DNA from: Candidatus Nanoarchaeia archaeon | GTDB taxonomy: Archaea > Nanobdellota > Nanobdellia > Woesearchaeales > DATDXC01 | Direction: 5' to 3' | DNA: 64,000 nucleotides | Assembly (NCBI GenBank): GCA_035289425.1 | Contig: DATDXC010000032.1 | Location: 22,550-86,549, forward strand | Shown here: positions 1 through 64,000 of the stretch, in pieces | How the letters are laid out: each line of letters starts with the position of its first letter | How positions within the stretch are numbered: position 1 is the first letter of the stretch | The notes under the pieces: model-generated | Told to the model about the DNA's origin: nothing | What the model saw: the letters and a program-made list of their open reading frames with translations, nothing else | Databases searched by the model: none | Program-made: the position numbers and the translations under genes

Positions 1-678
1 GACTGGGACTATATTGAGACTATAATGAGACTATTGTGGGACTATAATAGGACTATGTGTCGTCTATAGATACACTTTATTGGGACTATGTTAGGACTGT
101 CTCAGGATGGTCCTGGAACTATGAACGAAAGGAGGGTCTATGAGATTTGAATGTACCAGAAAACAGCGACCAAGTAAGATTCTGATTTCTTTTCTTGACA
201 TCGTTGGTATATTTTTTATCAAATGATGTTGCATCCAATTCTATACAGTTGAGGGATTGTTGCGGGAGGGACAGATAGATTAAGATATTTTTGCCTAAAA
301 CTAGACTATTATTTTCAATATAGCAATCTAATTATAGATAATTTGAGGTATGTTTTAATTAGTTAAGATTTGCATGATCTACAACATTATTTTCAGTATT
401 GAATCTAATAAAAAATGAGAGTGTTTATTTGATTGTTCTTGATACCTAGGACCGTACATAGATAGATCAATCATATTGAAAATAAATAATAAACATGAAA
501 AGTGAGTGTTTATTCCAGCTGATTTATGATGCTTTAGATTACCTGGAGAGCTTATTCTTCTCAGATATTAGAGTTGTCTATTGTTTTCAGTATTGATAAT
601 AAATAATTCGAGAGTTATTATGAATGAAAAAGTATTTAAGCAAGCCATATTTTTGATGGTTTTGCTAAAAAGTGAGAG

Positions 679-1338
679 TTGATAAGTGACTTTTCAGCTG
701 TTGAAATGAAAGAAATCGGATCTAAATCAGGATTGGCAGTGGTTTTATCGAAGCTCAGTGGTTTTTCCAGCCAAAAAGTGAACCTGGAGCAGTATATGAC
801 TGATTCTGAGATAGCTGCCGCTATAGTGTGGCATTCCTACATGAAAGGGGACATTTCTGGCAGAATCATAGCAGATTTAGGCTCAGGAACAGGCATTCTT
901 GGCATAGGGGCCCTTTTATTAGGGGCAAGCAAGGTTTACTTTGTTGAAAAGGATCCTGATGCAGTTAAAATAGCCAAGGAAAACATGGAATCAATAAAAA
1001 GTGAGTTTTACGTCACTGGTGAAGCTTCATTTATCAATACTGATATCAGCCTATTTAACCAACAAGTGGATGTTATCCTGGAGAATCCGCCTTTTGGAGT
1101 GCAAAATGAGCATTCTGACAGGATTTTTGTCCAGAAAGCTATGCATGTGGCGAATAAGATCTATACCTTACATAAAAGTGAGAGCAAAGCATTCATTGAA
1201 GCAATGTGCAAAGACAATGGATTTATTGTTGAAGAAAAGATTGATGCTCAGTTCCCTTTGAAGGCAAGCTTGCCGTTCCACTCAAAGCGGATGCATCGAT
1301 TTAAGGTTACCTGGTTTGTACTTTCTCGTCGAAAATAG
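679..1338 (+). CDS. class I SAM-dependent methyltransferase (COG2263-like predicted RNA methylase)
   Basis: Contains the GxGxG SAM-binding motif 'DLGSGTGILGIG' and an 'ENPPFG' motif typical of N6-adenine/rRNA methylases. The true start may be an internal Met. Confidence 0.55.
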   Translation: MISDFSAVEMKEIGSKSGLAVVLSKLSGFSSQKVNLEQYMTDSEIAAAIVWHSYMKGDISGRIIADLGSGTGILGIGALLLGASKVYFVEKDPDAVKIAKENMESIKSEFYVTGEASFINTDISLFNQQVDVILENPPFGVQNEHSDRIFVQKAMHVANKIYTLHKSESKAFIEAMCKDNGFIVEEKIDAQFPLKASLPFHSKRMHRFKVTWFVLSRRK

Positions 1339-1384
1339 TTAAGTTTTTAAATGCGCCAGTTTTCCTTATTTAAAAGGTGATTCC

Positions 1385-1660
1385 ATGGAAATTGATATTT
1401 TAGAGGATAAAAAAAATAAGCTCGTCTTTGAGCTGAAAGGGGCTTCTCACACTTTCTGCAACCCGTTGAAGACTGAATTGTGGAATGATGACCATGTCAA
1501 AGTTGCCACCTATTCCATTCGGCATCCGCTGGTAAGCCAGCCAAAGTTCATCATTGAAACAGACGGAGAAGATCCTAAGAAAGTACTTCTGGCAGCGTCC
1601 CAGCGTCTGGAAAAGACCAACGCAAAATTCAAGGAGCTATTCACCAAAGAGATCAAATGA
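1385..1660 (+). CDS. rpoL: DNA-directed RNA polymerase subunit L (Rpb11-like)
   Basis: A 91-aa protein carrying the conserved 'HTFCNPL' and 'RHPL' motifs of archaeal RpoL. Confidence 0.7.
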   Translation: MEIDILEDKKNKLVFELKGASHTFCNPLKTELWNDDHVKVATYSIRHPLVSQPKFIIETDGEDPKKVLLAASQRLEKTNAKFKELFTKEIK

Positions 1661-2250
1661 TCGGTACTGCACAGGCAAAGATTCTTATTGATCTGGCTAG
1701 AGAATCGATACGTGCTGGTTTTTCAAGAAAAAGTCCTAAAGTTTCTGCAACTGTTTCCAAACAATTTTCTGAGCCGAGCGGTGTTTTTGTAACATTGACA
1801 CTTAATGAAGCTCTGAGAGGATGCATTGGCTTCTCAGATGCGCTTTACCCGCTCTATCGTGCAGTCATCGATGCAGCCCAGTCTGCAGCTTTCAAGGATC
1901 CTCGGTTTCCCCCGTTAAGCGAGGAGGAATTTAAGCAGATCACCATAGAAGTATCAATTCTCTCAAAGCCGGTGGTAATTGAAGTCAGGAACCCCGGAGA
2001 TTATTTTCAAAAGATAGTGGTTGGAAGGGATGGTCTTCTGGTCAGGGGGACTTTCTCCAGTGGGCTTCTGCTGCCCCAGGTTGCTGTGGAGCAGAAATGG
2101 AATGCCAAAACATTCCTGGAACAAGCCTGTGTCAAGGCAGGGATGCCTCCTAATGAATACGCCAACTATGATAACTGCAGAGTGTATGCCTTTCAAAGCC
2201 AAGTGTTTTCTGAGCAGAGCCCTTCTGGGCAAATAGTTCAAAAGTTGTAA
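1657..2250 (+). CDS. AMMECR1 domain protein
   Basis: Has the 'LRGCIG' AMMECR1 signature. It overlaps the rpoL stop by 4 nt, suggesting an operon. Confidence 0.7.
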   Translation: MIGTAQAKILIDLARESIRAGFSRKSPKVSATVSKQFSEPSGVFVTLTLNEALRGCIGFSDALYPLYRAVIDAAQSAAFKDPRFPPLSEEEFKQITIEVSILSKPVVIEVRNPGDYFQKIVVGRDGLLVRGTFSSGLLLPQVAVEQKWNAKTFLEQACVKAGMPPNEYANYDNCRVYAFQSQVFSEQSPSGQIVQKL

Positions 2251-2355
2251 TACTATAAAATTTTGGCACTATAGGACTTATTCTTAGTAGAAAGGTATAA
2301 ATATGCCTGGTGCCTACTGTGTAGGATAAGGTATTGCGAGCTAGGTACATTCAAG

Positions 2356-2859
2356 ATGGTGTATATACGAATCAAGAAAATAAAGAAGAAAAGTGGCAAT
2401 TGTTATGAATATGCCTACTTAGTTGAGAACACATGGAAGAAACGGAAGCAAGGAGCACGGCAGAAAGTCAAGGCATTTCTGGGGAGAGTGCATAAGCCAG
2501 TCATAAGCAATGATGTGGATTTTCTACAGCATCATTCTATAATGGATATTAATCAGTATGTTAAGGAGAATGGTTTAGGGAAGATAACCCGGGATTTAAT
2601 TACCTGGGAACTCCACAAACATGATCTTCAGAATGATATCTCTATCGACTTTGAAAACAGAGTGGTAAGGAGATACAAAAATAAGGCTGTTGTCCAGATG
2701 AATGAAGGATTCTTGTGCGACTATACTTTGAAGAAATTGCTTGGATTCAGATTCAAGGATGATGAGAATGCAGGCATAACCCTAGCCAAGGCTTTTGTGG
2801 AAGCCGGCATCAAGATTCCGGAAGAATTGTTCATCAAGGTTTTTGAGAAGATAAGCTAA
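2356..2859 (+). CDS. hypothetical protein
   Basis: A 167-aa ORF with no recognisable motif. Confidence 0.35.
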   Translation: MVYIRIKKIKKKSGNCYEYAYLVENTWKKRKQGARQKVKAFLGRVHKPVISNDVDFLQHHSIMDINQYVKENGLGKITRDLITWELHKHDLQNDISIDFENRVVRRYKNKAVVQMNEGFLCDYTLKKLLGFRFKDDENAGITLAKAFVEAGIKIPEELFIKVFEKIS

Positions 2860-3260
2860 AGCCCCATCCTATCGTCTAGCTTTTCTGCCACTGCCTTAAG
2901 CTTTCTGAAAGACCTGAGCAAGTCTTCTTCTATCTCATCCGTTAATTCGGAAAGATTGTCCACTCTCAATAGGTATCTGTTTCCGTCCCTCAACACTAAA
3001 CCAGAGCCCATTAAAGTATTGATGTGGTGGATGATTGTCCCTCTCGTCAATTTAAGATGGTAGCCCAACTCGTCTGAGGTCAATGGGTGCCTCAGCTTTG
3101 CAGCCTTGAGAAGTTCTATGAAGATCCTAAAACAGGATTTATCCTTGTCCCTCTCGCTAAACAAGCCTAGAGAATGCCCGAACCATTGCAATTCCTGATT
3201 GATGTTTTCTGCGGGCCTTTGTATATTGATGATGGTGATCTTTCTTTTGTAATATCGCAT
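2856..3260 (-). CDS. winged-HTH transcriptional regulator (possible heat-shock regulator, divergent from grpE)
   Basis: Carries a predicted HTH 'LTSDELGYHLKLTRGTIIHHINTLMGSGLV'. It lies immediately upstream of, and divergent from, grpE-dnaK-dnaJ. Confidence 0.45.
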   Translation of the reverse strand: MRYYKRKITIINIQRPAENINQELQWFGHSLGLFSERDKDKSCFRIFIELLKAAKLRHPLTSDELGYHLKLTRGTIIHHINTLMGSGLVLRDGNRYLLRVDNLSELTDEIEEDLLRSFRKLKAVAEKLDDRMGL

Positions 3261-3379
3261 AAATCAATGAAAAGAGCTGAAATATTTAAACTTTTTGATG
3301 AAATGTATATTTCAGGATAGAAATCTTTAAATACTAGTAGATTTTACCATAATTCTGTTGACTTTAAATCAACAATGAA

Positions 3380-3862
3380 ATGGTGGATACAGTGAAGGAA
3401 AACAAAGAACAGAAGAAGAAAGATGACGCAGACGTCAAAATTGCAGAGCTGACTGAGTCTCTCCAAAGATTACAGGCAGAGTTTGAGAATTACAAGAAAT
3501 ATGTGGAAAAGGAAAAGGTAGAATTTACAAGGTACGCCAAAGCAGATATACTGCAGAAACTGCTGCCCCTCTTAGACTCATTTGAGCTATCTCTCCAGCA
3601 TAGGGGGAATAAAGAGGAATTCATCAAGGGAATGGAGATTGTCTATTCCCAATTCCACACCTTATTGGAGAAGGAAGGCCTGAAACCCATCAAAGCAGAA
3701 GGTAAGTTAAATCCCCATCTGCATGAGGTGCTGTTAATGGAACCTTCAGCTAAGGAAGAAGATACCATATTGGCTGAACTGCAAAAAGGATACATGCTTT
3801 ATGATAAGGTTTTACGATATAGCAAGGTGAAAGTAAGCAAAAAGGATGATAAACCTCAGTAA
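3380..3862 (+). CDS. grpE: nucleotide exchange factor GrpE
   Basis: A coiled-coil N-terminus followed by a GrpE-like C-terminal beta domain. Its position upstream of dnaK supports the call. Confidence 0.8.
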   Translation: MVDTVKENKEQKKKDDADVKIAELTESLQRLQAEFENYKKYVEKEKVEFTRYAKADILQKLLPLLDSFELSLQHRGNKEEFIKGMEIVYSQFHTLLEKEGLKPIKAEGKLNPHLHEVLLMEPSAKEEDTILAELQKGYMLYDKVLRYSKVKVSKKDDKPQ

Positions 3863-4361
3863 AGATACACCACTTAAGGATGTGATGAAGTTGGCACATC
3901 CATGTGGCTGTAATGCATGTACCATAGGGTGCAAGCTGGGGAGCGGAATATTAGCGGATGAGGATCTTGCAAAGATCGCCCATTTTTTGGGAAAAACAAA
4001 AGAGGAAACCAAAAAAGAGTTTTTAGAGGAAGTAGAGAGATTCAACACAAAACGGTTCAGGCCTAAGGTGTTAGGCAAGCCGTATGGACAGTGCATCTTT
4101 TTTGATGGAAAAGAATGCAAGATACACGAAGTCAAGCCGTTGGAATGCGAGATTTCAATGGGATGCGAGGAGTATGGCGAGCAGTTAAGCATATGGTTCA
4201 TGCTCAATCATTTTGTGAACAAAAATGACCCTGAATCGATCCGTCAATATGATGCGTATCTGAGGTCAGGAGGCAAGACATTGCCCGGAGGCACGCTTGC
4301 GGATCTGGTGCCAAATGCAGAGCAATTGAAGAAAATCTTGAAATTTGAGATTTTAAGATAA
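3846..4361 (+). CDS. Cys-rich hypothetical protein (YkgJ-like zinc/iron-chelating domain?)
   Basis: Multiple CxxC-like Cys clusters, for example 'HPCGCNACTIGC'. Confidence 0.35.
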   Translation: MINLSKDTPLKDVMKLAHPCGCNACTIGCKLGSGILADEDLAKIAHFLGKTKEETKKEFLEEVERFNTKRFRPKVLGKPYGQCIFFDGKECKIHEVKPLECEISMGCEEYGEQLSIWFMLNHFVNKNDPESIRQYDAYLRSGGKTLPGGTLADLVPNAEQLKKILKFEILR

Positions 4362-4372
4362 AAGGTGAAAAA

Positions 4373-4723
4373 ATGACTGAAAAAAAGATAAATTTTGGGA
4401 TTGAGGATGGAGATGCCTTTTTTGCGCATGAGGTAAGCGTCAATTTCAATCCCACGCAGATGGTATTGGACTTCAAGAGCATTACTCCTCGAGTTGATCC
4501 GCGAAGCAATGAGGGAACAGTGATCCACATCAAGCATAATGTAATATTGCTGGATGTGTACCATGCCAAGAAGTTTTCAGAATTCCTGAATAAGAGGGTT
4601 GCTGATTATGAAAAAGATTTTGGTAAGATTGAAAAGCCGGAATCTGTCAAACAATACGAGAAAAAAAGGAAAAAAGAGGACAAGACCAAGGAGATTGTGA
4701 AAGTCCCTGAATATTTTGGATAA
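4373..4723 (+). CDS. hypothetical protein (DUF3467-like)
   Basis: A 116-aa ORF between grpE and dnaK. Its 'FFAHEVSVNFNPTQMVLDF' pattern resembles DUF3467. Confidence 0.4.
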   Translation: MTEKKINFGIEDGDAFFAHEVSVNFNPTQMVLDFKSITPRVDPRSNEGTVIHIKHNVILLDVYHAKKFSEFLNKRVADYEKDFGKIEKPESVKQYEKKRKKEDKTKEIVKVPEYFG

Positions 4724-4738
4724 ACAAGGTGAGATACT

Positions 4739-6631
4739 ATGGCTGAAAAAACTAAGAAAGAAAAGATAATCGGAATTGATTTAGGAACATCGAATAGCGC
4801 TTGTGCTGTTCTCCAGGCAGGCAAACCTACTATTGTACCCAGCGCAGAAGGCACTTCCCAATATGGGAAGGCATTTCCTTCGGTGGTAGCCATCACCAAA
4901 GATGGCCAGATGCTCGTGGGAGAGCCGGCAAGAAGACAGGCTGTCTCAAACCCCAGAGGAACAATCATGGCTGCCAAAAGAAAGATGGGCACCAGCTTCA
5001 AGTACAAGATAAACGAAAAAGAGTTTACGCCTCAGCAGATCTCTGCCTTTATCCTGCAGAAGATAAAGAAGGACGCAGAGGAATTCATCGGAGAGCCGGT
5101 GAGGAGAGCGGTCATCACTGTTCCTGCCTATTTTGATGATGACCAGAGGCAGGCTACGAAAGATGCCGGAACGATTGCTGGACTGGATGTCGTGAGAATT
5201 GTAAATGAACCAACCGCTGCCTGCCTTGCCTATGGTCTGGACAAAGCAGACAAACAGATGAAGATCCTGGTATTTGACTTTGGCGGCGGTACATTGGATG
5301 TAACGGTCATGGATTTTGGCGACGGCGTATTTGAAGTCAAATCAACCTCAGGAGACACCCAGCTTGGCGGAACTGATATGGATGATACATTGATGAAGCA
5401 CATTGTTGCTGATTTCAAGAAGAAAGAAGGTGTTGATTTAAGCGAAGATGACACTGCTATGCAGCGATTGAGGGAAGCAGCTGAAAAGGCAAAGATCGAA
5501 TTAAGCACAACTGCGGAAACAGACATCAATCTTCCTTTCCTAACCCAAAAGGATGGCACTCCAGTCCATCTTAAGATGACGTTGACAAAGGCAAAGCTTG
5601 AACAGCTGGTAGAGCCATTGATACAGAGATGCAAGAAGCCATTGGAGCAGGCACTTTCAGATGCAAAGTTAAGGCCTTCTGACATCAATAAGATCATCTT
5701 AGTGGGGGGTCCTACGAGGATGCCTATAGCCAGGAAGTTTGTCGAGGATTTTGTTGGCAAGAAGGCAGAAAGAGGGATTGACCCTATGGAATGCGTTGCT
5801 CAAGGTGCTGCTGTCCAGGCTGGTGTCCTGGCTGGTGAGGTAAAAGACATCCTGCTTTTGGATGTTACTCCATTGACTTTGGGTATAGAGACTTTAGGCG
5901 GGGTCAGGACAGAGCTGATTTCAAGGAATACCACTGTCCCCACCAAGAAGAGCCAGATTTTCTCAACAGCCTCAGACAATCAGCCTGCGGTAAATATCAA
6001 TGTGCTTCAGGGAGAAAGGCCGATGGCTGCAGACAACAAATCATTGGGAAGATTTGATCTGATGGGCATACCGCCTGCACCTAAAGGGATACCTCAGATC
6101 GAGGTTACTTTTGACATCGATGCCAATGGAATCTTGCATGTATCTGCCAAGGATTTGGGCACGGGGAAGGAGCAGAAGATACAGATAACTGCTGCCCAGA
6201 AGCTCAGCGAAGATGAGATTGAGAAGATGAAGAAGGATGCTGAGATACATGCAGATGAGGACAAGAAGCGCAAGGAAAAGGCAGACACGCTCAATGAGGC
6301 AGAAGGCATTGTTACCCAGTATGAAAAGACACTCAAGGAATTAGGCGACAAAGTAGACAAGAAGCAGGTAGAACCTATCCAGAGAGACATCGAAAACCTC
6401 AAGGAACTGCTCAAGGACAGGGATAAGAACTATGAGATTATCAAGAAAGCAAAGGATGACCTCATACAGAAATTCCAGAAGGTCTCTGAAGAGCTTTACC
6501 GGAAAGTAGCTGAGGAACAAGCAAAGAAGCAGGGTTCTGACTCTAAGGGATTTTCAAAGAGATCAAACGAAGATGATGAAGATGTAGTAGATGCTGACTA
6601 TGAAGTTCAGGATGACAAGAAGAAAAAATAA
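4739..6631 (+). CDS. dnaK: molecular chaperone DnaK (Hsp70)
   Basis: Carries the '[14 protein letters not shown]', 'DLGGGTLDV' and '[11 protein letters not shown]' Hsp70 signatures across its full length. Confidence 0.95.
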
Positions 6632-6664
6632 AGCTATATAAAGGAACGCCCATTTGGGCTCACG

Positions 6665-7765
6665 ATGGATAAGGACTACTACAAGATCCTTGGGGTTGAT
6701 AAGAATGCAACCAAAGAGGATGTCAAGGCTGCCTACAAGAGGTTAGCAAAGAAGTATCATCCTGATGTCAGCAGCGATGCTGATGCTACTGAAAAGTTCA
6801 AAGAGATCAACGAAGCTGCTGCTGTTTTAGGCGATGATGAGAAAAGAGCCAAGTATGACCAGTTTGGCAGCACCTATGAACAATTCTCTGGTGGCAGAGG
6901 ATTTGATTTCTCTGATTTTGGCGGTTTTTCAGGCATGTTTGATTTTGGAGACATATTTGACCAGTTTTTTGGCTCTGGGGTCAACAGTGGCAGGAGAAGG
7001 AAGGCCAGGCGGGGCGCTGATTTACGGTATGACCTTGAGATTACGCTAGAAGAAGCTGCGGAAGGTGTTAAGAAGACAATTGCTATTCCGCGATTGGAAC
7101 GATGTGATGATTGCAATGGAAGCGGCGCAAAGTCTGATTCTGATATAGTGGATTGTCCTAATTGCAATGGGACTGGCATCATGAGGAAAACACAAAGGAC
7201 TCCTTTTGGTATTTTTTCCACGCAAAGCACCTGCCGGAAATGCCATGGTGAGGGCAGATTTGCGAAAGAGGAATGCAAGAGATGTGATGGTACTGGTGTA
7301 GTAAAGAATACCCGAAAAATCCAGGTTGCAATTCCTGCTGGAGCTGAGGAAGGGACTAACCTCCGGGTTTCTGGAGAAGGAGAAGCTGCTGAGAAAAGCG
7401 GCGAGACTGGGGACCTATTCATCGTAATCCATGTAAAGGAACATGAGTTATTTGAGCGGCAAGGAGATGATATATTTGTCAAGGTTGATATACCCTTTAC
7501 GACAGCTGCTTTAGGAGGAGAAGTTGAGGTGCCTACATTAAGCGGAAAAGCTAAATTAAAGATTGCTGCGGGAACCCAAAGCGGCACTGTCCTTAAGATG
7601 CACGGCTTGGGAATCTCTTACCTGCATGGGGATGGCAAGGGAGATGAATTAGTAAAGGTTGAAGTGGAAGTTCCACGGAAATTAACATCCAAACAGAGGA
7701 AGATTCTGGAGGATTTTGAGAAGGAAAGCAGCAAGAAAGGATTTCTGAAGAGTGTGTTTGAATAG
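6665..7765 (+). CDS. dnaJ: molecular chaperone DnaJ
   Basis: Has a J-domain with the HPD motif ('KYHPDV'), a G/F-rich region, and four CxxCxGxG zinc-finger repeats. Confidence 0.9.
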   Translation: MDKDYYKILGVDKNATKEDVKAAYKRLAKKYHPDVSSDADATEKFKEINEAAAVLGDDEKRAKYDQFGSTYEQFSGGRGFDFSDFGGFSGMFDFGDIFDQFFGSGVNSGRRRKARRGADLRYDLEITLEEAAEGVKKTIAIPRLERCDDCNGSGAKSDSDIVDCPNCNGTGIMRKTQRTPFGIFSTQSTCRKCHGEGRFAKEECKRCDGTGVVKNTRKIQVAIPAGAEEGTNLRVSGEGEAAEKSGETGDLFIVIHVKEHELFERQGDDIFVKVDIPFTTAALGGEVEVPTLSGKAKLKIAAGTQSGTVLKMHGLGISYLHGDGKGDELVKVEVEVPRKLTSKQRKILEDFEKESSKKGFLKSVFE

Positions 7766-7865
7766 TCACCACCTTGTTACTAAAAAAGTTGTAATTGTAT
7801 TATATATATTATTTAACAATAGTATTTAAAAGGATATTATAGATTCTATAGTTTTTAATATATTA

Positions 7866-10070
7866 ATGGGGGTAGATATTATGAAGAAGATATTAGGCTT
7901 AGGGGTATTGTGTGTTTTAATAATAAGTGCTATTGCGGTTAGTGTTTCGGCGGCGAAACCTGCACCAGCTGTTTATGTTATTAATGAAGCAATAAAAACT
8001 TCAGATGATTTAATAGAAAGACCCGGTAATATTGTTTTGAATGATGAGGAGATTGTGTCGTCTGTTTTTGTACGAAACCCCGTCTTGTTGAAGGGCGTTA
8101 GGACATTTGTTGTTTACCGAGGAGAAGGTTTTCAGGGAAATGTAGAATGCACTCTAGATAAAGGAAATAAAAATCTGCCAAAGGATTATAAACGGGAATT
8201 GAAAAGGTTTCAATTGCGTACTGATGGTTGGTTTGATTGTATTTTGCCTATCACAGAGGATATGCACGGTACTCTATCTTTAACATATTACGCTATCAAT
8301 AAGCGGTACGGATGGGGTCAAGACACCGGATTGAGTTTCTTTGCAAACCCTCATCTTGAATTAGGCATCCAAGGAGACCTTAGTTTTGACAATGTACAAG
8401 CAGGCTCTGTTGCATATTCTAATCCAATCCTATTGAATAATAAAGCAGAAACAGGATCCGGAGCAGTGTATGATCTTTATGTTTCTGGTACTGACTTTAC
8501 TGATATCGAAAGCAGAAGTGCAAAATGTCCTGTAGCTAATCATTTGAAGTTAAGTCAGGATTTGAGATATAATTTAGGAGAGGGTGCTGAGTCAGGACAA
8601 ACTTATACTACTGCTTGTGATATTGACAGTTGGATTAATGGTCAAGAGGGAGAAGACAATCATGACCATTTCTGCTATTATGCAGTTAATGGGCCTTATT
8701 TTACTCCAAAGTCTCCAAATAGCGATGCAGAAGGGTATAAACCTATTGTATATGGGACTGAGATCAGCAAGGATTTTAAGAATGATGCAGAGATTCTAAA
8801 CGATGATGGGAATAAGCTTGGTGTTGGCCAGGAGATGGCCTTGACATTTAAATTGGGATTGCCAGAGCCTTGTAGTGGTGATTTTAATGTAGGGCAGATC
8901 AAGTTCTGGGCTGCGCTTGCTGATAATAGAAGTGAGGTAAGTGATGTTGTTATTTCGACTTCAACAACACCTGCAATAATTCCTGATGAACATAAACCTG
9001 AGATATGGAAGTGTGATAGCAGGATTATTGCTGATGATATTGTTTACGAAGGAAGAGGAAATGAACCTCCTGAAAGGATGAACAACTATGCATTTGAAGG
9101 TGAAAAGGTGGTCCTAGATTACTTGGTCTTTGACAGAAATGGGATTGAAGAGATCCAGGATGTATTTGTTACATTCGGATCAAATTTAGGTGCGGGTAAC
9201 GACATCGAGGTTAATTGCGTAGAATCATCTGGTCCAAGTACCATTCCGGTTAGCTGCAATGCACGTATTGGTGAAGAACCTATTACCGAATTTAATAAGG
9301 ACACAATGGCATACGATACATGTGTGCTTACTGTAGAGACTCCTGATTCAATGCATGGTGAGTATTATTCTATTGGTAAGGTTATAAGTGTAGATGGTTA
9401 TACTCAGGAAGAAGATTTAGAATATTACTTCTTTAATCCTGAAGTAAAGCTTGATGTTGAGGGAGACCTATCTTTTGACAACATAATACCTGGCGAAGTA
9501 GCTTACTCTGAGGTTATAACCGTAAAAAATGGCGCGGAGCAAGGTTCTGGAGTCTTGCAGGAAGTGTTCATCAGTGGAACAGATTTCTATGATGCAACAA
9601 ACTCTGGTGCAAGATGTCCTGAATATAACCATCTTAAATTGAGCCAGGATGTGAGAAGTACTACATTGTTAGGACCTGAACTGGAATCCGGACCCTCAAC
9701 AACTACTGTATGCGATATTGAATCATGGATACATGACCCTGTTGAAGTGAGCAAGGATAACCATGATCACTTCTGTTATTATGCAGTAAGTGGAGCATAC
9801 GACACTGCTAACGGAGATGGTGTTGATGATAATGCAGATAATGAAGGGTATAGGCCGATTGTCTATGGCAATGTGTTTACCCGAGATTTTTACAATGATG
9901 CAGAAATCATAAGCAATGATCTTCTAACAATTGGTAGTACCGATTATGATGCAGGCAACGTGTTGCCCCCTGAAGGAAAAATGGACATAAAATTCAAGTT
10001 TGGTGTTCCAGATCCTTGTATGGGAGATTTCTCCACAGGAGAAATATTCTTTTGGGGACAGCCTATTTAA
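7866..10070 (+). CDS. secreted/surface protein with internal tandem domain duplication
   Basis: Has an N-terminal signal/TM segment. Two ~200-aa internal repeats are found at aa ~163-355 and ~525-734. They share the 'GDLSFDN', 'SGTDF', 'ARCP', 'NHLKLSQD' and 'NHDHFCYYAV' motifs. Confidence 0.6.
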   Translation: MGVDIMKKILGLGVLCVLIISAIAVSVSAAKPAPAVYVINEAIKTSDDLIERPGNIVLNDEEIVSSVFVRNPVLLKGVRTFVVYRGEGFQGNVECTLDKGNKNLPKDYKRELKRFQLRTDGWFDCILPITEDMHGTLSLTYYAINKRYGWGQDTGLSFFANPHLELGIQGDLSFDNVQAGSVAYSNPILLNNKAETGSGAVYDLYVSGTDFTDIESRSAKCPVANHLKLSQDLRYNLGEGAESGQTYTTACDIDSWINGQEGEDNHDHFCYYAVNGPYFTPKSPNSDAEGYKPIVYGTEISKDFKNDAEILNDDGNKLGVGQEMALTFKLGLPEPCSGDFNVGQIKFWAALADNRSEVSDVVISTSTTPAIIPDEHKPEIWKCDSRIIADDIVYEGRGNEPPERMNNYAFEGEKVVLDYLVFDRNGIEEIQDVFVTFGSNLGAGNDIEVNCVESSGPSTIPVSCNARIGEEPITEFNKDTMAYDTCVLTVETPDSMHGEYYSIGKVISVDGYTQEEDLEYYFFNPEVKLDVEGDLSFDNIIPGEVAYSEVITVKNGAEQGSGVLQEVFISGTDFYDATNSGARCPEYNHLKLSQDVRSTTLLGPELESGPSTTTVCDIESWIHDPVEVSKDNHDHFCYYAVSGAYDTANGDGVDDNADNEGYRPIVYGNVFTRDFYNDAEIISNDLLTIGSTDYDAGNVLPPEGKMDIKFKFGVPDPCMGDFSTGEIFFWGQPI

Positions 10071-10088
10071 AAATTGGAGGTATGAAAA

Positions 10089-10538
10089 ATGGTAAGTATT
10101 GGAGTAGGATTTGGAAATGTTCAAAGTGGGACAAACGGTATAGGATATCATAATACTAACTTAGGCGGTACACATCGGATTGATATGGTGGGGAGTGTAC
10201 CCTGGTCAAATGTTGCCTCTGTTGCTCGACAACTGGCAGATCAGTATAAGACCCCTATGGGTCCTGATGCCGAGGTTAGAGCTACCATTGTTCCATCCCT
10301 AGGCAGTCTTGAGATACAAGTATATAACAATCCGGATGCAATGACCGTAGTAGATATGGGCAGATTTGAGCAGACAGGTGAACTGGCAGAATCCAGAGCA
10401 GGAATGGCATATAATAATGGTATAAATACTGGAAGAATGCAAGGTGGAGCTGTAAGTGCTGGGCTTTTGCTGGCCATAACAACATTGATACTAAGAGATA
10501 GATACTTCCCAAACCTCAGATTAGGCCGAAAAAGATAA
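10089..10538 (+). CDS. hypothetical protein with C-terminal TM anchor
   Basis: A Gly/Asn-rich 149-aa ORF. Its C-terminal hydrophobic segment is followed by a basic tail ('LLLAITTLILRDRYFPNLRLGRKR'). Confidence 0.4.
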   Translation: MVSIGVGFGNVQSGTNGIGYHNTNLGGTHRIDMVGSVPWSNVASVARQLADQYKTPMGPDAEVRATIVPSLGSLEIQVYNNPDAMTVVDMGRFEQTGELAESRAGMAYNNGINTGRMQGGAVSAGLLLAITTLILRDRYFPNLRLGRKR

Positions 10539-10586
10539 GCCTAATCATTAGAAACCTTAATAAACAAGGTTCCTTTTTCTTATTTT

Positions 10587-10838
10587 ATGCACATCCGTGA
10601 TTTTACCAAAATGAACAAGGAATTACTGCCCAAGACTGATTTTCAATTTAGAGTTCCCCAGCTGAAAAACTTTGATTATGGGTTTGAAGTGGCAAGGGAT
10701 TTTGATTTTCTGAAGCCGCAGATGAATATTATCACTTTCTTTGATCAGGTTAAAGCAGATTGGAGAGAAATCGAAAGATTTGAATTCAAGCATATGGATA
10801 TTGAGAAAACGTTCAATAACCTGATTAGGAAGATCTAG
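10587..10838 (+). CDS. hypothetical protein
   Basis: An 83-aa ORF with no recognisable motif. Confidence 0.3.
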   Translation: MHIRDFTKMNKELLPKTDFQFRVPQLKNFDYGFEVARDFDFLKPQMNIITFFDQVKADWREIERFEFKHMDIEKTFNNLIRKI

Positions 10839-11326
10839 TGCATATCCTTAATCTTTTCTACACCATTTAGTTTGATAATCTCTTCAGCAATTTCTTTCGG
10901 AACCAGATAACGCCAATCCTTATCTTTGATTATTCTCTCCCGTATCTCAGTTGCATTAATATTGGGTATTAGCTCTATTTTTCTCACTTGTATACCTTTT
11001 TCAGCAAACAATTTATCAGTGAAATCATTTCCGGTATACACAATATCAAAGTGAGGCACAATGCTCCGTACATGTTCTACCCAGTTCTGGTCATCGTGGA
11101 TATCGGGAACAGGAACTATAGTATAGGCAGAGATATGATTCGCTTTCAGTGCTGCGGTAATCATATCTTTTCTCTCCATATAGCTGAATGGGTTTTCAGG
11201 GGTGCCTGATTCTTGTGATGAACCGATGGCTATGACCACCTTTTTGCATTCTTTGCGCGCCAACTGTACATCATGAAGGTGTGCCTTGTGGAATGGCTGG
11301 AATCTTCCGATAAAGAGCGCAATCAT
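10835..11326 (-). CDS. nadM: nicotinamide-nucleotide adenylyltransferase (archaeal type)
   Basis: The 'IGRFQPFHKAH' (T/H)xGH motif and its overall length match archaeal NMNAT. Confidence 0.85.
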   Translation of the reverse strand: MIALFIGRFQPFHKAHLHDVQLARKECKKVVIAIGSSQESGTPENPFSYMERKDMITAALKANHISAYTIVPVPDIHDDQNWVEHVRSIVPHFDIVYTGNDFTDKLFAEKGIQVRKIELIPNINATEIRERIIKDKDWRYLVPKEIAEEIIKLNGVEKIKDMH

Positions 11327-12024
11327 TTTATGGTTGGTACTGGTTTTGTTTTATGCCTATTAGCTGCTATAATCTTGAGAATCCGATCACTTTTCTTTCT
11401 TCTTCCCTGCAGCATAGCATCTATGGTTTTATAGGTCTCGCCGATTTCTGACTCATCAGTATGGCCAGGGAACAACTCTGCAGACGGTTCTTTTGTCAGG
11501 AAGTTCTCAGGCAGCCTTAGATAACGGGCCATATTCCTCACCTGAGTCTTGTACAGGCTGCCTATCACCTCAATATCAACAGCGCCATCACCATACTTAG
11601 TAAAGTACCCTAAAGCCATCTCAGTCCTATTCGATGTGCCAATGACCAATGCTTTATGGGAATTGGCGTAGTTGTACAATATGACTGCCCTGATGCGCGC
11701 TTTGGTATTTATGACAGCAGCCTTATTTTGAACCCATGGAAGCTGCTTCATTGGCGTGAGATACTGGTTTATGGGGATTATATGGTATTTTACGTTAAGA
11801 ATCTTGCAGAGATCGATAGCATCTAAGATGTTTGATTTCTTAGTAAGGCCTTTCTGGGGCATCAATAATGCAGTTACATTTTTGCTCCTCAAAGCATCTG
11901 CTGTTAACCTGAGGGACAGCGCAGAATCTATGCCTCCTGACAGGCCTATGACTGCCTTTTTCATTCCTGATTTTAGGAAATAAGCCCTAATTCCGTGCAC
12001 TAATCTAAGATATCTCTTTTCCAC
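11323..12024 (-). CDS. nadE: NH3-dependent NAD+ synthetase
   Basis: Has the 'GLSGGIDSA' PP-loop. It overlaps nadM by 4 nt, suggesting a nadE-nadM operon. Confidence 0.8.
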   Translation of the reverse strand: MEKRYLRLVHGIRAYFLKSGMKKAVIGLSGGIDSALSLRLTADALRSKNVTALLMPQKGLTKKSNILDAIDLCKILNVKYHIIPINQYLTPMKQLPWVQNKAAVINTKARIRAVILYNYANSHKALVIGTSNRTEMALGYFTKYGDGAVDIEVIGSLYKTQVRNMARYLRLPENFLTKEPSAELFPGHTDESEIGETYKTIDAMLQGRRKKSDRILKIIAANRHKTKPVPTIK

Positions 12025-12077
12025 ATAAGATGCAAAAAGAGATATGTTTTTAAAGATTTCCTAAATGATGAAGAGTT

Positions 12078-12344
12078 ATGAATTGCTCTCATTGCAATAA
12101 GGAAGATCGCTGGCTGGAAGTGATAGGCAAGGACTTTATCTGCAAGAAATGCCTCAACAAGAACAAAATTATGGGGCAGGTGTACCGAACCCACATGAAT
12201 ACCTTCCAGTTTCTGATACGAAAAATTAATCCTGCAGATTATGCTGCATTTCTTGCCATAACCAGGCTGCAGGTTGAAAAATTTGCTGACCTTAAGAAAC
12301 AAGGAATATCGCTTAAAACGACCAATGTGGTAGAGTTGAAATAG
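12078..12344 (+). CDS. small zinc-ribbon hypothetical protein
   Basis: Contains 'CSHCN...CKKC' Cys pairs. Confidence 0.3.
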   Translation: MNCSHCNKEDRWLEVIGKDFICKKCLNKNKIMGQVYRTHMNTFQFLIRKINPADYAAFLAITRLQVEKFADLKKQGISLKTTNVVELK

Positions 12345-12375
12345 CTTTTTAAATACGCCTGAATTCTAACAAGGT

Positions 12376-14475
12376 ATGTGTGGCATAGTGGGCATATTTG
12401 GCAAGAAAGACGCTGCTGCTGATATAGTGAGGGGCCTTTCTGTTTTAAAAGAGCGCGGCAGAGATGGGGTCGGTATTTTTAATGACAGGGAGATACATAT
12501 CGGAAAAAAGGTGGAGGATCTTAGGGGCATTTCAGGAAATAATATAATTGCGCACGCACTTCATTCAGTGGTAAGCATAGTGCCACAACCCATCAAGAAA
12601 AAAGGAGTGCTTGTTTCCAACTGCGAGATCTATAATTGGCAGGAATTGAAGGAAAGGTATGGATTGCAGTCGGGGAATGACTCTGAACTTCTGATTGATC
12701 TGATTGAAGCCAAAGGTCTCTTAGAAGCAGTCAAGATCCTTGATGGAGATTATGCATTTGCGTACTGGCACAAAGATGAAATCTATGTTGTAAGAGATAT
12801 AGTGGGAGTAAAACCTGTTTGGTTCTCGCTTGAGAAAGGATTTGCTTTTGCATCCGAAAGGAAGGCATTAGAGCAGATAGGATATGCAAACATAGAGGAG
12901 CTAAATCCACGGACTATTGTGTGTTATAACCTAAAGAAAGGCTCTTTCACCAGGATCAGACGGGAATTTTTCAGGATAGGAAAGATGCGTACAGATAATG
13001 TAATTGAAAAAACAGAGGAATTGTTGCTTGCTGCTGTTAAAAAACGAATCCCAGACAAAAAATTAGGCATCTTATTCTCAGGTGGCATTGATTCTACAAT
13101 GCTGGCATTGCTCTGCAAAAAGCTCGGGAAGGAGTTTATCTGCTATACTGCTGTTCTGGAAGAAAGGGGTATGGGAGATGCCCCGGATTTAGTGTATGCA
13201 AAAAAAGTCGCTGCAGAACTTGGATTCAATCTTAAGATAAAAAAACTAGACCTAAAGGAAACAGAGCAGCTGCTTGCTACAGTCGTGCCCTTGATAGAAG
13301 ATTCTAATGTAGTTAAGGTGGGAGTGGCGCTTCCTTTCTATGCAGCTTGCGAACAAGCCCAGAAAGATGGCATCAAGGTCATGTTTTCTGGATTGGGGAG
13401 TGAAGAGATATTCGCAGGCTATGAACGACACAAAAAATCCCAGGACATCAACAAAGAATGCCTTTCAGGATTGCTCAAGATGTATGAAAGGGATTTGTAC
13501 CGGGATGATGTGGTTACGATGCATAACAATATTGAATTAAGAGTACCTTTCCTTGACAAAGAGCTTATCGCCTATGCATTGTCTATACCCGGCGACATGA
13601 AAATCAGCGGAGATAGAAATAAGATTGTATTACGAGAAATTGCCAAGAGATGCGGCATTCCTGATGAGTATGCTGAACGCAAGAAAAAAGCAGCGCAATA
13701 TGGGAGCAAATTTGACAGAGCTTTAGAAAAGCTTGCACATCGAGCACATGCTTCAAAATCAAGATACTTGCAAAGATTCTACCAACGACCTAACAACCGG
13801 TTGGGTGTTCTCTGGAGCACTGGCAAAGATAGCGCATTAGCTACCTGGATTATGGTAAAGCAAAATTATGAAATCGGCTGTCTGATATCTTTAAAAAGCA
13901 GCAATCCTGATTCTTTTATGTTCCATACGCCCACTATTGACCTCGCACCGTTGCAAGCAGAATCCATGGGTGTTCCACTGGTCATTCAGGAAACGAGGGG
14001 GGAGAAGGAGAAGGAGCTTGCTGATCTTAAGGCAGCAATTCTCAAAGCAAAGAACACCTACCATATCCAAGGCATTGTAACAGGGGCGTTGTATTCTAAC
14101 TATCAAAGGGAGCGGATTGAAAAGATATGTGATTCGTTAGAATTAAAGATTTTTGCTCCATTATGGCATGTGGATCAAGAACAAGAACTGCATACCCTTC
14201 TCACCGAAGGATTTTCAGCCATAATTACGAAAGTAGCTGCTGCAGGACTTAGTGAAAAGTGGCTCGGCAGGGAAATTGATGAAAAAGCTATCTTAGAGCT
14301 AGCGCAACTGCATACAAAATATAGGATCAATGTTGCTGGAGAAGGAGGGGAAACAGAATCTTTGGTGTTGAAATGCCCTCTGTTCTCTAAGAAGCTCAAA
14401 ATTGTGGAAGCAGAAAAGGTCATGGATACCGAGTATAGCGGTTTTCTCCGGATCAAAAAAGCTATTTTAATTTAG
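12376..14475 (+). CDS. asparagine synthase (glutamine-hydrolysing)-like protein fused to a C-terminal DUF71/MJ0570-type (diphthine-ammonia ligase-like) PP-loop domain
   Basis: Has an N-terminal 'MCGIVGIFG' class-II glutamine amidotransferase domain and a central asparagine-synthase domain with an 'SGGIDST' PP-loop. Its C-terminal ~240 aa carry 'LWSTGKDS' and 'GEGGETESL', typical of the DUF71 ATP-binding domain. Confidence 0.7.
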   Translation: MCGIVGIFGKKDAAADIVRGLSVLKERGRDGVGIFNDREIHIGKKVEDLRGISGNNIIAHALHSVVSIVPQPIKKKGVLVSNCEIYNWQELKERYGLQSGNDSELLIDLIEAKGLLEAVKILDGDYAFAYWHKDEIYVVRDIVGVKPVWFSLEKGFAFASERKALEQIGYANIEELNPRTIVCYNLKKGSFTRIRREFFRIGKMRTDNVIEKTEELLLAAVKKRIPDKKLGILFSGGIDSTMLALLCKKLGKEFICYTAVLEERGMGDAPDLVYAKKVAAELGFNLKIKKLDLKETEQLLATVVPLIEDSNVVKVGVALPFYAACEQAQKDGIKVMFSGLGSEEIFAGYERHKKSQDINKECLSGLLKMYERDLYRDDVVTMHNNIELRVPFLDKELIAYALSIPGDMKISGDRNKIVLREIAKRCGIPDEYAERKKKAAQYGSKFDRALEKLAHRAHASKSRYLQRFYQRPNNRLGVLWSTGKDSALATWIMVKQNYEIGCLISLKSSNPDSFMFHTPTIDLAPLQAESMGVPLVIQETRGEKEKELADLKAAILKAKNTYHIQGIVTGALYSNYQRERIEKICDSLELKIFAPLWHVDQEQELHTLLTEGFSAIITKVAAAGLSEKWLGREIDEKAILELAQLHTKYRINVAGEGGETESLVLKCPLFSKKLKIVEAEKVMDTEYSGFLRIKKAILI

Positions 14476-14866
14476 ACGATTTGTATGTGTCTTCTTTGTA
14501 AGGTTTCATGCGATAAATGTGCGGATGTAAGCCCCTTTGCCGCAGCTGCTCCTCCAGATTATAGGTAAATGATTTTTGGTCGTAGCCAAGGCATATGACT
14601 TCCGGATCTGTTTCCTCAACAATCTTGTATTTGTCCCCATCATAGCCAAGCACTGCCTTGTCTACAAAAGGCACCGCGCTCACCTGCTGGAGACGTTGGG
14701 ATTCATCGTATTTAGGTAGTTTGCCTTTTACCTCCCTGATGGTCTGGTCCCTGGCAACCACCACAACTAGGTAGTCTCCCAGTTTCTTTGCCTCCCGCAG
14801 ATAATAAATGTGTCCTGGATGGAGCACATCAAAGCTACCGAAGCAGAGCACTTTTTTCATGAGCAT
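14462..14866 (-). CDS. ribL: FAD synthetase (RibL-type cytidylyltransferase family)
   Basis: 'GSFDVLHPGH' and 'VVVARD', plus its length and layout, match archaeal RibL. Confidence 0.7.
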   Translation of the reverse strand: MLMKKVLCFGSFDVLHPGHIYYLREAKKLGDYLVVVVARDQTIREVKGKLPKYDESQRLQQVSAVPFVDKAVLGYDGDKYKIVEETDPEVICLGYDQKSFTYNLEEQLRQRGLHPHIYRMKPYKEDTYKSSKLK

Positions 14867-14896
14867 AGTAATGTATGAAGATTTATTAATGTTTAG

Positions 14897-15667
14897 CTAA
14901 TATTTCATATTCCAGGTAGCTGTTCCATATTTTTTCCTGCTTAATGTTTCCGCAGCTGCCATCTCATCACCAGTCAAGGAGCTTTTCTGAATATCCATAT
15001 TTAATGCAGTCCTGAACCCATCAGCCATAGCATCCCTTACTTCTGCATAATCTGTTTTTTTGTTCCGCTCTGTTGCTATGGAAGTCATGCGTTTCTTGAC
15101 TTCTTTGGCCATCTGAGTGGAGTAGTTCTTAAATAATGAACAATAAGTATCAATATCTGCCTCAATTAAGATTGCTCCATGCTGCAGCAGCTTTCCCTGA
15201 ATTCGCTTTTGAGCGCTTCCCAGAATCTTTTTTCCATTTACTAGTATCTCATACCACGATGGTTCCTGGAAGCAGACTGCGGACTTATGCCCCTTAGTAA
15301 CTTCCTCATTCATGCGGGGGTCTAACCCAAGATTCTTGAGGCCCTGCAACAAGCCCTTGCTGATAACTTTGTAGGATTCGACAATGGAGGCAGGCATCTG
15401 GGATTCATCAATGATGAAAGAATACGTTATTTCAACATCATGCAGGACTGCATTTCCGCCAGTTACCCTTCTCACAAAATCTATATTGTTGCTTCTGAGA
15501 GCATCAAAATTGAACTGTTCCTTTGACTGGAAGTATCCAATGCTTAAAGCAGCCGGCTTCCATGCATAGAACCTAAGGACAGGCATGCTAGAAGATAAAA
15601 GGGCTTCATCAATTGCCATATTCATAAAAGCATCGTGAATGCCAGTATCTAACAACCTAACTTTCAT
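14897..15667 (-). CDS. lplA: lipoate-protein ligase A
   Basis: Has an LplA catalytic domain with 'KK..GSAQ', conserved Lys in 'GKKILGSAQKR'. The track ORF extends to 15745; the start was trimmed to Met27, giving an 11-nt overlap with lipA. Confidence 0.75.
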   Translation of the reverse strand: MKVRLLDTGIHDAFMNMAIDEALLSSSMPVLRFYAWKPAALSIGYFQSKEQFNFDALRSNNIDFVRRVTGGNAVLHDVEITYSFIIDESQMPASIVESYKVISKGLLQGLKNLGLDPRMNEEVTKGHKSAVCFQEPSWYEILVNGKKILGSAQKRIQGKLLQHGAILIEADIDTYCSLFKNYSTQMAKEVKKRMTSIATERNKKTDYAEVRDAMADGFRTALNMDIQKSSLTGDEMAAAETLSRKKYGTATWNMKY

Positions 15668-16496
15668 GGACTGCATCCTCAGCATGATATGAAGACCGGA
15701 CCAATGGCCCTGATTCGACATGGGAAAATCCCAGCTCATAGCCAATCCTCTTGAATTCGCTGAATTCTTCAGGAGTGTAATATTTTAAGACAGGTGTATG
15801 ATCTTTTGATGGCTGCAGATATTGCCCTAAAGTCAGGATATCCACTTTAGCGAACCTCAATGCCCGCATGGTCTTGATGACTTCTTTGTCAATTTCACCG
15901 AGGCCGAGCATGATGCTTGATTTGGTTGCCTGTTTGGGATTCATCTCTTTTATATTCTTCAGGAACTGAAGGGATTGATTATAGGTATACCCTGGACGCA
16001 TGGTCGGGAATAATCTTTCGACAGTCTCGATATTGTGGGCAAAAACATCTGGTTCAGCTGCTAAAATAGATTTAATGCTGTCTATGTTACCTCTAAAATC
16101 TGGAGTGAGGACCTCAACCTTTGCCTGCGCAATCTTTTTTATGGCAGTTATTGTTTTCTTGAACATACGGGCACCTCCATCTTGGAGGTCATCCCTGGTA
16201 ACAGAGGTTATAACAGCGTATCTAATCCCCATCTCTTTTATGATGTTTGCTACCTTTTCTGGTTCATGAGGGTCTACTTTCAATGGGATGCCATGCTTGA
16301 CATCGCAATAAGGGCAATTCCTAGTGCAATAATCTCCCAATATCAGAAATGTGGCTGTACCTCTGCCCCAGCATTCTGCCAGATTAGGGCACTTGGCCTC
16401 TTCGCAGATTGTGTGAGTTGAACCAGTTACTAAGGATTTAAGCTTTACATACGATCCCCCCAAAGGAATCTTCACTTTAAGCCAGTCTGGTTTCAT
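15657..16496 (-). CDS. lipA: lipoyl synthase
   Basis: Carries the radical-SAM 'CTRNCPYC' cluster and an upstream 'CEEAKCPNLAEC' cluster. Confidence 0.85.
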   Translation of the reverse strand: MKPDWLKVKIPLGGSYVKLKSLVTGSTHTICEEAKCPNLAECWGRGTATFLILGDYCTRNCPYCDVKHGIPLKVDPHEPEKVANIIKEMGIRYAVITSVTRDDLQDGGARMFKKTITAIKKIAQAKVEVLTPDFRGNIDSIKSILAAEPDVFAHNIETVERLFPTMRPGYTYNQSLQFLKNIKEMNPKQATKSSIMLGLGEIDKEVIKTMRALRFAKVDILTLGQYLQPSKDHTPVLKYYTPEEFSEFKRIGYELGFSHVESGPLVRSSYHAEDAVHES

Positions 16497-16543
16497 AGAG
16501 AGGAGGAAAAGGAGAGCTTTTAAAAATATTGTTGTTTGACCTA

Positions 16544-17869
16544 CTATAATTTTCGTATTGCTATGTCTACTGCACTTAAAAGGACATCATAGGTCTGGGA
16601 TATGGGCGGGCAATAGGCCAGTTCCACATTAGATAGTTCATTTAGGGTCATGCCTGCGAGCATGGCAGTAGACACCACATTAATTCTGGCTGCAGCACCC
16701 TGGCCGATTGCCTGGGCTCCCAAAATCTTTCCTGTTTTTTTATCGGCAATTATCTTAACGGTAATTTCTTTGCCATCTGGCATATATTCTGGAAGGGTGC
16801 TCCCTGTGGCCTTTCCAATAACAATCTCAAAATTATTTTGAGCTGCTGCGTGTGTGTTGAAGCCAGTTGACGCCACTTCCATGTCACCAGCAACAGATAC
16901 AAATGTGCCCAGGGTCCCCTTAATAGAAGCATTTCCTCCAGCTGCGTTTGTGCCTGCTACAGTACCCTGCTTATAGGCTGTTGTCGCTAACAAGGAAGGC
17001 ATTTGTTTTTTTGTAATAAGGCTGGGGAGAGTAATGGAGTCTCCTGCTGCATACACTTCGGGAACAGAGGTTTGAAGCTTATCATTCACGATGATTCCTC
17101 CTTTATCTGTAGCCAAGCCTGAATCGCCTGCCAGCTTTATGCATGGCCTTACTCCTGTTGCCATCACTATGATGTCTGCTTTAATCTTTTCAGTTTCTAT
17201 GAAAATTGTTGAACCCTCTATTTTTTCCAATTTCTTTCCAAGCAAAAGGCTGATTCCTTTATCTTTAAGGAAGGATTCGACTTTCTGAGACATATCAGGG
17301 TCTAATGATCGAGGATACACTGCAGGAATCATCTCGATGAGGCAAACATTGAGACCTCTGTTTCTCAGAGCATATGCGATCTCGACCCCAATTGCGCCTG
17401 CACCGATAATAGCAGCAGACTTTGCTTCCTGCACTGCCTTATCGAGCTTTTCAGAATTCTCCAATGTATCAACAGTAAAGATATGGGGGTTGTTCTCCAC
17501 ACCGGGTAAAGGAGGTATAAATGCGTAAGAGCCTACTGCAATAATAACCGTATTATAGGGGATTGAGGAAATCTCCTTTGTCTGGATGTTCTCATAATAC
17601 ACTTGCTTCTCCTCATGTATAATTTTTTTTGCTATACAGCTGCCTATCACCTTAATGCCCATCATACCTGCATTGATGTCATGTTTCAATCCTGCAAAGC
17701 TATGAAGTTTTCTCTCAAGAACGTACGGAAGGCCGCATACATGCAATAAATCGAAGTCCTTCTTATCAATGATGGTTATCTCTGCGGATCTATCTTGTTT
17801 CTTCGCTGCCAAAGCTGCGGCAAATCCTGCAGTACCTAGACCAATAATAACCAGCTTAACCATACCCAT
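16544..17869 (-). CDS. FAD-dependent pyridine nucleotide-disulfide oxidoreductase (NADH oxidase / CoA-disulfide reductase family)
   Basis: Has two Rossmann GxGxxG motifs and a single redox Cys in 'LHVCGLPY'. Lpd enzymes instead use a CxxxxC pair. Confidence 0.7.
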   Translation of the reverse strand: MGMVKLVIIGLGTAGFAAALAAKKQDRSAEITIIDKKDFDLLHVCGLPYVLERKLHSFAGLKHDINAGMMGIKVIGSCIAKKIIHEEKQVYYENIQTKEISSIPYNTVIIAVGSYAFIPPLPGVENNPHIFTVDTLENSEKLDKAVQEAKSAAIIGAGAIGVEIAYALRNRGLNVCLIEMIPAVYPRSLDPDMSQKVESFLKDKGISLLLGKKLEKIEGSTIFIETEKIKADIIVMATGVRPCIKLAGDSGLATDKGGIIVNDKLQTSVPEVYAAGDSITLPSLITKKQMPSLLATTAYKQGTVAGTNAAGGNASIKGTLGTFVSVAGDMEVASTGFNTHAAAQNNFEIVIGKATGSTLPEYMPDGKEITVKIIADKKTGKILGAQAIGQGAAARINVVSTAMLAGMTLNELSNVELAYCPPISQTYDVLLSAVDIAIRKL

Positions 17870-17948
17870 GAGAAAAAAATTGCATCATTTAAAGGTTTCT
17901 GTAGCTAATGGGAATTGCTACATATAACTAGGTCAAAAAAGAAAAAAA

Positions 17949-19283
17949 TTATGTGGTTTCAAAGTACTTTTCGAGTTCCCACGCAGTCACCTGCAACCTG
18001 AATTCATCAAATTCTGCCTTTTTAGCTGCCACATAAATCGGATAGGTGTGTTTGCCCAACGCTTCCTGGATGACCGGATCCTTCTTAAGCTCAAGGATAG
18101 CCTCCCCTAAAGAAGAAGGCAGGGTGTCTATCTTGTAGCTTGCCAGCTTTACATCATCAAATTCATACACATCCTCTTCAACAGGCGCGGGCGGCACCAT
18201 CTTGTGCTTTATGCCGTCAAGTCCCGCCTTTAACATAACCGCAAAGGTTAAGTAAGGATTGCTGCTTGGATCAGGGCATCTCAATTCGCAACGGGTTGCC
18301 TTTTCTCTGCCTGGACTGTAGCGCGGGATCCTTATCAGCGCTGATCTGTTCCTTTGCGCCCAGCAGATGTAAACCGGAGCCTCATACCCGGGAACAAGGC
18401 GTTTGTAAGAGTTGACTGTTGGAGCCACAACCGCAGCCATTGATTTGACATGGTGCAATTGGCCGGCAATGAAGCTTTTCGCCAATGATGTTAACTTGTA
18501 TTTGTCATTTGCATCGTAGAAAGCATTCTGACCATTCTTGTCAAACAGGCTCTGGTGGACGTGCATACCGGAACCGTTCTCTCCATAAATGGGTTTGGGC
18601 ATGAATGTTGCATATAATCCATGTTTTTGCGAAATGCTCTTCACCACATGCTTGAATGTCAGTGCCCTATCAGCCTGTATCAATGCGTTGCCATATTTGA
18701 AATCGATCTCATGCTGACCAGGCGCAACCTCATGGTGGGACATCTCAACTTCCAGGCCCATGGTTTCAATTGCCTTGATGATATCATTCCTGACTTCAAC
18801 TGCCAAATCCATTGGTGAGAAATCAAAGTATCCTGCTTTGTCATGGGTTACCGGGACCAAAGCTCCATTTTCCCGTGGCTTGAACAAGAAGAATTCCAGT
18901 TCGGGGCCCACATTATACTCATAACCTGCATTCTCAGCTTCTTTCATCACTTTCTTTAGTATGAAACGGGGATCACCCTCAAATGGTTCCCCATCGGGCA
19001 TATACACATCACAGATCAGCCGGGCTGTGGACTGTTCCCCGGTCTCCCAAGGAAGAACCGCATACGTCTCCGGATCTGGCTTCAGAAACATGTCTGACTC
19101 TGCAATCCGTGTAAACCCTTCAATGGAGCTTCCGTCGAACCATGTACCTTTATCCAATGACTCGGGCAGCTTCTCAACCGGAATCGTGACAGATTTTATC
19201 GAACCGTGTATGTCGGTAAACTGCAGCTGCACAAATTTAACATTGTCTTGTTTTGATTTTTCCAATACCTGTTTTGCATCCAT
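17949..19283 (-). CDS. glnA: glutamine synthetase
   Basis: Conserved GS catalytic-domain motifs across 444 aa. Confidence 0.9.
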   Translation of the reverse strand: MDAKQVLEKSKQDNVKFVQLQFTDIHGSIKSVTIPVEKLPESLDKGTWFDGSSIEGFTRIAESDMFLKPDPETYAVLPWETGEQSTARLICDVYMPDGEPFEGDPRFILKKVMKEAENAGYEYNVGPELEFFLFKPRENGALVPVTHDKAGYFDFSPMDLAVEVRNDIIKAIETMGLEVEMSHHEVAPGQHEIDFKYGNALIQADRALTFKHVVKSISQKHGLYATFMPKPIYGENGSGMHVHQSLFDKNGQNAFYDANDKYKLTSLAKSFIAGQLHHVKSMAAVVAPTVNSYKRLVPGYEAPVYICWAQRNRSALIRIPRYSPGREKATRCELRCPDPSSNPYLTFAVMLKAGLDGIKHKMVPPAPVEEDVYEFDDVKLASYKIDTLPSSLGEAILELKKDPVIQEALGKHTYPIYVAAKKAEFDEFRLQVTAWELEKYFETT

Positions 19284-19374
19284 CTAAATCACCACCTTAC
19301 TAATTTTATTCGACTGCGAGAGCTCTGTGCTTTTGCCACCCTTGATTTTTTTATTTGATTAAGTGTAAACAAAA

Positions 19375-19779
19375 CTATTTTTTTCCTATTCCTTGCTGTA
19401 GCTCTTTCTTCCTTTTTTCAGAAATGAATTGACTCATACCACCTATAGCATCTGGTCCACGGATTCCGGTCCGAATCCTAATGCATTCTGACAGGGGCAG
19501 TACAAAAATCTTCCCATCTCCCAATTCCTTAGTTCGAGCGCCTTTTATAATGGCATTGATAGTTGGTTCGACAAAATCTTCATTTACTGCTATCTCGACT
19601 CGTATTTTAGGCATCAAGGTAACTTCGTCAGTTGTTGCACGAAGCACTTCAATAAATCCTTTTTGCTCGCCGCAACCTCTGACCCTACTCACTGACATCC
19701 GGGATATATCTGATTTGAATAACTCTTTCTTTACTTCCCTGAAACGTTCTGGCTTGACATAGGCAATAATCAGTTTCAT
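19375..19779 (-). CDS. glnK: nitrogen regulatory protein P-II (GlnK-like)
   Basis: Has 'GDGKIFV' and 'RIRTG' P-II signatures and lies adjacent to amt. Confidence 0.85.
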   Translation of the reverse strand: MKLIIAYVKPERFREVKKELFKSDISRMSVSRVRGCGEQKGFIEVLRATTDEVTLMPKIRVEIAVNEDFVEPTINAIIKGARTKELGDGKIFVLPLSECIRIRTGIRGPDAIGGMSQFISEKRKKELQQGIGKK

Positions 19780-19788
19780 TTTCTCCTC

Positions 19789-21105
19789 TTAAGAAGGGAT
19801 ATCAATATCGGGATAAGCCTCTTCTCCATGCTGTGTTAAGTCTAAACCGAGCACTTCCTCTTTCTTTGTTACACGCAATTTAATAACAAAGTCAATGGCC
19901 TTAAATATGATTATAGTTGCTAAGAATGCATAAGCTGCTGTCGCAATAACTGCGATCAGTTGGATGATGACCAACATTGGATTTCCAGCTATTAGACCGT
20001 TGCCCCCTGCGGCATTAATTGCTATCTCAGCAAATACTCCGGTCAAGATCGCTCCGGTAATGCCGCCAATGCCATGGCAGGCAAACACATCTAATGCGTC
20101 ATCGAGTTTCGTCCTTGTCTTAATAAAAACAACTGCAGTATAACATGCTATACCTGCAATTACCCCAATGATTATTGAGGAGGCCACACTTACGTAGCCT
20201 GAAGCAGGTGTTATCGCAACCAAACCACACACAGCGCCAGTAACTATACCCATACTGCTTGGTTTTTTATTGTGAATCCAACTTACTGCCATCCACGACA
20301 AAGCGGCTGCTGCTGCTGCTGTGTTAGTAACAACGAAGGCTTGTGCCGCCAACCCATTCGCTCCTAACGCAGAGCCTGCGTTAAAACCAAACCAGCCAAA
20401 CCATAGGAACGCTGCTCCAAAAATGGTCATGGTGATGTCGTGCGGCCTTATTTCACTGCCTGCATTCAATTCAACTCGCTTGCCGATCAACAATGCTACT
20501 GCGAGAGCTGAAACGCCGGCAGTAATGTGGACCACAGTTCCACCCGCAAAATCCAACATACCTAAACTGCGAATCCACCCACCTACACCCCACACCCAGT
20601 GTGCTACCGGAGCATACACAAATATTGACCACGCTATGATAAACAGTATGAATGCAGCAAACTTCATTCTGTCTGCAAAAGCACCTATAATCAAAGCTGG
20701 TGTGATGATTGCAAACATTGCCTGAAATATCATAAATGCCAGCGCAGGAATGGTTGAACTATAATTCGGATCAGCTTCCATTCCAACACCTCTAAGGCCA
20801 ACATGGGCAAGATTTCCAAGAAAACCAGACCCATTATCTGGGCCGAAGGCTAAGGTGTAACCAATCAGTACCCATATAATGCTAACGAGGGCAATAATGA
20901 TAAAACTCTGAGTTAAAATGGCAAGCACATTTTTTTTCCGTACCATGCCCCCATAAAAAAAACCTAATGCAGGAGTCATCATCATAACCAAGGCAGCTGA
21001 GAGTAATACCCATGCAGTATCACCTGCGCTTATTTCCGTTTCCGCAGCCACGGTTGGCATTAAAGACACAATGCAAAAAAATAAGATTGATAATTTCGTT
21101 TTCAT
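19789..21105 (-). CDS. amt: ammonium transporter
   Basis: A multi-TM Amt/MEP family protein with a signal peptide. Confidence 0.9.
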   Translation of the reverse strand: MKTKLSILFFCIVSLMPTVAAETEISAGDTAWVLLSAALVMMMTPALGFFYGGMVRKKNVLAILTQSFIIIALVSIIWVLIGYTLAFGPDNGSGFLGNLAHVGLRGVGMEADPNYSSTIPALAFMIFQAMFAIITPALIIGAFADRMKFAAFILFIIAWSIFVYAPVAHWVWGVGGWIRSLGMLDFAGGTVVHITAGVSALAVALLIGKRVELNAGSEIRPHDITMTIFGAAFLWFGWFGFNAGSALGANGLAAQAFVVTNTAAAAAALSWMAVSWIHNKKPSSMGIVTGAVCGLVAITPASGYVSVASSIIIGVIAGIACYTAVVFIKTRTKLDDALDVFACHGIGGITGAILTGVFAEIAINAAGGNGLIAGNPMLVIIQLIAVIATAAYAFLATIIIFKAIDFVIKLRVTKKEEVLGLDLTQHGEEAYPDIDIPS

Positions 21106-21240
21106 AATAAAGAAAGAAAAATAGCACTTTTATATAGTTTTCTTCTATATTACTAAACAATTGTTCTTATTTTTTAGTAAAATTTAAATATTCATCAGTA
21201 TTATTGTACTTTTATAAGTATAAAGTAAACATTTGTAAAA

Positions 21241-21684
21241 ATGAAGGTCGACGATAAAGACAAGAGGATACTCAATGCCCTGCTTAGAAATAGCAAGCTT
21301 TCGTTACGTGAGATTGCAAAAATAGCGGATGTTTCGGTTGCCACGGTCATGAACCGTGTTAACCGATTAGAGAAAGAGGGAATAATCAAGAAATATTCAA
21401 CAATTCTTGATTATGAAAAATTAGGTTTTGATGTCGAAGTTTTGATTGAGATAAGGATATCCAAAGGGAAGCTATTCCATGTGGAAAAGGAGATAGATCA
21501 TCACCCCAATGTTTTTGCAGTCTATGATATCACCGGAGAGTTTGATGCTGCTATTTTAGCCAGATTTCCTGGCAGAAGGCAGATGGATGCTTTTTTGAAG
21601 AAAATCCAGACCTATGATTTTGTTGAACGGACTAATACCCGATTGATCCTGAATACCATAAAGGAAAAACAGATTGAAGTCTAA
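21241..21684 (+). CDS. Lrp/AsnC family transcriptional regulator
   Basis: An N-terminal HTH followed by a RAM domain, divergent from amt. Confidence 0.8.
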   Translation: MKVDDKDKRILNALLRNSKLSLREIAKIADVSVATVMNRVNRLEKEGIIKKYSTILDYEKLGFDVEVLIEIRISKGKLFHVEKEIDHHPNVFAVYDITGEFDAAILARFPGRRQMDAFLKKIQTYDFVERTNTRLILNTIKEKQIEV

Positions 21685-22916
21685 AGATCGGAGATTCGCT
21701 TCTTTACTTCTTTGCCGGTCTTCATATCTTTGATGGTTATATTTCCTGACTTGATCTCATCGGGGCCTACTACTATAACTTTCTTAGCCTTGATTGCATT
21801 AGCATATTTCAGCTGATTTCCAATGTTCCTTTGCATAAGGTCCATTTCAACAACAGAATTAATTCTTAATTTATTGGCTATTGCTATGGCTTTTTCGATT
21901 GACTGCTCATCCACAACGCCAATATAGAACTCGGGTTCCATGCTAATTTGAGGCAGCAAGCCTTTTTCCTGAAGGAATAAGTTCAAGGTTGCATATCCCA
22001 TAGCAAATCCAGTGGCAGGTGTTGGCTGTCCCCCTAATAATTCTATCAGCTGGTCATATCTTCCGCCGCCTGCAAGCGCCCTAAAATTGCTTTTTGCATC
22101 AAATATCTCAAAAACAGTCCCGGAGTAATAAGCCAAACCTCGCGCTGTTGACAGATCAAACCGGGTACATTCTGGAGATGTCAAGCGCATGACAGATTTC
22201 AGTTCTCCTAATCCTTCCTCTGCCAGTTTATTCTTTGGTTTGATTTCGTCCAGTTCCAGTGTGAGAAGATTGTTGATCTTCTTGGGATCAAGGTTAGTTT
22301 TTTTAAGCTCGCTATCAAACGCTTCCGGGGATAATTTTGATCTTTTGTCTATCAGCCGCATTACTTCGGGAATTTTATCTTTACTAACTATATCCAGCAG
22401 CAGTCCTTCCAGCAATTTTCTGTTATTGAGCTTAACTATGAAGTCTTTTTTTGCCAATCCTAATGAGATTAAACAGCCAGTTGCCAGGTTGATGATCTCG
22501 GCGTCTGCTTCTGGTTTGCTGCTGCCGAAAATTTCGCAGCTTGTCTGGTAGAATTCCCTCAATCTTCCTGCCTGGGGCTTTTCGTATCTCCACATGCGAG
22601 AAATATAGAACCATTTCACTGGCTTCGGCAATTCCTTCTGTTTTTCTATGAACATCCTTGCTGCTGGAACCGTGAGATCAAATCTTAATCCAAAACTCTC
22701 GTCGCCTTTCTTTTCAAGATTAAAGATCTGGGAGGTGATCTCTTCACCCTCCTTCTTGGTTAAGAGGTCAAGATTCTCAAAGGCAGGGCTTTCCACCTCC
22801 TTAAAGTTATAATTGATAGCGGTCTTTCTAAGTATATTGAATATTTTTTCCCGTATTTGGAGATCTTCAGGATAGAAATCCTGCGTTCCTTTCGGTTTCT
22901 GGAATGGCATAGCCAT
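21681..22916 (-). CDS. hisS: histidine--tRNA ligase
   Basis: Class II aaRS motifs with a HisRS-specific anticodon-binding C-terminus. Confidence 0.9.
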   Translation of the reverse strand: MAMPFQKPKGTQDFYPEDLQIREKIFNILRKTAINYNFKEVESPAFENLDLLTKKEGEEITSQIFNLEKKGDESFGLRFDLTVPAARMFIEKQKELPKPVKWFYISRMWRYEKPQAGRLREFYQTSCEIFGSSKPEADAEIINLATGCLISLGLAKKDFIVKLNNRKLLEGLLLDIVSKDKIPEVMRLIDKRSKLSPEAFDSELKKTNLDPKKINNLLTLELDEIKPKNKLAEEGLGELKSVMRLTSPECTRFDLSTARGLAYYSGTVFEIFDAKSNFRALAGGGRYDQLIELLGGQPTPATGFAMGYATLNLFLQEKGLLPQISMEPEFYIGVVDEQSIEKAIAIANKLRINSVVEMDLMQRNIGNQLKYANAIKAKKVIVVGPDEIKSGNITIKDMKTGKEVKKRISDL

Positions 22917-22950
22917 GCTTTAGTCTCTTGCTATTTTTAAATGTAGCGAT

Positions 22951-22962
22951 AATTTTTTAAAC
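22951..22962 (+). promoter_or_regulatory. archaeal TATA/BRE-like element upstream of tRNA-Gln
   Basis: 'aattttttaaac' sits ~30 nt upstream of the tRNA 5' end. Confidence 0.45.
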
Positions 22963-22986
22963 AGGGTGGAGTTAATAACAGAACAG

Positions 22987-23059
22987 AGCCCCGTGGTGTA
23001 GCGGTCAATCATTCTGGCTTTTGGAGCCGGAGACGGCGGTTCGAATCCGCCCGGGGCTA
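22987..23059 (+). tRNA. tRNA-Gln (anticodon TTG)
   Basis: Acceptor AGCCCCG/CGGGGCT, anticodon arm CTGGC-TTTTGGA-GCCGG, T-arm GGCGG-TTCGAAT-CCGCC, discriminator A. Confidence 0.85.
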
Positions 23060-23254
23060 TTTAGGCAATTGGTTCCTCGGTTATGAAGTCAATCTCTTAG
23101 ATAAGACCAAAATATAAAACTATTCATGCTAGATCCGCTACACTTTCCATTCGGTACGAATTTTTATTTTCTGAGTTGAAAATATGAAGCGTAGCGTATT
23201 TTCAACGAAAGTTTTATATACTAAATATATAATATTATATATTAACTATATAGC

Positions 23255-23932
23255 ATGAAAGCCTATAAAGATACGGAAAACAAGATAGTGGGGAATTTAT
23301 TAAGGCAGCCACTGATAAGCAAAAGCGTGCATCAGATTGCATTAGATACAAAATTAATGTATGTAACTGTGCATAAAATAATCCCTCTTTTATTGGGAAG
23401 AAGACTGATAAAACTAGAAAAAAAAGGAAATACCAACCTTATCTCCGTAGATTTTGAAAATGCAAAAATCGGGGATTTAAGTTCTGCTATATTGTCTGAG
23501 AAAGATACATTAATGAAGAAATATCCCCCCGTCGCTATTCTAACAAAAGATATTGAAGACGCGTTATCCGGAAAGCTATATATTTTACTTTTATTTGGCT
23601 CTTACGCTAAAGAAATTCCAAGGCAAAGCCTTGTAAGTTTATCAAACTCAAAAGAGTTCGATAAAAAAGAAAAAAAAGACTCGGATGTTGATCTTCTTTT
23701 TATCGTCTCTAACAGAAAAGATATTGAATTTTACAAAGAAAAAATTAATAAAGCTTTGAGGTTATCAACATTAAAAAATGATTTTAACATAGTTACCACA
23801 GATGATTTTGTGGATATGTTAAACCAGAAATACACGGTTGGCAGAGAGGCTTTTGAGCAAGGAATTGTGCTTTTTGGGACAGAGCCTTATTATGCTATGG
23901 TAAGGGGACATGCTACAAAAAGAGGATATTGA
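23255..23932 (+). CDS. nucleotidyltransferase (MNT-type, with N-terminal wHTH)
   Basis: Has the 'LLLFGSYAKE ... DVDLLFIV' minimal NTase motif. It overlaps the next gene by 23 nt. Confidence 0.6.
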   Translation: MKAYKDTENKIVGNLLRQPLISKSVHQIALDTKLMYVTVHKIIPLLLGRRLIKLEKKGNTNLISVDFENAKIGDLSSAILSEKDTLMKKYPPVAILTKDIEDALSGKLYILLLFGSYAKEIPRQSLVSLSNSKEFDKKEKKDSDVDLLFIVSNRKDIEFYKEKINKALRLSTLKNDFNIVTTDDFVDMLNQKYTVGREAFEQGIVLFGTEPYYAMVRGHATKRGY

Positions 23933-24521
23933 AGAAGCAAAGAAGCTCTTTACAGAGTGGGATAACAAGCGTAGGTGGGATACTCCACACCCTGCTTTTT
24001 TGAACCATACAAAGAAAAAGGCGCAAGACTCTTTGAATTTAGCATTGTATCTTTTAGACAAGGTCGAGCAAACAGGAGAGCTTGAAGGTAATGACACAGT
24101 TACTATATGGATTATTGCTGCAAGTTATTACTCAATGTTTTTTGGGGTTGAATATTTATTAGGATTGGATGGAAAAAAGCTTCCGAAAGGAGCAAAAGAC
24201 ACCCACAAAACAATGTATCTTGCTTTTATCTATTACTATATAATAAAAGGATCTGAACTAGAACAGAAAAAGCCTACAGAGATAACAACGAGTAGAATGT
24301 CAAAAGCATTGGCAATATTCAAAGAATTACAAGATGAAACTCTTGAATTGCATAGAATAGAGAAAGGCGCTAAAGACTTGAAAGAACAAAAAGATGAAAG
24401 AAATGCTTTTACTTACCAAATGAACAGGACAGCAAAATTGTCTGAAGCTCAGAACAGCACCATAAAAGCAACAGAATTTAGGGAATTGATTGAAGAGTAC
24501 ATCCTGTCAAAACAGAAATAA
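23910..24521 (+). CDS. HEPN-like partner protein of the nucleotidyltransferase (putative)
   Basis: An alpha-helical 203-aa ORF whose reading frame overlaps that of the NTase gene. Confidence 0.4.
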   Translation: MLQKEDIEEAKKLFTEWDNKRRWDTPHPAFLNHTKKKAQDSLNLALYLLDKVEQTGELEGNDTVTIWIIAASYYSMFFGVEYLLGLDGKKLPKGAKDTHKTMYLAFIYYYIIKGSELEQKKPTEITTSRMSKALAIFKELQDETLELHRIEKGAKDLKEQKDERNAFTYQMNRTAKLSEAQNSTIKATEFRELIEEYILSKQK

Positions 24522-24538
24522 ATGCAAGGTTTTAAACT

Positions 24539-25255
24539 ATGGAAGAAAAAAGCCAAGCAGTTAAGGAATACAAGCAAGCTTTTGATGAATTTTATAAAGA
24601 TAAGCCAGAGCCCAAAGACAAAGAAGAAAGCAAAAAAATGTTGGAAGAGTTCTTTCATTGGTATAATAATGTGAGGAAACAGTCTGATATCGGAAAAACT
24701 CCTGCTGAGATGTACAAGGAAATCTATGGTGTAGGCCCTTCTAAGACAGTAGACCTAGATGAAGGAGTAGAAGAGGGTATTAATGAGGAGGAGATAGAAG
24801 ATTTGAGGGAGTTTTTTGATAGGGAGCTCTGGCCAAAACTAAAGAAGGATTTGAAAGAAGCGACCAAAAAGGAGGCATGTTTCATTAGTTTTTTAGCTGG
24901 AACGGAGATTTCAAATAACATGTTTGAAGAAGAAATGAAACATACTCAGAAAACTTTTGAAAATATGACTCCGGAAGAAATCACAAAGATGATTAAGAAG
25001 GAGGAAAACCCCAAAATGAGAGAAGAAAGTCTTTGGGCAGAAGGCGGATTTATGGAAACATTAGGTCCAATTGATATTAAAGAAAGAATGAAAACATTTC
25101 ACAAAAAGCATGACGAAGATATGAATTATGAATGTAAGAAATGCGGAAAAAAGATTTCGGCCCATAACAAAGATTGGCATGCTTATATGTGTGATGAATG
25201 TTTTAATGAAGAGTGTTATCCTGGAGAGCAGGAAGAAAAAATAAAAACAAAATGA
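24539..25255 (+). CDS. hypothetical protein with C-terminal zinc ribbon
   Basis: A Lys/Glu-rich ORF with C-terminal 'CKKCGKK...CDEC' motifs. Confidence 0.4.
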   Translation: MEEKSQAVKEYKQAFDEFYKDKPEPKDKEESKKMLEEFFHWYNNVRKQSDIGKTPAEMYKEIYGVGPSKTVDLDEGVEEGINEEEIEDLREFFDRELWPKLKKDLKEATKKEACFISFLAGTEISNNMFEEEMKHTQKTFENMTPEEITKMIKKEENPKMREESLWAEGGFMETLGPIDIKERMKTFHKKHDEDMNYECKKCGKKISAHNKDWHAYMCDECFNEECYPGEQEEKIKTK

Positions 25256-25260
25256 GGTGG

Positions 25261-25375
25261 TAAACATGAGTTCGACACCGGGGTTCAAATCCTGGAAAAA
25301 AGCCGAACTGCGTACCACCGACTAAGTGGGCTTGAACGAAGCAAAATCCACGAAGGTGTCGACTGGCTTCTTAGT
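25261..25375. ncRNA. tRNA-like structured element of unresolved identity (possible tRNA fragment or ncRNA)
   Basis: Contains a T-arm-like 'CCGGGGTTCAAATCC' and an 8-bp inverted repeat, TCGACACC...GGTGTCGA, enclosing ~75 nt. No canonical cloverleaf could be built on either strand. Confidence 0.3.
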
Positions 25376-25445
25376 CTGTGGGAACCTGCCAGGAGTTATT
25401 TTCTCAGATATCTTTATTAACTAAATCTCGTGTCTGCATAATGAA

Positions 25446-25521
25446 GGGGTTGTGGTCTAGCTTGGATTATGATACGTGGTTCGGGGCCACGTGGCCGGGA
25501 GTTCAAATCTCCCCAACCCCA
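25446..25521 (+). tRNA. tRNA-Pro (anticodon CGG)
   Basis: Acceptor GGGGTTG/CAACCCC, anticodon arm CGTGG-TTCGGGG-CCACG, T-arm GGGAG-TTCAAAT-CTCCC, discriminator A. The D-arm carries a U13-U22 mismatch. Confidence 0.75.
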
Positions 25522-25559
25522 TCGCAAATTTTTTTAAGGAGCACCTATTTTAAAGACAT

Positions 25560-27818
25560 ATGAAAAGAAAAAAGAAGAAAAGCCTGGCATACAGGCTATC
25601 CAACTTCCTTAAGAGCAATTGGAAGAAAGTACTGGTTGTGAGCATTTTGGTTGTGCTATTGCTCAGCCTGCTCTTTTTTTATGCTGGAATACGGATCAGA
25701 TTTTTCCTCGGAACTGACCTTCTTATAGAGTTAAAACCATCAGACAGAACATACACCATATCGAATAATGAAACACAAGAAGTAACATTTGCATTCTCTA
25801 TCGATACTGATGTTCTTTGTGCAGCAGAGTGCTCCTATGCATTACTTGACCGCAGCCAGGATGTTATGGTAGGCAACGGGACTGTGCTTCTGCAAGACGG
25901 CCGGTCCCATAGCGCTTCCTATGTGCTTGAACCGTATCGCAAGGGGAGCGGCCAAAAGATATACAATTTTGATGTAGTTTGTAAGAATGTCCCTTCGGTT
26001 GTATGCAGGAGCACTCCCCGGCAGAAGTCATCGTTTATCACGCTCAACTATCAGCTTACACCTGCAGAAGCTGCGCTTAAGGCTGAATTAGCTAAGAATC
26101 TAACCAATCAGTTTATGCTCATAAACAATATGAGCGCAGATCTCCAAAGCATCAATATCCTCGATAATCGTTCAGCTGTATCATTCCGAGAAGAATATAC
26201 CAACATGTCACAAAGCCTGCACGAGTTGTTGGTGATGGCAGAGAATATAGCAGGGTTGTGGTCCCAAGAATCATATTATTCAATCCAACAGTACCAAAAA
26301 AGTTTCCTGGTTGTACCGCTTGCCGACAGGGTAAACTTGTTCTATGTTGTTGTAACCCAGTCTATCGCTAAACAAAATGAGCTGGCCTTTCAATTTAACC
26401 TGATCCGGGACAAATTTATAGGGGCTGTTGCCAGTGGAGAGCCATGGATAACTGGGGGAAATGTTTCCCGATTGTTCAATCAATCAATTGCTATATTCAA
26501 AGGCATTGATGAAAATGTTACACTGCAGGGCTACGAAAGCCTCATCTCTCTGGAAGCAGATTTGCAAGCTTTAAATCAAAGCATTCACTCATTTAATACA
26601 ACCTTATATTCAGAACAAAAGGCTACTTTGCTGTATGGGATGAACCTAACCTTGTTAGAGAATAATAAGAAATGTATGGTGACTACTTGCACCATTATTC
26701 CTGATGAGGCGTGTGCTAGCCTCAAGAGAATATTACAGGAGTTTAATGCCACAACCTATCCAGTACAGGTCAATTTCACTTCCAATGAATCTTATTATAT
26801 AGTCGAGAACGGAACAGCACGCATCCTTCCTTCTCTTGAATCTGAGGCGTTTGTCAAAACATTTTGTACTCCCAAAGAGATTACCTTAGAGATACCATAC
26901 CTGCAACAAGCCAGTATCAACAGAAGTTTTGAGCCAGTAATCCAAAATGAACTCACCAGCAATGAACCATTGTGTTGTGTGTATGGACAATGTGCTGCAT
27001 GCTGCACTGATTGCCAGGAGAATGAGAGTCTGTACCCGGTTGTGCTGATCCATGGGCATTCACTTATAAGAGAGACCTCCCCTGAACCAATCTTGGAAGG
27101 CTTCAGCAAAATCCAGTACCAGATGCAGGAGGATGGGTACCTCAATGCCGGAACTATTTTATTTGATTTCAATGAAAGCAACTACAAAAAAGGAGACTGG
27201 GGCCTGGCACATAATCCAGTTGTAGTCAAGGCCAGCTATTATTATGACTACTTTTATTCAGTAGGTGGCTACATCTATATCACCCGGAGCAAGGACAACA
27301 TAGATACATATGCCATACGGCTTAATGACATTGTAAAGCTTCTCCAATACAGAACAGGCAAGCCCAAAGTCAACATAATTGCGCATTCCATGGGCGGCCT
27401 TGTTGCGCGAAGGTACATCCAAATATTTGGAGAAGATTCTGTCAACAAAGTCATACTTATTTCAGTCCCTAATAAGGGTATCGATGATTCAGTATTCAAT
27501 TACTGCAATCTGCTCGGAGAAGCCAGAGAGTGCCAGGACCTCTATAACAGGAGCATCTTCATGAGAAAGTTGAATTCTCCGCTATACGAACCGAAAGAAG
27601 TAAAATACTACACTATCTCAGGAAAAGGATGTGACACCGCAGGAAAGGATGGCGATGGTGTTGTCATATTTGAGAATTCGCTTCTGCCTTATGCTGAAGC
27701 CTATACAATAAATGGCAGCTGCACTGATTTCTTCAAGAAAAACATGCATACTGACCTGCTGAACATAGATATTTATCCAGAGGTTTATGCACAGATCCAA
27801 AAGATCCTGTCTCAGTGA
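25560..27818 (+). CDS. membrane-anchored extracellular protein with C-terminal alpha/beta-hydrolase (lipase-like, GxSxG) domain
   Basis: An N-terminal TM helix, a long Cys-containing ectodomain, and an 'IAHSMGGLVARRY' nucleophile elbow. Confidence 0.6.
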   Translation: MKRKKKKSLAYRLSNFLKSNWKKVLVVSILVVLLLSLLFFYAGIRIRFFLGTDLLIELKPSDRTYTISNNETQEVTFAFSIDTDVLCAAECSYALLDRSQDVMVGNGTVLLQDGRSHSASYVLEPYRKGSGQKIYNFDVVCKNVPSVVCRSTPRQKSSFITLNYQLTPAEAALKAELAKNLTNQFMLINNMSADLQSINILDNRSAVSFREEYTNMSQSLHELLVMAENIAGLWSQESYYSIQQYQKSFLVVPLADRVNLFYVVVTQSIAKQNELAFQFNLIRDKFIGAVASGEPWITGGNVSRLFNQSIAIFKGIDENVTLQGYESLISLEADLQALNQSIHSFNTTLYSEQKATLLYGMNLTLLENNKKCMVTTCTIIPDEACASLKRILQEFNATTYPVQVNFTSNESYYIVENGTARILPSLESEAFVKTFCTPKEITLEIPYLQQASINRSFEPVIQNELTSNEPLCCVYGQCAACCTDCQENESLYPVVLIHGHSLIRETSPEPILEGFSKIQYQMQEDGYLNAGTILFDFNESNYKKGDWGLAHNPVVVKASYYYDYFYSVGGYIYITRSKDNIDTYAIRLNDIVKLLQYRTGKPKVNIIAHSMGGLVARRYIQIFGEDSVNKVILISVPNKGIDDSVFNYCNLLGEARECQDLYNRSIFMRKLNSPLYEPKEVKYYTISGKGCDTAGKDGDGVVIFENSLLPYAEAYTINGSCTDFFKKNMHTDLLNIDIYPEVYAQIQKILSQ

Positions 27819-28412
27819 CTATGCTTTTTCGATTTCCTTTCCCACAAATATCCAGTCATCAAGCCAGTCATCCCTAATCCTTCCTTTTTCCATGTTGAAT
27901 TTCGGCAGATAATTATGCTGCGTCCTGACTGTTTGCGTGATCTTTGCTGTTATGACCTGCCTGATGCAGTCTTCTCCCAGCCGTTCCTTAAAATAAGGGA
28001 TGAGTTTTCCATTGAATTCGTCTACTAGCTTTGATTCTGATCTCGCATCCACAATCATTATGAGTGCAAGATGCCCATCTTTCTCACCTAAATAGGAAAG
28101 GCTCACATACGTAGCTTTGAAACCTCTAAACTTGGAATCGAGGGTCACATTTTTGAAGTATTGCTCATGCGTAATTCCTATCTTAAACTTGATGATGTAC
28201 AATTGCTTTGCGTTGAACATACCAGTTCCGGTTTCGCCTGAATCGAGATTAGTATAATAAGTCAGCAAATTCTTATTTTCAAGATTTTTTCTTTTTCTGT
28301 TTACAGTCATCACTGGAATCCTTGTTCTTTTTGATATCTGGTTGTCAGAAATTCTAGGGTTTCTTATCAGTTCTCTAACAATCTTCTCTTCCTGTTGGTC
28401 CAACTCAATCAT
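27819..28412 (-). CDS. HTH-domain transcriptional regulator
   Basis: Has an N-terminal HTH 'DNQISKRTRIPVMTVNRKRKNLE' followed by a C-terminal ~130-aa domain of unknown function. Confidence 0.5.
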   Translation of the reverse strand: MIELDQQEEKIVRELIRNPRISDNQISKRTRIPVMTVNRKRKNLENKNLLTYYTNLDSGETGTGMFNAKQLYIIKFKIGITHEQYFKNVTLDSKFRGFKATYVSLSYLGEKDGHLALIMIVDARSESKLVDEFNGKLIPYFKERLGEDCIRQVITAKITQTVRTQHNYLPKFNMEKGRIRDDWLDDWIFVGKEIEKA

Positions 28413-28572
28413 TTTATACCACCTTTTTCTTATATAAGTTATATATAAACATGGGTAAATAGCATTAATTGGTAACTATATATAATATTTTCTATTTTTT
28501 AGGTATGTTTATACCATAAATAGGTAGTTAAGTATATAAGTTGATTTAGAGTTCCATGAATGGTGAAAAAGA

Positions 28573-29424
28573 ATGAATTATGATTTATGGGGTCAGCACA
28601 CTGTAGCAGAAGCAAGATATGCTGATGGTGTTGCAGTGCATGTCCGCATTCCAACAAGCGTTGTGATTGCGGGCAGACAACAGTTCGCTATGAAAGACGT
28701 TCTAGAGTTTGAGCCTCATATAGATTTACATAAGGTATCTTACCAGGCTCAAGTATTTAATGGAAGTAAGGGAAATTCCTACATCAATGGTATACCCCTT
28801 GCTCAAGTCGAGCCTTTCTTGTGGTATATTCGAAGACACCCTACAGTTGCAGATACATTTTTGGGAAGAGGTATAGTCCCTTATTCTGGTTTTATGAAGA
28901 ACCACACACTTCCAACTAATGCAGGAAAACAGTGGCTGCATTTAGGGCATGAAAAGTATGGTATTTTTGATGCTGCAACATCCCGAAAAAGTTTTAACTC
29001 TACTCAAGTACACCGGATAGCACTGTATGGTGCATTCCTCAGGGCAGTCAGACACGAATTCCAAGATCGTGATCTTGATGAAGCTCTGCCAGAGGATGTG
29101 AAAGAAGGTGTTAGTAGTGGCCTCTCATTGATCGATGCTGTTGACCGAGAGATTGATGGCCAGTCTTTTTCTATAATAGAATCGTTTACACTCATTGTTG
29201 ACGACATTGATCCGGGATTTGGAGCAAGCCAGCTTAGAGTATGCAAAAACCATGACCAACCAGTATACTGGGCTGACTATCAGGACAGAAAAATGTACCG
29301 CGTTTCTGATCCACAGCATCCACAGGTGCAACAGATAGAGGGAAGACTGGAGAAAGCACGAAATTTGGAGGTCATTGTTGCACAAGAATGTCCTGCGTGT
29401 AATGGAACTGATGTAAAGTTCTAA
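28573..29424 (+). CDS. hypothetical protein (GC-richer than surroundings; C-terminal CPACNG motif)
   Basis: A 283-aa ORF with no recognisable family. Confidence 0.35.
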   Translation: MNYDLWGQHTVAEARYADGVAVHVRIPTSVVIAGRQQFAMKDVLEFEPHIDLHKVSYQAQVFNGSKGNSYINGIPLAQVEPFLWYIRRHPTVADTFLGRGIVPYSGFMKNHTLPTNAGKQWLHLGHEKYGIFDAATSRKSFNSTQVHRIALYGAFLRAVRHEFQDRDLDEALPEDVKEGVSSGLSLIDAVDREIDGQSFSIIESFTLIVDDIDPGFGASQLRVCKNHDQPVYWADYQDRKMYRVSDPQHPQVQQIEGRLEKARNLEVIVAQECPACNGTDVKF

Positions 29425-31244
29425 ACCTTGAGTTTTATGCTCTTCCCTACATGAATTGCATTCAGCAATTGCTTGCCGATAGGATTGTTTTTCTTTATCT
29501 TTATGGAACCGGTAGCACCAGCTTTAGCAGTGAGCAGAAAATCATCTCCGATATAAATATCCACATCCTTATGCTGCATCTTGATGCCCAGATCGAACAA
29601 TAAGGAATTCTTCTTGTTGGTTGTGCTGAAGCTGGCTTCAGAAGAGTTTTTTTTTACTTGAACAGACTGCTCATCCAGTTCCTGCACATCGATGCTCATG
29701 CCAATCCTTTTCTCTATCTGCTCAATCGTCTTGCCTTCTTTACCGATGATCCGCGCGATATCACGTTCCGGAACCTTCACTATGCATTTATTGTCTGAAA
29801 CACACTGCACAACTGCTTTTGAGGTGTAATTCATGAATTCCCTTACTATGCTGTCTTCTGCCAAGCGATGGATGCCAGACTTTGCAACATCTTCCTGCAC
29901 AGGGACCACTACAGTCTGCTCACCATAAGTGTATATTTCATAGAGAAGCTTCTCTGTTTCAAAATCAGTTATGATAACAACAGGCCTGGCGAGGTCTGCT
30001 TCAGTCATTCCAGATGGAACTTTAACTGTCATCCTCAAGCCTAATACCTTGTTTACAAAGCCATCCTTGATGAATACTACGGTATCGACTATTTGTGGGA
30101 TGATGCCCATCTCTACTCTTCCGATGAAGCGCTGGATGGCATCAACAGGATTTGTTCCATGCACAACACCCACCATGCCAACGCCTGCCAGGCGCAAATC
30201 AGCAAATAACTTGAAGTCGTCGGTGTTTCGCATCTCATCGAAAATGGTATAGTCTGGTCTGGATAATAGGAGTATGTCATGGATTTCCTGCACATCACCA
30301 TGGGATATTGAATACTGGGTTATTTCATCAGGAAGAACTAAATCCCGGGGGGCTTCCACGGTCTTGACAATCTTATTCTTCAAGGCATAGAACACTGCCA
30401 ATGCCTGCGCAAAAGTTGATTTTCCATGTCCGGGCGCTCCTGCAATGAGAATCCCTTCAGCCTGGTCAGCTATGCGCTTCAGAAGCTTCTCACTCAATTT
30501 ATAGTCAGCAAGCGTCAGGCTCCGTACCGGCCTTACTGCAGTAATCTCCCAGCCATCGGCAAATGGCGGCTTAGTGATTACTATCCTATATGATCCTAAT
30601 TGGATGATGGTGCTGCCGGGACGTTCGATCTCTATGAAGCCATCCTTCCTCAGCTTTGTATTCTCAATTATTTCCCTGGAGATGTCTTGTATTTCTTCCT
30701 GCTTGAGAACAGTGTTCCGCAAAGCATCAAAACTCCAGTTGCCTGGCATGCCTCTTTTTGCGTACGGCACTACATTCTCCCTCAGATGAACCGACATGGT
30801 AGTCTCATCAAAGAATTTATCTAGGGCTATTTTCTTGGTAATTGACTTAGGTTCAATGTAAATTACTGAGACGCCTCTGGCATCCGCAACTTTCTTCTGG
30901 ACTTTATCAGAGGTCATCAAAGTGGCAGACTCATCATAGGCCAACTGCCGTATCATAGAATCAATCTCTCCCAGAGAGGCATACTTTATTTCTGAGGGTC
31001 TCGGCCTCTGACCTGCAAATTTAAGCTCAAAATCCTTGGCCAACTCCTTAATGCGCTGGATCTCATCAAGCCCCAGATAGCCAATTGCTTTGTTTTCATT
31101 TGCTTGGTGCTCAAGTTCGGCCAGCACTGCTTCATGAATTATCACTTGGGAAACCTGCAATTCTTTTTTCCTGATTTTTGATGAGACAATGCCCTCAATC
31201 AGGACAGAAGTGTCTGGAACCAGCTTTTCGATCTTGTCTGCCAT
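29421..31244 (-). CDS. PilT-family ATPase with N-terminal PIN and C-terminal KH domain (COG1855-like)
   Basis: Has a 'GAPGHGKST' Walker A, an N-terminal PIN-like segment and a C-terminal KH-like 'IIGKEGKTIEQIEKRIG' (GxxG) segment. Confidence 0.75.
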   Translation of the reverse strand: MADKIEKLVPDTSVLIEGIVSSKIRKKELQVSQVIIHEAVLAELEHQANENKAIGYLGLDEIQRIKELAKDFELKFAGQRPRPSEIKYASLGEIDSMIRQLAYDESATLMTSDKVQKKVADARGVSVIYIEPKSITKKIALDKFFDETTMSVHLRENVVPYAKRGMPGNWSFDALRNTVLKQEEIQDISREIIENTKLRKDGFIEIERPGSTIIQLGSYRIVITKPPFADGWEITAVRPVRSLTLADYKLSEKLLKRIADQAEGILIAGAPGHGKSTFAQALAVFYALKNKIVKTVEAPRDLVLPDEITQYSISHGDVQEIHDILLLSRPDYTIFDEMRNTDDFKLFADLRLAGVGMVGVVHGTNPVDAIQRFIGRVEMGIIPQIVDTVVFIKDGFVNKVLGLRMTVKVPSGMTEADLARPVVIITDFETEKLLYEIYTYGEQTVVVPVQEDVAKSGIHRLAEDSIVREFMNYTSKAVVQCVSDNKCIVKVPERDIARIIGKEGKTIEQIEKRIGMSIDVQELDEQSVQVKKNSSEASFSTTNKKNSLLFDLGIKMQHKDVDIYIGDDFLLTAKAGATGSIKIKKNNPIGKQLLNAIHVGKSIKLKV

Positions 31245-31456
31245 GCTAATACATTTTTGAGGCGAGTATAAAAATCTTTTGATGATGCCGGCTCTGTCCC
31301 GAATCTCGCTTCGCTCGGGTTAGCAGCTTCAAACCTTATGCATCCATCGTAGAAAACCGACATTCTCCGGATGAGGCAACCCTCTTGTCAGTTCGCTATT
31401 TGATTCGATTAGGTTTGACTTTAGGCTGCTAACCTTCACTTGGGACAAAGATGATT

Positions 31457-33442
31457 CTATCTAAAAAACCTTAAGATTGCTTTTAGAATGTCATTAAAGA
31501 ATATCTGGATTCTTTGGCCGGCTGATACTTTGTTGAGCGTAATGGTTTGTATTTGTTCCACTGCATACGGCCTGTTGTTCTCATCAAAATATGCAGCCTT
31601 GATTGACAGTTGATTGATGCCGATGCTCAGATCCCTGCCTTGCAGTGTTATCTCAAAGCTCTTGTCAGTATTCAACTGGTCCAGTGTCCAGGTCTTGGTA
31701 AGGCCTTCCTCATCAATGGTTATGGTAACATCATTAGGTGAGGATACCGATTCTTTCCTCAGGATAAATGAAAGAGTGTATTCATCATCAAACTCTACTG
31801 AGTCGGGGAGGCTGACATTCGAAATGACAATCGTTGGCAAATCTGACACATCAACCCGGATGAATTGGGAGGCTAACTTCTCCTCTCCATATACCTCTGC
31901 AAGCAGGTCTTGCTCACCTATTTTTATAGGAGTAAATTCAAAGGCCAGCTCTGATTGCTGGCCGATACCCAGCGTTGCCTTTTGGCAATCTTTTTCTATG
32001 CACACATCGATATCCTTAAGCAGAGAATTTCCAGAATTTCTCATACTGCAGGTAATCACAGCCTGCTCATTCTGATATAAAGAAGAGGGCGACACTTCAC
32101 ATACCATCGCTACATTCGTGGCTGCTGTCGGTTCTTCCTTATCTTCCCGAGCATCCTGCAATGCCTGAATCTCGGACAATGTGTAAAAATAGTCTTTTTG
32201 TGATGACGTGAAGGACGCAATAGTGGATGAATTATCTGCGGAATAGATAACAACCGGGAAGGTATAGAGGTAGTTTTTCTGGAGATTGTCATCCACCTTT
32301 ACGATCCAGAAGATTTTCTTGTCTTCATGAGGCTTAAGCATCACCTGCTGCCGCTCTTCACCAATGATGGAAAGCTCAGGAGGTTTTGACAGGTAGAGCT
32401 CATCAGCAACATAATAAGGCTGGAGATTCCTGACTATTGCCTCTATGAGATTATAGGAACCAAAGGCGATTTTTGTCTTGATAGGTTCCACAATCACCTC
32501 TTGGTTTTTAGGAAGAGTGCCTGAATATTCCTTTACTAAAACATCAAATTTCAATGGGTACGTCAGAATATCCATATCTTTGCCCAGCCATTGGTATCGG
32601 GTAGAGGCCTCTTCTGCATCCATCCCTTCCTTAAGCTTAATGTGGGTTGGATCAATGTATGCAAATTGCCCGTACGTAACATCATAGGGAATCCAGCCAT
32701 AGCCAGGAAAGTATACCTCTGCCCATCCATGCGCTCCCCAATTCTCTGAGAAAAGCTTTGATTCAGTGTAGGCAACTCCTGAAACAAATTTGGCGGGAAT
32801 CCCCAATGCCCGATTCAGGGCTATGAACAAGTTAGTAAGCTCGTCACAGACGCCTTGTCTTGTCTGCAACACCCATGATGATTTCTGCGTCACTTCTGCA
32901 GTCAAGGTACTGAGGTCATATTTTATGTTGTTCTTGGTCCATTGGGCTAACTTAAACACGACTATATTGAGGTCATCTTCACCCTCTGCCAGGTTGTTTG
33001 CCAAAGCAAATATAGCAGGGTTATCAGAATCTATAGTGGTAGAAGGTTGGGTAAACTTTTCAACTTCGGGAGGTGCTTCAAATGGAAATTTTATTTTTTT
33101 TGAGATTCTGATGGGCTCTCCTGAGAGAGTTATATCTGAATCGAGGCTGAATTCTAATGTGCCTGCATCAGGATCAGCCCAGCTAAACAGCGCATAGGTT
33201 GGGTAGAGAACAGCTTGTGGAGAGGAAGTTTTTGAAGTGATGTGCTGTTGGCGGTATTCTACCGGAACCAAAGTGAGATTAATGGTGAGATCTTTGATGG
33301 TTGCAGCATTGCTTTTTGGCACGAGGTCAAGATGAGAGCTGATCTTCAGAGTAAGGTCCACTGATTCGCTGGTATAAGGCCATGAATCTGCCAGAACGGT
33401 AGGTATGCATAACAACAAGAAGAGCAGGTATACTTTTCTCAT
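31457..33442 (-). CDS. secreted transglutaminase-like cysteine protease domain protein
   Basis: Has a signal peptide and a transglutaminase core with Cys 'GVCDELTNLF', 'HGWAEVYFPGYGW' and 'DVTYG'. Confidence 0.75.
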   Translation of the reverse strand: MRKVYLLFLLLCIPTVLADSWPYTSESVDLTLKISSHLDLVPKSNAATIKDLTINLTLVPVEYRQQHITSKTSSPQAVLYPTYALFSWADPDAGTLEFSLDSDITLSGEPIRISKKIKFPFEAPPEVEKFTQPSTTIDSDNPAIFALANNLAEGEDDLNIVVFKLAQWTKNNIKYDLSTLTAEVTQKSSWVLQTRQGVCDELTNLFIALNRALGIPAKFVSGVAYTESKLFSENWGAHGWAEVYFPGYGWIPYDVTYGQFAYIDPTHIKLKEGMDAEEASTRYQWLGKDMDILTYPLKFDVLVKEYSGTLPKNQEVIVEPIKTKIAFGSYNLIEAIVRNLQPYYVADELYLSKPPELSIIGEERQQVMLKPHEDKKIFWIVKVDDNLQKNYLYTFPVVIYSADNSSTIASFTSSQKDYFYTLSEIQALQDAREDKEEPTAATNVAMVCEVSPSSLYQNEQAVITCSMRNSGNSLLKDIDVCIEKDCQKATLGIGQQSELAFEFTPIKIGEQDLLAEVYGEEKLASQFIRVDVSDLPTIVISNVSLPDSVEFDDEYTLSFILRKESVSSPNDVTITIDEEGLTKTWTLDQLNTDKSFEITLQGRDLSIGINQLSIKAAYFDENNRPYAVEQIQTITLNKVSAGQRIQIFFNDILKAILRFFR

Positions 33443-33491
33443 CGACCATTACTTAGCGAGAGGGTATTTAAAGGTTTGGTTGAAAGAAAAA

Positions 33492-33638
33492 CGCCGCGGC
33501 TGAGATTTGAACTCAGATGTCCAGAGGACACAAGATATCTGCGGTACTGGTAGGTTCATAAGAACTTCTGTTCTTAGCAATCATACGCCTCAGATTGTTA
33601 CTTTGAGTTTGCGCAATACCAGATTATGCGACCGCGGC
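33492..33638 (-). tRNA. tRNA gene with canonical acceptor and T arms but a ~85-nt insertion (intron-containing or disrupted); anticodon unresolved
   Basis: Acceptor GCCGCGG/CCGCGGC with a G discriminator, and T-arm CTGAG-TTCAAAT-CTCAG. The D-arm is CGCA...TGCG. The body is ~147 nt, with a possible variable-arm hairpin TGTCC-TCT-GGACA. No clean anticodon stem could be placed. Confidence 0.5.
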
Positions 33639-34282
33639 ATTTGAGGGTACAAACCCTTGTTTGCGGAATAGCTGGTATTTATTTAAATGTTTCGAGTTTT
33701 TAGGTTGAACTTCTGCTACCCATTTATGGAGCATTGTGTTGCCTGCGACGCAAAGCTTTAGAGAATTTCGGTCAGACCAGATGTAGTTTCTGAAGTTCAT
33801 ATCGGTTAGGAGTTCTGATAGGTCCCTAATCATAGCATGTGACACTGATGCAAATTCAACTTTGGGATACCTATGTGGTTGACCGTTGAGGTTATCAAAC
33901 CGCAAGCACCCATCTGTATCAAAATATCCACGCACAAAGGCGAGTCTCTTTGAGAGACCTGCCTCCTTGATATAGGACGGGATAGTGACGGTATCTGTTT
34001 TTCTTCCTGGTTTAAATCCATATTCTTGAAAGAAGGAAGTTATATCTTTCTTAGATGTCTGTATGCAGTAGCAGCCATTCTTACCCCCACTTCTAAACTT
34101 GGGGACTAGTTTTAATTTGAATATTGACTCGAGTAAAGGCACAATATTTTGGTGGTAATACTCTTTTTCAGTAAGGCTCCCCTCAGCTCTCAGACTATGC
34201 TTCGGCTAGTTTTGTACAGAGTACCATCTCCAACATGAGCACCAATTAATTCTGCAATTTTTGGATTTATTGTTATACTCAT
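33624..34282 (-). pseudogene. LAGLIDADG homing endonuclease (double-motif) disrupted by a frameshift, or a sequencing error
   Basis: An N-terminal fragment runs from the ATG at 34282 to a TGA at ~34190 and carries motif 1 'LIGAHVGDGTL'. A C-terminal ORF at 33624..34142 in the -1 frame carries motif 2 'FVRGYFDTDGCL'. The stop codon TAA lies inside the downstream tRNA, at tRNA positions 13-15. Confidence 0.7.
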
Positions 34283-34413
34283 TTAAAATCACTGATTGTT
34301 ATTCTGATGATGCTATGTAATTGATTTGCTATCAGAAATGGAAAATCAAAATTTGGTTGCTGAGCCATTTTCTAAGTGATTTTAAAGGGAAGTAAATAAA
34401 AATAATCAGATTA

Positions 34414-34433
34414 CCAGGTTATGCGACCGCGGC
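34414..34433 (-). repeat. 20-nt direct repeat of the tRNA 5' end (GCCGCGGTCGCATAAcCTGG), distal copy
   Basis: 19 of 20 nt identical to positions 1-20 of the tRNA at 33619-33638. It is followed by a TTTAAA-type promoter-like element at ~34455-34470. Confidence 0.6.
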
Positions 34434-34479
34434 AATTAGGATAAAAGAGTCTAAAAGGCTTATTTAAAGGTTTCGGGAT

Positions 34480-35349
34480 TTAAATGTCAAATAAAATCCT
34501 CACTACATATCCAACCCCGAAGCTCAGTGCAGCGACACCTAAGCTGATGGCTGCCATCTCAAGAAATCTGTTCCTAAAAGAAAGATCTTTTGCAACGGAA
34601 GTATAATAAGTAAAGAACAATATGATAAGTATCGCAAAGGACATGGTATAGGCAAGCGCCACATACAAGTTGGACAGCAGGAGGAAAGGCAAAATCAATA
34701 TTATGACTGTGGCAATGTAGGCAATACCGGTATATAATGCAGCTTTTCCTGGCTGCTTTGAAGATTTCTCTGATTTGGTCGATAGATATTCTGAAGCGGC
34801 CATAGAAAGTGATGCAGAAATTCCGGTTACCAAGCCTGCCATTGCAATCAGAGTGCCGTTCTGAAGTGCCAGGGTAAATCCAGCCAAAGCTCCGGTAAGC
34901 TCAACCAGCGCATCATTCAGTCCTAAGACAATAGATCCCACATATTCCAAGCGCTCTTCATTGAGGATGCCTATGAGTTCCTGTTCGTGCATATCTTCTT
35001 CCTTCTCAATCTTTGCGGCCAGGGGGATGTACTTGGCCAGGTTTTCATAATTAGCCTGTGCAACTTGTTCCCCACGCTCCATCAGCTTCAATCCGAAGGT
35101 AAGGCCAAGCAGCTTTGATATCAAGACATATTTTGCAATCCGAAATCTATTAGGCGCAACTTCCTCCTTGCTTATGGTTCGCCAGAAATTGTAATGGCCA
35201 AGCTCACAGTCTGCAATACCCTCAAGGATCTTCTTATTATGTTGAGAAGGCATTGTCTTAGCAAGATTCCTGTACACATAATACTCAGTAATCTCATTTC
35301 TCTGAGCAGCGAGGATGTCCCTTCTCGCTTTTTTTGGTATACGGAGCAT
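34480..35349 (-). CDS. VIT1/CCC1 family iron/manganese transporter with N-terminal ferritin-like domain
   Basis: The N-terminus has a rubrerythrin-like 'ELGHYNFW' di-iron motif. The C-terminus is a multi-TM VIT1 domain. Confidence 0.75.
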   Translation of the reverse strand: MLRIPKKARRDILAAQRNEITEYYVYRNLAKTMPSQHNKKILEGIADCELGHYNFWRTISKEEVAPNRFRIAKYVLISKLLGLTFGLKLMERGEQVAQANYENLAKYIPLAAKIEKEEDMHEQELIGILNEERLEYVGSIVLGLNDALVELTGALAGFTLALQNGTLIAMAGLVTGISASLSMAASEYLSTKSEKSSKQPGKAALYTGIAYIATVIILILPFLLLSNLYVALAYTMSFAILIILFFTYYTSVAKDLSFRNRFLEMAAISLGVAALSFGVGYVVRILFDI

Positions 35350-35422
35350 AATTCTTCAATGGAGTTCCTTATTTTTTAACTTTGTGGTTTTTTGGGCTCT
35401 GTAGACTTCTTATAGTTACTTT

Positions 35423-35431
35423 TATAAATAA
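35423..35431 (+). promoter_or_regulatory. TATA-like box upstream of tRNA-Met
   Basis: 'ttttataaata' sits ~-30 relative to the tRNA 5' end. Confidence 0.4.
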
Positions 35432-35455
35432 CATGCCTTTTCTTTTACAGTATAC

Positions 35456-35564
35456 AGCGGGGTAGGGCAGTCAGGAGTGCCCGGGGGGCTCATAACGCTC
35501 ACTGTCGAAGCGGCAGTCGCTGTTCGAAACCCCCAGGTCGGTGGTTCAAATCCACTCCCCGCTA
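35456..35564 (+). tRNA. tRNA-Met (anticodon CAT) with ~34-nt intron at the canonical 37/38 position; initiator-like features
   Basis: Acceptor AGCGGGG/CCCCGCT gives an A1:U72 pair. D-arm is GGGC/GCCC. The anticodon stem is GGGGG/CCCCC, split by an intron at ~35495-35528, with loop CTCATAA. T-arm is GGTGG-TTCAAAT-CCACT. A1:U72 and three G:C pairs in the anticodon stem suggest an initiator. Confidence 0.8.
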
Positions 35565-35633
35565 TTTTCCATTCCAATACTTTTTTATTTTCTTCCGTAA
35601 ATCTTATATACTATCAACCACAGAAATCATGAA

Positions 35634-36527
35634 ATGAGACTTTGGAGCATTTTGCTTTTTGCTGCCCTGTTTATAGCAGCATGCAGCCGGACAGAGTGTT
35701 CTCTTGAAAAGAAGAATTACGAATGTTCTGGTTTCTCTATCAATGAAGTTTTGGTTGATAATGTAACCCTCACTGTTTCTGAGATTCGATATCAAAGTGA
35801 AGGCCTTACTATACAGGGCGTGCTTGCAGAACCAAAACAGGGGGGCAAACGTCCTCTATTATTGTATAACCATGGCGGCAAGACCGGGCTTCAAAGCCTG
35901 GATTGGATCAACATGCTGGCCCAGAATGGATATGTGGTCTTAGCTTCTGAATTTAGGGGGGAGGGCGGTTCTGAAGGAGAAATTGAGGTTGTTTTGGGTG
36001 AAACCACTGATGCTTTGAACTTGCTTGAGTGCGGCAAGCAGCTTGATTCTGTTGATGAGTCCTCTCTTGGTGTCATCGGGTTTAGTCATGGTGGTGGCAT
36101 AACGGTACAGGCTATGGAGTTAAGCGATGATTTCAAAGCAGGCGTTGAATTTTGGGGAGCGACTGACATTAAAAAACGGTTCCAGAATATCAAGGACCAG
36201 ACAGATCCGGTGTATCCCTGGGTAGCTGCAGTCGGGAAGCCGCAGGGAGATATCCAGGATGATCTACTGAAACGGTCTGCCATCTATTGTGTTGACACCA
36301 TAACTGCTCCCCTATTGATATTTCATGGAAAACAAGATAGAGTCATGCCCTATGAGTATGGCGAAGATCTTGCTGCAGCTCTTCGGGCAGCAGGCAGGGA
36401 ATATGAATTCGTAACCTATGACTCAATCGGACATGCTTTTGAAAGGCCGGATGGCAGTATTGATGCTGATATTGAAGCAGATGCTATGCAAAAAACTGTC
36501 GCCTGGTTCGATAAGTATTTAAAATAA
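35634..36527 (+). CDS. secreted alpha/beta hydrolase (peptidase S9 / dienelactone hydrolase-like)
   Basis: Has a lipoprotein-like signal, a 'GFSHGGG' nucleophile elbow, and C-terminal Asp/His motifs. Confidence 0.65.
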   Translation: MRLWSILLFAALFIAACSRTECSLEKKNYECSGFSINEVLVDNVTLTVSEIRYQSEGLTIQGVLAEPKQGGKRPLLLYNHGGKTGLQSLDWINMLAQNGYVVLASEFRGEGGSEGEIEVVLGETTDALNLLECGKQLDSVDESSLGVIGFSHGGGITVQAMELSDDFKAGVEFWGATDIKKRFQNIKDQTDPVYPWVAAVGKPQGDIQDDLLKRSAIYCVDTITAPLLIFHGKQDRVMPYEYGEDLAAALRAAGREYEFVTYDSIGHAFERPDGSIDADIEADAMQKTVAWFDKYLK

Positions 36528-36545
36528 GGAAATATCAAATTTTCT

Positions 36546-37214
36546 ATGTTATGCGGCATTGATGAAGCGGGAAGAGGGCCGGTGATTGGTCCCCTGACTA
36601 TAGCAGGGGTGTTAGTTGATGAAAAAGACCTCCCTAAGCTCAAATCACTCGGTGTCAAGGATTCAAAATTATTGACCAGGCAGCAGAGGGAGGACTTATT
36701 TGAAAAAATTAAGAAAACAGTCAACAAGTACAAAATTATCATAGTGCAGCCTGCTGAGATTGATGATGCCGTCAACTCAGATGAACTGAACCTAAATTGG
36801 CTGGAAGCGCATAAGGCAGCTGAAATCATCAATGCCCTGAAACCGGAAAAAACAATCGTCGACAGCCCTTCAAACAACTGTAATGCCTATCGAAGATATC
36901 TGCTGAATCTGCTCCATGATAAGAAAATTGAATTGATATGCATGCATAAAGCTGATGTGAAGCATGTAGAGGTAGGAGCAGCCTCCATACTCGCCAAAGT
37001 GGTCAGAGACAGGGAGATGGATAAAATACAGCAGCAGTATGGGAATTGCGGGCCTGGCTACCCCTCTAATGAGACCACGCAGGAATTCTTGGCTGAAAAT
37101 TGGGAAAAGTTCCCTGAGATTTTCAGGAAGAGCTGGAGCAGCTACCAGAATCATGTAAAAAAGAAACACCAGAAGCAGCTTGGTGATTTTGAGGAGTATG
37201 CTCAGAAGAAATAA
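36546..37214 (+). CDS. rnhB: ribonuclease HII
   Basis: Has the 'GIDEAGRGPVIGPL' active-site motif. Confidence 0.85.
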   Translation: MLCGIDEAGRGPVIGPLTIAGVLVDEKDLPKLKSLGVKDSKLLTRQQREDLFEKIKKTVNKYKIIIVQPAEIDDAVNSDELNLNWLEAHKAAEIINALKPEKTIVDSPSNNCNAYRRYLLNLLHDKKIELICMHKADVKHVEVGAASILAKVVRDREMDKIQQQYGNCGPGYPSNETTQEFLAENWEKFPEIFRKSWSSYQNHVKKKHQKQLGDFEEYAQKK

Positions 37215-37231
37215 CCGGCTGTCATCCCAAG

Positions 37232-40200
37232 TTGTTAGCCATAAACTTTATAAACAAAATTGGCTCAGAAAGTGGGGAAGCGAATATCACAAGAATAAAT
37301 AAGCTGGTCATGCACGGCTTCAAGAGCTTTGCCAAGCATACCGAACTATTATTTGGACCTACTTTTAATGTAGTCCTTGGCCCGAATGGCAGCGGCAAGA
37401 GCAATGTAATGGATGCGCTCTGCTTTGTCCTGGGCAAGACTTCTGCAAAATCACTGCGAGCCGAAAAGAGTGCTAATCTGATCTATAATGGCGGCAAATC
37501 TAAAACTCCGGCTAAACAAGGAGAAGTCAGCATCTATTTTAACAACACTGATAAGACATTTCCGACTGAGGAAGCAGAGGTCAAAATTTCACGGATAGTC
37601 CGGCAGAATGGCCAGAGTATCTACAAGATCAACGACCAAACCAGAACCAGGGAACAGGTTTTGGATTTGCTAAACATCTCCAAAATCGACCCTGATGGAT
37701 ACAACATAATCCTGCAGGGCGATATTGTCCGGTTTGTTGAAATGCCGCCTATTGACCGAAGGCTGATGATAGAAGACATTGCAGGCATATCCATCTATGA
37801 GGACAAGAAGCATAAAGCATTGCTGGAAATGGAGAAGGTCGAGAAAAAACTGAACGATGCAGAGATTGTGCTTTCAGAACGAAAGACCTATCTCCAAGGC
37901 CTGGAGAAAGACAGGGATCAAGCATTGAAATTCAAAAACATGAATGAGAAAATAAGTATGTATAAGGCAAGCCTGCTTAAGATGCATATCGGAAAGAAAG
38001 AAAACGAGAAAAAAGACCTGGCAGATAAGCTTTTACATGCCCAGGATGAATTCCGGAAGATTACGGAAAAAATCCAAAAACTGAGAGCAGACAGCGACCA
38101 GAGGAAGAAGGAAGTAGAATCTCTCATCAAGGAGATTGAAGAAAAGGGTGAAGTTGAGCAGGTCAACCTCAACAAAGAAGTTGAGGCGCTTAAGATTGAA
38201 CTTACCCGCAAGAATTACCGTCTTGAGACAATTACCAATGAGATTACCAAGATTGGCAAGCGAAAAGATGAACTTACCAAGGCACTGAAGGATGTGCATC
38301 AAAGAATTGGCGAGATTTCTGAGGAGAAGGAAAAGCTAAGCAAGCGGCAATCTGGATCTGAAAAGGAACAGCAGGCATTGGGACAGAAAATAGCTGCATT
38401 CAGAAAAAAGAACAATATGGACAATATATCCGATATTGACAAGCAGGTTGAAGACATTGACAAGAGAGGAGAGGAACTGCAGAAAGATATACATACGCTG
38501 AGGGAGCAGCAGCATGCTGCTATTCGGGAAAATGATGCGCTGCAGCATCAGATCAGCACCATAGAATCCCAAATCCAGAAAGTAGCAGAAGTGGAGAAAG
38601 AGCATCAGAAAGAGGTTGCAGAACTTAAAAGAAAACGGGAACAATTTAAGAAAGCAACCTTAGAATTAAACAAACGGCTGAATGATGATTCTTTATTTGC
38701 AGCAAGGATTGGCGCAGAGCAGGAGCGGATTGCGAAGCTGCGGGAGCAGCTGATTGCGCTTGAGGCAAGGGATGCGACCATCAAAGAAGCGTCTTTAGGG
38801 GATATTGCAGTCAAAAAGATATTGTCCTTGAACAAAGCAGGCATCTATGGCACTGTTGCAGAACTTGGAAATGTCAATGCAAAATATGCCCTGGCTCTGG
38901 AGATAGCAGCAGGATCAAGGATAAAGAGCATTGTGGTTGAGAATGACCAGATTGCCGCAGACTGCATCAAATACCTTAAGCAGAATAAGCTGGGGATAGC
39001 CACCTTCCTGCCATTATCCAAGATAAAACCAAATGTGGATGCTTCTGCCAAAGAACTAAAAGATGCTCATGGGTGCCTCGGCATGGCGCTTGACCTGGTG
39101 GAATATGATACAAAATTCAAGAAGGTATTTGAGTATGTGTTCTCCAATACATTGGTTGTCGAGACCATTGATGTTGCCAGAAGGATAGGTATTGGGAAGG
39201 CAAAGATGGTCACCCTTGAGGGTGATGTGGCAGAACTAAGCGGCGTCATGCAGGGCGGCTTCAGGGAAAAAAAGAGGAAAGGGCTGGGGTTCAAGGAAAA
39301 AGAGCTCAGCAAGGATATTAATCAGTATAGGGAACAGATGGCCCAGCTGGAAGAGGGCGTCTCTCAGATGCAAAAAGAGCGCAAGGACAACGAAGAACGG
39401 ATTACTGCACTGCGCCAAGAGAAAGGAAGCCTGGAAGGCGAAATCATCAAGACAGAGAAAAGTCTGCATCTGGAGCCCACTGATTTAGACTTATCAAAGA
39501 ACCAAAAGGAAGAGCTCATCAAGAAACAAAAAGAGATTGAAGGACAAACTAATGAACTCATCACGCACATCTCAAAACTGAATAAGGAATTAGCCCAATT
39601 GAAGACAGACAAGCAAAAGCTGCGGTTCCAGATTGTTCAATTAAGAGATCCAGGACTGTTAGCTGAGATAAGCACCTTTGAAGAGAAACTCCGCAAGATA
39701 TCAGAAGAGAGGATACAGGCGAACGCTGATATCAAGAACATTGAAGCTCAGGTCATCACCATCCATAAGCCTGAAGAGCTGCGCGTCCATGAGATACTGA
39801 GAGAGATAACGAAGGAAGAAGCAGAATTCAATAAGGAACGGGCAGAGCTGGGCAGCTATATCCAAACCAGACAAAAATTGCTGAATGAGAAAGAAGAACA
39901 AGCCAAGATATTCTATTCCAAGTTCAAGGCGTTGTTTGCCCAGCAAGGAAAGCTCAATGAGGAAATCCAGAAAAATGAAAGTGGAATCAATCAACATAAG
40001 GATACCAGCACTCAAATTGAAATTAAGACCAATACACTTACGCTGAAGATAAGCGAGGCACAAGAGGTTCTTGGAGCTTTACAGCAGGAGTTCCAGCAGT
40101 ATGAAGGTGTTGCGCTTGATATGGAGAAAAACGAGGATCAGCTCAAATATGAGATCAGCAAGTTCGAAAAGCTGAAGCAGGAAATCGGCTTTGTCAACAT

Positions 40201-40774
40201 GCGCTCATTAGAGATCTATGATGAAGTTGAGAAAGAGTATAATGGGCTGCTTGAGAAGAAAGAGACGCTTACTGTCGAACGTGCAGATGTAGTTAAGCTC
40301 ATGGAAGAGATCGAGGGAAAGAAGAAAGAACTGTTCCTGAGGCATTTTGAGATCATCAATGAGCATTTCAAGCGGGCGTTTGTGGCATTATCCTCCAAAG
40401 GAGACGCATTCCTGGAACTGGAAGACCCTGACAGTATCTTCGAAGCAGGCGTCAGAATCAAAGTTAAGATAACAGGCACGAAGTTCCTTGATATACGCAG
40501 CCTGAGCGGCGGCGAGAAGACAATGACTGCGTTAGCTTTTATCTTTGCTATACAAGAACATGAGCCGGCAACATTCTATATCCTTGATGAAGTTGATGCT
40601 GCGTTAGACAAACACAATTCAGAGAAATTTGCCAAATTGATTGCCAAATATTCAGAAAAAGCCCAGTACCTCATAATCTCCCATAATGACGGCGTCATAT
40701 CCCAGGCAGAAAACCTCTATGGGATTTCAATGAATGAGCATGGAATCAGTAATGTAGTCAGTTTGAAGATTTGA
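37232..40774 (+). CDS. smc: chromosome segregation protein SMC
   Basis: Walker A 'GPNGSGKSN' at the N-terminus, long coiled coils, a hinge, and a C-terminal signature motif 'LSGGEKT' with Walker B 'ILDEVDAALD'. Confidence 0.9.
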   Translation: MLAINFINKIGSESGEANITRINKLVMHGFKSFAKHTELLFGPTFNVVLGPNGSGKSNVMDALCFVLGKTSAKSLRAEKSANLIYNGGKSKTPAKQGEVSIYFNNTDKTFPTEEAEVKISRIVRQNGQSIYKINDQTRTREQVLDLLNISKIDPDGYNIILQGDIVRFVEMPPIDRRLMIEDIAGISIYEDKKHKALLEMEKVEKKLNDAEIVLSERKTYLQGLEKDRDQALKFKNMNEKISMYKASLLKMHIGKKENEKKDLADKLLHAQDEFRKITEKIQKLRADSDQRKKEVESLIKEIEEKGEVEQVNLNKEVEALKIELTRKNYRLETITNEITKIGKRKDELTKALKDVHQRIGEISEEKEKLSKRQSGSEKEQQALGQKIAAFRKKNNMDNISDIDKQVEDIDKRGEELQKDIHTLREQQHAAIRENDALQHQISTIESQIQKVAEVEKEHQKEVAELKRKREQFKKATLELNKRLNDDSLFAARIGAEQERIAKLREQLIALEARDATIKEASLGDIAVKKILSLNKAGIYGTVAELGNVNAKYALALEIAAGSRIKSIVVENDQIAADCIKYLKQNKLGIATFLPLSKIKPNVDASAKELKDAHGCLGMALDLVEYDTKFKKVFEYVFSNTLVVETIDVARRIGIGKAKMVTLEGDVAELSGVMQGGFREKKRKGLGFKEKELSKDINQYREQMAQLEEGVSQMQKERKDNEERITALRQEKGSLEGEIIKTEKSLHLEPTDLDLSKNQKEELIKKQKEIEGQTNELITHISKLNKELAQLKTDKQKLRFQIVQLRDPGLLAEISTFEEKLRKISEERIQANADIKNIEAQVITIHKPEELRVHEILREITKEEAEFNKERAELGSYIQTRQKLLNEKEEQAKIFYSKFKALFAQQGKLNEEIQKNESGINQHKDTSTQIEIKTNTLTLKISEAQEVLGALQQEFQQYEGVALDMEKNEDQLKYEISKFEKLKQEIGFVNMRSLEIYDEVEKEYNGLLEKKETLTVERADVVKLMEEIEGKKKELFLRHFEIINEHFKRAFVALSSKGDAFLELEDPDSIFEAGVRIKVKITGTKFLDIRSLSGGEKTMTALAFIFAIQEHEPATFYILDEVDAALDKHNSEKFAKLIAKYSEKAQYLIISHNDGVISQAENLYGISMNEHGISNVVSLKI

Positions 40775-41852
40775 AATCTTTAATCAGTTTCTTGTACGCC
40801 TTTTCATGGTTATATCCCATGATCTCCAAAGAATACTTTTTAAGAACCAGGTTCCTGCAATCCTTCCTCATTAATCTAAGCTCTTCCTTGTCTAATGACA
40901 AGAGTGCTTTGGTGATCTCCTTTTCATCGCCTTCTTTTAACAATATTCCTGTCTTACCCGAAGTGATCAGTTCTGGTGTCCCTCCTTTGTTTGTGGCCAT
41001 GACTGGTGTCCCGCAGGCAAGTGACTCTACCGGAACCAGAGAAAAAGCCTCATCCCATCTAGTTGGCAACACAGTCAGGTCAGAATTGGCGTAGTGCTTT
41101 GCTATAGTTTTCTGGTCCTTCACGAATCCTATCCACTTAATGCACTTATCACGCCTCGTCAATCTTTGTAGGGGTTTCTTCAGGTGTCCATCACCTATGA
41201 TGCGCAAAGTAATGTCCATCTGCTTGCTGACTTTTCTGACAGCCCGTATCAGCACATCTATGCCCTTTTCAGGCATTACCTGACCTACAAATATCAGGTT
41301 GATCCCCTTCTTGGTTGGTTTCTTAACAGGTTTTAGTATAGTAGTATTAACTCCCGCATATATCAAAAGAAGCTTTTCCTGGGGAAGTTTGATGCGTGAT
41401 TTGAGCTGGGCTTGCACAAAGCGGCTGATACTATTAATGGCCTGCACTCTGCGCAAGTTTCGTTTGAAGAGACCGAAGTAGTTGAACCAGACTTTATCAA
41501 AAAAGAATCTTTTGGAAGCAACTGCAACATGAAGGGTGACTATGATGGGCACCTGTAACTTCCTAATTTCTCGAAACAGGACGTCCATGGTGCCAGAGGG
41601 CCAATGATAATGGATTATATCGGGCTTAAACTTCTTCAAGGCCTTAACAATTCCCAACGGATGGTAGACAACCGGAGCCAAGCCAAACAAAAGTATGGAT
41701 TTGGCCTGATACAAAGAAGGCACATTCTGCTTCACCCATTTTGACTCTGAGATTAGTAAAACTTTGTGCCCTTTGGAAGTCAGATAATTATAAAGATTGA
41801 GGCAGTATGATCCTATCCCCCTGATTCCAGAGGTGAGGAGGGCGATTCTCAT
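40758..41852 (-). CDS. glycosyltransferase family 4
   Basis: A GT4 fold with the EX7E-like region 'GGTPELI'. Confidence 0.7.
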   Translation of the reverse strand: MRIALLTSGIRGIGSYCLNLYNYLTSKGHKVLLISESKWVKQNVPSLYQAKSILLFGLAPVVYHPLGIVKALKKFKPDIIHYHWPSGTMDVLFREIRKLQVPIIVTLHVAVASKRFFFDKVWFNYFGLFKRNLRRVQAINSISRFVQAQLKSRIKLPQEKLLLIYAGVNTTILKPVKKPTKKGINLIFVGQVMPEKGIDVLIRAVRKVSKQMDITLRIIGDGHLKKPLQRLTRRDKCIKWIGFVKDQKTIAKHYANSDLTVLPTRWDEAFSLVPVESLACGTPVMATNKGGTPELITSGKTGILLKEGDEKEITKALLSLDKEELRLMRKDCRNLVLKKYSLEIMGYNHEKAYKKLIKDFKSSN

Positions 41853-41892
41853 TTTGAGGTATTTTATCCTTTGAACTTAAAAACTTTTCCGA

Positions 41893-43032
41893 TCATTTTC
41901 CTGTAAGGTATTTTTGTGTGGGAATCTCTTTAATGGGTTGTTTCTTAGACAGATGATCATACAAATCCAAAGCATCCAAAACTGCTTGGTCCATATTGAT
42001 GTAACGATAGGTAGCAAGCCTGCCTGCAAAATATACATTCTTGACGTTTTTTGTCAGTGCCAGGTATTTCTTGAAAAGAGCGTGATTTGCCTTGTTGGGA
42101 ACCGGGTAGCAGGGCAGGCCTTTCCACATAGGATACTCAGTACAGGTAACTGTTCTCTTTGTCTTAAGCATGAACAACCTTCGGAAGTCCGTAATCCTTG
42201 TATATTTGACATCATTATCCGGGTAGTTTACCACACAATATTCCTGAAAATCTTTTTTTCTAGTCCTAAAAACAAACTTGATGCATCGATAATCCAGTTT
42301 TCCATAACGATATCCAAAGAACTGGTCAATCTTACCAGTGAAAATGATATTCTTGGCCTTCCATCTTTTTTTAAAGAAATCAGTGTTTAGCTTAACGGTG
42401 ATATTCTGATTCCTAAGCATCTTCCTGAACAAATGAGTAAATCCCCAGGAAGGCATGCCTTGATATCCGTCATTGAAGTAATGGGGATTAGTATCGTATC
42501 GTATGGGTAACCGTTCAAGAACAGATTTGTCCAATTCATCAGGATAATGGTCCCATGCTTTCTTGGTGTAGTTCTTGACGAATGCGTCGAACAGTTCAAC
42601 GCCAAATCGGGAGATAACCACATCCTCAGAATTTCGGATCTTCTTCAATTTCTTAGCCTTAGTGTCCAGGAATGCTTTTAGTTCTACCTCATTCTTGAAA
42701 TCCTTGTTATAGAATAGGTTTACTGTATCCCTGTTTATGGGAACAGGATACAGTTTTCCGCGATAGAACGCCACTACCTTGTGTTTGTAGGGCTTCCAGG
42801 TAGTAAATTTTGATAGGAAGTCGAAAGCTCTCTTGTGGGGAGTATGGAATATATGCGGGCCATATTTCTGGATAAGGACACCGTTCTTGTCTCTGTAATC
42901 GTAGCAATTTCCGCCTATATGGTCCCTTTTGTCTATAAGCAAAACTTTCTTGCCATCGTTCGCCAGGTTATGCGCAAGTGTCAGACCAGTTATACCTGCG
43001 CCTACAATCAGATAGTCATAATCAGTATCCAT
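41893..43032 (-). CDS. glf: UDP-galactopyranose mutase
   Basis: An N-terminal FAD Rossmann 'YDYLIVGAGITG' with an overall UGM-like length and motifs. Confidence 0.8.
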   Translation of the reverse strand: MDTDYDYLIVGAGITGLTLAHNLANDGKKVLLIDKRDHIGGNCYDYRDKNGVLIQKYGPHIFHTPHKRAFDFLSKFTTWKPYKHKVVAFYRGKLYPVPINRDTVNLFYNKDFKNEVELKAFLDTKAKKLKKIRNSEDVVISRFGVELFDAFVKNYTKKAWDHYPDELDKSVLERLPIRYDTNPHYFNDGYQGMPSWGFTHLFRKMLRNQNITVKLNTDFFKKRWKAKNIIFTGKIDQFFGYRYGKLDYRCIKFVFRTRKKDFQEYCVVNYPDNDVKYTRITDFRRLFMLKTKRTVTCTEYPMWKGLPCYPVPNKANHALFKKYLALTKNVKNVYFAGRLATYRYINMDQAVLDALDLYDHLSKKQPIKEIPTQKYLTGK

Positions 43033-44377
43033 TGGATTGTCTTGAAAGGAAAACCTCCTTCATGCAGTTGACATCAGTCGGTTTATGAAAAGCTTTCCAT
43101 CCAAGCTCTTCCGCTGCTTTGCTGGAATTGGCGATTAGCTCTGGAGGATCACCAATTCTTTTCTCCCAATCAATTACAAATAAAGCTTTCTCAGACCCCC
43201 ACTGCTTATCCAATAATTTCAGCTCATACGGTGCATTTGATTTATACTTAACTTTGTATTTCTCGCCTTCGTCCTTCTTATCTAAGTGGATCAACCTGGC
43301 TTCCACCGCTGAAGTAACATACGTTAAGATTTCCATGTTAGAGTATCCGTGACCAAGGGATAAATTAAAAGTACCGACAGCTTGCAGTGCCTTAAGATGG
43401 GCATGCGCTAGGTCCATCACATGGATATAGTCCCTCACACAGGTACCGTCTTCTGTTGGGTAATTAATACCGAATAAAAGCAGGAAATCGCCCTTTCTCA
43501 GTGTGTGTTCTGTATGCTTACCTCGTGCAATACAATCCATAGCCTTCGGAATCAGATGGGTCTCGGGAGTATGGGCCTCCAAAAGTTTTGTGCTCGGGTG
43601 AACTCCCCAGACATTGAAGTACCTCAGGATGCAACAATTCTTACTAAACTTTTTAGAGAAGAACTCAAGACAGATTTCATTAAGCGCCTTAGTCCACCCA
43701 TATACGTTCACCGGCTGCCGCAACCTGGTAAGGGATGAGGGAGAAAGTATATGGTCCCAGAGGTCCTGATTTGACGCAATATTCCGCTTTATGATGTGAA
43801 GTAAATACCTATGAAGAGATTCTCCCTCTTTCCTTCCGCCTTGCGTTTTCGCAGCTGCCAAAGCAGATTCAGTATTGTTAGTAAGAACAGCTTCTTCTGA
43901 GAATCCGCTGTTTACATGCAGTGCTCCATACACTGCAGCAGTGGAAGATTTTACGATTGTAGAAACGCCTGCAGCATAGAGTTCAGGCACAATCCGTATG
44001 AAGGTGATAGAATTGTTCTGTAGATAATCCTCGGGCCTCATCATTGAAGTGCCTGCTTCGATAAAGGCTGCAAAATCTATACATGAGTCAATTTTCCTCT
44101 GTTTGATTATGTCTGCAAGCAGGTACTGTTTTGAATCCTTGATGCTTCTGAAGTGGGTATGCTGCAAATTGCCTGCAAAGAACATGAATTCTTCAGAACC
44201 CAGATGAATGCCTGAAAGCTGCTCTACAGCCTTGAGAGCCCCCCTCCTCCCATTATAGGCAGGGTCATCCACAATATCGATGACTGTCACATGGTGTCCT
44301 TTTTGCAGGAGCAATAAGGTAGTGTGGCAACCTATATAACCAGCTCCACCCAATACTAGTATGTTTCTGCGCTTCAT
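43022..44377 (-). CDS. NAD-dependent epimerase/dehydratase (UDP-glucose 4-epimerase-like, extended)
   Basis: Has an N-terminal Rossmann motif 'VLGGAGYIG'. Confidence 0.6.
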   Translation of the reverse strand: MKRRNILVLGGAGYIGCHTTLLLLQKGHHVTVIDIVDDPAYNGRRGALKAVEQLSGIHLGSEEFMFFAGNLQHTHFRSIKDSKQYLLADIIKQRKIDSCIDFAAFIEAGTSMMRPEDYLQNNSITFIRIVPELYAAGVSTIVKSSTAAVYGALHVNSGFSEEAVLTNNTESALAAAKTQGGRKEGESLHRYLLHIIKRNIASNQDLWDHILSPSSLTRLRQPVNVYGWTKALNEICLEFFSKKFSKNCCILRYFNVWGVHPSTKLLEAHTPETHLIPKAMDCIARGKHTEHTLRKGDFLLLFGINYPTEDGTCVRDYIHVMDLAHAHLKALQAVGTFNLSLGHGYSNMEILTYVTSAVEARLIHLDKKDEGEKYKVKYKSNAPYELKLLDKQWGSEKALFVIDWEKRIGDPPELIANSSKAAEELGWKAFHKPTDVNCMKEVFLSRQSNGY

Positions 44378-45408
44378 ATTGAATCGATAATTCTTTGAAG
44401 TTTTCCCACGAGTTCGGAATTGCCGTATTTTATAAACCTTTTGAGACCCTTTCGGTATTCAGAAAGGTTGGTGATAAACCCCTCAATTGCCGATGAATCC
44501 ACATCAAATACATATGTACCGAACCCTTGTCGTTTAACTTCCATAGCGTTCAAAACCTGCTCGAACTGCCCCCTAATCGGGATGGAGAGTATCGGTTTAT
44601 GCAAGAAGATGGCTTCAGAAATGAGCTGAAAACCACCGTTAGTTATGACTGCTCGGCATGACGCCAAATCTTTTACAAAATCGCCCTCATTGAACTTCTT
44701 AAAGATTATGTTGCCTTCCTTTCCTGACCTTTTGCCATAAAATATATACTGGTGAGGGGTACGCCTTAATGCAGGGATAAGCTTTGAATTGCTTTCAGAT
44801 GTTTGGTATACAAAAATATAAGGACCTGATTTTGATTGAGCAGCCCTGATGCTATTCCTTATGATAGGTGGCAGCACGATGACGTTTTTAGCTCTTGGTT
44901 TTGCCGGAAAAAAAGAGGTTATCACATACTGTTGTGCATTGCTGATTATGAATGACATCACCCATGCAGAAAGCCGGTGGGTTTTCCTGAATTCTTGAGG
45001 GATATGCACAATACATTTAGCGCTTACATGCTGATTATCTAAGGAGATGAGCAGAACTTTAAGGATATACGAAAGGTAGTTTGAAAGAGGTTCAAAATCT
45101 GAGATAATTACTTGGGGGCGGAATCGCAGAATTGCCTTAAGTTTACTTACAAAGGATAATAGGATAAAAGGAAACCTAAAGAGGTTTCTGATAAATGAGG
45201 CAAAAATGTTCACGCTGTTGTTAGTGTACACTAAGTCAAAGTCATGAATTCTCAGAATGTTGCGGTGGAATTTCTTGAGGTGGTCATAACGCCTGCCCCC
45301 TGCCAGGAGCAATACTTCATGCCTCTTTGCTAATTCCGGAACCATTACTTCGGCTCTGGTGGCGTGTCCCATGCCCTCATTTGCTATGCTATAGAGTATG
45401 CGTGTCAT
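44374..45408 (-). CDS. glycosyltransferase (GT1/GT28 MGT-like)
   Basis: The N-terminus 'IANEGMGHATRA' is typical of MurG/MGT-like glycosyltransferases. Confidence 0.55.
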   Translation of the reverse strand: MTRILYSIANEGMGHATRAEVMVPELAKRHEVLLLAGGRRYDHLKKFHRNILRIHDFDLVYTNNSVNIFASFIRNLFRFPFILLSFVSKLKAILRFRPQVIISDFEPLSNYLSYILKVLLISLDNQHVSAKCIVHIPQEFRKTHRLSAWVMSFIISNAQQYVITSFFPAKPRAKNVIVLPPIIRNSIRAAQSKSGPYIFVYQTSESNSKLIPALRRTPHQYIFYGKRSGKEGNIIFKKFNEGDFVKDLASCRAVITNGGFQLISEAIFLHKPILSIPIRGQFEQVLNAMEVKRQGFGTYVFDVDSSAIEGFITNLSEYRKGLKRFIKYGNSELVGKLQRIIDSI

Positions 45409-46031
45409 GATAGCTCTTTGATGGCTTCAAAAACCCGTTTCCGTTCAGATAAGTGAGCTGCGTATATGGGATTTCCAACTTTCATGGTTGCCTTTTTCCC
45501 TTTGTAAGATAAGCCAACTGGGTAGATAGGTAATTTTTTCCTGGTCTCCTTCTTGTAAGCTATGGCAAGTCTTACCACACCATCCTTGAAATCACCAAAT
45601 CTGCCTTTCCTTTCGCTTCTTAGATATGATTCGGGGAAGAACACAATAGCATTACCTTGCTTCAGCAAGAATAAAAGATACGGGAAAAGATCTTTATTTC
45701 TTGCAGGATTCCTTTTGTCTATGGGGATAGCACCAATCCTCAGCATAATCCATTTCATGAAATGAGAGTCTGCAAGAGATTTCTTTGAGTCTGGCGAAGT
45801 TATGTCTGCAATCCAGAATAATTTTCTCCTGATCTGGAAGCCGATAATGTATTGATCTGCGAGCTTTTCATGATGAGATGCTATGAGCAGGGGTCCTTGT
45901 AGGGGGATGGTGCCTGCGCACTTAACTGAATGCACGCCTAATAGAAAAAGGAGTATATGATGAAAAAACCTAAGTACTCCTACGAAAAAAGAGTTATAAT
46001 GGTCAGTAAATCGGTACACGATGGCGCTCAT
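45405..46031 (-). CDS. acyltransferase (PlsC/lysophospholipid acyltransferase-like)
   Basis: Has an HX4D-like 'HHEKLAD' and a 'FPE' motif. Confidence 0.5.
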   Translation of the reverse strand: MSAIVYRFTDHYNSFFVGVLRFFHHILLFLLGVHSVKCAGTIPLQGPLLIASHHEKLADQYIIGFQIRRKLFWIADITSPDSKKSLADSHFMKWIMLRIGAIPIDKRNPARNKDLFPYLLFLLKQGNAIVFFPESYLRSERKGRFGDFKDGVVRLAIAYKKETRKKLPIYPVGLSYKGKKATMKVGNPIYAAHLSERKRVFEAIKELS

Positions 46032-46072
46032 ACAATAGCAATCGATTTCCTGTTATTTAAATCTATGGCGGT

Positions 46073-48349
46073 TTACAGGTATGTACCTAAAAAAGATATG
46101 ATCTCCCTTACCATTCTAGGAAGAGTCTCCCCCTCAAACTTCAGAGCAGGCAGTGTGCTTTCCCTTACCAAAACATGATTTACGTTGGGATATTTGCGGA
46201 TCAGGATTGCCCCGATTTTTCGATAGTGCTCATCCAATTCCTTCATGTTCTTTCCCTGGAGAGGTTTTAGGAACTCATCATTCAACCCATAGAAGAATGC
46301 TTTAGGGATGTCTTTGATGAACCTCTGCCAATAGTGGCTGAAAAAATCAACTGAATGGCTGGCATCGGCAATCGCCTGCTGGAAGTATCTTTGGGTGTTT
46401 GGTATGAGCCAGTCAATCCTCTGAATCTCGTTCTGAAATTCTTGCATAAGTTGATGATCTTCCTTCTGAGAGGCTGATTTCAGCGACCGCAGCAAACCCT
46501 CTTTTCTTCCCTGCAGGTTACTCATGGCAAGAGCATACCTATCTTCTATGCTCTTCTTTTCCCTGCTCGGATTGGTCATTTGACCTGCGATATATTCGAC
46601 AAAATTCAAATAATCAAAGGGATTCTGCACATTATGTAAGTACTCAAAAAAGTCTATAGTGTCTTTGATGATGAGGCCAATATATTGGACTTCGTCTTCT
46701 TTGGCAACATACTCGTATTTGTGTGAGCTCCTCCAATCAGCTATTTTAAGAAGTACGTTCACAGAACAGGTGACGAGCGATGCAAATTTCTTGAAGAAAG
46801 CCTTATCTTTATTGCTGAGATAGTCGACCAATTTTCTTGGCATAGCTGTCTGCAGCCTGCTTGGAGGGGCCATGAGCACTGCCGCATCAATCCATGAACC
46901 GTGAGCAACCCTATTCAACCCTTCCAGAACTAGTTTTTTTAGTTCAGCATATTCTTGAGAGTTCAAAGCTGCTTTGTATCTCATGTCCTTCAGCATGTCA
47001 TCCGTCATCTGCGCGGCATCTAAACATGAACTTATTTCCTGTAACCTCTGGATGAGGTTGGTCATGTGATAATAGAAAGCATCTTCCACTTTTAATGAAT
47101 ACCCGGCCATGGCAAACACTGCTGATCCAGCACCAGTGCTGTGGGCAACAACTGCCACTTTCTTAGTGCCTCGTTTCCTCAAGAATTCAACCGCTTCCTG
47201 GATATACTCTGCGTTTCTGCCATACCGAAATGCCTGGCGATCCTCCCCATGCGCACTCATGTCTATGGTATAAGCGATGTACCCTTCCAGAGCAAGGAGC
47301 CGTGCCAACCCCAGTTGTGTTTCCTTGTTTCCTTGAAAACCGTGCATCAATACAACTCCTTTCTGAGGTATAGGGTTATTTTCAGGAAAGACCAATATGC
47401 CTGGTTGGGAGGTCAGCCTGGTTTCACGGATGCCTGGAAATTCTTTAGCATTTGAGGATCTCAAGTTAGAGATACCATAACTGAGTTGTGTGGCGTATTG
47501 CACCAATCTTTTTGCGTTCACTGCGTCCTGAAAGATGAAGGTATCTGTCCGCAATTTCAGTCTCTTCAGCGCTGCCAACAGGTCGTCCAAATCAGTCACC
47601 TTATTGGCTTGCAGAATGGTCAGAAATGTGATATAATGGGCAATACGGTGAAGATTTCTTGCTTCCTCTATACTGATATTCGTCTCGATGTACAAGAAAT
47701 CGTTTATATCTGTCCGGTACCTCTCTAAAAGCAGGCTCAACCGTCGTGACAGGAGCAATAATGAAGCCGGCCCCGGATTCCGATCCAGTTCTGCTATTAA
47801 CGATTGCAGCTCTGCTTCGAGTGGGTGCTCCTGCATGGAATCGGTCGCCGCAATGCCGGTCTTCTGCTCGATCTTTTTTGCCACTTGCCAACCCTTTCTC
47901 AGCTTTGTAACAATAAAACCTATAGGGGCCTGTTCCCTCGTCAGCCGTCTTTCCCTCCGATATTGAGATTTAAGGGCAGCTATGACATTGCCTTGTATAC
48001 TCTGCGCTATTTTTTCCAGTTGCTCCCTCAATCGAGAATATGAGATTGCCCTGCTTTGGCTCAAGAGATTCTGTATTGACTCGATCTTTTTGTACTCAGC
48101 CCGCTCTGCCTTCCGTTTTGCATCTTCCAACTCAGTCAAGATGAGGTCAATATTTTTGATGTATGTACTAATGAGTGTTCGAAGGTTAGCTACGTCCACA
48201 ACTTTTCTCTTGGCAAATAGTTCTATGTGCTGGGACAGCTGCCAATCCAAACGTTCTTCGGCAAGTTCTCTGCTAAAAAGATCCCGGCTGTCCAAAAGCA
48301 GACCCTGTTCTACTGAGTATTCAGAAGCTAACTCATTCTTAAGAGGCAT
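46073..48349 (-). CDS. large hypothetical protein with central alpha/beta-hydrolase domain
   Basis: Contains an 'AHSTGAGSA' GxSxG motif and 'VVLMHGFQGNKE'. Confidence 0.5.
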   Translation of the reverse strand: MPLKNELASEYSVEQGLLLDSRDLFSRELAEERLDWQLSQHIELFAKRKVVDVANLRTLISTYIKNIDLILTELEDAKRKAERAEYKKIESIQNLLSQSRAISYSRLREQLEKIAQSIQGNVIAALKSQYRRERRLTREQAPIGFIVTKLRKGWQVAKKIEQKTGIAATDSMQEHPLEAELQSLIAELDRNPGPASLLLLSRRLSLLLERYRTDINDFLYIETNISIEEARNLHRIAHYITFLTILQANKVTDLDDLLAALKRLKLRTDTFIFQDAVNAKRLVQYATQLSYGISNLRSSNAKEFPGIRETRLTSQPGILVFPENNPIPQKGVVLMHGFQGNKETQLGLARLLALEGYIAYTIDMSAHGEDRQAFRYGRNAEYIQEAVEFLRKRGTKKVAVVAHSTGAGSAVFAMAGYSLKVEDAFYYHMTNLIQRLQEISSCLDAAQMTDDMLKDMRYKAALNSQEYAELKKLVLEGLNRVAHGSWIDAAVLMAPPSRLQTAMPRKLVDYLSNKDKAFFKKFASLVTCSVNVLLKIADWRSSHKYEYVAKEDEVQYIGLIIKDTIDFFEYLHNVQNPFDYLNFVEYIAGQMTNPSREKKSIEDRYALAMSNLQGRKEGLLRSLKSASQKEDHQLMQEFQNEIQRIDWLIPNTQRYFQQAIADASHSVDFFSHYWQRFIKDIPKAFFYGLNDEFLKPLQGKNMKELDEHYRKIGAILIRKYPNVNHVLVRESTLPALKFEGETLPRMVREIISFLGTYL

Positions 48350-48384
48350 AGAACTGCAATTGAGTATCTGTATATAAAAAGGTT

Positions 48385-48409
48385 ATGCGCCGGCCGGGAT
48401 TCGAACCCG
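48385..48409 (-). repeat. partial duplicate of the tRNA-Gly 3' end (intron-less T-arm plus acceptor 3' strand)
   Basis: In tRNA orientation it reads 'CCGGG-TTCGAAT-CCCGG-CCGGCGC-A'. It is identical to the 3' part of the tRNA-Gly gene at 49209-49229 but lacks that gene's 29-nt T-arm insert. Confidence 0.6.
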
Positions 48410-48461
48410 GATAGCAAGTTTTAAATATTTTCCTTCTTTTTCTAATCCCACTCGTTGTACT

Positions 48462-49241
48462 ATGATTAAAAAAAGACTAAGTCTTTCGGAAAAGAATTAC
48501 ATCAGAGAGATGGTTCAATCCGGCCTCTCGTTGAAGAATATTGCAAACCGCACAGGAAAAAGCAAAACAACTGTTTACTACTACTTTAGAGACATAAGGG
48601 GTAGAACTATCCTGCCCATAACAATAAATGAGGAGAAAAGTGAGCTAGTGGGTGAGTTTTTAGGGATAGTTGCTGGTGATGGCTGCCTGAATAAAACTAA
48701 ACAGCACCATTATAGAGTCTATCTTTTCTTCAATAAGAAGGAGCACGCATATGTCAGAGAGCTGTATACTGCTCTTTTTTATGAGCTTTTCAAGAAGCAG
48801 CCTTCCCTATTTGACCGGAAAGAGAGGGATATATTTATCTTATATTTCTGCTCCAAAGAGATTTATTTTTTTGTCAAGAGGTATCTTACGTGGGATATGA
48901 CTACCAGAAAGAGCCATTCGGTGCACCTAAAATCAAGGAACCACACTACCCGATTTAAGATTGGTTTCTTAAGGGGGCTAATCGATAGTGATGGTTATTT
49001 GTCCAACGACAGAATTGTGTTCAGTACGAGTTCTATGAAATTGGCTGCTGATATTATGCAATTCCTAGATGAATTACATATCAGTTATGGTTTTCACATC
49101 TATAAAGAAAAGAGAGAAAACAGGGTGGATATGCAACACATCACCATCAAGAGAAGAGACCGGAACAAATTTTTGAAGGTCATAAAACCCCGCGAAAGAA
49201 AAAATATATGCGCCGGCCGGGATTCGAATTTCCGGACTTAA
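48462..49241 (+). CDS. LAGLIDADG homing endonuclease (double-motif) with N-terminal HTH
   Basis: Motif 1 'LGIVAGDGCL' and motif 2 'LRGLIDSDGYL', with an N-terminal HTH 'SLKNIANRTGKSKTTVYYYF'. Its last 11 codons are antisense to the 3' end of the tRNA-Gly gene. Confidence 0.8.
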   Translation: MIKKRLSLSEKNYIREMVQSGLSLKNIANRTGKSKTTVYYYFRDIRGRTILPITINEEKSELVGEFLGIVAGDGCLNKTKQHHYRVYLFFNKKEHAYVRELYTALFYELFKKQPSLFDRKERDIFILYFCSKEIYFFVKRYLTWDMTTRKSHSVHLKSRNHTTRFKIGFLRGLIDSDGYLSNDRIVFSTSSMKLAADIMQFLDELHISYGFHIYKEKRENRVDMQHITIKRRDRNKFLKVIKPRERKNICAGRDSNFRT

Positions 49242-49340
49242 GGAGAACCTTAAATCTCCCGGATAAACGGCTTGGAAGGCCATTGTCATTTACGGCAACT
49301 TTTACCCATGTAAAAGCTGTAGCCATTAGACCACCAGCGC
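49209..49340 (-). tRNA. tRNA-Gly (anticodon TCC) with two putative non-canonical introns (D-loop ~34 nt; T-arm 29 nt between positions 53/54)
   Basis: Acceptor GCGCTGG/CCGGCGC with an A discriminator, and anticodon arm ATGGC-CTTCCAA-GCCGT. T-stem 5' CCGGG is separated from TTCGAAT-CCCGG by a 29-nt insert containing a GGAGAACC...TCTCC hairpin. The D-stem GTCT/TGAC is separated by a 34-nt insert. Confidence 0.6.
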
Positions 49341-49366
49341 ATGAAAGCACAGAATTAAAGTTTCGT

Positions 49367-50395
49367 TTATAAATGTTTCCTGATATTTTTTAGGAACTGT
49401 TCAAAATGTTCTTTCTTCACCGATGCGCCACAAGCATACTCATGACCACCTCCGTAGCCCTCCACATCTTTCAGGGCTTCCTGGAGGATAGAAAGCAATG
49501 GTTTTCCATAGCGCAAGCTCATCTTCACTGCATCATTCTTTTGCCTGCCCACAATGATCAGCTTGTCAGGGAATTTGTACATCAGCTCATTGGCCAGATC
49601 TCCGCTAAAGCTGGTCTTGCTCGACGGATAGATGTAACACAATAAGGGATCTTTTTTGACGTGCTTCTCAGCCTCTTTGATAAGTTCTGCATATTCTTTG
49701 TTTACCCGGAGAAATTTCCGGTAGAGGAATGTTCCCTGCGGCGTTGTCTGATCCAGAATTTCTGAAGGTGATTGGATCCGTGTTAGAATCTTATAGCATT
49801 TTTTTATATCTTGGGTGTCTCCTTTCAGGATGAATGCAAATATGCGTGTTAAGGTGCCGAGTTTGGAGTTATGCAGGATAGCTCCTGGATCTTTAGAACC
49901 TATCTTTACCAAGTCAGGGTACTGCTCTTTAAATACGGGCATAAAATCAGGGTAATACCAATCACCAGTGCAGCCGACTGCAGCAATCCACAGATCCTGC
50001 TTGACAACCTGATAACACAAGTAGGTAGCGGGTGTGTTGTCATGCGGCGCCTTGATGCGAGGATTAAATATCTTAAGTCCATGCAGTGGAATTGGCTGGT
50101 GGTGGTCGATCCATACAACAGGCACCTTTACCTTATCGATGAATTCCTGGTCAACCACTGCCAGATCGAGTATAAATATCTTGTCCGGGCTGTATTCTGC
50201 CACCTTCGGAAGGAATTTTTCATCTACCGTGGGAGTAGTGCGCTTTACCACAATCCCGTTGCCCTCCTTTTTATAGCGATAGAAAAGAAGAAATGAACAC
50301 ATGCCATCCGGATCATCATGGAAAAAATAGAGCGGATTCTGGCAATTATCAAGTTCTTCCTTTATTGTTTTGACTTCATCATCAGTTAAAGGCAT
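49367..50395 (-). CDS. DHH-family phosphoesterase (RecJ/NrnA-like)
   Basis: Has 'DPDGMCS' and 'IDHHQP' DHH motifs. Confidence 0.7.
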   Translation of the reverse strand: MPLTDDEVKTIKEELDNCQNPLYFFHDDPDGMCSFLLFYRYKKEGNGIVVKRTTPTVDEKFLPKVAEYSPDKIFILDLAVVDQEFIDKVKVPVVWIDHHQPIPLHGLKIFNPRIKAPHDNTPATYLCYQVVKQDLWIAAVGCTGDWYYPDFMPVFKEQYPDLVKIGSKDPGAILHNSKLGTLTRIFAFILKGDTQDIKKCYKILTRIQSPSEILDQTTPQGTFLYRKFLRVNKEYAELIKEAEKHVKKDPLLCYIYPSSKTSFSGDLANELMYKFPDKLIIVGRQKNDAVKMSLRYGKPLLSILQEALKDVEGYGGGHEYACGASVKKEHFEQFLKNIRKHL

Positions 50396-50450
50396 GAGCT
50401 GGGCAATAGGATGATTATATATAAGGGTTTCTAAAAACGTAAACTATTTA

Positions 50451-51653
50451 ATGATAGAAGAAGTAACTCTTTACATGAACTATAAATTCTCCCGTGAGGT
50501 TAAAATACCTTTTTCTCGTGTTGACCTGAAGGAGGATTTTTTTGGCTCAAGCCCTGCGCCCTTTGTGGGGCATAACTTTTATCCAAACTTATATGTGGGG
50601 ATAATGAGCCCTCCTGAAATCAGAGAGGATGCCTGGCTGTATGATGCACCCCACTACTGGGGCCAGCATGATTTCACCATACCTGAGGTTGTCAATTTCA
50701 GATCTTCGCTGGTAAATTCCCGTTTTCGGATTAACATCAAAGCAACAAACAAATTTCTTGAGATTGGGAAGGAGATTGGAATGGCTTCGCGGCCTGTTGA
50801 TGTGGAGATAAACCTAACAGAAAAACCAAAAATGATGCTGCAGACAGACCGGTACCATGCACCCACCGGCCCCTTAGCCAAACTGAAGAAAGCAAAGATA
50901 ACTGAAAATGCTCATATCGAATATAAGGTGGATAAGGTAGTTTCTGATGCTGACCTGAAAGCACAGGATGCACTGACCTACCTATATAAGAGCGGCTTTG
51001 ATGAGAATTTCTTGACTAGACTAATCAGCATGGGAACGCTTGGCGTACAGACGGGCAGGAAGCTGGTCCCGACCCGATGGGCTATAACTGCAGTTGATGA
51101 TACGCTGGGCAAGCACTTGCGGGAAGAAGTTCTGGATTTCAGCTATGCTGATTACCAAGTATATTTTGGAGGTTATCTGGGCAATTATTATGCCATCCTA
51201 TTATTTTCTGAACCATGGTCTTATGAGTTATTTGAGATGGGAGTTCCCCTCCAGGCAAATCCCTGGAGCAAGCAGGGTAAATTCTGGGCGACTGATTATG
51301 AAAACCATTACGGCAGGAAGGGGTATGCTGCTGAAACTGCAGGGGGGTATTATGCTGCACGCATTGGCGTACTTGAAAAACTGAAGCAGATGAAACGACA
51401 GGCAAGTGTGCTGTGCCTTAGATTTATAAGCAATGAGTATACTATGCCGTTGGGAGTGTGGGTGGTGAGGGAAGCTGTCAGGAAGGCACTCCAATCCAGG
51501 CCATTGGAGTTTGGATCCTGGCAACTGATGGTAGAATATGTACAGAATCTGGCTAAAAAGAAATTTAATGCTGATGTTGTACCTTTGTTTTCGGAGAGCA
51601 TTATGCTCCGCACCATGAGAACACAAGCAAAATTAACGCAGTTTATACGATAA
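50451..51653 (+). CDS. hypothetical protein
   Basis: A 400-aa ORF with no recognisable motif. Confidence 0.35.
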   Translation: MIEEVTLYMNYKFSREVKIPFSRVDLKEDFFGSSPAPFVGHNFYPNLYVGIMSPPEIREDAWLYDAPHYWGQHDFTIPEVVNFRSSLVNSRFRINIKATNKFLEIGKEIGMASRPVDVEINLTEKPKMMLQTDRYHAPTGPLAKLKKAKITENAHIEYKVDKVVSDADLKAQDALTYLYKSGFDENFLTRLISMGTLGVQTGRKLVPTRWAITAVDDTLGKHLREEVLDFSYADYQVYFGGYLGNYYAILLFSEPWSYELFEMGVPLQANPWSKQGKFWATDYENHYGRKGYAAETAGGYYAARIGVLEKLKQMKRQASVLCLRFISNEYTMPLGVWVVREAVRKALQSRPLEFGSWQLMVEYVQNLAKKKFNADVVPLFSESIMLRTMRTQAKLTQFIR

Positions 51654-52396
51654 TGGAATTCCATAAGAATTTAGTTGGACTGCAGAACGCTGTTGCAGTG
51701 GCGAAGAAAAACAAGATAAACCTGTCTAAAGGCCTGGATGATGAGAAATCTGTCTATGATTATGGCGAGAAGCAACGCGTGTATTACCTAAATAATGTAA
51801 GGTCCCACCTCCGGTTGGTCAAGGCCGAAGCCCTCCAGCTACCGCCGTTGATCAAGTTTGATACCTCAAACCAAGAGGCAGTAACTAAGATATTGGAGCT
51901 GATACCAGAACTTGAAAGTACTGAGATTACCAGTCTGGAAAAGACTGTTGCGAAGCTCCTCAGCCTGGTTAAACAACTGAACATGCCAAAGGACATGCAG
52001 CAGAACTTTTCCCTTACTAGAAATATTCCTCTTGAGATTAAAGCCGACATCGGGGCAGATATCGCAGAGCTCAACAAATGCTTCAATACCGAATGCTATC
52101 GGAGCTCTATAATATTATGCGGGAGGATATTGGAAACAGCATTGCACCGTAAATACTTTGAGGCTACCGGCAATGATCTGCTCGAGAAAAGTCCAGGTAT
52201 AGGGTTGGGCAATATCATCGCCAAGCTGAAGGAGCAGAACGTAAGCCTTGATCCGGCACTCTCAAATCAGATACATCTTCTAAATCAAGTCAGGGTGTTC
52301 TCAGTCCATAAGAAGAAAGAAGCGTTCACGCCAACGCAACAGCAGACACATGCTATAATCCTGTACACATTAGATGTGCTGGAGAAGTTATTCTGA
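51653..52396 (+). CDS. hypothetical protein with C-terminal HEPN-like Rx6H motif (Abi/DUF4145-like?)
   Basis: 'RSSIILCGRILETALH' fits the HEPN Rx4-6H pattern. The call is tentative. Confidence 0.35.
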   Translation: MEFHKNLVGLQNAVAVAKKNKINLSKGLDDEKSVYDYGEKQRVYYLNNVRSHLRLVKAEALQLPPLIKFDTSNQEAVTKILELIPELESTEITSLEKTVAKLLSLVKQLNMPKDMQQNFSLTRNIPLEIKADIGADIAELNKCFNTECYRSSIILCGRILETALHRKYFEATGNDLLEKSPGIGLGNIIAKLKEQNVSLDPALSNQIHLLNQVRVFSVHKKKEAFTPTQQQTHAIILYTLDVLEKLF

Positions 52397-53276
52397 TAAG
52401 TCTATTGGTCCATTCTTTAGAAAAAAATTTATAAGTGCCAATAAGTTATCTTATAATATGATAAGTCACCTAAAAAGAGTTATTCCTGAGAGTAGGATTA
52501 AGGAGTTGTTAAGATGGTATTACAGAACGAATCACTATGAAGGATATGTTAGGCACGGAACGGAAGATTATGATAATGTGTCGGTTAGATTCAAAGATAG
52601 GAATCCGGTATTCAGATTTCTGGAAGGGCCGCTTGCATCAATGGAAATAATTTTTGCTGCAGGGACTGAACACGTTCTTCTCGTGCCAGCGGAACTTCCA
52701 GGATACTTCAATAGAAGAATTCCCGACAATGCATTTGTTATCGATGCCGGAGCCTATCCCGGTGATTATACCGTTGCGGCTGCTCAGATGGCAGTCCGGG
52801 GGATGGTCGTCGCTCTGGAGCCCAATCCACTTCACTTAAAGGTATTGCGGCATACCCTGCAGGCTAATCGGGTGGATCATGACGTTTGCGTGCTGCCCTA
52901 TGCCCTATCAAATGTATGCGGAGAAGGTTATTTATTTGAGACTGATGGCGTGGAATCAAAATTGGTCAGTAAGTCAGATCCTGATAAGCGGAACTTGATT
53001 CAAGTAAATACTACCACTGCAGATCACCTGATTAAAACTTACAATCGAGACGAACTACCAGTTTTCGTCAAAATGGATATTGAAGGAGGGGAAATAAGGG
53101 AATTGGAAGGTGCTCAAAACGCGATTAAAAGCGGTGCACATTTCGCAATCGCTTCCTATCATGTTATACGGGGCAGAAGAACCTTTGAACCCCTAAAAAA
53201 GCTTTTTGAGGCATCCGGCTATAGTGTAACTAGCAGAAACCCCGATCACCTAACTTTAATAGCTGAAAGAGCTTAA
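52374..53276 (+). CDS. FkbM-family methyltransferase
   Basis: Has the 'VIDAGAYPGDYT' SAM-binding motif. The true start is probably an internal Met. Confidence 0.55.
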   Translation: MCWRSYSDKSIGPFFRKKFISANKLSYNMISHLKRVIPESRIKELLRWYYRTNHYEGYVRHGTEDYDNVSVRFKDRNPVFRFLEGPLASMEIIFAAGTEHVLLVPAELPGYFNRRIPDNAFVIDAGAYPGDYTVAAAQMAVRGMVVALEPNPLHLKVLRHTLQANRVDHDVCVLPYALSNVCGEGYLFETDGVESKLVSKSDPDKRNLIQVNTTTADHLIKTYNRDELPVFVKMDIEGGEIRELEGAQNAIKSGAHFAIASYHVIRGRRTFEPLKKLFEASGYSVTSRNPDHLTLIAERA

Positions 53277-53278
53277 CT

Positions 53279-53851
53279 CTACTCTGACGGTTTCCACTTG
53301 ATGCTGCATCCTTGGGAATACACAAACCATGGATCTACTTTTTGTCCAGAAAGCATCTTATCCAAGACCAACTGCAGGGTATGCTCCTTGGGCTTGTCAT
53401 CAGGATTCATGGCATCATTAATTCTTCCATGATAGACTAATTTGTGATCCCTATCAAAGACAAAAGGGTCTGGTGTACAGGTAGCGCCATAGGAGCGAGC
53501 AACATCCTGAGATTCATCATAGAAGTAATATGTATAGCCGAACTTCTTAGCCAACTCCTGCATATGCTCAAAACTGTCTTCTTCCACGTAATTGACATCA
53601 TTGGAGCTGATGCATACGACTACAACACCCTTAGGAGCATATTTCTTCTGTATATCTGCAATCTCCTGCATCTTTGGCTTTACATAGGGGCAATGATTGC
53701 ACATGAAGATGATTACTAATGCTTTTCCTTTGAAATCAGTGGGAGAAACTAACTTTCCGTCCACATTTTTTAAGGAGAAATCAGGAGCTTTGCTCCCTTT
53801 TTTTAATGTGTACATATCGGATTGCAACAATGACATGGTATCACCCGGCAT
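53279..53851 (-). CDS. thioredoxin-fold thiol-disulfide oxidoreductase (redoxin/TlpA-like)
   Basis: Has the 'CNHCP' CxxC motif in a thioredoxin-like context. Confidence 0.6.
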
Positions 53852-53877
53852 ATGGAAAGAAGACTGTTTTAAAAATA

Positions 53878-54777
53878 TTATGTTTGTATGGAAGCAAAAA
53901 TATCTTTTAAGTCGTCAGCTGACTCTGCCCTGCTCATCTGGTCTCTTGCAACTGATCCCCCTACCAATCCTTTAGTAAAGGCCTGGGACTGGCGTTTCAT
54001 GACAGCAAAATCAGTGCTGTATTTCTGGCAGTATTTGAGATATTCAAAAAATGCTTTCGTTTTATCATATTTCTTTAATTTTCCTTTCAAATAATCTTTT
54101 ATTTCTGAGAAAATAGTCGGATTTCCAATAGCTCCTCTGGCGACCATGATCGAGTCAACGCCGGTATCAAACATCTTTTGAGCCGAAGGGCCATCAAAAA
54201 TGTCCCCATTGCCCAGAATAGGCACTGAAGCAGTATTTTTTATCTTCCTTATCAATTCATAGTCGACTGGCCGTTCATAGTTTACTGTCCGTGGCCTGCC
54301 ATGTACAGCAATTGCCGCAACACCATTATCCTCGCATACTTTGATGACATCGAGCGCATTCAAGTGTTCTTTGTCCCATCCAATCCTGATTTTTACTGTT
54401 ACCGGAAGGTTTGTCTTTGCAGTCAGGATAGACAACATCTTATCAATTCTTTCAGGATATCTCAATAAGTATGACCCCCGAATACTTTTTACCACATCGG
54501 AATGCGGGCATCCTAGATTTATATCAAAGGCTTTTACTTTGCCTTCGACAGCCTGGGCGCAGGTTGCTAGATCCTTGCCATCGTTGCCCAAGAATTGCGC
54601 TACCACATTCTTTTCATCCACAAAATCAGATAGTTTCCTGTCTCCTGCCAAGAATGCCCTGCTGTCAATCATCTCAGAGTAGGCTATATCAGCACCATAG
54701 TCGGTACAAAGCTTTCTGAAAGCTAGGTTGGTAACTGCCACCATGGGCGCCAGTATGATCTTGTTTTTGTAGTTCAC
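53878..54777 (-). CDS. dus: tRNA-dihydrouridine synthase
   Basis: A TIM-barrel FMN-binding protein with '[14 protein letters not shown]' and the conserved Cys in 'NLGCP'. Confidence 0.8.
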
Positions 54778-54842
54778 CCCCTCTAGAAACAGCCCCCATT
54801 ATAAAAAGTTTTTTATACCCTTATCTCTAAGGCTGAATCGAG

Positions 54843-55445
54843 GTGGTCACTTTGAAAGCATATATTATGGAACTCATAGGGACTATGTTTTTAGTATTAG
54901 CAGTTGGGTTGACCGGCAACCCCATTGCAATAGGAGTCATGCTGATGACCATGGTGTATTTAGGCGGACATATATCTGGAGGGCATTATAATCCTGCAGT
55001 TACTTTGGCTGTTTGGATCAGAGGTAAGCTGCCTTCAAAAGAGGTCGTCCCCTACTGGATATCCCAGATAATGGGGGGATTGATAGCTGGAATCATCATA
55101 TTGTTTGTGGGTAAGTCATTGATCCCGATGCCTAGTGTGGGAATCATGCATGCTGGATTAATTGAGATATTGCTGACATTTGTGATTGCATCAACAGTGC
55201 TCACTACTGCAACATCCAAGGCATTCAAAGACAGCAAGGTGTATGGGCTTGCCATTGGTGCAGCACTGCTCACTGCAGCATTCATTGGGGGAGATATCTC
55301 TGGGGGGGTTTTTAATCCAGCCGTAGCGATTGGACCCCTGGTACTGGCCGGAGCCTATGCAAATATGGCTTTGTATATCATTGCGCCTCTTGTTGGCGGA
55401 GCGCTTGCGGCATATTTGTTCAAATATTTTAACCCGAAAGGGTAA
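54843..55445 (+). CDS. aqpM: aquaporin (MIP family)
   Basis: Two NPA boxes, 'HYNPAVT' and 'FNPAVA'. Confidence 0.85.
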   Translation: MVTLKAYIMELIGTMFLVLAVGLTGNPIAIGVMLMTMVYLGGHISGGHYNPAVTLAVWIRGKLPSKEVVPYWISQIMGGLIAGIIILFVGKSLIPMPSVGIMHAGLIEILLTFVIASTVLTTATSKAFKDSKVYGLAIGAALLTAAFIGGDISGGVFNPAVAIGPLVLAGAYANMALYIIAPLVGGALAAYLFKYFNPKG

Positions 55446-55453
55446 TTTCTCTT

Positions 55454-55843
55454 TTATTTACACCTTTCACAAACCCCTTCCACATCTATCTGGAAGTGGC
55501 AGATGGTGCCTTTTATTTTACTTTTTAGAAAGTCGATTGAATGAATATCTATATGGGATGCCAGTCTGCATTTCTGGCAGACGAAATGACAATGAGACCG
55601 TTCGCTTCTGGAATAGATGGACTTCCTGTCGCAGGTATAAGAATGGAGTTGATGTTTTAAGGTAAGGTCTTTCAGATAGCGGTAGATTGTGGCTATTCCC
55701 ACCTTAGGATCCTGCTTTTTTGCTTTTCTATGGAGGTCTTCAGCAGTAAAAAAAGACTCAAAACTCTTGATCTGCTCCTGCAAAATATTTTTTTGCTTTG
55801 TCTGTCGTGAGGTTTTGGGCATCTTATTGATAATGAAAATCAA
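55454..55843 (-). CDS. Fur-family metal-responsive regulator (Zur-like)
   Basis: Has a wHTH and C-terminal Cys/His motifs 'HCHFVCQKC' and 'CERC'. The true start is possibly Met8 at ~55822. Confidence 0.7.
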   Translation of the reverse strand: MIFIINKMPKTSRQTKQKNILQEQIKSFESFFTAEDLHRKAKKQDPKVGIATIYRYLKDLTLKHQLHSYTCDRKSIYSRSERSHCHFVCQKCRLASHIDIHSIDFLKSKIKGTICHFQIDVEGVCERCK

Positions 55844-55847
55844 TAAG
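55823..55847. promoter_or_regulatory. Fur-box-like palindrome in the Zur-like/ZIP divergent region
   Basis: A perfect 9-bp inverted repeat CTTATTGAT-AATGAAA-ATCAATAAG, immediately followed by a TTTATAAATATA TATA-like box 25 nt upstream of the ZIP gene. Confidence 0.5.
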
Positions 55848-55878
55848 ATTTATAAATATATCTCCCTATCCTATTGGT

Positions 55879-56649
55879 ATGGAAGAAGTCATCACCTTAA
55901 CTCTATTAAGTGTTGTCATTGTTTCCCTCCTTTCTGTAGTAGTTGCGCTTCCATTCCTCATGAAAAAAAAGCTGTCTCAGCATACATTGCTCATTTTATT
56001 AAGCATGTCTGTGGGGGTCCTATTGAGCACGGTATTCCTAGATTTCATGCCAGAGATTGTAGAACATGGGTATTCAATTGCTGTGGGCACCAATATCCTG
56101 CTTGGTTTCCTTATTTTCTTTTTGCTGGAGAAATTCGTGCATTGGCACCACCATAGCAAACAGGAAAAAGACGATGTCCATGGTCATGCATATCATCTGG
56201 CTGCTGTAAACCTGATCGGAGACGGCATCCATAACTTCCTTGATGGGATGGTTATTGCAGGAAGCTATGCGGTTAACATTGTTCTGGGGTTAGCAGCAAC
56301 TATTTCAGTCATTTTTCATGAATTGCCGCAAGAACTCGCTGATATGGGTGTTCTGTTGTATAGCGGACTGTCACGAAGCAAATCCCTCATTTTCAATTTT
56401 ATCTCGGCCATTACTGCAATTATCGGTGCTCTCGTCGGGATTGTCCTTGCCAGTAGCGTTGAGGGCTTTGTTGACTTTGTCGTTCCGTTTTCTGCAGGAG
56501 CTTTCTTATACATCTCAGCTTCAAATGTATTGCCCCAGCTGCATAGGCACTATGATCTGAAGGAATCATTGGTGCATATTGCGGCAATTGTATTCGGTAT
56601 CCTGATTATTGTGGCTGTCACCCTCCTAGGGCCAGGCCATGGTGTATAG
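55879..56649 (+). CDS. zupT: ZIP family metal (zinc) transporter
   Basis: The 'HNFLDG' and 'HELPQELAD' motifs, eight predicted TM helices. Confidence 0.8.
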   Translation: MEEVITLTLLSVVIVSLLSVVVALPFLMKKKLSQHTLLILLSMSVGVLLSTVFLDFMPEIVEHGYSIAVGTNILLGFLIFFLLEKFVHWHHHSKQEKDDVHGHAYHLAAVNLIGDGIHNFLDGMVIAGSYAVNIVLGLAATISVIFHELPQELADMGVLLYSGLSRSKSLIFNFISAITAIIGALVGIVLASSVEGFVDFVVPFSAGAFLYISASNVLPQLHRHYDLKESLVHIAAIVFGILIIVAVTLLGPGHGV

Positions 56650-56688
56650 GAGAAACATTTAAAAAACTCCGATTAATTCTTAGCTAGT

Positions 56689-58452
56689 ATGAAATCAAAA
56701 GAGCTTATCGGGAAGTATATTGAATTTTTTAAGACAAAAAAACATCAGGAAATCCCTAATGCCAGTCTTATCCCTACCAATGATCCCACAGTATTGTTTA
56801 CCACCGCAGGCATGCATCCATTGGTCCCTTATTTATTGGGACAGCCCCATCCTAAGGGCAAACGAATTGTAGATGTGCAGAAATGTATCAGGACAGGAGA
56901 CATAGATGAGGTGGGCGATACTACGCATCATACTTTTTTTGAGATGTTGGGAAATTGGAGCCTGGGCGATTATTTCAAGGAAGAAGCTATCCATTGGTCA
57001 TATGAATTATTGGTCCATGCCCTGAAGATCCCTGCAGAAAGGCTTGCCATAAGCTGTTTTGGGGGAGATAGAGATGCACCAAAGGATGAGGAATCTGCCC
57101 ATATCTGGGAATCATTGGGCATACCCTCAAGCAGGATTGCGTTTTTGCCTAAGAGAGATAATTGGTGGGGTCCTGCAGGCGCCATAGGGCCATGCGGTCC
57201 TGATACTGAGATGTTCTATTGGACTGGTCCAGAACCATTTCCTCAGAAGTTTGATCCTGCCGATAAAAAATGGGTTGAGATATGGAATGATGTGTTCATG
57301 CAATACCATAAACAGAAAGATGGCAGCTACATAGAATTGAAGCAGAAGAATGTGGATACTGGCATGGGTGTTGAAAGGACTTTAGCAGTTCTGAATGCGC
57401 TTAAAGACAATTACCAGACTGATCTGTTTTGGCCAATCATTGAGAAGATTGCTGAGGTATCGGGGAAGAAGTATGAGGGCAATGAGAAAGCATTCAGGGT
57501 TATAGCGGATCATCTTAAGGCAGCGGTCTTCATCTTATCTGATGATAAGGGCGTCAAGCCAAGCAATGTAGAGCATGGGTATGTTCTCCGAAGATTGATC
57601 AGAAGGGCCATCAGATATGGAAGGATGCTCGGTATTACTGCCGCATTTACCGTAAAAGTTGCTTCGGCTGTATTGCCCATCTATCCTGAGTATGAAGAAT
57701 TAAAGAGGAACAAGAAGTTTATTTTTGAAGAGCTTGAAGCTGAAGAAAGAAGGTTTACTGAAACGTTAGAGAAGGGCATGAAGAAATTTAATGCCCTACT
57801 TGCTGAAAGGAAGAAAGTCATTTCAGGGGCTGAGGCTTTCCTGCTTTTCCAAAGTTATGGGTTTCCGATCGAGATGACTACTGAACTTGCAGGAGAGAAT
57901 GGGGTTTCGGTAGATGTTGATGGATTTGAGGCAGAATACAAGAATCACCAGGATTTGAGCAGGACAACTTCTGCCGGTGTGTTTAAATCAGGGCTTGCTG
58001 ATAATTCTGAAGCGACTACAAAGCTACATACCTCTACGCACCTATTGAATGAAGCACTGCGGCAGATAGTGAAGCAGGATATTAGGCAGAAAGGCTCGAA
58101 TATCAATCCTGAAAGGTTACGCTTTGATTTTAATTATGGCGATAAACTAAATGCAGACCAGATATCAAAAGTAGAGAAATGGGTCAATGACCAGATAGCA
58201 AAGGGATTGAAAGTTACCCGAAAAGAGATGCCTTTGAAGGAAGCGCTTAGATCAGGAGTTCAGGCTGAATTTGGGGAAAAGTATCCGGATATTGTCTCAG
58301 TGTACACCATAGGTGATGAACAACATCCAATAAGCCGAGAAATCTGCACTGGGCCGCATGTTAAGAATACTAAGGAGATAGGGCATTTTAAGATTGTGAA
58401 AGAACAGAGTTCTGCTGCCGGCGTGAGAAGGATTAAGGCAGTTATTGAATGA
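56689..58452 (+). CDS. alaS: alanine--tRNA ligase, truncated bacterial-type catalytic core (no C-terminal editing/C-Ala domains)
   Basis: Has an N-terminal bacterial AlaRS core, 'PTNDPTVLFTTAGM', 'HHTFFEMLGNWSLGDYFK' and 'GPCGPDTE', within a protein of only 587 aa. Confidence 0.85.
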   Translation: MKSKELIGKYIEFFKTKKHQEIPNASLIPTNDPTVLFTTAGMHPLVPYLLGQPHPKGKRIVDVQKCIRTGDIDEVGDTTHHTFFEMLGNWSLGDYFKEEAIHWSYELLVHALKIPAERLAISCFGGDRDAPKDEESAHIWESLGIPSSRIAFLPKRDNWWGPAGAIGPCGPDTEMFYWTGPEPFPQKFDPADKKWVEIWNDVFMQYHKQKDGSYIELKQKNVDTGMGVERTLAVLNALKDNYQTDLFWPIIEKIAEVSGKKYEGNEKAFRVIADHLKAAVFILSDDKGVKPSNVEHGYVLRRLIRRAIRYGRMLGITAAFTVKVASAVLPIYPEYEELKRNKKFIFEELEAEERRFTETLEKGMKKFNALLAERKKVISGAEAFLLFQSYGFPIEMTTELAGENGVSVDVDGFEAEYKNHQDLSRTTSAGVFKSGLADNSEATTKLHTSTHLLNEALRQIVKQDIRQKGSNINPERLRFDFNYGDKLNADQISKVEKWVNDQIAKGLKVTRKEMPLKEALRSGVQAEFGEKYPDIVSVYTIGDEQHPISREICTGPHVKNTKEIGHFKIVKEQSSAAGVRRIKAVIE

Positions 58453-58649
58453 GGTCATTGAAAAGTGCTTCGCAGGTTGCCATCAGGCTCCGTGCTCGAT
58501 TTGATTGTCGCTTATTGACATTCCCCGAATGGGACCTCCCCCTTGTCAGTTGGCATAGTTATCTGAGGCACTTCGCATAGGATGGCAACCTTTTCAATAT
58601 CACCTATTGAATGAAAGGTTTAAAAGTGTAACACCATTCTTCTCGGGCT

Positions 58650-59294
58650 ATGAAAAAGCCAGGTATTGAGGAGCTTGCGAATCTAAACCGACTGTATCGA
58701 GGCATGGATGTCCCTGCAATCATAAGACATGCCTATAGTCTTGTCTCTGATGACCCATATCCCCTCAAAGTATTGGCTTTGGAAAGCGGTAAGAGCGGCA
58801 AGGTGCCTGCTGCAGTTATGGAAGCTGGGCTGGCGCATAGGATATCCATAGCTTTCCTTGATGCGGGGGAATATGGTCCTGAAACATATCAGATGGTTGA
58901 CAGATTGCGGTCACAACATACTGTGTTATGGATACGATATGATGGTCTTCCATCTCATTTGAAGGCAGTTGAGGGAAGCGGATATGAACAAAGCAGACAA
59001 CGCAAGGCAATCCTCACGGAGGTCATGTTTAAAGAGCTTCATCCCAGCATAGTGCTTCTGGGAAATATGTATGAGCCTAACAAAGGAAGGACTGATAATG
59101 ATTTCGCCCAGTTTGATGATGCGCATGGAGTTCTGAGGGTCCACCCATTCTGGGGTTATACAAAGGATGCTCTAGAACAGTTTTTGCTTCGCCATAATCT
59201 TCATGCCAACGGAAATCATGTGGAGCCTGCCCGAAGAGAAGGGGAAAGCTGCCCACTTCAGGTAATGAAACCATATATGGGCAGCTATATCTGA
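58650..59294 (+). CDS. hypothetical protein (GC-richer block)
   Basis: A 214-aa ORF with no confident family. Local GC is ~48% against ~40% background. Confidence 0.35.
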   Translation: MKKPGIEELANLNRLYRGMDVPAIIRHAYSLVSDDPYPLKVLALESGKSGKVPAAVMEAGLAHRISIAFLDAGEYGPETYQMVDRLRSQHTVLWIRYDGLPSHLKAVEGSGYEQSRQRKAILTEVMFKELHPSIVLLGNMYEPNKGRTDNDFAQFDDAHGVLRVHPFWGYTKDALEQFLLRHNLHANGNHVEPARREGESCPLQVMKPYMGSYI

Positions 59295-59362
59295 TTTTTT
59301 CTTACTATGTGGTGATTATCAAAGATAAGATTTAAAAATAAATTCTCATTCCAATACTTGAA

Positions 59363-59911
59363 ATGATATCAAATGGGCTCTCGGTGAGGCAGTTAGATAG
59401 AGGGCATGCTGATGAGAGACAGCATGCACTGGAACGACTTGGCTCTACTTATGATAGTCCATCTGTTCACCTCATGGCTATGTATACTGGGGGTTCTCGA
59501 CCGATTGCGGTGTTTCCTCTTCAATTCCTGAATGATGCTGAGAGACCAGATAGATTTAAAGAGCCCGCATTCACGAAAACACATCGTTATATCACTGTGG
59601 GTCCTGTTTTACCTTATAGTGAGCGAGCGGAAATCGGAGTTCGTGTGTGGCAAGGGATAGCAACTTATTTAGGAAAACTGAAAAATAAAGACAGGGTAGA
59701 TGTAGAGGTTGCCCAGCCAAAGTTGGCAGACATACTCAGAGAGTCTGGCTGGATTGACGAACGATGGCAAACCCGGCGTGGACTGCACACCCACCAAGTG
59801 CTACGAGACTATGCGTTACCTTTGGGATTCCGTGAGTTAGGATATTTCATTCCAGAAAGAGATGAATCAGATGATAGCGCTTTACTCAATGATGATTCCC
59901 ATCTAGAATAA
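59363..59911 (+). CDS. hypothetical protein (GC-richer block)
   Basis: A 182-aa ORF of unknown family. Confidence 0.35.
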   Translation: MISNGLSVRQLDRGHADERQHALERLGSTYDSPSVHLMAMYTGGSRPIAVFPLQFLNDAERPDRFKEPAFTKTHRYITVGPVLPYSERAEIGVRVWQGIATYLGKLKNKDRVDVEVAQPKLADILRESGWIDERWQTRRGLHTHQVLRDYALPLGFRELGYFIPERDESDDSALLNDDSHLE

Positions 59912-60199
59912 TCACTTTTTATTTTTATCAAAATACTTTTCGCAGCATTCGTCTGAACAGAAGCGAAGGATTTCATCATCATCGCCTCTCCGTTCTATGA
60001 AATCGTCCTGCAGCGCCTTCCGACATTTGCGGCATTTTGCTTTTTGGCCACTGCCAGAAGCTCCCTCAAGAAAGCCTTCCTCAGCTCCAGATATCTCACC
60101 ATCTTCGACAGCTGCTTCCCTGCCCTCTTCAGAGTATAGATCATCGCTTTCATCAACTGAATCATCAGCATATTCTTCATCATCTGGCATGGACATCAC
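59912..60199 (-). CDS. acidic zinc-ribbon hypothetical protein
   Basis: A Glu/Asp-rich N-terminus followed by 'CRKCRK...CSDEC'. Confidence 0.35.
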   Translation of the reverse strand: MMSMPDDEEYADDSVDESDDLYSEEGREAAVEDGEISGAEEGFLEGASGSGQKAKCRKCRKALQDDFIERRGDDDEILRFCSDECCEKYFDKNKK

Positions 60200-60301
60200 C
60201 TATTTTAAGTTTCTGGGAGTAGTATAAAAGTTTATTGTTTTCTGAGTTGAAAGGATAAGATTTATAAGAAAGAACGCATTCTCTTTGTTCGGTGATACTG
60301 C

Positions 60302-61174
60302 ATGAAAACAAATTTTCTAATGATAATGGTACTATTGTCTATTGGATTGGTTGTCGCTCAACCAGCATTTCAAGCTGCAATAGTAACTAATCCGATTACT
60401 GGAGAGAATAAGAATTCTGTCAGTCTTCCTCCAAAGGCTGTTGAGGTTGCACCAAACCTATACTACCTCGGCGAGGCTGTTGATGAGGGAAGACTGGTTG
60501 AAGGGTATGCTATTGTGCATCCTGCATCAAGACAGGCAAAACCAGGCAGCCAATGTGGGAATGGCGTCTGTGAAGCTGGAGAAAGTGCGAATAAATGCCC
60601 TGCTGATTGCGGTGGAAGCCCCACGAGTTCATGCTATGGGTTCCTTGCAAATGGCGCTAAATGGAAGACTTTGGAACCCTATATGGTTGATCCCACCAAT
60701 ACTGAAGGGTTAAATGACAGTTTTGTTAGATCAAATCTTGCTGCAGATATTGCTAAATGGGAGGCTGCTGCAGGAAGCAACATCATAGGTGATGAGACTA
60801 ATGGGGTTGTGGATGGTGCAGACACTTTAAGCACCGATGGCAAGAATGAGGTATTGTTCGGAAGTGTTGACGGCAACGGAATTGCTGTTACGATAGTATG
60901 GGGTATCTTCAGAGGCCCACCCTCAGGCAGAGAACTTGTTGAATGGGACCAGATATATGACCAGGTTGATTTCGACTGGGGCAATAGTGGAGCAGCAACT
61001 AAGATGGACTTCGAGAACATAGCTACCCATGAGCTTGGACACTCATTTGGGCTGGATGATCTCTATACTACAGAATGCTTTGAAGAAACCATGTATGGGT
61101 ATGGGACTGAGGGTGAAACGAAAAAGAGAACCCTTGAAGCAGGAGACATAGCAGGCATACAAGCCCTCTATTAG
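60302..61174 (+). CDS. secreted zinc metalloprotease (metzincin-like)
   Basis: Signal peptide plus the 'HELGHSFGLDD' HExxHxxGxx motif. Confidence 0.65.
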   Translation: MKTNFLMIMVLLSIGLVVAQPAFQAAIVTNPITGENKNSVSLPPKAVEVAPNLYYLGEAVDEGRLVEGYAIVHPASRQAKPGSQCGNGVCEAGESANKCPADCGGSPTSSCYGFLANGAKWKTLEPYMVDPTNTEGLNDSFVRSNLAADIAKWEAAAGSNIIGDETNGVVDGADTLSTDGKNEVLFGSVDGNGIAVTIVWGIFRGPPSGRELVEWDQIYDQVDFDWGNSGAATKMDFENIATHELGHSFGLDDLYTTECFEETMYGYGTEGETKKRTLEAGDIAGIQALY

Positions 61175-61179
61175 TTTCT

Positions 61180-61713
61180 TTATTTTCTTTTTCTCATTCC
61201 TTCAACTTCTTCTGCCAAAGCCTTAACTTTTTCAGCAACCTTATGGCCTAATTCTTTCTCCCACCTATCCAAGCATTGCTGAAGTGTGATGCGTTTACTA
61301 CCTGCTATAAGATTGTCAGCATGCGTTATTATTTTTTCTTCTTTGGTAATTGGAACATATTCTTTCAATGGGAGATCCAATTTTTGATCGATAATATCCT
61401 GCTTCGAGATTCCTGCTCCCAAATGCCTTTCACAGATAGAAGCGTATTGGGGAATGCCTTCTTTCCTACAAATTTCTGCTCCTACAATACCATGCTGCTG
61501 CACCCTATCTGGCCAGGTATCAAATCTCCCAATGTCATGTAACAAACTGCCTATCCGGATATACTCGATATCTACGCCAGGGATATCCTTGGCAATTTCC
61601 AAAGCAAGCTCCTGGACTGCTTTGACATGTCCTAAGACTCTAGTAAAACTTACTTCATTCCTCGAATGTTTTTTTAACAGCCCAATTGCCTGAGCTTCAG
61701 TAATATCCTGCAT
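61180..61713 (-). CDS. HD-domain phosphohydrolase
   Basis: The 'HDIGR' HD motif. Confidence 0.7.
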   Translation of the reverse strand: MQDITEAQAIGLLKKHSRNEVSFTRVLGHVKAVQELALEIAKDIPGVDIEYIRIGSLLHDIGRFDTWPDRVQQHGIVGAEICRKEGIPQYASICERHLGAGISKQDIIDQKLDLPLKEYVPITKEEKIITHADNLIAGSKRITLQQCLDRWEKELGHKVAEKVKALAEEVEGMRKRK

Positions 61714-61905
61714 TTGATTGATACGAGAATGTTAGATTAAAAAGGTTTTGTTGATAAAGAGGTGAGCCGGTGCCAAAGGCTTCTCTCCGGCTCACGTGAT
61801 GACGGATTGCTCCGTTCCTCACCTCTTTCTCCCTGCGAGGAATAGAAAAGGTCCCCCGAGATTTATTGTGGGGGGTGGTTTGTAAGAAATCGATCGAGGG
61901 GACCT

Positions 61906-62322
61906 TTAAGCGTTTTTCCTGATTTCGTTAGGTAGTTTTCTCAGCTCCTGCAGCCACATGAGGCCAATGCGAATCATCTCCTTGTTGAACTTGTCAGTTA
62001 ACCGGTACGTTTTCTTGTATAAATCGTAGTCAATGATGCCCATACTCTTCATAGGGGTCAATATGCGGTCATAAAATTGCCTTTTGTTGTAGCTTATCTT
62101 CACTTTTTTGCCCCGGTAGGGTGCCTCGTCAATCTGATCAGTGATTATCTTCCCTTCATGAAGCTGAGTGGCAAAAAAGCTCATTTCAGTCTTGGTTATC
62201 TCGCCGCCCTTTTCCTTGATCATAACCACCAGCAGTTTGCCAACGATAATCTGCTGCTTGGTGGCGAAAATCACCTCATATACGTCCTCTGGGAGGTTGT
62301 AACGGTCAAATAAGATAACCAT
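61906..62322 (-). CDS. hypothetical protein
   Basis: A 138-aa ORF. Confidence 0.35.
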   Translation of the reverse strand: MVILFDRYNLPEDVYEVIFATKQQIIVGKLLVVMIKEKGGEITKTEMSFFATQLHEGKIITDQIDEAPYRGKKVKISYNKRQFYDRILTPMKSMGIIDYDLYKKTYRLTDKFNKEMIRIGLMWLQELRKLPNEIRKNA

Positions 62323-62517
62323 GGTAGCCCTCTGCCAAAGCTAGTATATAAATGTTTCTATTTTGTAGATTAGTATAGTAATTTGTATATTAATATAAAT
62401 GTTGGCTGAATGAATTGCGGTAAGATTATGCGGGAATACGCAGGAAAGATTTTCTTTTGCGGCCCGGTAAACCGCCCGATAAAAGTATGGGATTGACTAA
62501 GGGGAGATAGCTACCCA

Positions 62518-64000
62518 CTACTTGAAGAAATTAGCAATCTTCTCTGCATACAATTTAGTAATTTTCACATCATAGTCTGGAGGGAAACATTTGTGGTAAG
62601 TATCCCAGGCGTATCTTTCATCCAGAAATGCAATAATTCCTTTGTCTGTCTCTGACCGGATGCATCTGCCGGCATTCTGCAATACTTTGATTATAGCAGG
62701 ATAGACATAACCATACTCCCACCCTTTCTTGAACTTCTGGTCATAATACTCTATCAGGGATTGTATCTCAAGCGATGGTTTCTCCAAAGGAAGCCCCACA
62801 ACGATGACACCCTTGAGCTCATCTCCGGGTAGATCCACGCCCTCTCCGAAACTTCCCGTAGTCACCGCTAACAGCACAGTGCCTTCGTCCTTGCATGATC
62901 TGAACTCTTCCAGGAGTTTTTGCTTGTCCTCTTTAGAAAGGTTGCGCTTCTCAAGAAGCATGGGCTTTCCTAATTTCTCTTCAAGAAAAGCGAATACATT
63001 GTTTCTCAGCTGGTAGCTGGGAAAGAATACTATAGAGTTTCCAGGAATTTCGTTGGTGATGGTGTTTATTATTGCAGCTATTTTACCAAATTCCTCCTTT
63101 GTCCTTCTTGTATATTTGGTTGTTGTATCAGGTATAATCAAGCTCAACCTGTTGTTCTTCGGAAAGGGGCTCTTGAATGTCTTTTCGATAACATCATTGA
63201 ATCCCAATACATCCTTATACATGAATGTGGGGGTAAGAGTACCGCTCATAAGGATTATTGAATGTGCTTCGTTGATTATTTCCCCTGTTATGAGAGATGG
63301 ATCCAAGCATCTATAGGAGAGTTCTATAATGGCTTCATAGGAGCCTTGTTTTCGGGAAAGTATGCGGGCAAAACCATTGTCCTGGCCTAACCAGGATTCC
63401 AAAAAAATGGCGATGGAAGCCAAGTAACTCTGTTTTTGCTGCTCCCGAATTTCGTCCCCTGCAAAAGTAAGTCTGGTAATTACCTCCTGATAATCTGGAA
63501 CCTTTTCAGAGAATTCTTTCTTAGACAATAATTTTTCTGTCTTAACTTCACCAAGATCCTTAGCTAAATCTTCCAGGAGAGAGAGTAGCTGTTGGAGCAT
63601 ATCCCCCTCTTCAAAAAAACCGAATTTAGCTGCTTCCTTAATAGCCCGCTTGAGCGTCATGTCTGAAAGCCGTGCTGTCATCAGTTCCCTGGCTCGCTTA
63701 GGAAGGTTATGTGCTTCATCAACGATGATAATTGATTTGCTGAGCTCTTTCTCAGTCCGAAGGAAAAATGGGTTTCTGATGCTTTTATTGAAAATATAAT
63801 TGTAATCTGCAATGATGATATTAGCCTGCTTTCCGACCAATGCTGCCATCTCATAGGGGCAGAGCTTTTCCTGTCTGCAGATTTCGATAAGATCTTCAGT
63901 ATGATCAGGGCTTCTCTGCGTGAGTTCCTCCAGCATTCTTGTCGCATCAAGCGTCAGGGCACCATTCTTCTTCTTTGTTCTGGTATAAAATTCGCATGCG
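62518..64000 (-). CDS. XPD/Rad3/DinG-family helicase (C-terminal part; N-terminus beyond window edge)
   Basis: Has the FeS-domain Cys pattern 'CRQEKLCPYE', the DEAH box 'IIVDEAHNLP', and a C-terminal 'VTTGSFGEGVDLPGD'. The reading frame stays open through position 64000. Confidence 0.75.
   Translation of the reverse strand, partial: ACEFYTRTKKKNGALTLDATRMLEELTQRSPDHTEDLIEICRQEKLCPYEMAALVGKQANIIIADYNYIFNKSIRNPFFLRTEKELSKSIIIVDEAHNLPKRARELMTARLSDMTLKRAIKEAAKFGFFEEGDMLQQLLSLLEDLAKDLGEVKTEKLLSKKEFSEKVPDYQEVITRLTFAGDEIREQQKQSYLASIAIFLESWLGQDNGFARILSRKQGSYEAIIELSYRCLDPSLITGEIINEAHSIILMSGTLTPTFMYKDVLGFNDVIEKTFKSPFPKNNRLSLIIPDTTTKYTRRTKEEFGKIAAIINTITNEIPGNSIVFFPSYQLRNNVFAFLEEKLGKPMLLEKRNLSKEDKQKLLEEFRSCKDEGTVLLAVTTGSFGEGVDLPGDELKGVIVVGLPLEKPSLEIQSLIEYYDQKFKKGWEYGYVYPAIIKVLQNAGRCIRSETDKGIIAFLDERYAWDTYHKCFPPDYDVKITKLYAEKIANFFK

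Follow-up and report, generated by a model that had tools for sequence, protein, structure and literature searches.

A tRNA-Gly(UCC) gene in a Nanoarchaeia archaeon genome carries a probable free-standing LAGLIDADG homing endonuclease cassette with a replacement tRNA end

The window analyzed here, a stretch of 64,000 nucleotides from a Candidatus Nanoarchaeia archaeon contig (DATDXC010000032.1), contains a tRNA-Gly(UCC) gene with two introns, an intact HTH-LAGLIDADG gene that runs antisense into the tRNA 3' end, and, beyond the start of that gene, a displaced copy of the same tRNA end. A sequence-only reading had described the antisense arrangement, and the overlap between gene and tRNA amounts to 33 nt (49209-49241). 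The features of the locus are as follows.

49209..49340, minus strand: tRNA-Gly(UCC) gene, 132-nt pre-tRNA (read directly)
49340-49320, 49288-49258 and 49228-49209, minus strand: exons of tRNA-Gly(UCC)
49289..49319, minus strand: D-arm intron of 31 nt after position 21, similar to the bulge-helix-bulge (BHB) type
49229..49257, minus strand: T-arm intron of 29 nt at 53/54, relaxed BHB (HBh') type
49199..49204, minus strand: T6 run directly after the proximal tRNA 3' end, likely the tRNA terminator (read directly)
48462..49241, plus strand: intact HTH-LAGLIDADG homing endonuclease gene, 259 aa (Pfam HTH_38 and LAGLIDADG_3)
48419..48427, plus strand: TATA-box-like TTTTAAATA, preceding the endonuclease ATG by about 39 nt (read directly)
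48384..48413, minus strand: intron-less tRNA-Gly 3' end, displaced copy matching the spliced proximal sequence at 30/30 nt

Neither ARAGORN nor Rfam at the gathering score detects the unspliced tRNA-Gly gene; once the 31-nt and 29-nt inserts are removed, ARAGORN calls a tRNA-Gly(tcc). The fold of the pre-tRNA is an extended cloverleaf (-53.4 kcal/mol, z -4.6), and a tRNA-Gly(UCC) follows the same DHH gene in syntenic relatives. Because brute-force splicing with ARAGORN was too permissive, the boundaries of the D-arm intron were set by comparison with the intron-less relatives L001 and L077; the intron folds with a helix AUGGC/GCCGU, a 3-nt bulge split as UA/C, and a 9-bp inner hairpin. Covariation of the T-arm intron was computed over 29 loci against 500 shuffles and slid controls. 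In these loci 98.3% of cells are paired and 7 of 8 pairs show compensatory changes, a pairing level reached in none of the 500 shuffles, with slid controls at 55% or below. The 4-bp central helix joins exon positions 48-51 to intron positions -6 to -3 (99% of cells), pairing in the inner helix reaches 97%, and the two 3-nt splice-site bulges are split as GG/A and AA/U; since the outer helix is absent, the intron belongs to the relaxed type. By structure and covariation, the 29-nt insert is a BHB intron, and its removal in vivo is predicted. Among DPANN archaea, EndA enzymes with an L3 loop have been linked to disrupted tRNA genes (PMC5829648). Complementarity between the intron loop and the 3' trailer covaries in relatives and is absent from the intron of the window itself.

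The protein of 259 aa matches Pfam HTH_38 (4.6e-8), LAGLIDADG_3 (8.7e-12), and Hom_end (1.6e-5). It carries two LAGLIDADG motifs, GIVAGDG (D73) and GLIDSDG (D177), each with the conserved acidic residue, and G72, D73, G74, D177, and G178 are invariant among 24 sequences. The AF2 model (pLDDT 88.6, residues 249-259 disordered) has the alpha-beta-beta-alpha-beta-beta-alpha double-domain fold, and the top Foldseek matches are I-DmoI (E 1e-10, TM 0.77 normalized to the target); WhiA, which also combines LAGLIDADG and HTH domains, is among the fold matches. A sequence search of the PDB returned nothing beyond a weak HTH match. Judged from its motifs and modeled fold, the protein is a member of the monomeric double-motif LAGLIDADG homing endonuclease family, with cleavage activity predicted, and the family comprises 188 clusters at E ≤ 1e-30.

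The endonuclease stop codon lies inside the T-arm intron; the final 11 codons of the gene are antisense to the tRNA 3' end and intron, and the T6 run doubles as Lys/Asn codons of the C-terminus. Homologues conserve these K-N codons, which precede the tRNA junction. Their C-terminal tails run antisense through the tRNA acceptor in three different reading frames, and the model shows the tail as disordered; the overlap with the tRNA is therefore incidental to a fixed cassette boundary. At the other end of the gene, TTTTAAATA is the putative promoter of the cassette, and in L006 the same TTTAAATA-to-ATGATTAA arrangement adjoins the distal fragment.

The displaced copy spans the variable loop, T-arm, acceptor 3' strand, and discriminator. 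It consists of TAT, a 25-nt fragment, and TA, the fragment being CCGGGTTCGAATCCCGGCCGGCGCA on the minus strand at 48386-48410; the sequence reported for it earlier was correct, and its coordinates (48385-48409) were shifted by one position. The identification of the fragment as the tRNA-Gly 3' end without the 29-nt insert, flanks included, holds over all 30 nt at 48384-48413. With up to 3 mismatches allowed, CCGGGTTCGAATCCCGGCCGGCGCA occurs nowhere else in the window and in none of 100 shuffles, the displaced-fragment score is 22.5 against a null maximum of 10, and windows of this kind would share an exact 22-nt repeat by chance with a probability of about 1e-8. A repeat search returned the direct repeat pair 48376-48405 and 49199-49228 with a spacing of 823 nt, and the sole ORF between the repeats is the LAGLIDADG gene, with no integrase, which bears out the claim of a repeat of about 30 nt bracketing an element of about 800 bp with this single cargo. 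The distal fragment is followed by a T5 run and the TATA box of the next gene, as is the intact tRNA of the relative L077, which has an empty site. A group I or group II intron with an endonuclease ORF was considered and rejected, as an Rfam gathering scan of the whole window found only three tRNAs and no ribozyme core, and the ORF is antisense to the tRNA.

An empty site was sought in relatives, as the sequence-only reading had proposed, and occurs at the syntenic loci L077/L078. These share the Nre-DHH-tRNA order (DHH 68% identical) and have an intron-less tRNA-Gly without an endonuclease gene, directly followed by the TATA box of the next gene. This nearest empty site belongs to a distant relative, with 68% identity on the flanking protein. 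All assemblies of the species itself that reach the site are occupied, and no within-species empty site was found among contigs carrying the identical DHH protein. The distribution of the endonuclease gene is patchy, because none of 83 metagenomic tRNA-Gly(UCC) loci, each with at least 1 kb downstream, carries it; it is also absent from the three nearest syntenic relatives. Occupied and empty sites therefore exist at one position, as for a mobile element, without a within-species polymorphism among the contigs searched.

Across the homologous loci, about 55 of the 64 that could be assessed adjoin a tRNA end, at a nearly fixed distance between the endonuclease end and the tRNA end. Endonuclease clades match tRNA identity and orientation: the antisense clades are tied to Gly-UCC, Gly-GCC, and Arg-GCG, and the same-strand clades to Ala and Gly-CCC. 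A displaced tRNA fragment is kept at about 12 of 66 loci, in both orientation classes, and most loci show none; as in the window, the target end is there duplicated with the native copy beyond the endonuclease gene. The spacing of the repeats is always about one endonuclease gene (814-1134 nt). The inserted and displaced ends are identical in the window and have diverged in L032, L011, L044, and L045; in L032 the inserted T-stem is GGGGG/CCCCC and the displaced one CCGGG/CCCGG, and in L045 the displaced 5' fragment retains the old promoter. The proposal that the genes are tied to tRNA ends is thus supported by this survey.

The 53/54 intron is present in 24 of 28 endonuclease-bearing tRNA-Gly genes versus 3 of 83 without the endonuclease (odds ratio 160, p 4e-17). 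Since four endonuclease-bearing tRNA-Gly genes (L012, L022, L028, and L029) have no 53/54 intron and the same-strand class has no systematic one, the intron is not a universal immunity device. At L166 the intron is present and the endonuclease gene is absent, with a 28-codon remnant of the endonuclease C-terminus kept.

A second arrangement in the window had been read as the same architecture, and the recurrence of tRNA-targeted loci stands, while this particular locus at 33.5-34.4 kb is of a mirror-image class with a different LAGLIDADG family. It comprises three features.

33492..33638, minus strand: multi-intron tRNA, most likely tRNA-Ser(GCU), with G73 (homologous loci L204/L206/L207)
33624..34283, minus strand: frameshifted LAGLIDADG_3 gene without HTH, on the same strand as the tRNA-Ser and upstream of it
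34412..34433, minus strand: displaced 5' fragment (positions 1-21) of the tRNA-Ser, 21/22 identical (score 22, null maximum 10)

The tRNA is not recognized by Rfam, an Rfam E-value search was also empty, and brute-force splicing and comparison with relatives gave it no name. Its assignment as most likely tRNA-Ser(GCU) is suggested by the tRNA-Ser(GCU)-like genes at the matching position in L204, L206, and L207. Intact homologues of the LAGLIDADG gene encode 215-235 aa.

We consider it likely that the tRNA-Gly locus represents a free-standing LAGLIDADG homing endonuclease cassette with a replacement tRNA end, lodged in the tRNA-Gly(UCC) gene, and that the replacement end is probably made cleavage-resistant by its intron; endonuclease cleavage and mobility of the cassette are what we infer. 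The cassette of about 823 bp would consist of a replacement 3' module and the endonuclease gene, with no other cargo, the module extending from the variable loop to the discriminator and being split at 53/54 by the 29-nt BHB intron. The endonuclease gene would have a TATA box of its own, with transcription running towards the tRNA. The cassette would occupy the T-arm site of an ancestral intron-less tRNA-Gly, whose 3' end, together with the terminator and the promoter of the neighboring gene, would have become a dead fragment beyond the endonuclease start. The acceptor stem of this tRNA-Gly may be a hybrid, as its U5-G68 wobble hints. The enzyme may cut intron-less tRNA-Gly genes in or near the T-arm, after which repair would copy the cassette, with the tRNA body on one side and the distal fragment plus flank on the other serving as homology arms. 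tRNA function would be retained because the cassette brings its own 3' end, from which the splicing endonuclease would remove the intron. The intron may confer self-immunity by breaking the recognition site, a role that T-stem substitutions may play in the intron-less cases. After fixation, the fragment and then the endonuclease gene would decay and leave the intron behind.

Because the distal copy is identical to the spliced proximal sequence (30/30), a target contained entirely in these 30 bp would be present in the genome as a self-target; hence either the recognition site reaches further 5', or the enzyme is inactive or under control. Moreover, canonical double-strand-break repair alone does not create the first duplication.

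Several other readings of the locus were weighed. A virus or plasmid may have integrated into the tRNA-Gly 3' end by a tyrosine integrase and duplicated the att site, with later deletions removing all but a passenger LAGLIDADG gene from between attL and attR. In Archaea, tRNA 3' ends classically serve as att sites, and direct repeats of the tRNA end result from integration (PMC3293823); this model has been proposed for the Caldiarchaeum tRNA-Thr, and in the syntenic relative L079/L080 a 444-aa Phage_integrase gene sits right after the same tRNA-Gly. However, the 823 bp contain no integrase, and tblastn with the L079 integrase found no homologue in any of 69 loci (L001-L069). A scan of IMG/VR for a viral origin gave only one weak partial match. 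The near-fixed distance between endonuclease and tRNA with its clade-to-tRNA specificity, the constant one-gene spacing of the repeats, and the occurrence of 5' end duplications also argue against an integrase remnant, which we regard as unlikely. Equally improbable in our assessment is a domesticated DNA-binding protein that acts on the neighboring tRNA gene, for example as a WhiA-like regulator or splicing helper, with the repeats as old scars. The presence of WhiA among the fold matches, the conserved tRNA adjacency, and a gene that is intact and fixed in every assembly of the species extending to the site would fit such a role, whereas the invariant catalytic Asp in both motifs, the very patchy distribution, the frameshifted and remnant copies, and the endonuclease genes adjoining intron-less tRNAs argue against it.

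The sequence-only reading had offered a giant intron at 53/54 as an alternative, with the distal fragment as a functional 3' exon spliced in cis or trans over the antisense endonuclease gene. The distal fragment is indeed a perfect 3' exon followed by a T-run, and ARAGORN models L032 as a tRNA with an intron of roughly 900 nt. The proximal copy, however, includes an entire 3' exon, its BHB intron covaries and shows the canonical geometry of the bulges, and the T6 run follows it. The ..CUAUCCGGG before the distal exon cannot pair with exon UCCG to form a BHB helix, and in most relatives the proximal copies are intact but the distal ones are absent, truncated, or mutated. We reject this giant intron or split gene as very improbable. 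An assembly artefact or chimera, which might have produced a false duplication in metagenome-assembled sequence where short repeats can mis-join contigs, has even less to recommend it and was likewise rejected: the arrangement is not an artefact, because tRNA, gene, and fragment recur with 0-1 mismatch across the stretch compared in five independent assemblies (ENA, JGI, Logan), which stem from different samples and pipelines, and the same design exists in unrelated genomes. A sixth assembly (L074) is identical through the distal fragment and diverges just beyond, and a seventh contig (L075) ends inside the tRNA.

Paquin, Laforest and Lang are said to have described the mobile endonuclease ORFs (mORFs) of fungal mitochondria in 1994. 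These elements and an insertion in the tRNA-Thr gene of Caldiarchaeum are close analogues of the cassette, so that the initial impression of a system without described counterpart no longer stands. The mORFs occur in atp6 of Allomyces macrogynus and in atp6, atp9, cox2, and nad3 of Glomus (PMC3630166). In mORFs and in the present cassettes alike, a free-standing endonuclease gene moves together with a duplicate of one end of its target gene, the native end is replaced by the inserted one and remains downstream as a displaced duplicate, and the two ends can differ, as at L032. In contrast to the mORFs, which target protein genes and are fused in frame, the cassettes described here target tRNA genes, in the window that of a DPANN archaeon, replace either the 5' or the 3' end, usually carry a BHB intron in the replacement end, and have the endonuclease antisense to or upstream of the tRNA. 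In Caldiarchaeum subterraneum, a fragment of tRNA-Thr(GGU) lies 1.8 kb from an intact tRNA with a new non-canonical intron, and the insertion between them (clone JFF014_A09) contains a single 813-bp ORF of about 270 aa, adjacent to the tRNA and in the same orientation (Sugahara et al., 2012; PMC3293823). The authors interpreted this arrangement, which is very similar to the 33.5-34.4 kb locus of the window, as the gain of an intron and the scattering of fragments through a mobile element. They named the ORF a putative recombinase and ascribed the event to pNOB8-type integration, with no homing endonuclease recognized and no family-wide survey (PMC3293823). A full-text literature search, which had subscription journals outside its coverage, returned no paper linking LAGLIDADG genes to tRNA ends or fragments in Archaea.

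Collaborative or trans homing, in which a free-standing endonuclease cleaves an intron-less allele at the site where the intron inserts (cyanophage psbA; T4 mobE/I-TevIII; PMC2790892), resembles the cassette in that the endonuclease gene lies outside the intron, beside the intron-bearing gene, and that the host allele would be shielded by the intron, which would undergo co-conversion together with the endonuclease gene. It involves self-splicing group I introns in phage protein genes, unlike the protein-spliced BHB intron, cellular tRNA gene, and duplicated gene end found here. The archaeal enzymes I-DmoI, I-Tsp061I, and I-PorI are also linked to BHB introns of stable RNA genes, and I-DmoI, the best structural match, shares the monomeric double-motif fold; these enzymes are encoded in sense inside large rRNA introns, whereas the window enzyme is free-standing, has an extra N-terminal HTH, and is encoded outside the tRNA mini-intron. 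The att duplications of SSV1 and pNOB8 likewise flank inserted DNA with tRNA-end direct repeats and involve introns at mobile-element sites, but the cassette is a single endonuclease gene without an integrase, and 5' ends are also replaced.

Intron transposition and integrase-mediated integration have been proposed as the origin of non-canonical archaeal tRNA introns, tRNA fragments, and split tRNA genes, a question that goes back to the discovery of such genes. The tRNA-Gly locus suggests a testable origin for the introns and gene fragments and offers a concrete, assayable agent, namely hundreds of HTH-LAGLIDADG enzymes in clades each tied to one tRNA gene end, together with an empty site, fragments at various stages of decay, and an intron that tracks the endonuclease. 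Randau and Soll reportedly put forward in 2008 the idea that tRNA gene disruption protects against integration, and the hypothesis of introns as immunity against mobile elements now becomes testable. [quoted passage not shown] The enzymes also form a pool of compact nucleases whose predicted natural targets measure about 20 bp or longer and lie in conserved genes. Finally, "missing" tRNAs in DPANN genomes can be explained, because multi-intron tRNAs such as those of the window escape ARAGORN and default Rfam.

The tRNA-Gly(UCC) gene of the window is interrupted by two inserts and meets an endonuclease gene on the opposite strand, beyond whose start lies a displaced copy of the tRNA 3' end. A second arrangement, locus A, lies at 33.5-34.4 kb. 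The features are as follows:

49340..49209, minus strand: tRNA-Gly(UCC) gene with two inserts, by direct reading and ARAGORN
48462-49241, plus strand: endonuclease ORF of 259 aa (Pfam HTH_38 and LAGLIDADG_3)
48386-48410, minus strand: 25-nt displaced fragment of the tRNA-Gly 3' end, by sequence match
33492-33638, minus strand: 147-nt multi-intron tRNA of locus A, most likely tRNA-Ser(GCU)
33624-34283, minus strand: frameshifted LAGLIDADG_3 gene without HTH, upstream of the multi-intron tRNA
34412-34433, minus strand: displaced 22-nt 5' fragment of the locus A tRNA, beyond the endonuclease gene

The tRNA-Gly gene reads GCGCTGG-TG-GTC-TAATGGCTA[31 nt]TGAC-A-ATGGC-CTTCCAA-GCCGT-TTAT-CCGGG[29 nt]TTCGAAT-CCCGG-CCGGCGC-A, and ARAGORN calls it tRNA-Gly(tcc) once both inserts (31 and 29 nt) are taken out. 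Direct reading confirmed the sequence-only reading in that the endonuclease gene runs antisense into the tRNA 3' end by 33 nt, with its stop codon within the T-arm insert; the displaced fragment also stood, although the coordinates first assigned to it (48385-48409) were one base off. The 25-nt fragment is the sole match within the window, even at three mismatches (0 in 100 shuffles), and with its flanks forms a 30-nt stretch (48384-48413) identical to the spliced proximal sequence, at a spacing of 823 nt between the copies. Five independent assemblies (ENA, JGI, and Logan) carry the same arrangement with 0-1 mismatch across the compared stretch, a sixth (L074) is identical up to and including the distal fragment, and a seventh contig terminates within the tRNA; the arrangement is therefore not the assembly artefact considered earlier. 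The sixth assembly (ENA ERZ27254754) is a strain variant in which tRNA-Gly, endonuclease gene, and distal fragment are all identical to the window. Past the fragment (window 48351-48383) it lacks one nucleotide and, ~12 nt further on, loses all similarity to the window sequence; its downstream neighbour is therefore a different one.

The neighbouring genes Nre and DHH, together with database names, place the window in the DPANN archaea (Nanoarchaeia/Woesearchaeota), and the gene order Nre-DHH-tRNA-Gly(UCC) is conserved among relatives. The empty site sought in relatives was found in the nearest one, the syntenic contigs L077/L078 (DHH 68% identical), where tRNA-Gly has neither introns nor an endonuclease gene and the TATA box of the next gene lies directly 3' of its end (..GACGCATCGTTTATATAAAC). 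The same next-gene TATA context follows the distal fragment in the window (..GGCGCATAACCTTTTTATATAC). Because it shares the downstream context of an intact tRNA, the distal fragment is best read as the original tRNA 3' end, with ~823 bp inserted upstream of it. No occupied/empty polymorphism was found within the window's species among assemblies reaching the site. Two other syntenic relatives, L079/L080 (5029-6544) and L081/L082, have a different T-loop intron (59/60, 17 or 26 nt) in tRNA-Gly(UCC); in L079 a 444-aa tyrosine integrase gene directly follows this tRNA, so integrating elements make use of this tRNA arm as well.

A profile search returned 188 clusters (50% identity) of homologues at E ≤ 1e-30, a number that rises to 746 at E ≤ 1e-10, and 69 genomic loci (L001-L069), all DPANN, were compared. 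Close homologues (40-57% identical) run, with few exceptions, antisense into the tRNA-Gly(UCC) 3' end. Genes of distant homologues (26-39%) also end within ~10-40 nt of a tRNA, either antisense into its 3' end (Arg-GCG, Ser-GCU, Glu-CUC, and Gly-GCC) or on the same strand just before its 5' end (Ala-GGC/CGC, Gly-CCC, and Cys). By our own count, ~55 of the 64 assessable loci adjoin a tRNA end, which bears out the proposal of a recurring tRNA-targeted LAGLIDADG architecture, and endonuclease clades in a neighbour-joining tree correspond to tRNA identity and orientation. The acidic residues of both LAGLIDADG motifs are kept (D73 and D177, invariant in 24 sequences), and the confident AlphaFold model (pLDDT 88.6) best matches I-DmoI structures in the PDB (E 1e-10), with WhiA lower in the list. 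In the model, residues 249-259, whose codons lie in the antisense tRNA, are disordered, and homologues translate the antisense acceptor in three frames (tails ..CAGRDSN, ..NASAGI, and ..RRPGFE), so the overlap is a side effect of a fixed boundary and no functional extension.

The 29-nt insert is predicted to be a bulge-helix-bulge (BHB) intron. Among 29 loci aligned on the splice junctions, exon positions 48-51 and intron positions -6..-3 are paired in 99% of cells and the inner helix in 97%, and 7 of 8 pairs show compensatory changes (e.g., CCGG/CCGG, CUGG/CCAG, UCGG/CCGA, and CGCG/CGCG). None of 500 shuffles reached these pairing and covariation values, and pairing falls to 38-55% when the partner is slid by one column. 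Canonical geometry is seen in both bulges (G52 G53|A and A A|U54); the outer helix is absent, which points to the relaxed HBh' type thought to be processed by DPANN splicing endonucleases (PMC5829648). The sequence-only reading had offered as an alternative a giant 53/54 intron containing the endonuclease gene, with the distal fragment as exon 2, but a distal junction unable to form the BHB helix and a T6 run after the proximal 3' end both speak against this.

Introns at 53/54 of the AAACG..CGTTCGGAWA class have a central loop that is perfectly complementary over 6-9 nt to the 3' trailer (+2..+10 after the discriminator). This occurs in L001, L003, L006, L008-L011, L013-L018, and L020 and is absent from the window's intron (49229-49257). 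The sequences are locus-specific (GGGACTG/CAGTCCC, TGAAGGGT/ACCCTTCA, GAGGAGC/GCTCCTC, and others), with a mean longest complementary run of 5.65 nt between an intron and its own trailer versus 3.72 nt when introns are matched with the trailers of other loci. Candidate explanations are a pseudoknot in the pre-tRNA, a stem at the 3' end of the endonuclease mRNA, and a templated origin.

The 53/54 intron occurs in 24 of 28 endonuclease-bearing tRNA-Gly(UCC) genes. For comparison, 120 metagenomic tRNA-Gly(UCC) loci were chosen by anticodon-arm pattern; of the 83 whose downstream sequence was long enough, none carries the endonuclease gene and only 3 have a true 53/54 intron (odds ratio 160, p 4e-17). 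In one of these, L166, a remnant of 28 endonuclease C-terminal codons persists directly after the tRNA, which fits a cycle in which the endonuclease gene invades, decays, and is lost while the intron stays. Other T-loop inserts, after positions 58-60, are found in 23/83 (L088, L096, L131, L136, L151, L182, and others); some exceed 70 nt, are apparently structured, and may be either BHB introns of unusual length or introns resembling group I.

Displaced fragments were scored by local alignment of the tRNA-end region to the 450-nt stretch past the endonuclease start, with other windows of the same locus as the null (maximum ~9-12). Scores were 22.5 for the tRNA-Gly locus of the window, 22 for locus A, 19 for L006 and L011, 18.5 for L018, 18 for L015, 16 for L009, 14.5 for L044, and 14 for L010, with weaker scores at a few further loci. 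The distal copy of L006 measures 32 nt and, as in the window, lacks the intron that its proximal counterpart has; L032 combines an inserted GGGGG/CCCCC T-stem with a displaced one of CCGGG/CCCGG, the acceptor being the same in both; and in L045 the displaced 5' fragment retains the old promoter and differs at 5/24 positions. Such features appear to reflect an incoming end that replaced the native one and the decay of the latter. Extra tRNA debris suggests repeated or cross-tRNA invasions: a fragment beyond the endonuclease gene adjoining tRNA-Gly(CCC) in L044 (3908-3934) resembles the tRNA-Gly(UCC) 3' end, another 3' fragment follows tRNA-Ser at a distance of ~130 nt in L204, and in L036/L043 antisense pieces of a T-arm lie near the promoter, ahead of the endonuclease start.

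The arrangement is best explained as a free-standing cassette of a homing endonuclease carrying its own copy of the tRNA end, so that the interrupted gene would stay functional. By analogy with LAGLIDADG biology, fungal mitochondrial mobile endonuclease ORFs (mORFs), and collaborative homing, the enzyme would cut a T-arm lacking the intron, resistance of the carried end would come from its intron or from substitutions in the T-stem, and the distal fragment would act as the right-hand homology arm. Weak points are that the distal fragment is an intact possible self-target, that the intron rule has exceptions, and that the formation of the first duplication is left unexplained. Searches of freely available full texts turned up no paper that links LAGLIDADG genes to the ends of archaeal tRNA genes. 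The architecture, which the sequence-only reading did not recognise as a described system, has analogues: mechanistically the closest are the mORFs with a duplicated gene C-terminus (PMC3630166), and among archaeal descriptions the nearest concerns the tRNA-Thr locus of Caldiarchaeum, there ascribed to integration (PMC3293823). How non-canonical tRNA introns and tRNA fragments arise thereby becomes a question for the bench.

Locus A, taken in the sequence-only reading for a further instance of the same architecture, does combine a LAGLIDADG gene by a tRNA with a displaced fragment, but differs in design, with a 5' fragment and a second LAGLIDADG family without HTH whose intact members (215-235 aa) lie just before tRNA-Ser(GCU). 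It is the mirror image of the tRNA-Gly arrangement and not a copy of it, and the TATA box of its tRNA lies within the 3' coding region of the endonuclease gene. A motif, CCACTGGACA, sometimes doubled, occurs in both families ~10 nt before the TATA box and 50-250 nt upstream of the endonuclease start (L001, L002, L005, L007, L010, L013, L014, L018, L020, L038, L046, L047, L049, L050, L052, L053, L058, L062, L064, L065, L068, the locus A homologues L204 and L207, and others). It has 28 matches in 21.6 kb of upstream sequence versus 12 in 866 kb elsewhere, with none in the window, and may serve the cassettes as a common promoter or operator. The locus A tRNA was missed by ARAGORN and by Rfam at the gathering score and at E ≤ 1, and the unspliced tRNA-Gly by ARAGORN and by Rfam at the gathering score; multi-intron tRNA genes such as 49209-49340 and 33492-33638 can explain apparently missing tRNAs in DPANN annotations.

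Follow-up and report, generated by a model that had tools for sequence, protein, structure and literature searches.

Positions 49340..49209 on the minus strand of the window (the whole 64-kb stretch of DNA analysed) very probably form a tRNA-Gly(UCC) gene that functions in a Woesearchaeota-like DPANN archaeon and is interrupted by two bulge-helix-bulge (BHB) introns. Across orthologous loci, the intron at tRNA position 53/54 is genetically linked to an adjacent free-standing LAGLIDADG gene. This association suggests, but does not prove, a connection between a homing endonuclease gene (HEG) and a BHB intron that would resemble 'collaborative homing'.

Structure and predicted splicing of the tRNA-Gly(UCC) gene

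The minus strand from 49340 to 49209 reads GCGCTGG...CCGGCGCA and encodes no CCA. The gene is composed and flanked as follows.

49209..49340, minus strand: tRNA-Gly(UCC) gene, a 132-nt precursor body of three exons and two introns, identified by ARAGORN on the spliced form and by orthologues at the same site
49321..49340, minus strand: exon 1, tRNA positions 1-20a, with the 5' strands of the acceptor stem and D-stem and most of the D-loop (GCGCUGGUGGUCUAAUGGCU), placed by alignment to spliced orthologues and by the BHB register
49290..49320, minus strand: intron 1, 31 nt, BHB, in the D-loop at 20a/21, a site reused in at least 10 other genes
49258..49289, minus strand: exon 2, positions 21-53, with the 3' strand of the D-stem, the anticodon arm (UCC), a 4-nt variable loop and the T-stem 5' strand CCGGG
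49229..49257, minus strand: intron 2, 29 nt, BHB, at 53/54, with covariation across 25 distinct genes
49209..49228, minus strand: exon 3, positions 54-73, with the T-loop UUCGAAU, the 3' strands of the T-stem and acceptor stem and the discriminator A
49366..49373, minus strand: TATA-like box TTTATAAA, read directly, lying 25 nt ahead of tRNA position 1 and sharing bases with the DHH stop codon
49195..49208, minus strand: T-rich tract UAUAUUUUUUCUUU, read directly, immediately after the discriminator
49367..50395, minus strand: DHH/DHHA1 phosphoesterase gene, the immediate upstream neighbour of the tRNA gene, which served as synteny anchor

ARAGORN detected no tRNA in the unspliced sequence, nor did Rfam at gathering score; at E<=10 on 351 nt, Rfam again gave no tRNA and returned chance matches alone (HTH-XRE and ceN102, E about 1-6). 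Removal of precursor positions 21-51 and 84-112 resulted in a 72-nt cloverleaf that ARAGORN called as tRNA-Gly(tcc) and that aligned base for base to the intron-less gene of L007/L014. Its drawing shows a 7-bp acceptor stem, a 5-bp anticodon stem, a 7-nt loop with UCC and the T-loop UUCGAAU. The other spliced and unspliced forms failed to give a tRNA-Gly call, except one with a 29-nt intron 1. A half-spliced form was called by ARAGORN -i as a tRNA-Gln with a 9-nt intron, which we disregarded as spurious. We also ran a blind, BHB-guided scan over both strands of the whole window (1,502 tiles, 10,156 spliced candidates), in which ARAGORN reported a tRNA at the tRNA-Gly locus and nowhere else in the 64 kb. 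A T-loop-like motif at 25283 on the plus strand had no acceptor partner, gave nothing in a BHB/ARAGORN search and was taken as chance. As a separate observation, the same window holds a second two-intron tRNA, for Ser-GCU, that ARAGORN and Rfam miss too.

The first-pass annotation of this DNA had placed a tRNA-Gly with introns in both the D-loop and the T-arm at 49209-49340. The spliced cloverleaf, the BHB motifs and the orthologues bear this out, and the coordinates proved exact, as did the 29-nt insert between CCGGG and TTCGAAT (49257..49229). The D-loop insert, put at about 34 nt, is 31 nt long (49320..49290). BHB prediction at the junctions, which had been proposed there as a check, was positive for both. 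Each intron has a 4-bp central helix and two 3-nt bulges, with an inner hairpin of 10 bp in intron 1 and 9 bp in intron 2. In intron 1, all four central pairs form (A15-U49, U16.G48, G17-C47, G18-C46), the bulges are CU^A and AA^A, and the register reads AUGG cu^a ... CCGU aa^a (helix strands in capitals, bulges in lower case, ^ the junction). Its 10-bp inner hairpin, CAGCUUUUAC/GUAAAAGUUG, closes on the loop AUGG. In intron 2, the central helix UCCG/CGGA likewise has four of four pairs, with bulges GG^A and AA^U in the register UCCG gg^a ... CGGA aa^u; its inner hairpin, read on the RNA strand, is GAUUUAAGG/CCUUAAGUC, 9 bp with the 4-nt loop UUCU. A hairpin in the second insert had been noticed earlier, quoted as GGAGAACC...TCTCC; the hairpin stands, but the quoted version was a plus-strand reading made up partly of exon bases.

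The outer helices are weak, with two pairs in intron 1 (A14-U53 and U13.G54) and one in intron 2 (A77-U114). Both motifs are therefore relaxed rather than strict hBHBh' motifs, and would thus need an endonuclease of broad specificity. DPANN archaea with disrupted tRNA genes are reported to have splicing endonucleases (EndAs) that carry an L3 loop (PMC5829648). The precursor folded at -53.4 kcal/mol (z = -4.6 against shuffles), and its minimum free energy (MFE) structure retained the acceptor, D and anticodon stems together with the BHB of intron 1. The BHB of intron 2 was absent from the MFE of the isolated precursor, which preferred a T-stem stacked on the intron hairpin.

The length of intron 1 was decided on orthologues. 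Our initial BHB reading gave both introns 29 nt and was dropped for intron 1 in view of the orthologues' D-loops, which favour 31 nt. A 29-nt intron 1 (precursor positions 22-50) would leave a 74-nt tRNA with a 10-nt D-loop (AAUGGCUAAA), and it has some merit: in its register a central helix of 4 bp runs from U16.G48 to C19-G45, the bulges are 3 nt each and the hairpin has 9 bp, C19-G45 is paired in the MFE fold, and ARAGORN accepts the product. We nevertheless consider it improbable. In every orthologue, whether or not an intron interrupts the D-loop, the 8-nt D-loop AAUGGCUA runs straight into UGAY, and the register of the 31-nt type (AUGG cu^a ... CCRU aa^a) suits all 10 D-loop introns at this site. 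The predicted mature sequence would be GGCUAUGAC with the 31-nt intron and GGCUAAAUGAC with the 29-nt one. The boundary of the favoured 31-nt intron can be shifted by one base, since both junctions are flanked by an A, which makes 20a/21 and 21/22 equivalent.

From structure and conservation we infer how the precursor would be transcribed, cleaved and ligated. The TATA-like box, identical ahead of orthologues L007, L009 and L011, is the presumptive promoter and would drive transcription of the 132-nt body, and the T-rich tract is likely an archaeal terminator. Each intron would fold with neighbouring exon bases into its BHB motif, an archaeal splicing endonuclease would presumably cleave every bulge 3' of its second base, and the three exons would be joined by an RNA ligase into the 72-nt tRNA, to which CCA would then be added.

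Introns in orthologous tRNA-Gly genes

Syntenic tRNA-Gly orthologues in Woesearchaeota-like genomes carry zero to three introns at four recurrent sites (20a/21, 37/38, 53/54 and 59/60). In the closest relative, whose DHH protein is 68% identical, an intron-less tRNA-Gly(UCC) occupies the same place and shares the T-arm and the D-loop AAUGGCUA plus UGAY. Introns at one or more of the four sites occur in 26 further orthologues; the canonical 37/38 site is empty in the window's gene. The earlier remark that two introns in one short tRNA are unusual does not hold for this lineage. For two loci, L114 and L146, the aligner suggested four introns, but the D-arm fails to close and we make no such claim. 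We found no description of tRNA-Gly(UCC) orthologues with zero to three introns at four recurrent sites in the literature searched.

We scored each ortholog intron in the register that yields the conserved mature sequence, a rule that reproduces the canonical 37/38 site. A perfect 4-bp central helix formed in exactly the predicted register in 31 of 33 introns, compared with 2.6% in shifted-register controls. Among 25 distinct genes with the 53/54 intron, 99 of 100 central-helix pairs are formed, as are 122 of 125 pairs in the first five positions of the inner helix, the latter with several compensatory pair types. The intron strand of the central helix co-varies with changes in the T-stem (UCCG/CGGA, UCUG/CAGA, UCGG/CCGA and UUCG/CGAA). 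At least 10 genes share the site of the D-loop intron; their hairpins are unrelated in sequence, yet the pairs of H and h'1-4 are 100% formed.

These results bear on whether the locus could be a decaying pseudogene with junk inserts, the functional tRNA-Gly(UCC) lying elsewhere. The failure of standard tRNA finders and Rfam to make a call here would fit such decay, as would the neighbouring mobile-element gene and duplicated tRNA fragment, and the part of the genome inspected is 64 kb. Against it, all stems of the spliced product are intact, both inserts sit in precise BHB motifs, and the same insert positions recur with covarying helices in dozens of orthologues. Acceptor-stem changes among at least 60 tRNA-Gly orthologues are compensatory. 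The gene fills the conserved syntenic slot of tRNA-Gly(UCC) in the lineage, with its conserved TATA box and a T-run. Five independently assembled metagenome contigs span the gene with identical sequence, and a sixth, which ends inside it, matches over its first 83 nt. We thus regard a pseudogene as very improbable and a functional two-intron gene as the strongly favoured reading.

The adjacent LAGLIDADG gene and the 53/54 intron

Two further features lie on the 3' side of the tRNA gene.

48462..49241, plus strand: open reading frame of 259 aa with an HTH_38 domain and a double-motif LAGLIDADG domain, convergent on the tRNA gene, assigned by Pfam matches and family alignment
48384..48413, minus strand: intron-less remnant of a tRNA-Gly 3' end (TATCCGGG followed by TTCGAATCCCGGCCGGCGCA and TA), located beyond the LAGLIDADG gene as seen from the tRNA gene and repeating the 3' part of the resident gene in direct orientation

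The reading frame scores 45.6 bits against Pfam LAGLIDADG_3, where the cut-off is 22.5, and 25.4 bits against Hom_end, where it is 21.1. In the family alignment, the catalytic aspartates of its motifs LGIVAGDG and LIDSDG (D73 and D177) are invariant in 35 sequences, and the C-terminal tails vary in frame. The best solved structural relatives are I-DmoI, with a profile match over residues 63-239, and PI-PfuI. The predicted protein has the fold and catalytic residues of a monomeric two-motif LAGLIDADG homing endonuclease. The overlap of an endonuclease gene's 3' end with the tRNA gene, pointed out in the first-pass annotation, is real: the frame is antisense to exon 3 and 13 nt of intron 2, and its last ~11 codons are read-through into this antisense sequence. 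Every member of the HTH-LAGLIDADG family abuts the 3' end of a tRNA gene, and sub-families abut genes for other tRNAs (Arg, Ala, Cys, Pro and more). Viral contigs gave no close relatives of the LAGLIDADG protein, with partial matches at 27-29% only.

The 53/54 intron is present in 28 of 39 HEG-linked tRNA-Gly genes and in two of 25 HEG-less ones (Fisher p = 4e-7, calculated without regard to phylogeny). An uninterrupted T-arm of the form CCGGG-TTCRAAT-CCCGG was found in none of the 39 HEG-linked genes and in seven of the 25 others. The remnant at 48384-48413 is an exact 28-nt copy, plus TA, of the spliced resident 3' end. Analogous remnants occur at L103, L105, L111, L114 and L121, and remnants either start 8 nt before the 53/54 site, on its 5' side, or carry small indels at the 53/54 junction. 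We also considered the distal copy (48386-48405) as exon 3 of a giant intron containing the HEG. The preceding AUCC gg^u cannot pair with UCCG, hence no BHB is present and this reading was rejected.

One reading, which we regard as possible rather than probable, is that the HTH-LAGLIDADG protein is an active free-standing endonuclease directed at the T-arm of uninterrupted tRNA-Gly(UCC) genes, and that the 53/54 intron both immunizes against it and spreads with it. The 29-nt BHB intron would split the target and render the host allele immune, and gene conversion would carry the intron together with the HEG into intron-less alleles. The intron-less 3' remnant could then be the displaced recipient end or a right-hand homology arm. 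Sister sub-families of the protein may act likewise at other tRNA genes.

Alternatively, the LAGLIDADG gene may be an old syntenic neighbour or passive passenger that co-occurs with the 53/54 intron through sub-clade ancestry, an explanation that deserves serious but less than even credence. The phylogeny-blind statistics above would allow it, and HEG and DHH identities between genomes are similar (44-57% and 46-54%, respectively). The intron also occurs without the HEG (L015 and L024), and 11 loci have the HEG but lack the intron. Shared ancestry is, however, difficult to reconcile with a patchy distribution in which the five species-level relatives closest by DHH (62-68%) lack the HEG and more distant genomes carry it. 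Synteny hardly accounts for sub-families of the same protein beside other tRNA genes. The invariant catalytic residues, the duplicated tRNA 3' fragments that bracket the HEG in at least six loci and the lack of uninterrupted consensus T-arms at HEG-bearing loci also speak against a passive passenger.

The bracketing fragments could also mean that the segment of ~0.8 kb between the tRNA 3' copies is what remains of an integrase-type element, with a duplicated att core and the LAGLIDADG gene as cargo. A direct repeat of 28-30 nt of the tRNA 3' end does bracket the segment, as an att core would, and elements that integrate into archaeal tRNA genes, bringing intron gain and leaving stray tRNA fragments, have been proposed earlier (PMC3293823). 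We find this unlikely, as the single reading frame between the repeats encodes HTH_38/HTH_7 and LAGLIDADG but no recombinase domain. The compact layout of tRNA gene, convergent HEG, ~55-85 nt and remnant is moreover found again in distant loci, an argument for regarding the HEG cassette as the unit in its own right.

Relation to known systems and significance

Published intron positions in archaeal tRNAs include 20/21, 53/54 and 59/60 (PMC4090602), in agreement with the earlier comment that non-canonical positions are known in archaea; both 20/21 and 53/54 are on that list. DPANN, which the same comment named, is also the right lineage for this DNA. Many disrupted tRNA genes have been reported in DPANN lineages, including a Woesearchaeota genome (PMC5829648). 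Multi-intron tRNAs of Thermoproteales (e.g. Pyrobaculum tRNA-Pro, with introns at 25/26, 37/38 and 56/57) and of Nanoarchaeota/DPANN likewise carry several short BHB introns per gene. Multi-intron tRNAs at such positions are thus already described in archaea, DPANN included. Less ordinary than the introns is a selfish endonuclease gene that adjoins the tRNA gene and is consistently found with one of them.

The arrangement resembles collaborative, or trans, homing in phages (F-CphI-psbA; T4 MobE-nrdB), where a free-standing endonuclease likewise lies beside a gene with an endonuclease-less intron. In both cases intron and endonuclease co-occur, and the intron would interrupt a conserved target (PMC2790892). 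The phage introns are self-splicing group I introns in phage protein genes, whereas here a protein-spliced BHB intron interrupts a cellular tRNA gene, and the putative enzyme combines an N-terminal HTH with LAGLIDADG motifs. In Caldiarchaeum subterraneum tRNA-Thr(GGU), a mobile-element gene and a partial tRNA copy about 1-2 kb away were interpreted as signs of intron gain by integration of the element (PMC3293823). That locus shares with ours a mobile-element gene next to an intron-containing tRNA and a duplicated partial tRNA copy, but its element encodes a DNA recombinase and the copy is a 5' fragment, while ours has a LAGLIDADG gene and a 3' fragment and recurs across many genomes. Archaeal rRNA BHB introns with I-DmoI-type HEGs have in common with our locus the protein fold and the intron class, BHB introns that the cellular endonuclease splices. 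Their HEGs lie inside the intron, whereas ours lies outside the tRNA gene, is encoded on the other strand and accompanies an intron of only 29 nt.

The misses by ARAGORN and Rfam at this locus illustrate why DPANN genomes seem short of tRNAs, and the series of orthologues documents cleanly, as a natural record, how introns have come and gone at one locus. The gain and movement of archaeal tRNA introns have been described as unknown (PMC4090602). Here, a LAGLIDADG family keeps to tRNA 3' ends, is enriched beside one particular intron and never occurs next to an uninterrupted consensus target, so that the question of how introns are gained and moved becomes a simple cleavage experiment. If the homing reading is true, this would be a route by which a protein-spliced archaeal tRNA intron spreads at the DNA level, and an archaeal BHB counterpart of the 'collaborative homing' of phages.

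The tRNA-Gly(UCC) precursor and its introns

Run on the unspliced window, ARAGORN called only tRNA-Gln and tRNA-Pro, both elsewhere, and no tRNA at this locus. Rfam at gathering score also left it uncalled, its extra match being the intron-containing initiator tRNA at 35456-35564, and a permissive Rfam search of the 351 nt surrounding the locus gave chance matches only. The precursor (window 49340..49209, minus strand) reads GCGCUGGUGGUCUAAUGGCU / ACAGC...CGUAA / AUGACAAUGGCCUUCCAAGCCGUUUAUCCGGG / AGAUU...CGGAAA / UUCGAAUCCCGGCCGGCGCA. Excision of intron 1 (precursor positions 21-51, window 49320..49290, 31 nt) and intron 2 (84-112, window 49257..49229, 29 nt) leaves a 72-nt tRNA-Gly(UCC). Its acceptor stem has 7 bp, one of them U.G, its D-loop is AAUGGCUA, its anticodon loop CUUCCAA and its T-arm CCGGG-UUCGAAU-CCCGG; the variable loop has 4 nt and the discriminator is A.

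Prediction of bulge-helix-bulge (BHB) motifs at both junctions, the check proposed in the first-pass annotation, gave the canonical arrangement at each intron.

Predicted BHB motifs (slashes within bulges as in the splice notation)
Intron 1: central helix [AUGG]/[CCGU]; bulges cu/a and aa/a; inner hairpin 10 bp, loop AUGG; outer helix 2 bp
Intron 2: central helix [UCCG]/[CGGA]; bulges gg/a and aa/u; inner hairpin 9 bp, loop UUCU; outer helix 1 bp

Because the outer helices are short, both motifs are of the relaxed type. At its minimum free energy (-53.4 kcal/mol, z = -4.6) the precursor retains its acceptor, D and anticodon stems as well as the intron-1 motif; at intron 2, stacking of the T-stem on the intron hairpin is favoured instead. 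We scanned the whole window on both strands for BHB motifs with a 4/4 central helix and 4 bp or more in the inner helix, and passed the spliced products to ARAGORN. The scan took in 1,502 tiles and 10,156 candidates and returned a tRNA at the tRNA-Gly locus only, which places its BHB pattern far beyond chance.

Many related genomes carry tRNA-Gly(UCC) 3' of the same DHH phosphoesterase gene. The closest relative (loci L007/L014, DHH 68% identical) has it without introns, and its mature D-region GGCUA-UGAY fixes intron 1 at 31 nt, against a 29-nt reading. The first-pass estimate of about 34 nt is thereby corrected, while its 29-nt T-arm intron stands. Some orthologs have a single intron, at 37/38 or at 59/60; pairs occur at 37/38+59/60, 53/54+59/60, 20a/21+37/38 and 20a/21+59/60, and L024 and L082 carry three. 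Two introns, first described as unusual, are thus nothing out of the ordinary in this lineage. A perfect 4-pair central helix in the register giving the conserved mature sequence was found in 31/33 ortholog introns, compared with 2.6% when introns of equal length were placed at shifted positions; reproduction of the textbook 37/38 site calibrates this register rule. Across 25 distinct genes with the 53/54 intron, pairing holds for 99/100 central-helix pairs and, with several kinds of compensatory pair, for 122/125 pairs at inner-helix positions one to five; where the T-stem changes, the central helix changes with it on its intron strand. The D-loop intron occupies the identical site in at least 10 genes with unrelated hairpin sequences, all pairs being formed in the central helix and at the first four inner-helix positions. 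The spliced cloverleaf, the BHB motifs and the orthologs agree on a tRNA-Gly with introns in the D-loop and the T-arm, as first proposed.

The DHH gene, on the same strand, ends 27 nt upstream of tRNA-Gly, with an Nre gene further out. A TTTATAAA box overlaps the DHH stop codon 25 nt upstream of tRNA-Gly, and also precedes the orthologs; a T-run follows the discriminator. The surroundings are archaeal, with best protein matches in MAGs labelled Nanoarchaeia, Nanoarchaeota or Woesearchaeota. Near-identical contigs occur in several metagenomes: five span the tRNA-Gly region with zero mismatches, and a sixth ends inside the gene with zero mismatches over its first 83 nt. These putative expression signals, together with stems that are all intact, a conserved syntenic position and identity between independently assembled copies, make a pseudogene very unlikely, as judged within the 64 kb of the window.

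Other tRNA features of the window

33492-33638, minus strand: tRNA-Ser(GCU), class II with long variable arm, discriminator G, two BHB introns
35456-35564, plus strand: initiator-type tRNA-Met, A1-U72, GGGGG/CCCCC anticodon stem, anticodon-loop intron of ~35 nt
25270-25300, plus strand: T-arm-like motif CCGGGGTTCAAATCCTGG, ~150 nt upstream of tRNA-Pro (25446-25521)

Unspliced, tRNA-Ser(GCU) was called by neither ARAGORN nor Rfam. Its introns lie at 29/30 (26 nt, [GCGC] aa/a ... [GCGU] au/g) and 37/38 (38 nt, [UUGC] ua/a ... [GCAG] au/a), and the spliced 82-nt form, discriminator G omitted, was recognized by ARAGORN as tRNA-Ser(gct), reported as 83 bases. The tRNA-Met scores 45.8 bits with Rfam and is missed by ARAGORN in default mode. 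Near the T-arm-like motif no acceptor or other tRNA parts were found, and it is probably a chance occurrence since the BHB-guided search yielded no tRNA there.

The HTH-LAGLIDADG gene and its tRNA neighbours

46073-48349, minus strand: 758-aa ORF, weakly matching alpha/beta-hydrolase in its centre, flanked by the tRNA remnant and conserved acyltransferase/glycosyltransferase genes
48384-48413, minus strand: tRNA-Gly 3' remnant, an exact 28-nt copy of the spliced 3' end plus two further bases, TATCCGGG/TTCGAATCCCGGCCGGCGCA+TA
48462-49241, plus strand: HTH-LAGLIDADG putative homing endonuclease gene (HEG), N-terminal HTH (HTH_38/HTH_7) and LAGLIDADG domain

With the HEG family profile, matches were obtained to I-DmoI, covering both halves, and to PI-PfuI; the aspartate of each motif is unchanged throughout 35 homologs. 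Conservation of the protein stops near ...IKPRERKN, and the tails that follow in the homologs (CAGRDSNF, MRRPGFEF, NASAGIR) are translations, in different frames, of antisense sequence from the tRNA-Gly 3' end. The overlap with the tRNA noted in the first-pass annotation is thus real, but amounts to incidental read-through; the tails also imply that the family always abuts tRNA-Gly. Four genome loci and 79 metagenome loci bear out this adjacency. Homologs with 40% identity or more converge on the tRNA-Gly(UCC) 3' end wherever downstream DNA suffices, except at L137, with tRNA-Gly on the same strand as HEG, and L131, where ARAGORN called no tRNA-Gly. Among low-scoring loci (mostly 30-36% identity), ARAGORN placed a tRNA beside the ORF end in 26/30, mostly after a gap of a few to ~30 nt: Arg-GCG, Ala, Cys, Pro, Ser, Trp and some further Gly. 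Since even these distant members end beside other tRNAs, the whole family appears tied to tRNA genes. Distant members at L141-L176 (e.g. L145 3225-3303, L148, L149, L158, L161, L166) have their ORF ends only a few bases from such a tRNA gene, mostly tRNA-Arg(GCG) besides Ala, Cys, Pro, Ser and Trp.

The remnant is intron-less and lies 49 nt before the HEG start, between it and the 758-aa ORF; as a copy of the resident tRNA-Gly 3' part, it brackets HEG with direct repeats. L103 (2414-2433) has a similarly intron-less remnant, those of L105 (83-102) and L111 (2416-2435) reach into the intron 3' end and show small indels where it joins, and those of L114 (2403-2422) and L121 (338-357) are decayed. 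As a rival to the homing reading given below, the segment between the repeats might be a decayed integrase-type element; it has these flanking repeats, and a domain search found no recombinase encoded between them. At L122, where tRNA-Gly(UCC) (1806-1877) is intact and intron-less, a decayed tRNA 3' fragment (1722-1741) separates it from the HEG end. This order is opposite to that in the window and suggests repeated rearrangement at the HEG/tRNA junction. In relatives the slot of the 758-aa ORF holds a 100-aa zinc-finger protein (L007), a 274-aa ORF (L011) or SMC (L013), so the region directly downstream of tRNA-Gly is a variable spot.

HEG and the 53/54 intron

tRNA-Gly genes by HEG linkage; consensus T-arm, CCGGG-TTCRAAT-CCCGG
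HEG-linked (39 distinct genes): 53/54 intron, 28; 59/60 only, 0; T-arm uninterrupted, 11, of which consensus, 0
HEG-less (25 genes, DHH-anchored set): 53/54 intron, 2; 59/60 only, 10; T-arm uninterrupted, 13, of which consensus, 7

HEG is associated with the 53/54 intron (Fisher p = 4e-7) and with lack of a consensus T-arm (p = 0.006), both uncorrected for phylogeny. Its distribution is patchy: it is missing from the five species-level relatives whose DHH is most similar (62-68%) and present in genomes with DHH only 46-54% identical to that of the window. In HEG-less genomes the tRNA-Gly(UCC) T-loop often has a 21-64-nt BHB intron at 59/60, [UUCG] aa/a ... [CGAA] ag/u (L017, L020, L021, L026, L027, L029, L036, L054, L068, L082).

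We tentatively propose, as a possibility we would not yet bet on, that HEG is a free-standing homing endonuclease whose product would have the tRNA-Gly T-arm as its target; this target would be interrupted by the 53/54 intron, which would travel along with HEG. Adjacency, enrichment, the lack of uninterrupted consensus T-arms beside HEG, the remnants and the conserved catalytic residues are what is observed; homing is the reading we find most economical. It would parallel the way in which phage group I introns that lack an endonuclease spread by collaborative, or trans, homing (PMC2790892), and is related to the Caldiarchaeum case, where mobile-element integration was proposed to create a tRNA intron and a stray fragment (PMC3293823). 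That 11 HEG-linked genes lack the intron, and that two genes have the intron but no HEG, fits a cycle of gain and decay; it suits equally well the null reading, simple shared ancestry of a sub-clade.

Archaeal tRNA introns that are non-canonical, several per gene and at positions including 20/21, 53/54 and 59/60 have been described (PMC4090602), and DPANN genomes, including one Woesearchaeota MAG, are reported to contain numerous disrupted tRNA genes, their predicted tRNA sets being incomplete (PMC5829648). The tRNA-Gly gene is therefore of an already described kind. Our literature search found no paper on the HTH-LAGLIDADG family or its intron association, which does not in itself prove novelty; it is this linked LAGLIDADG family that deserves experiment.
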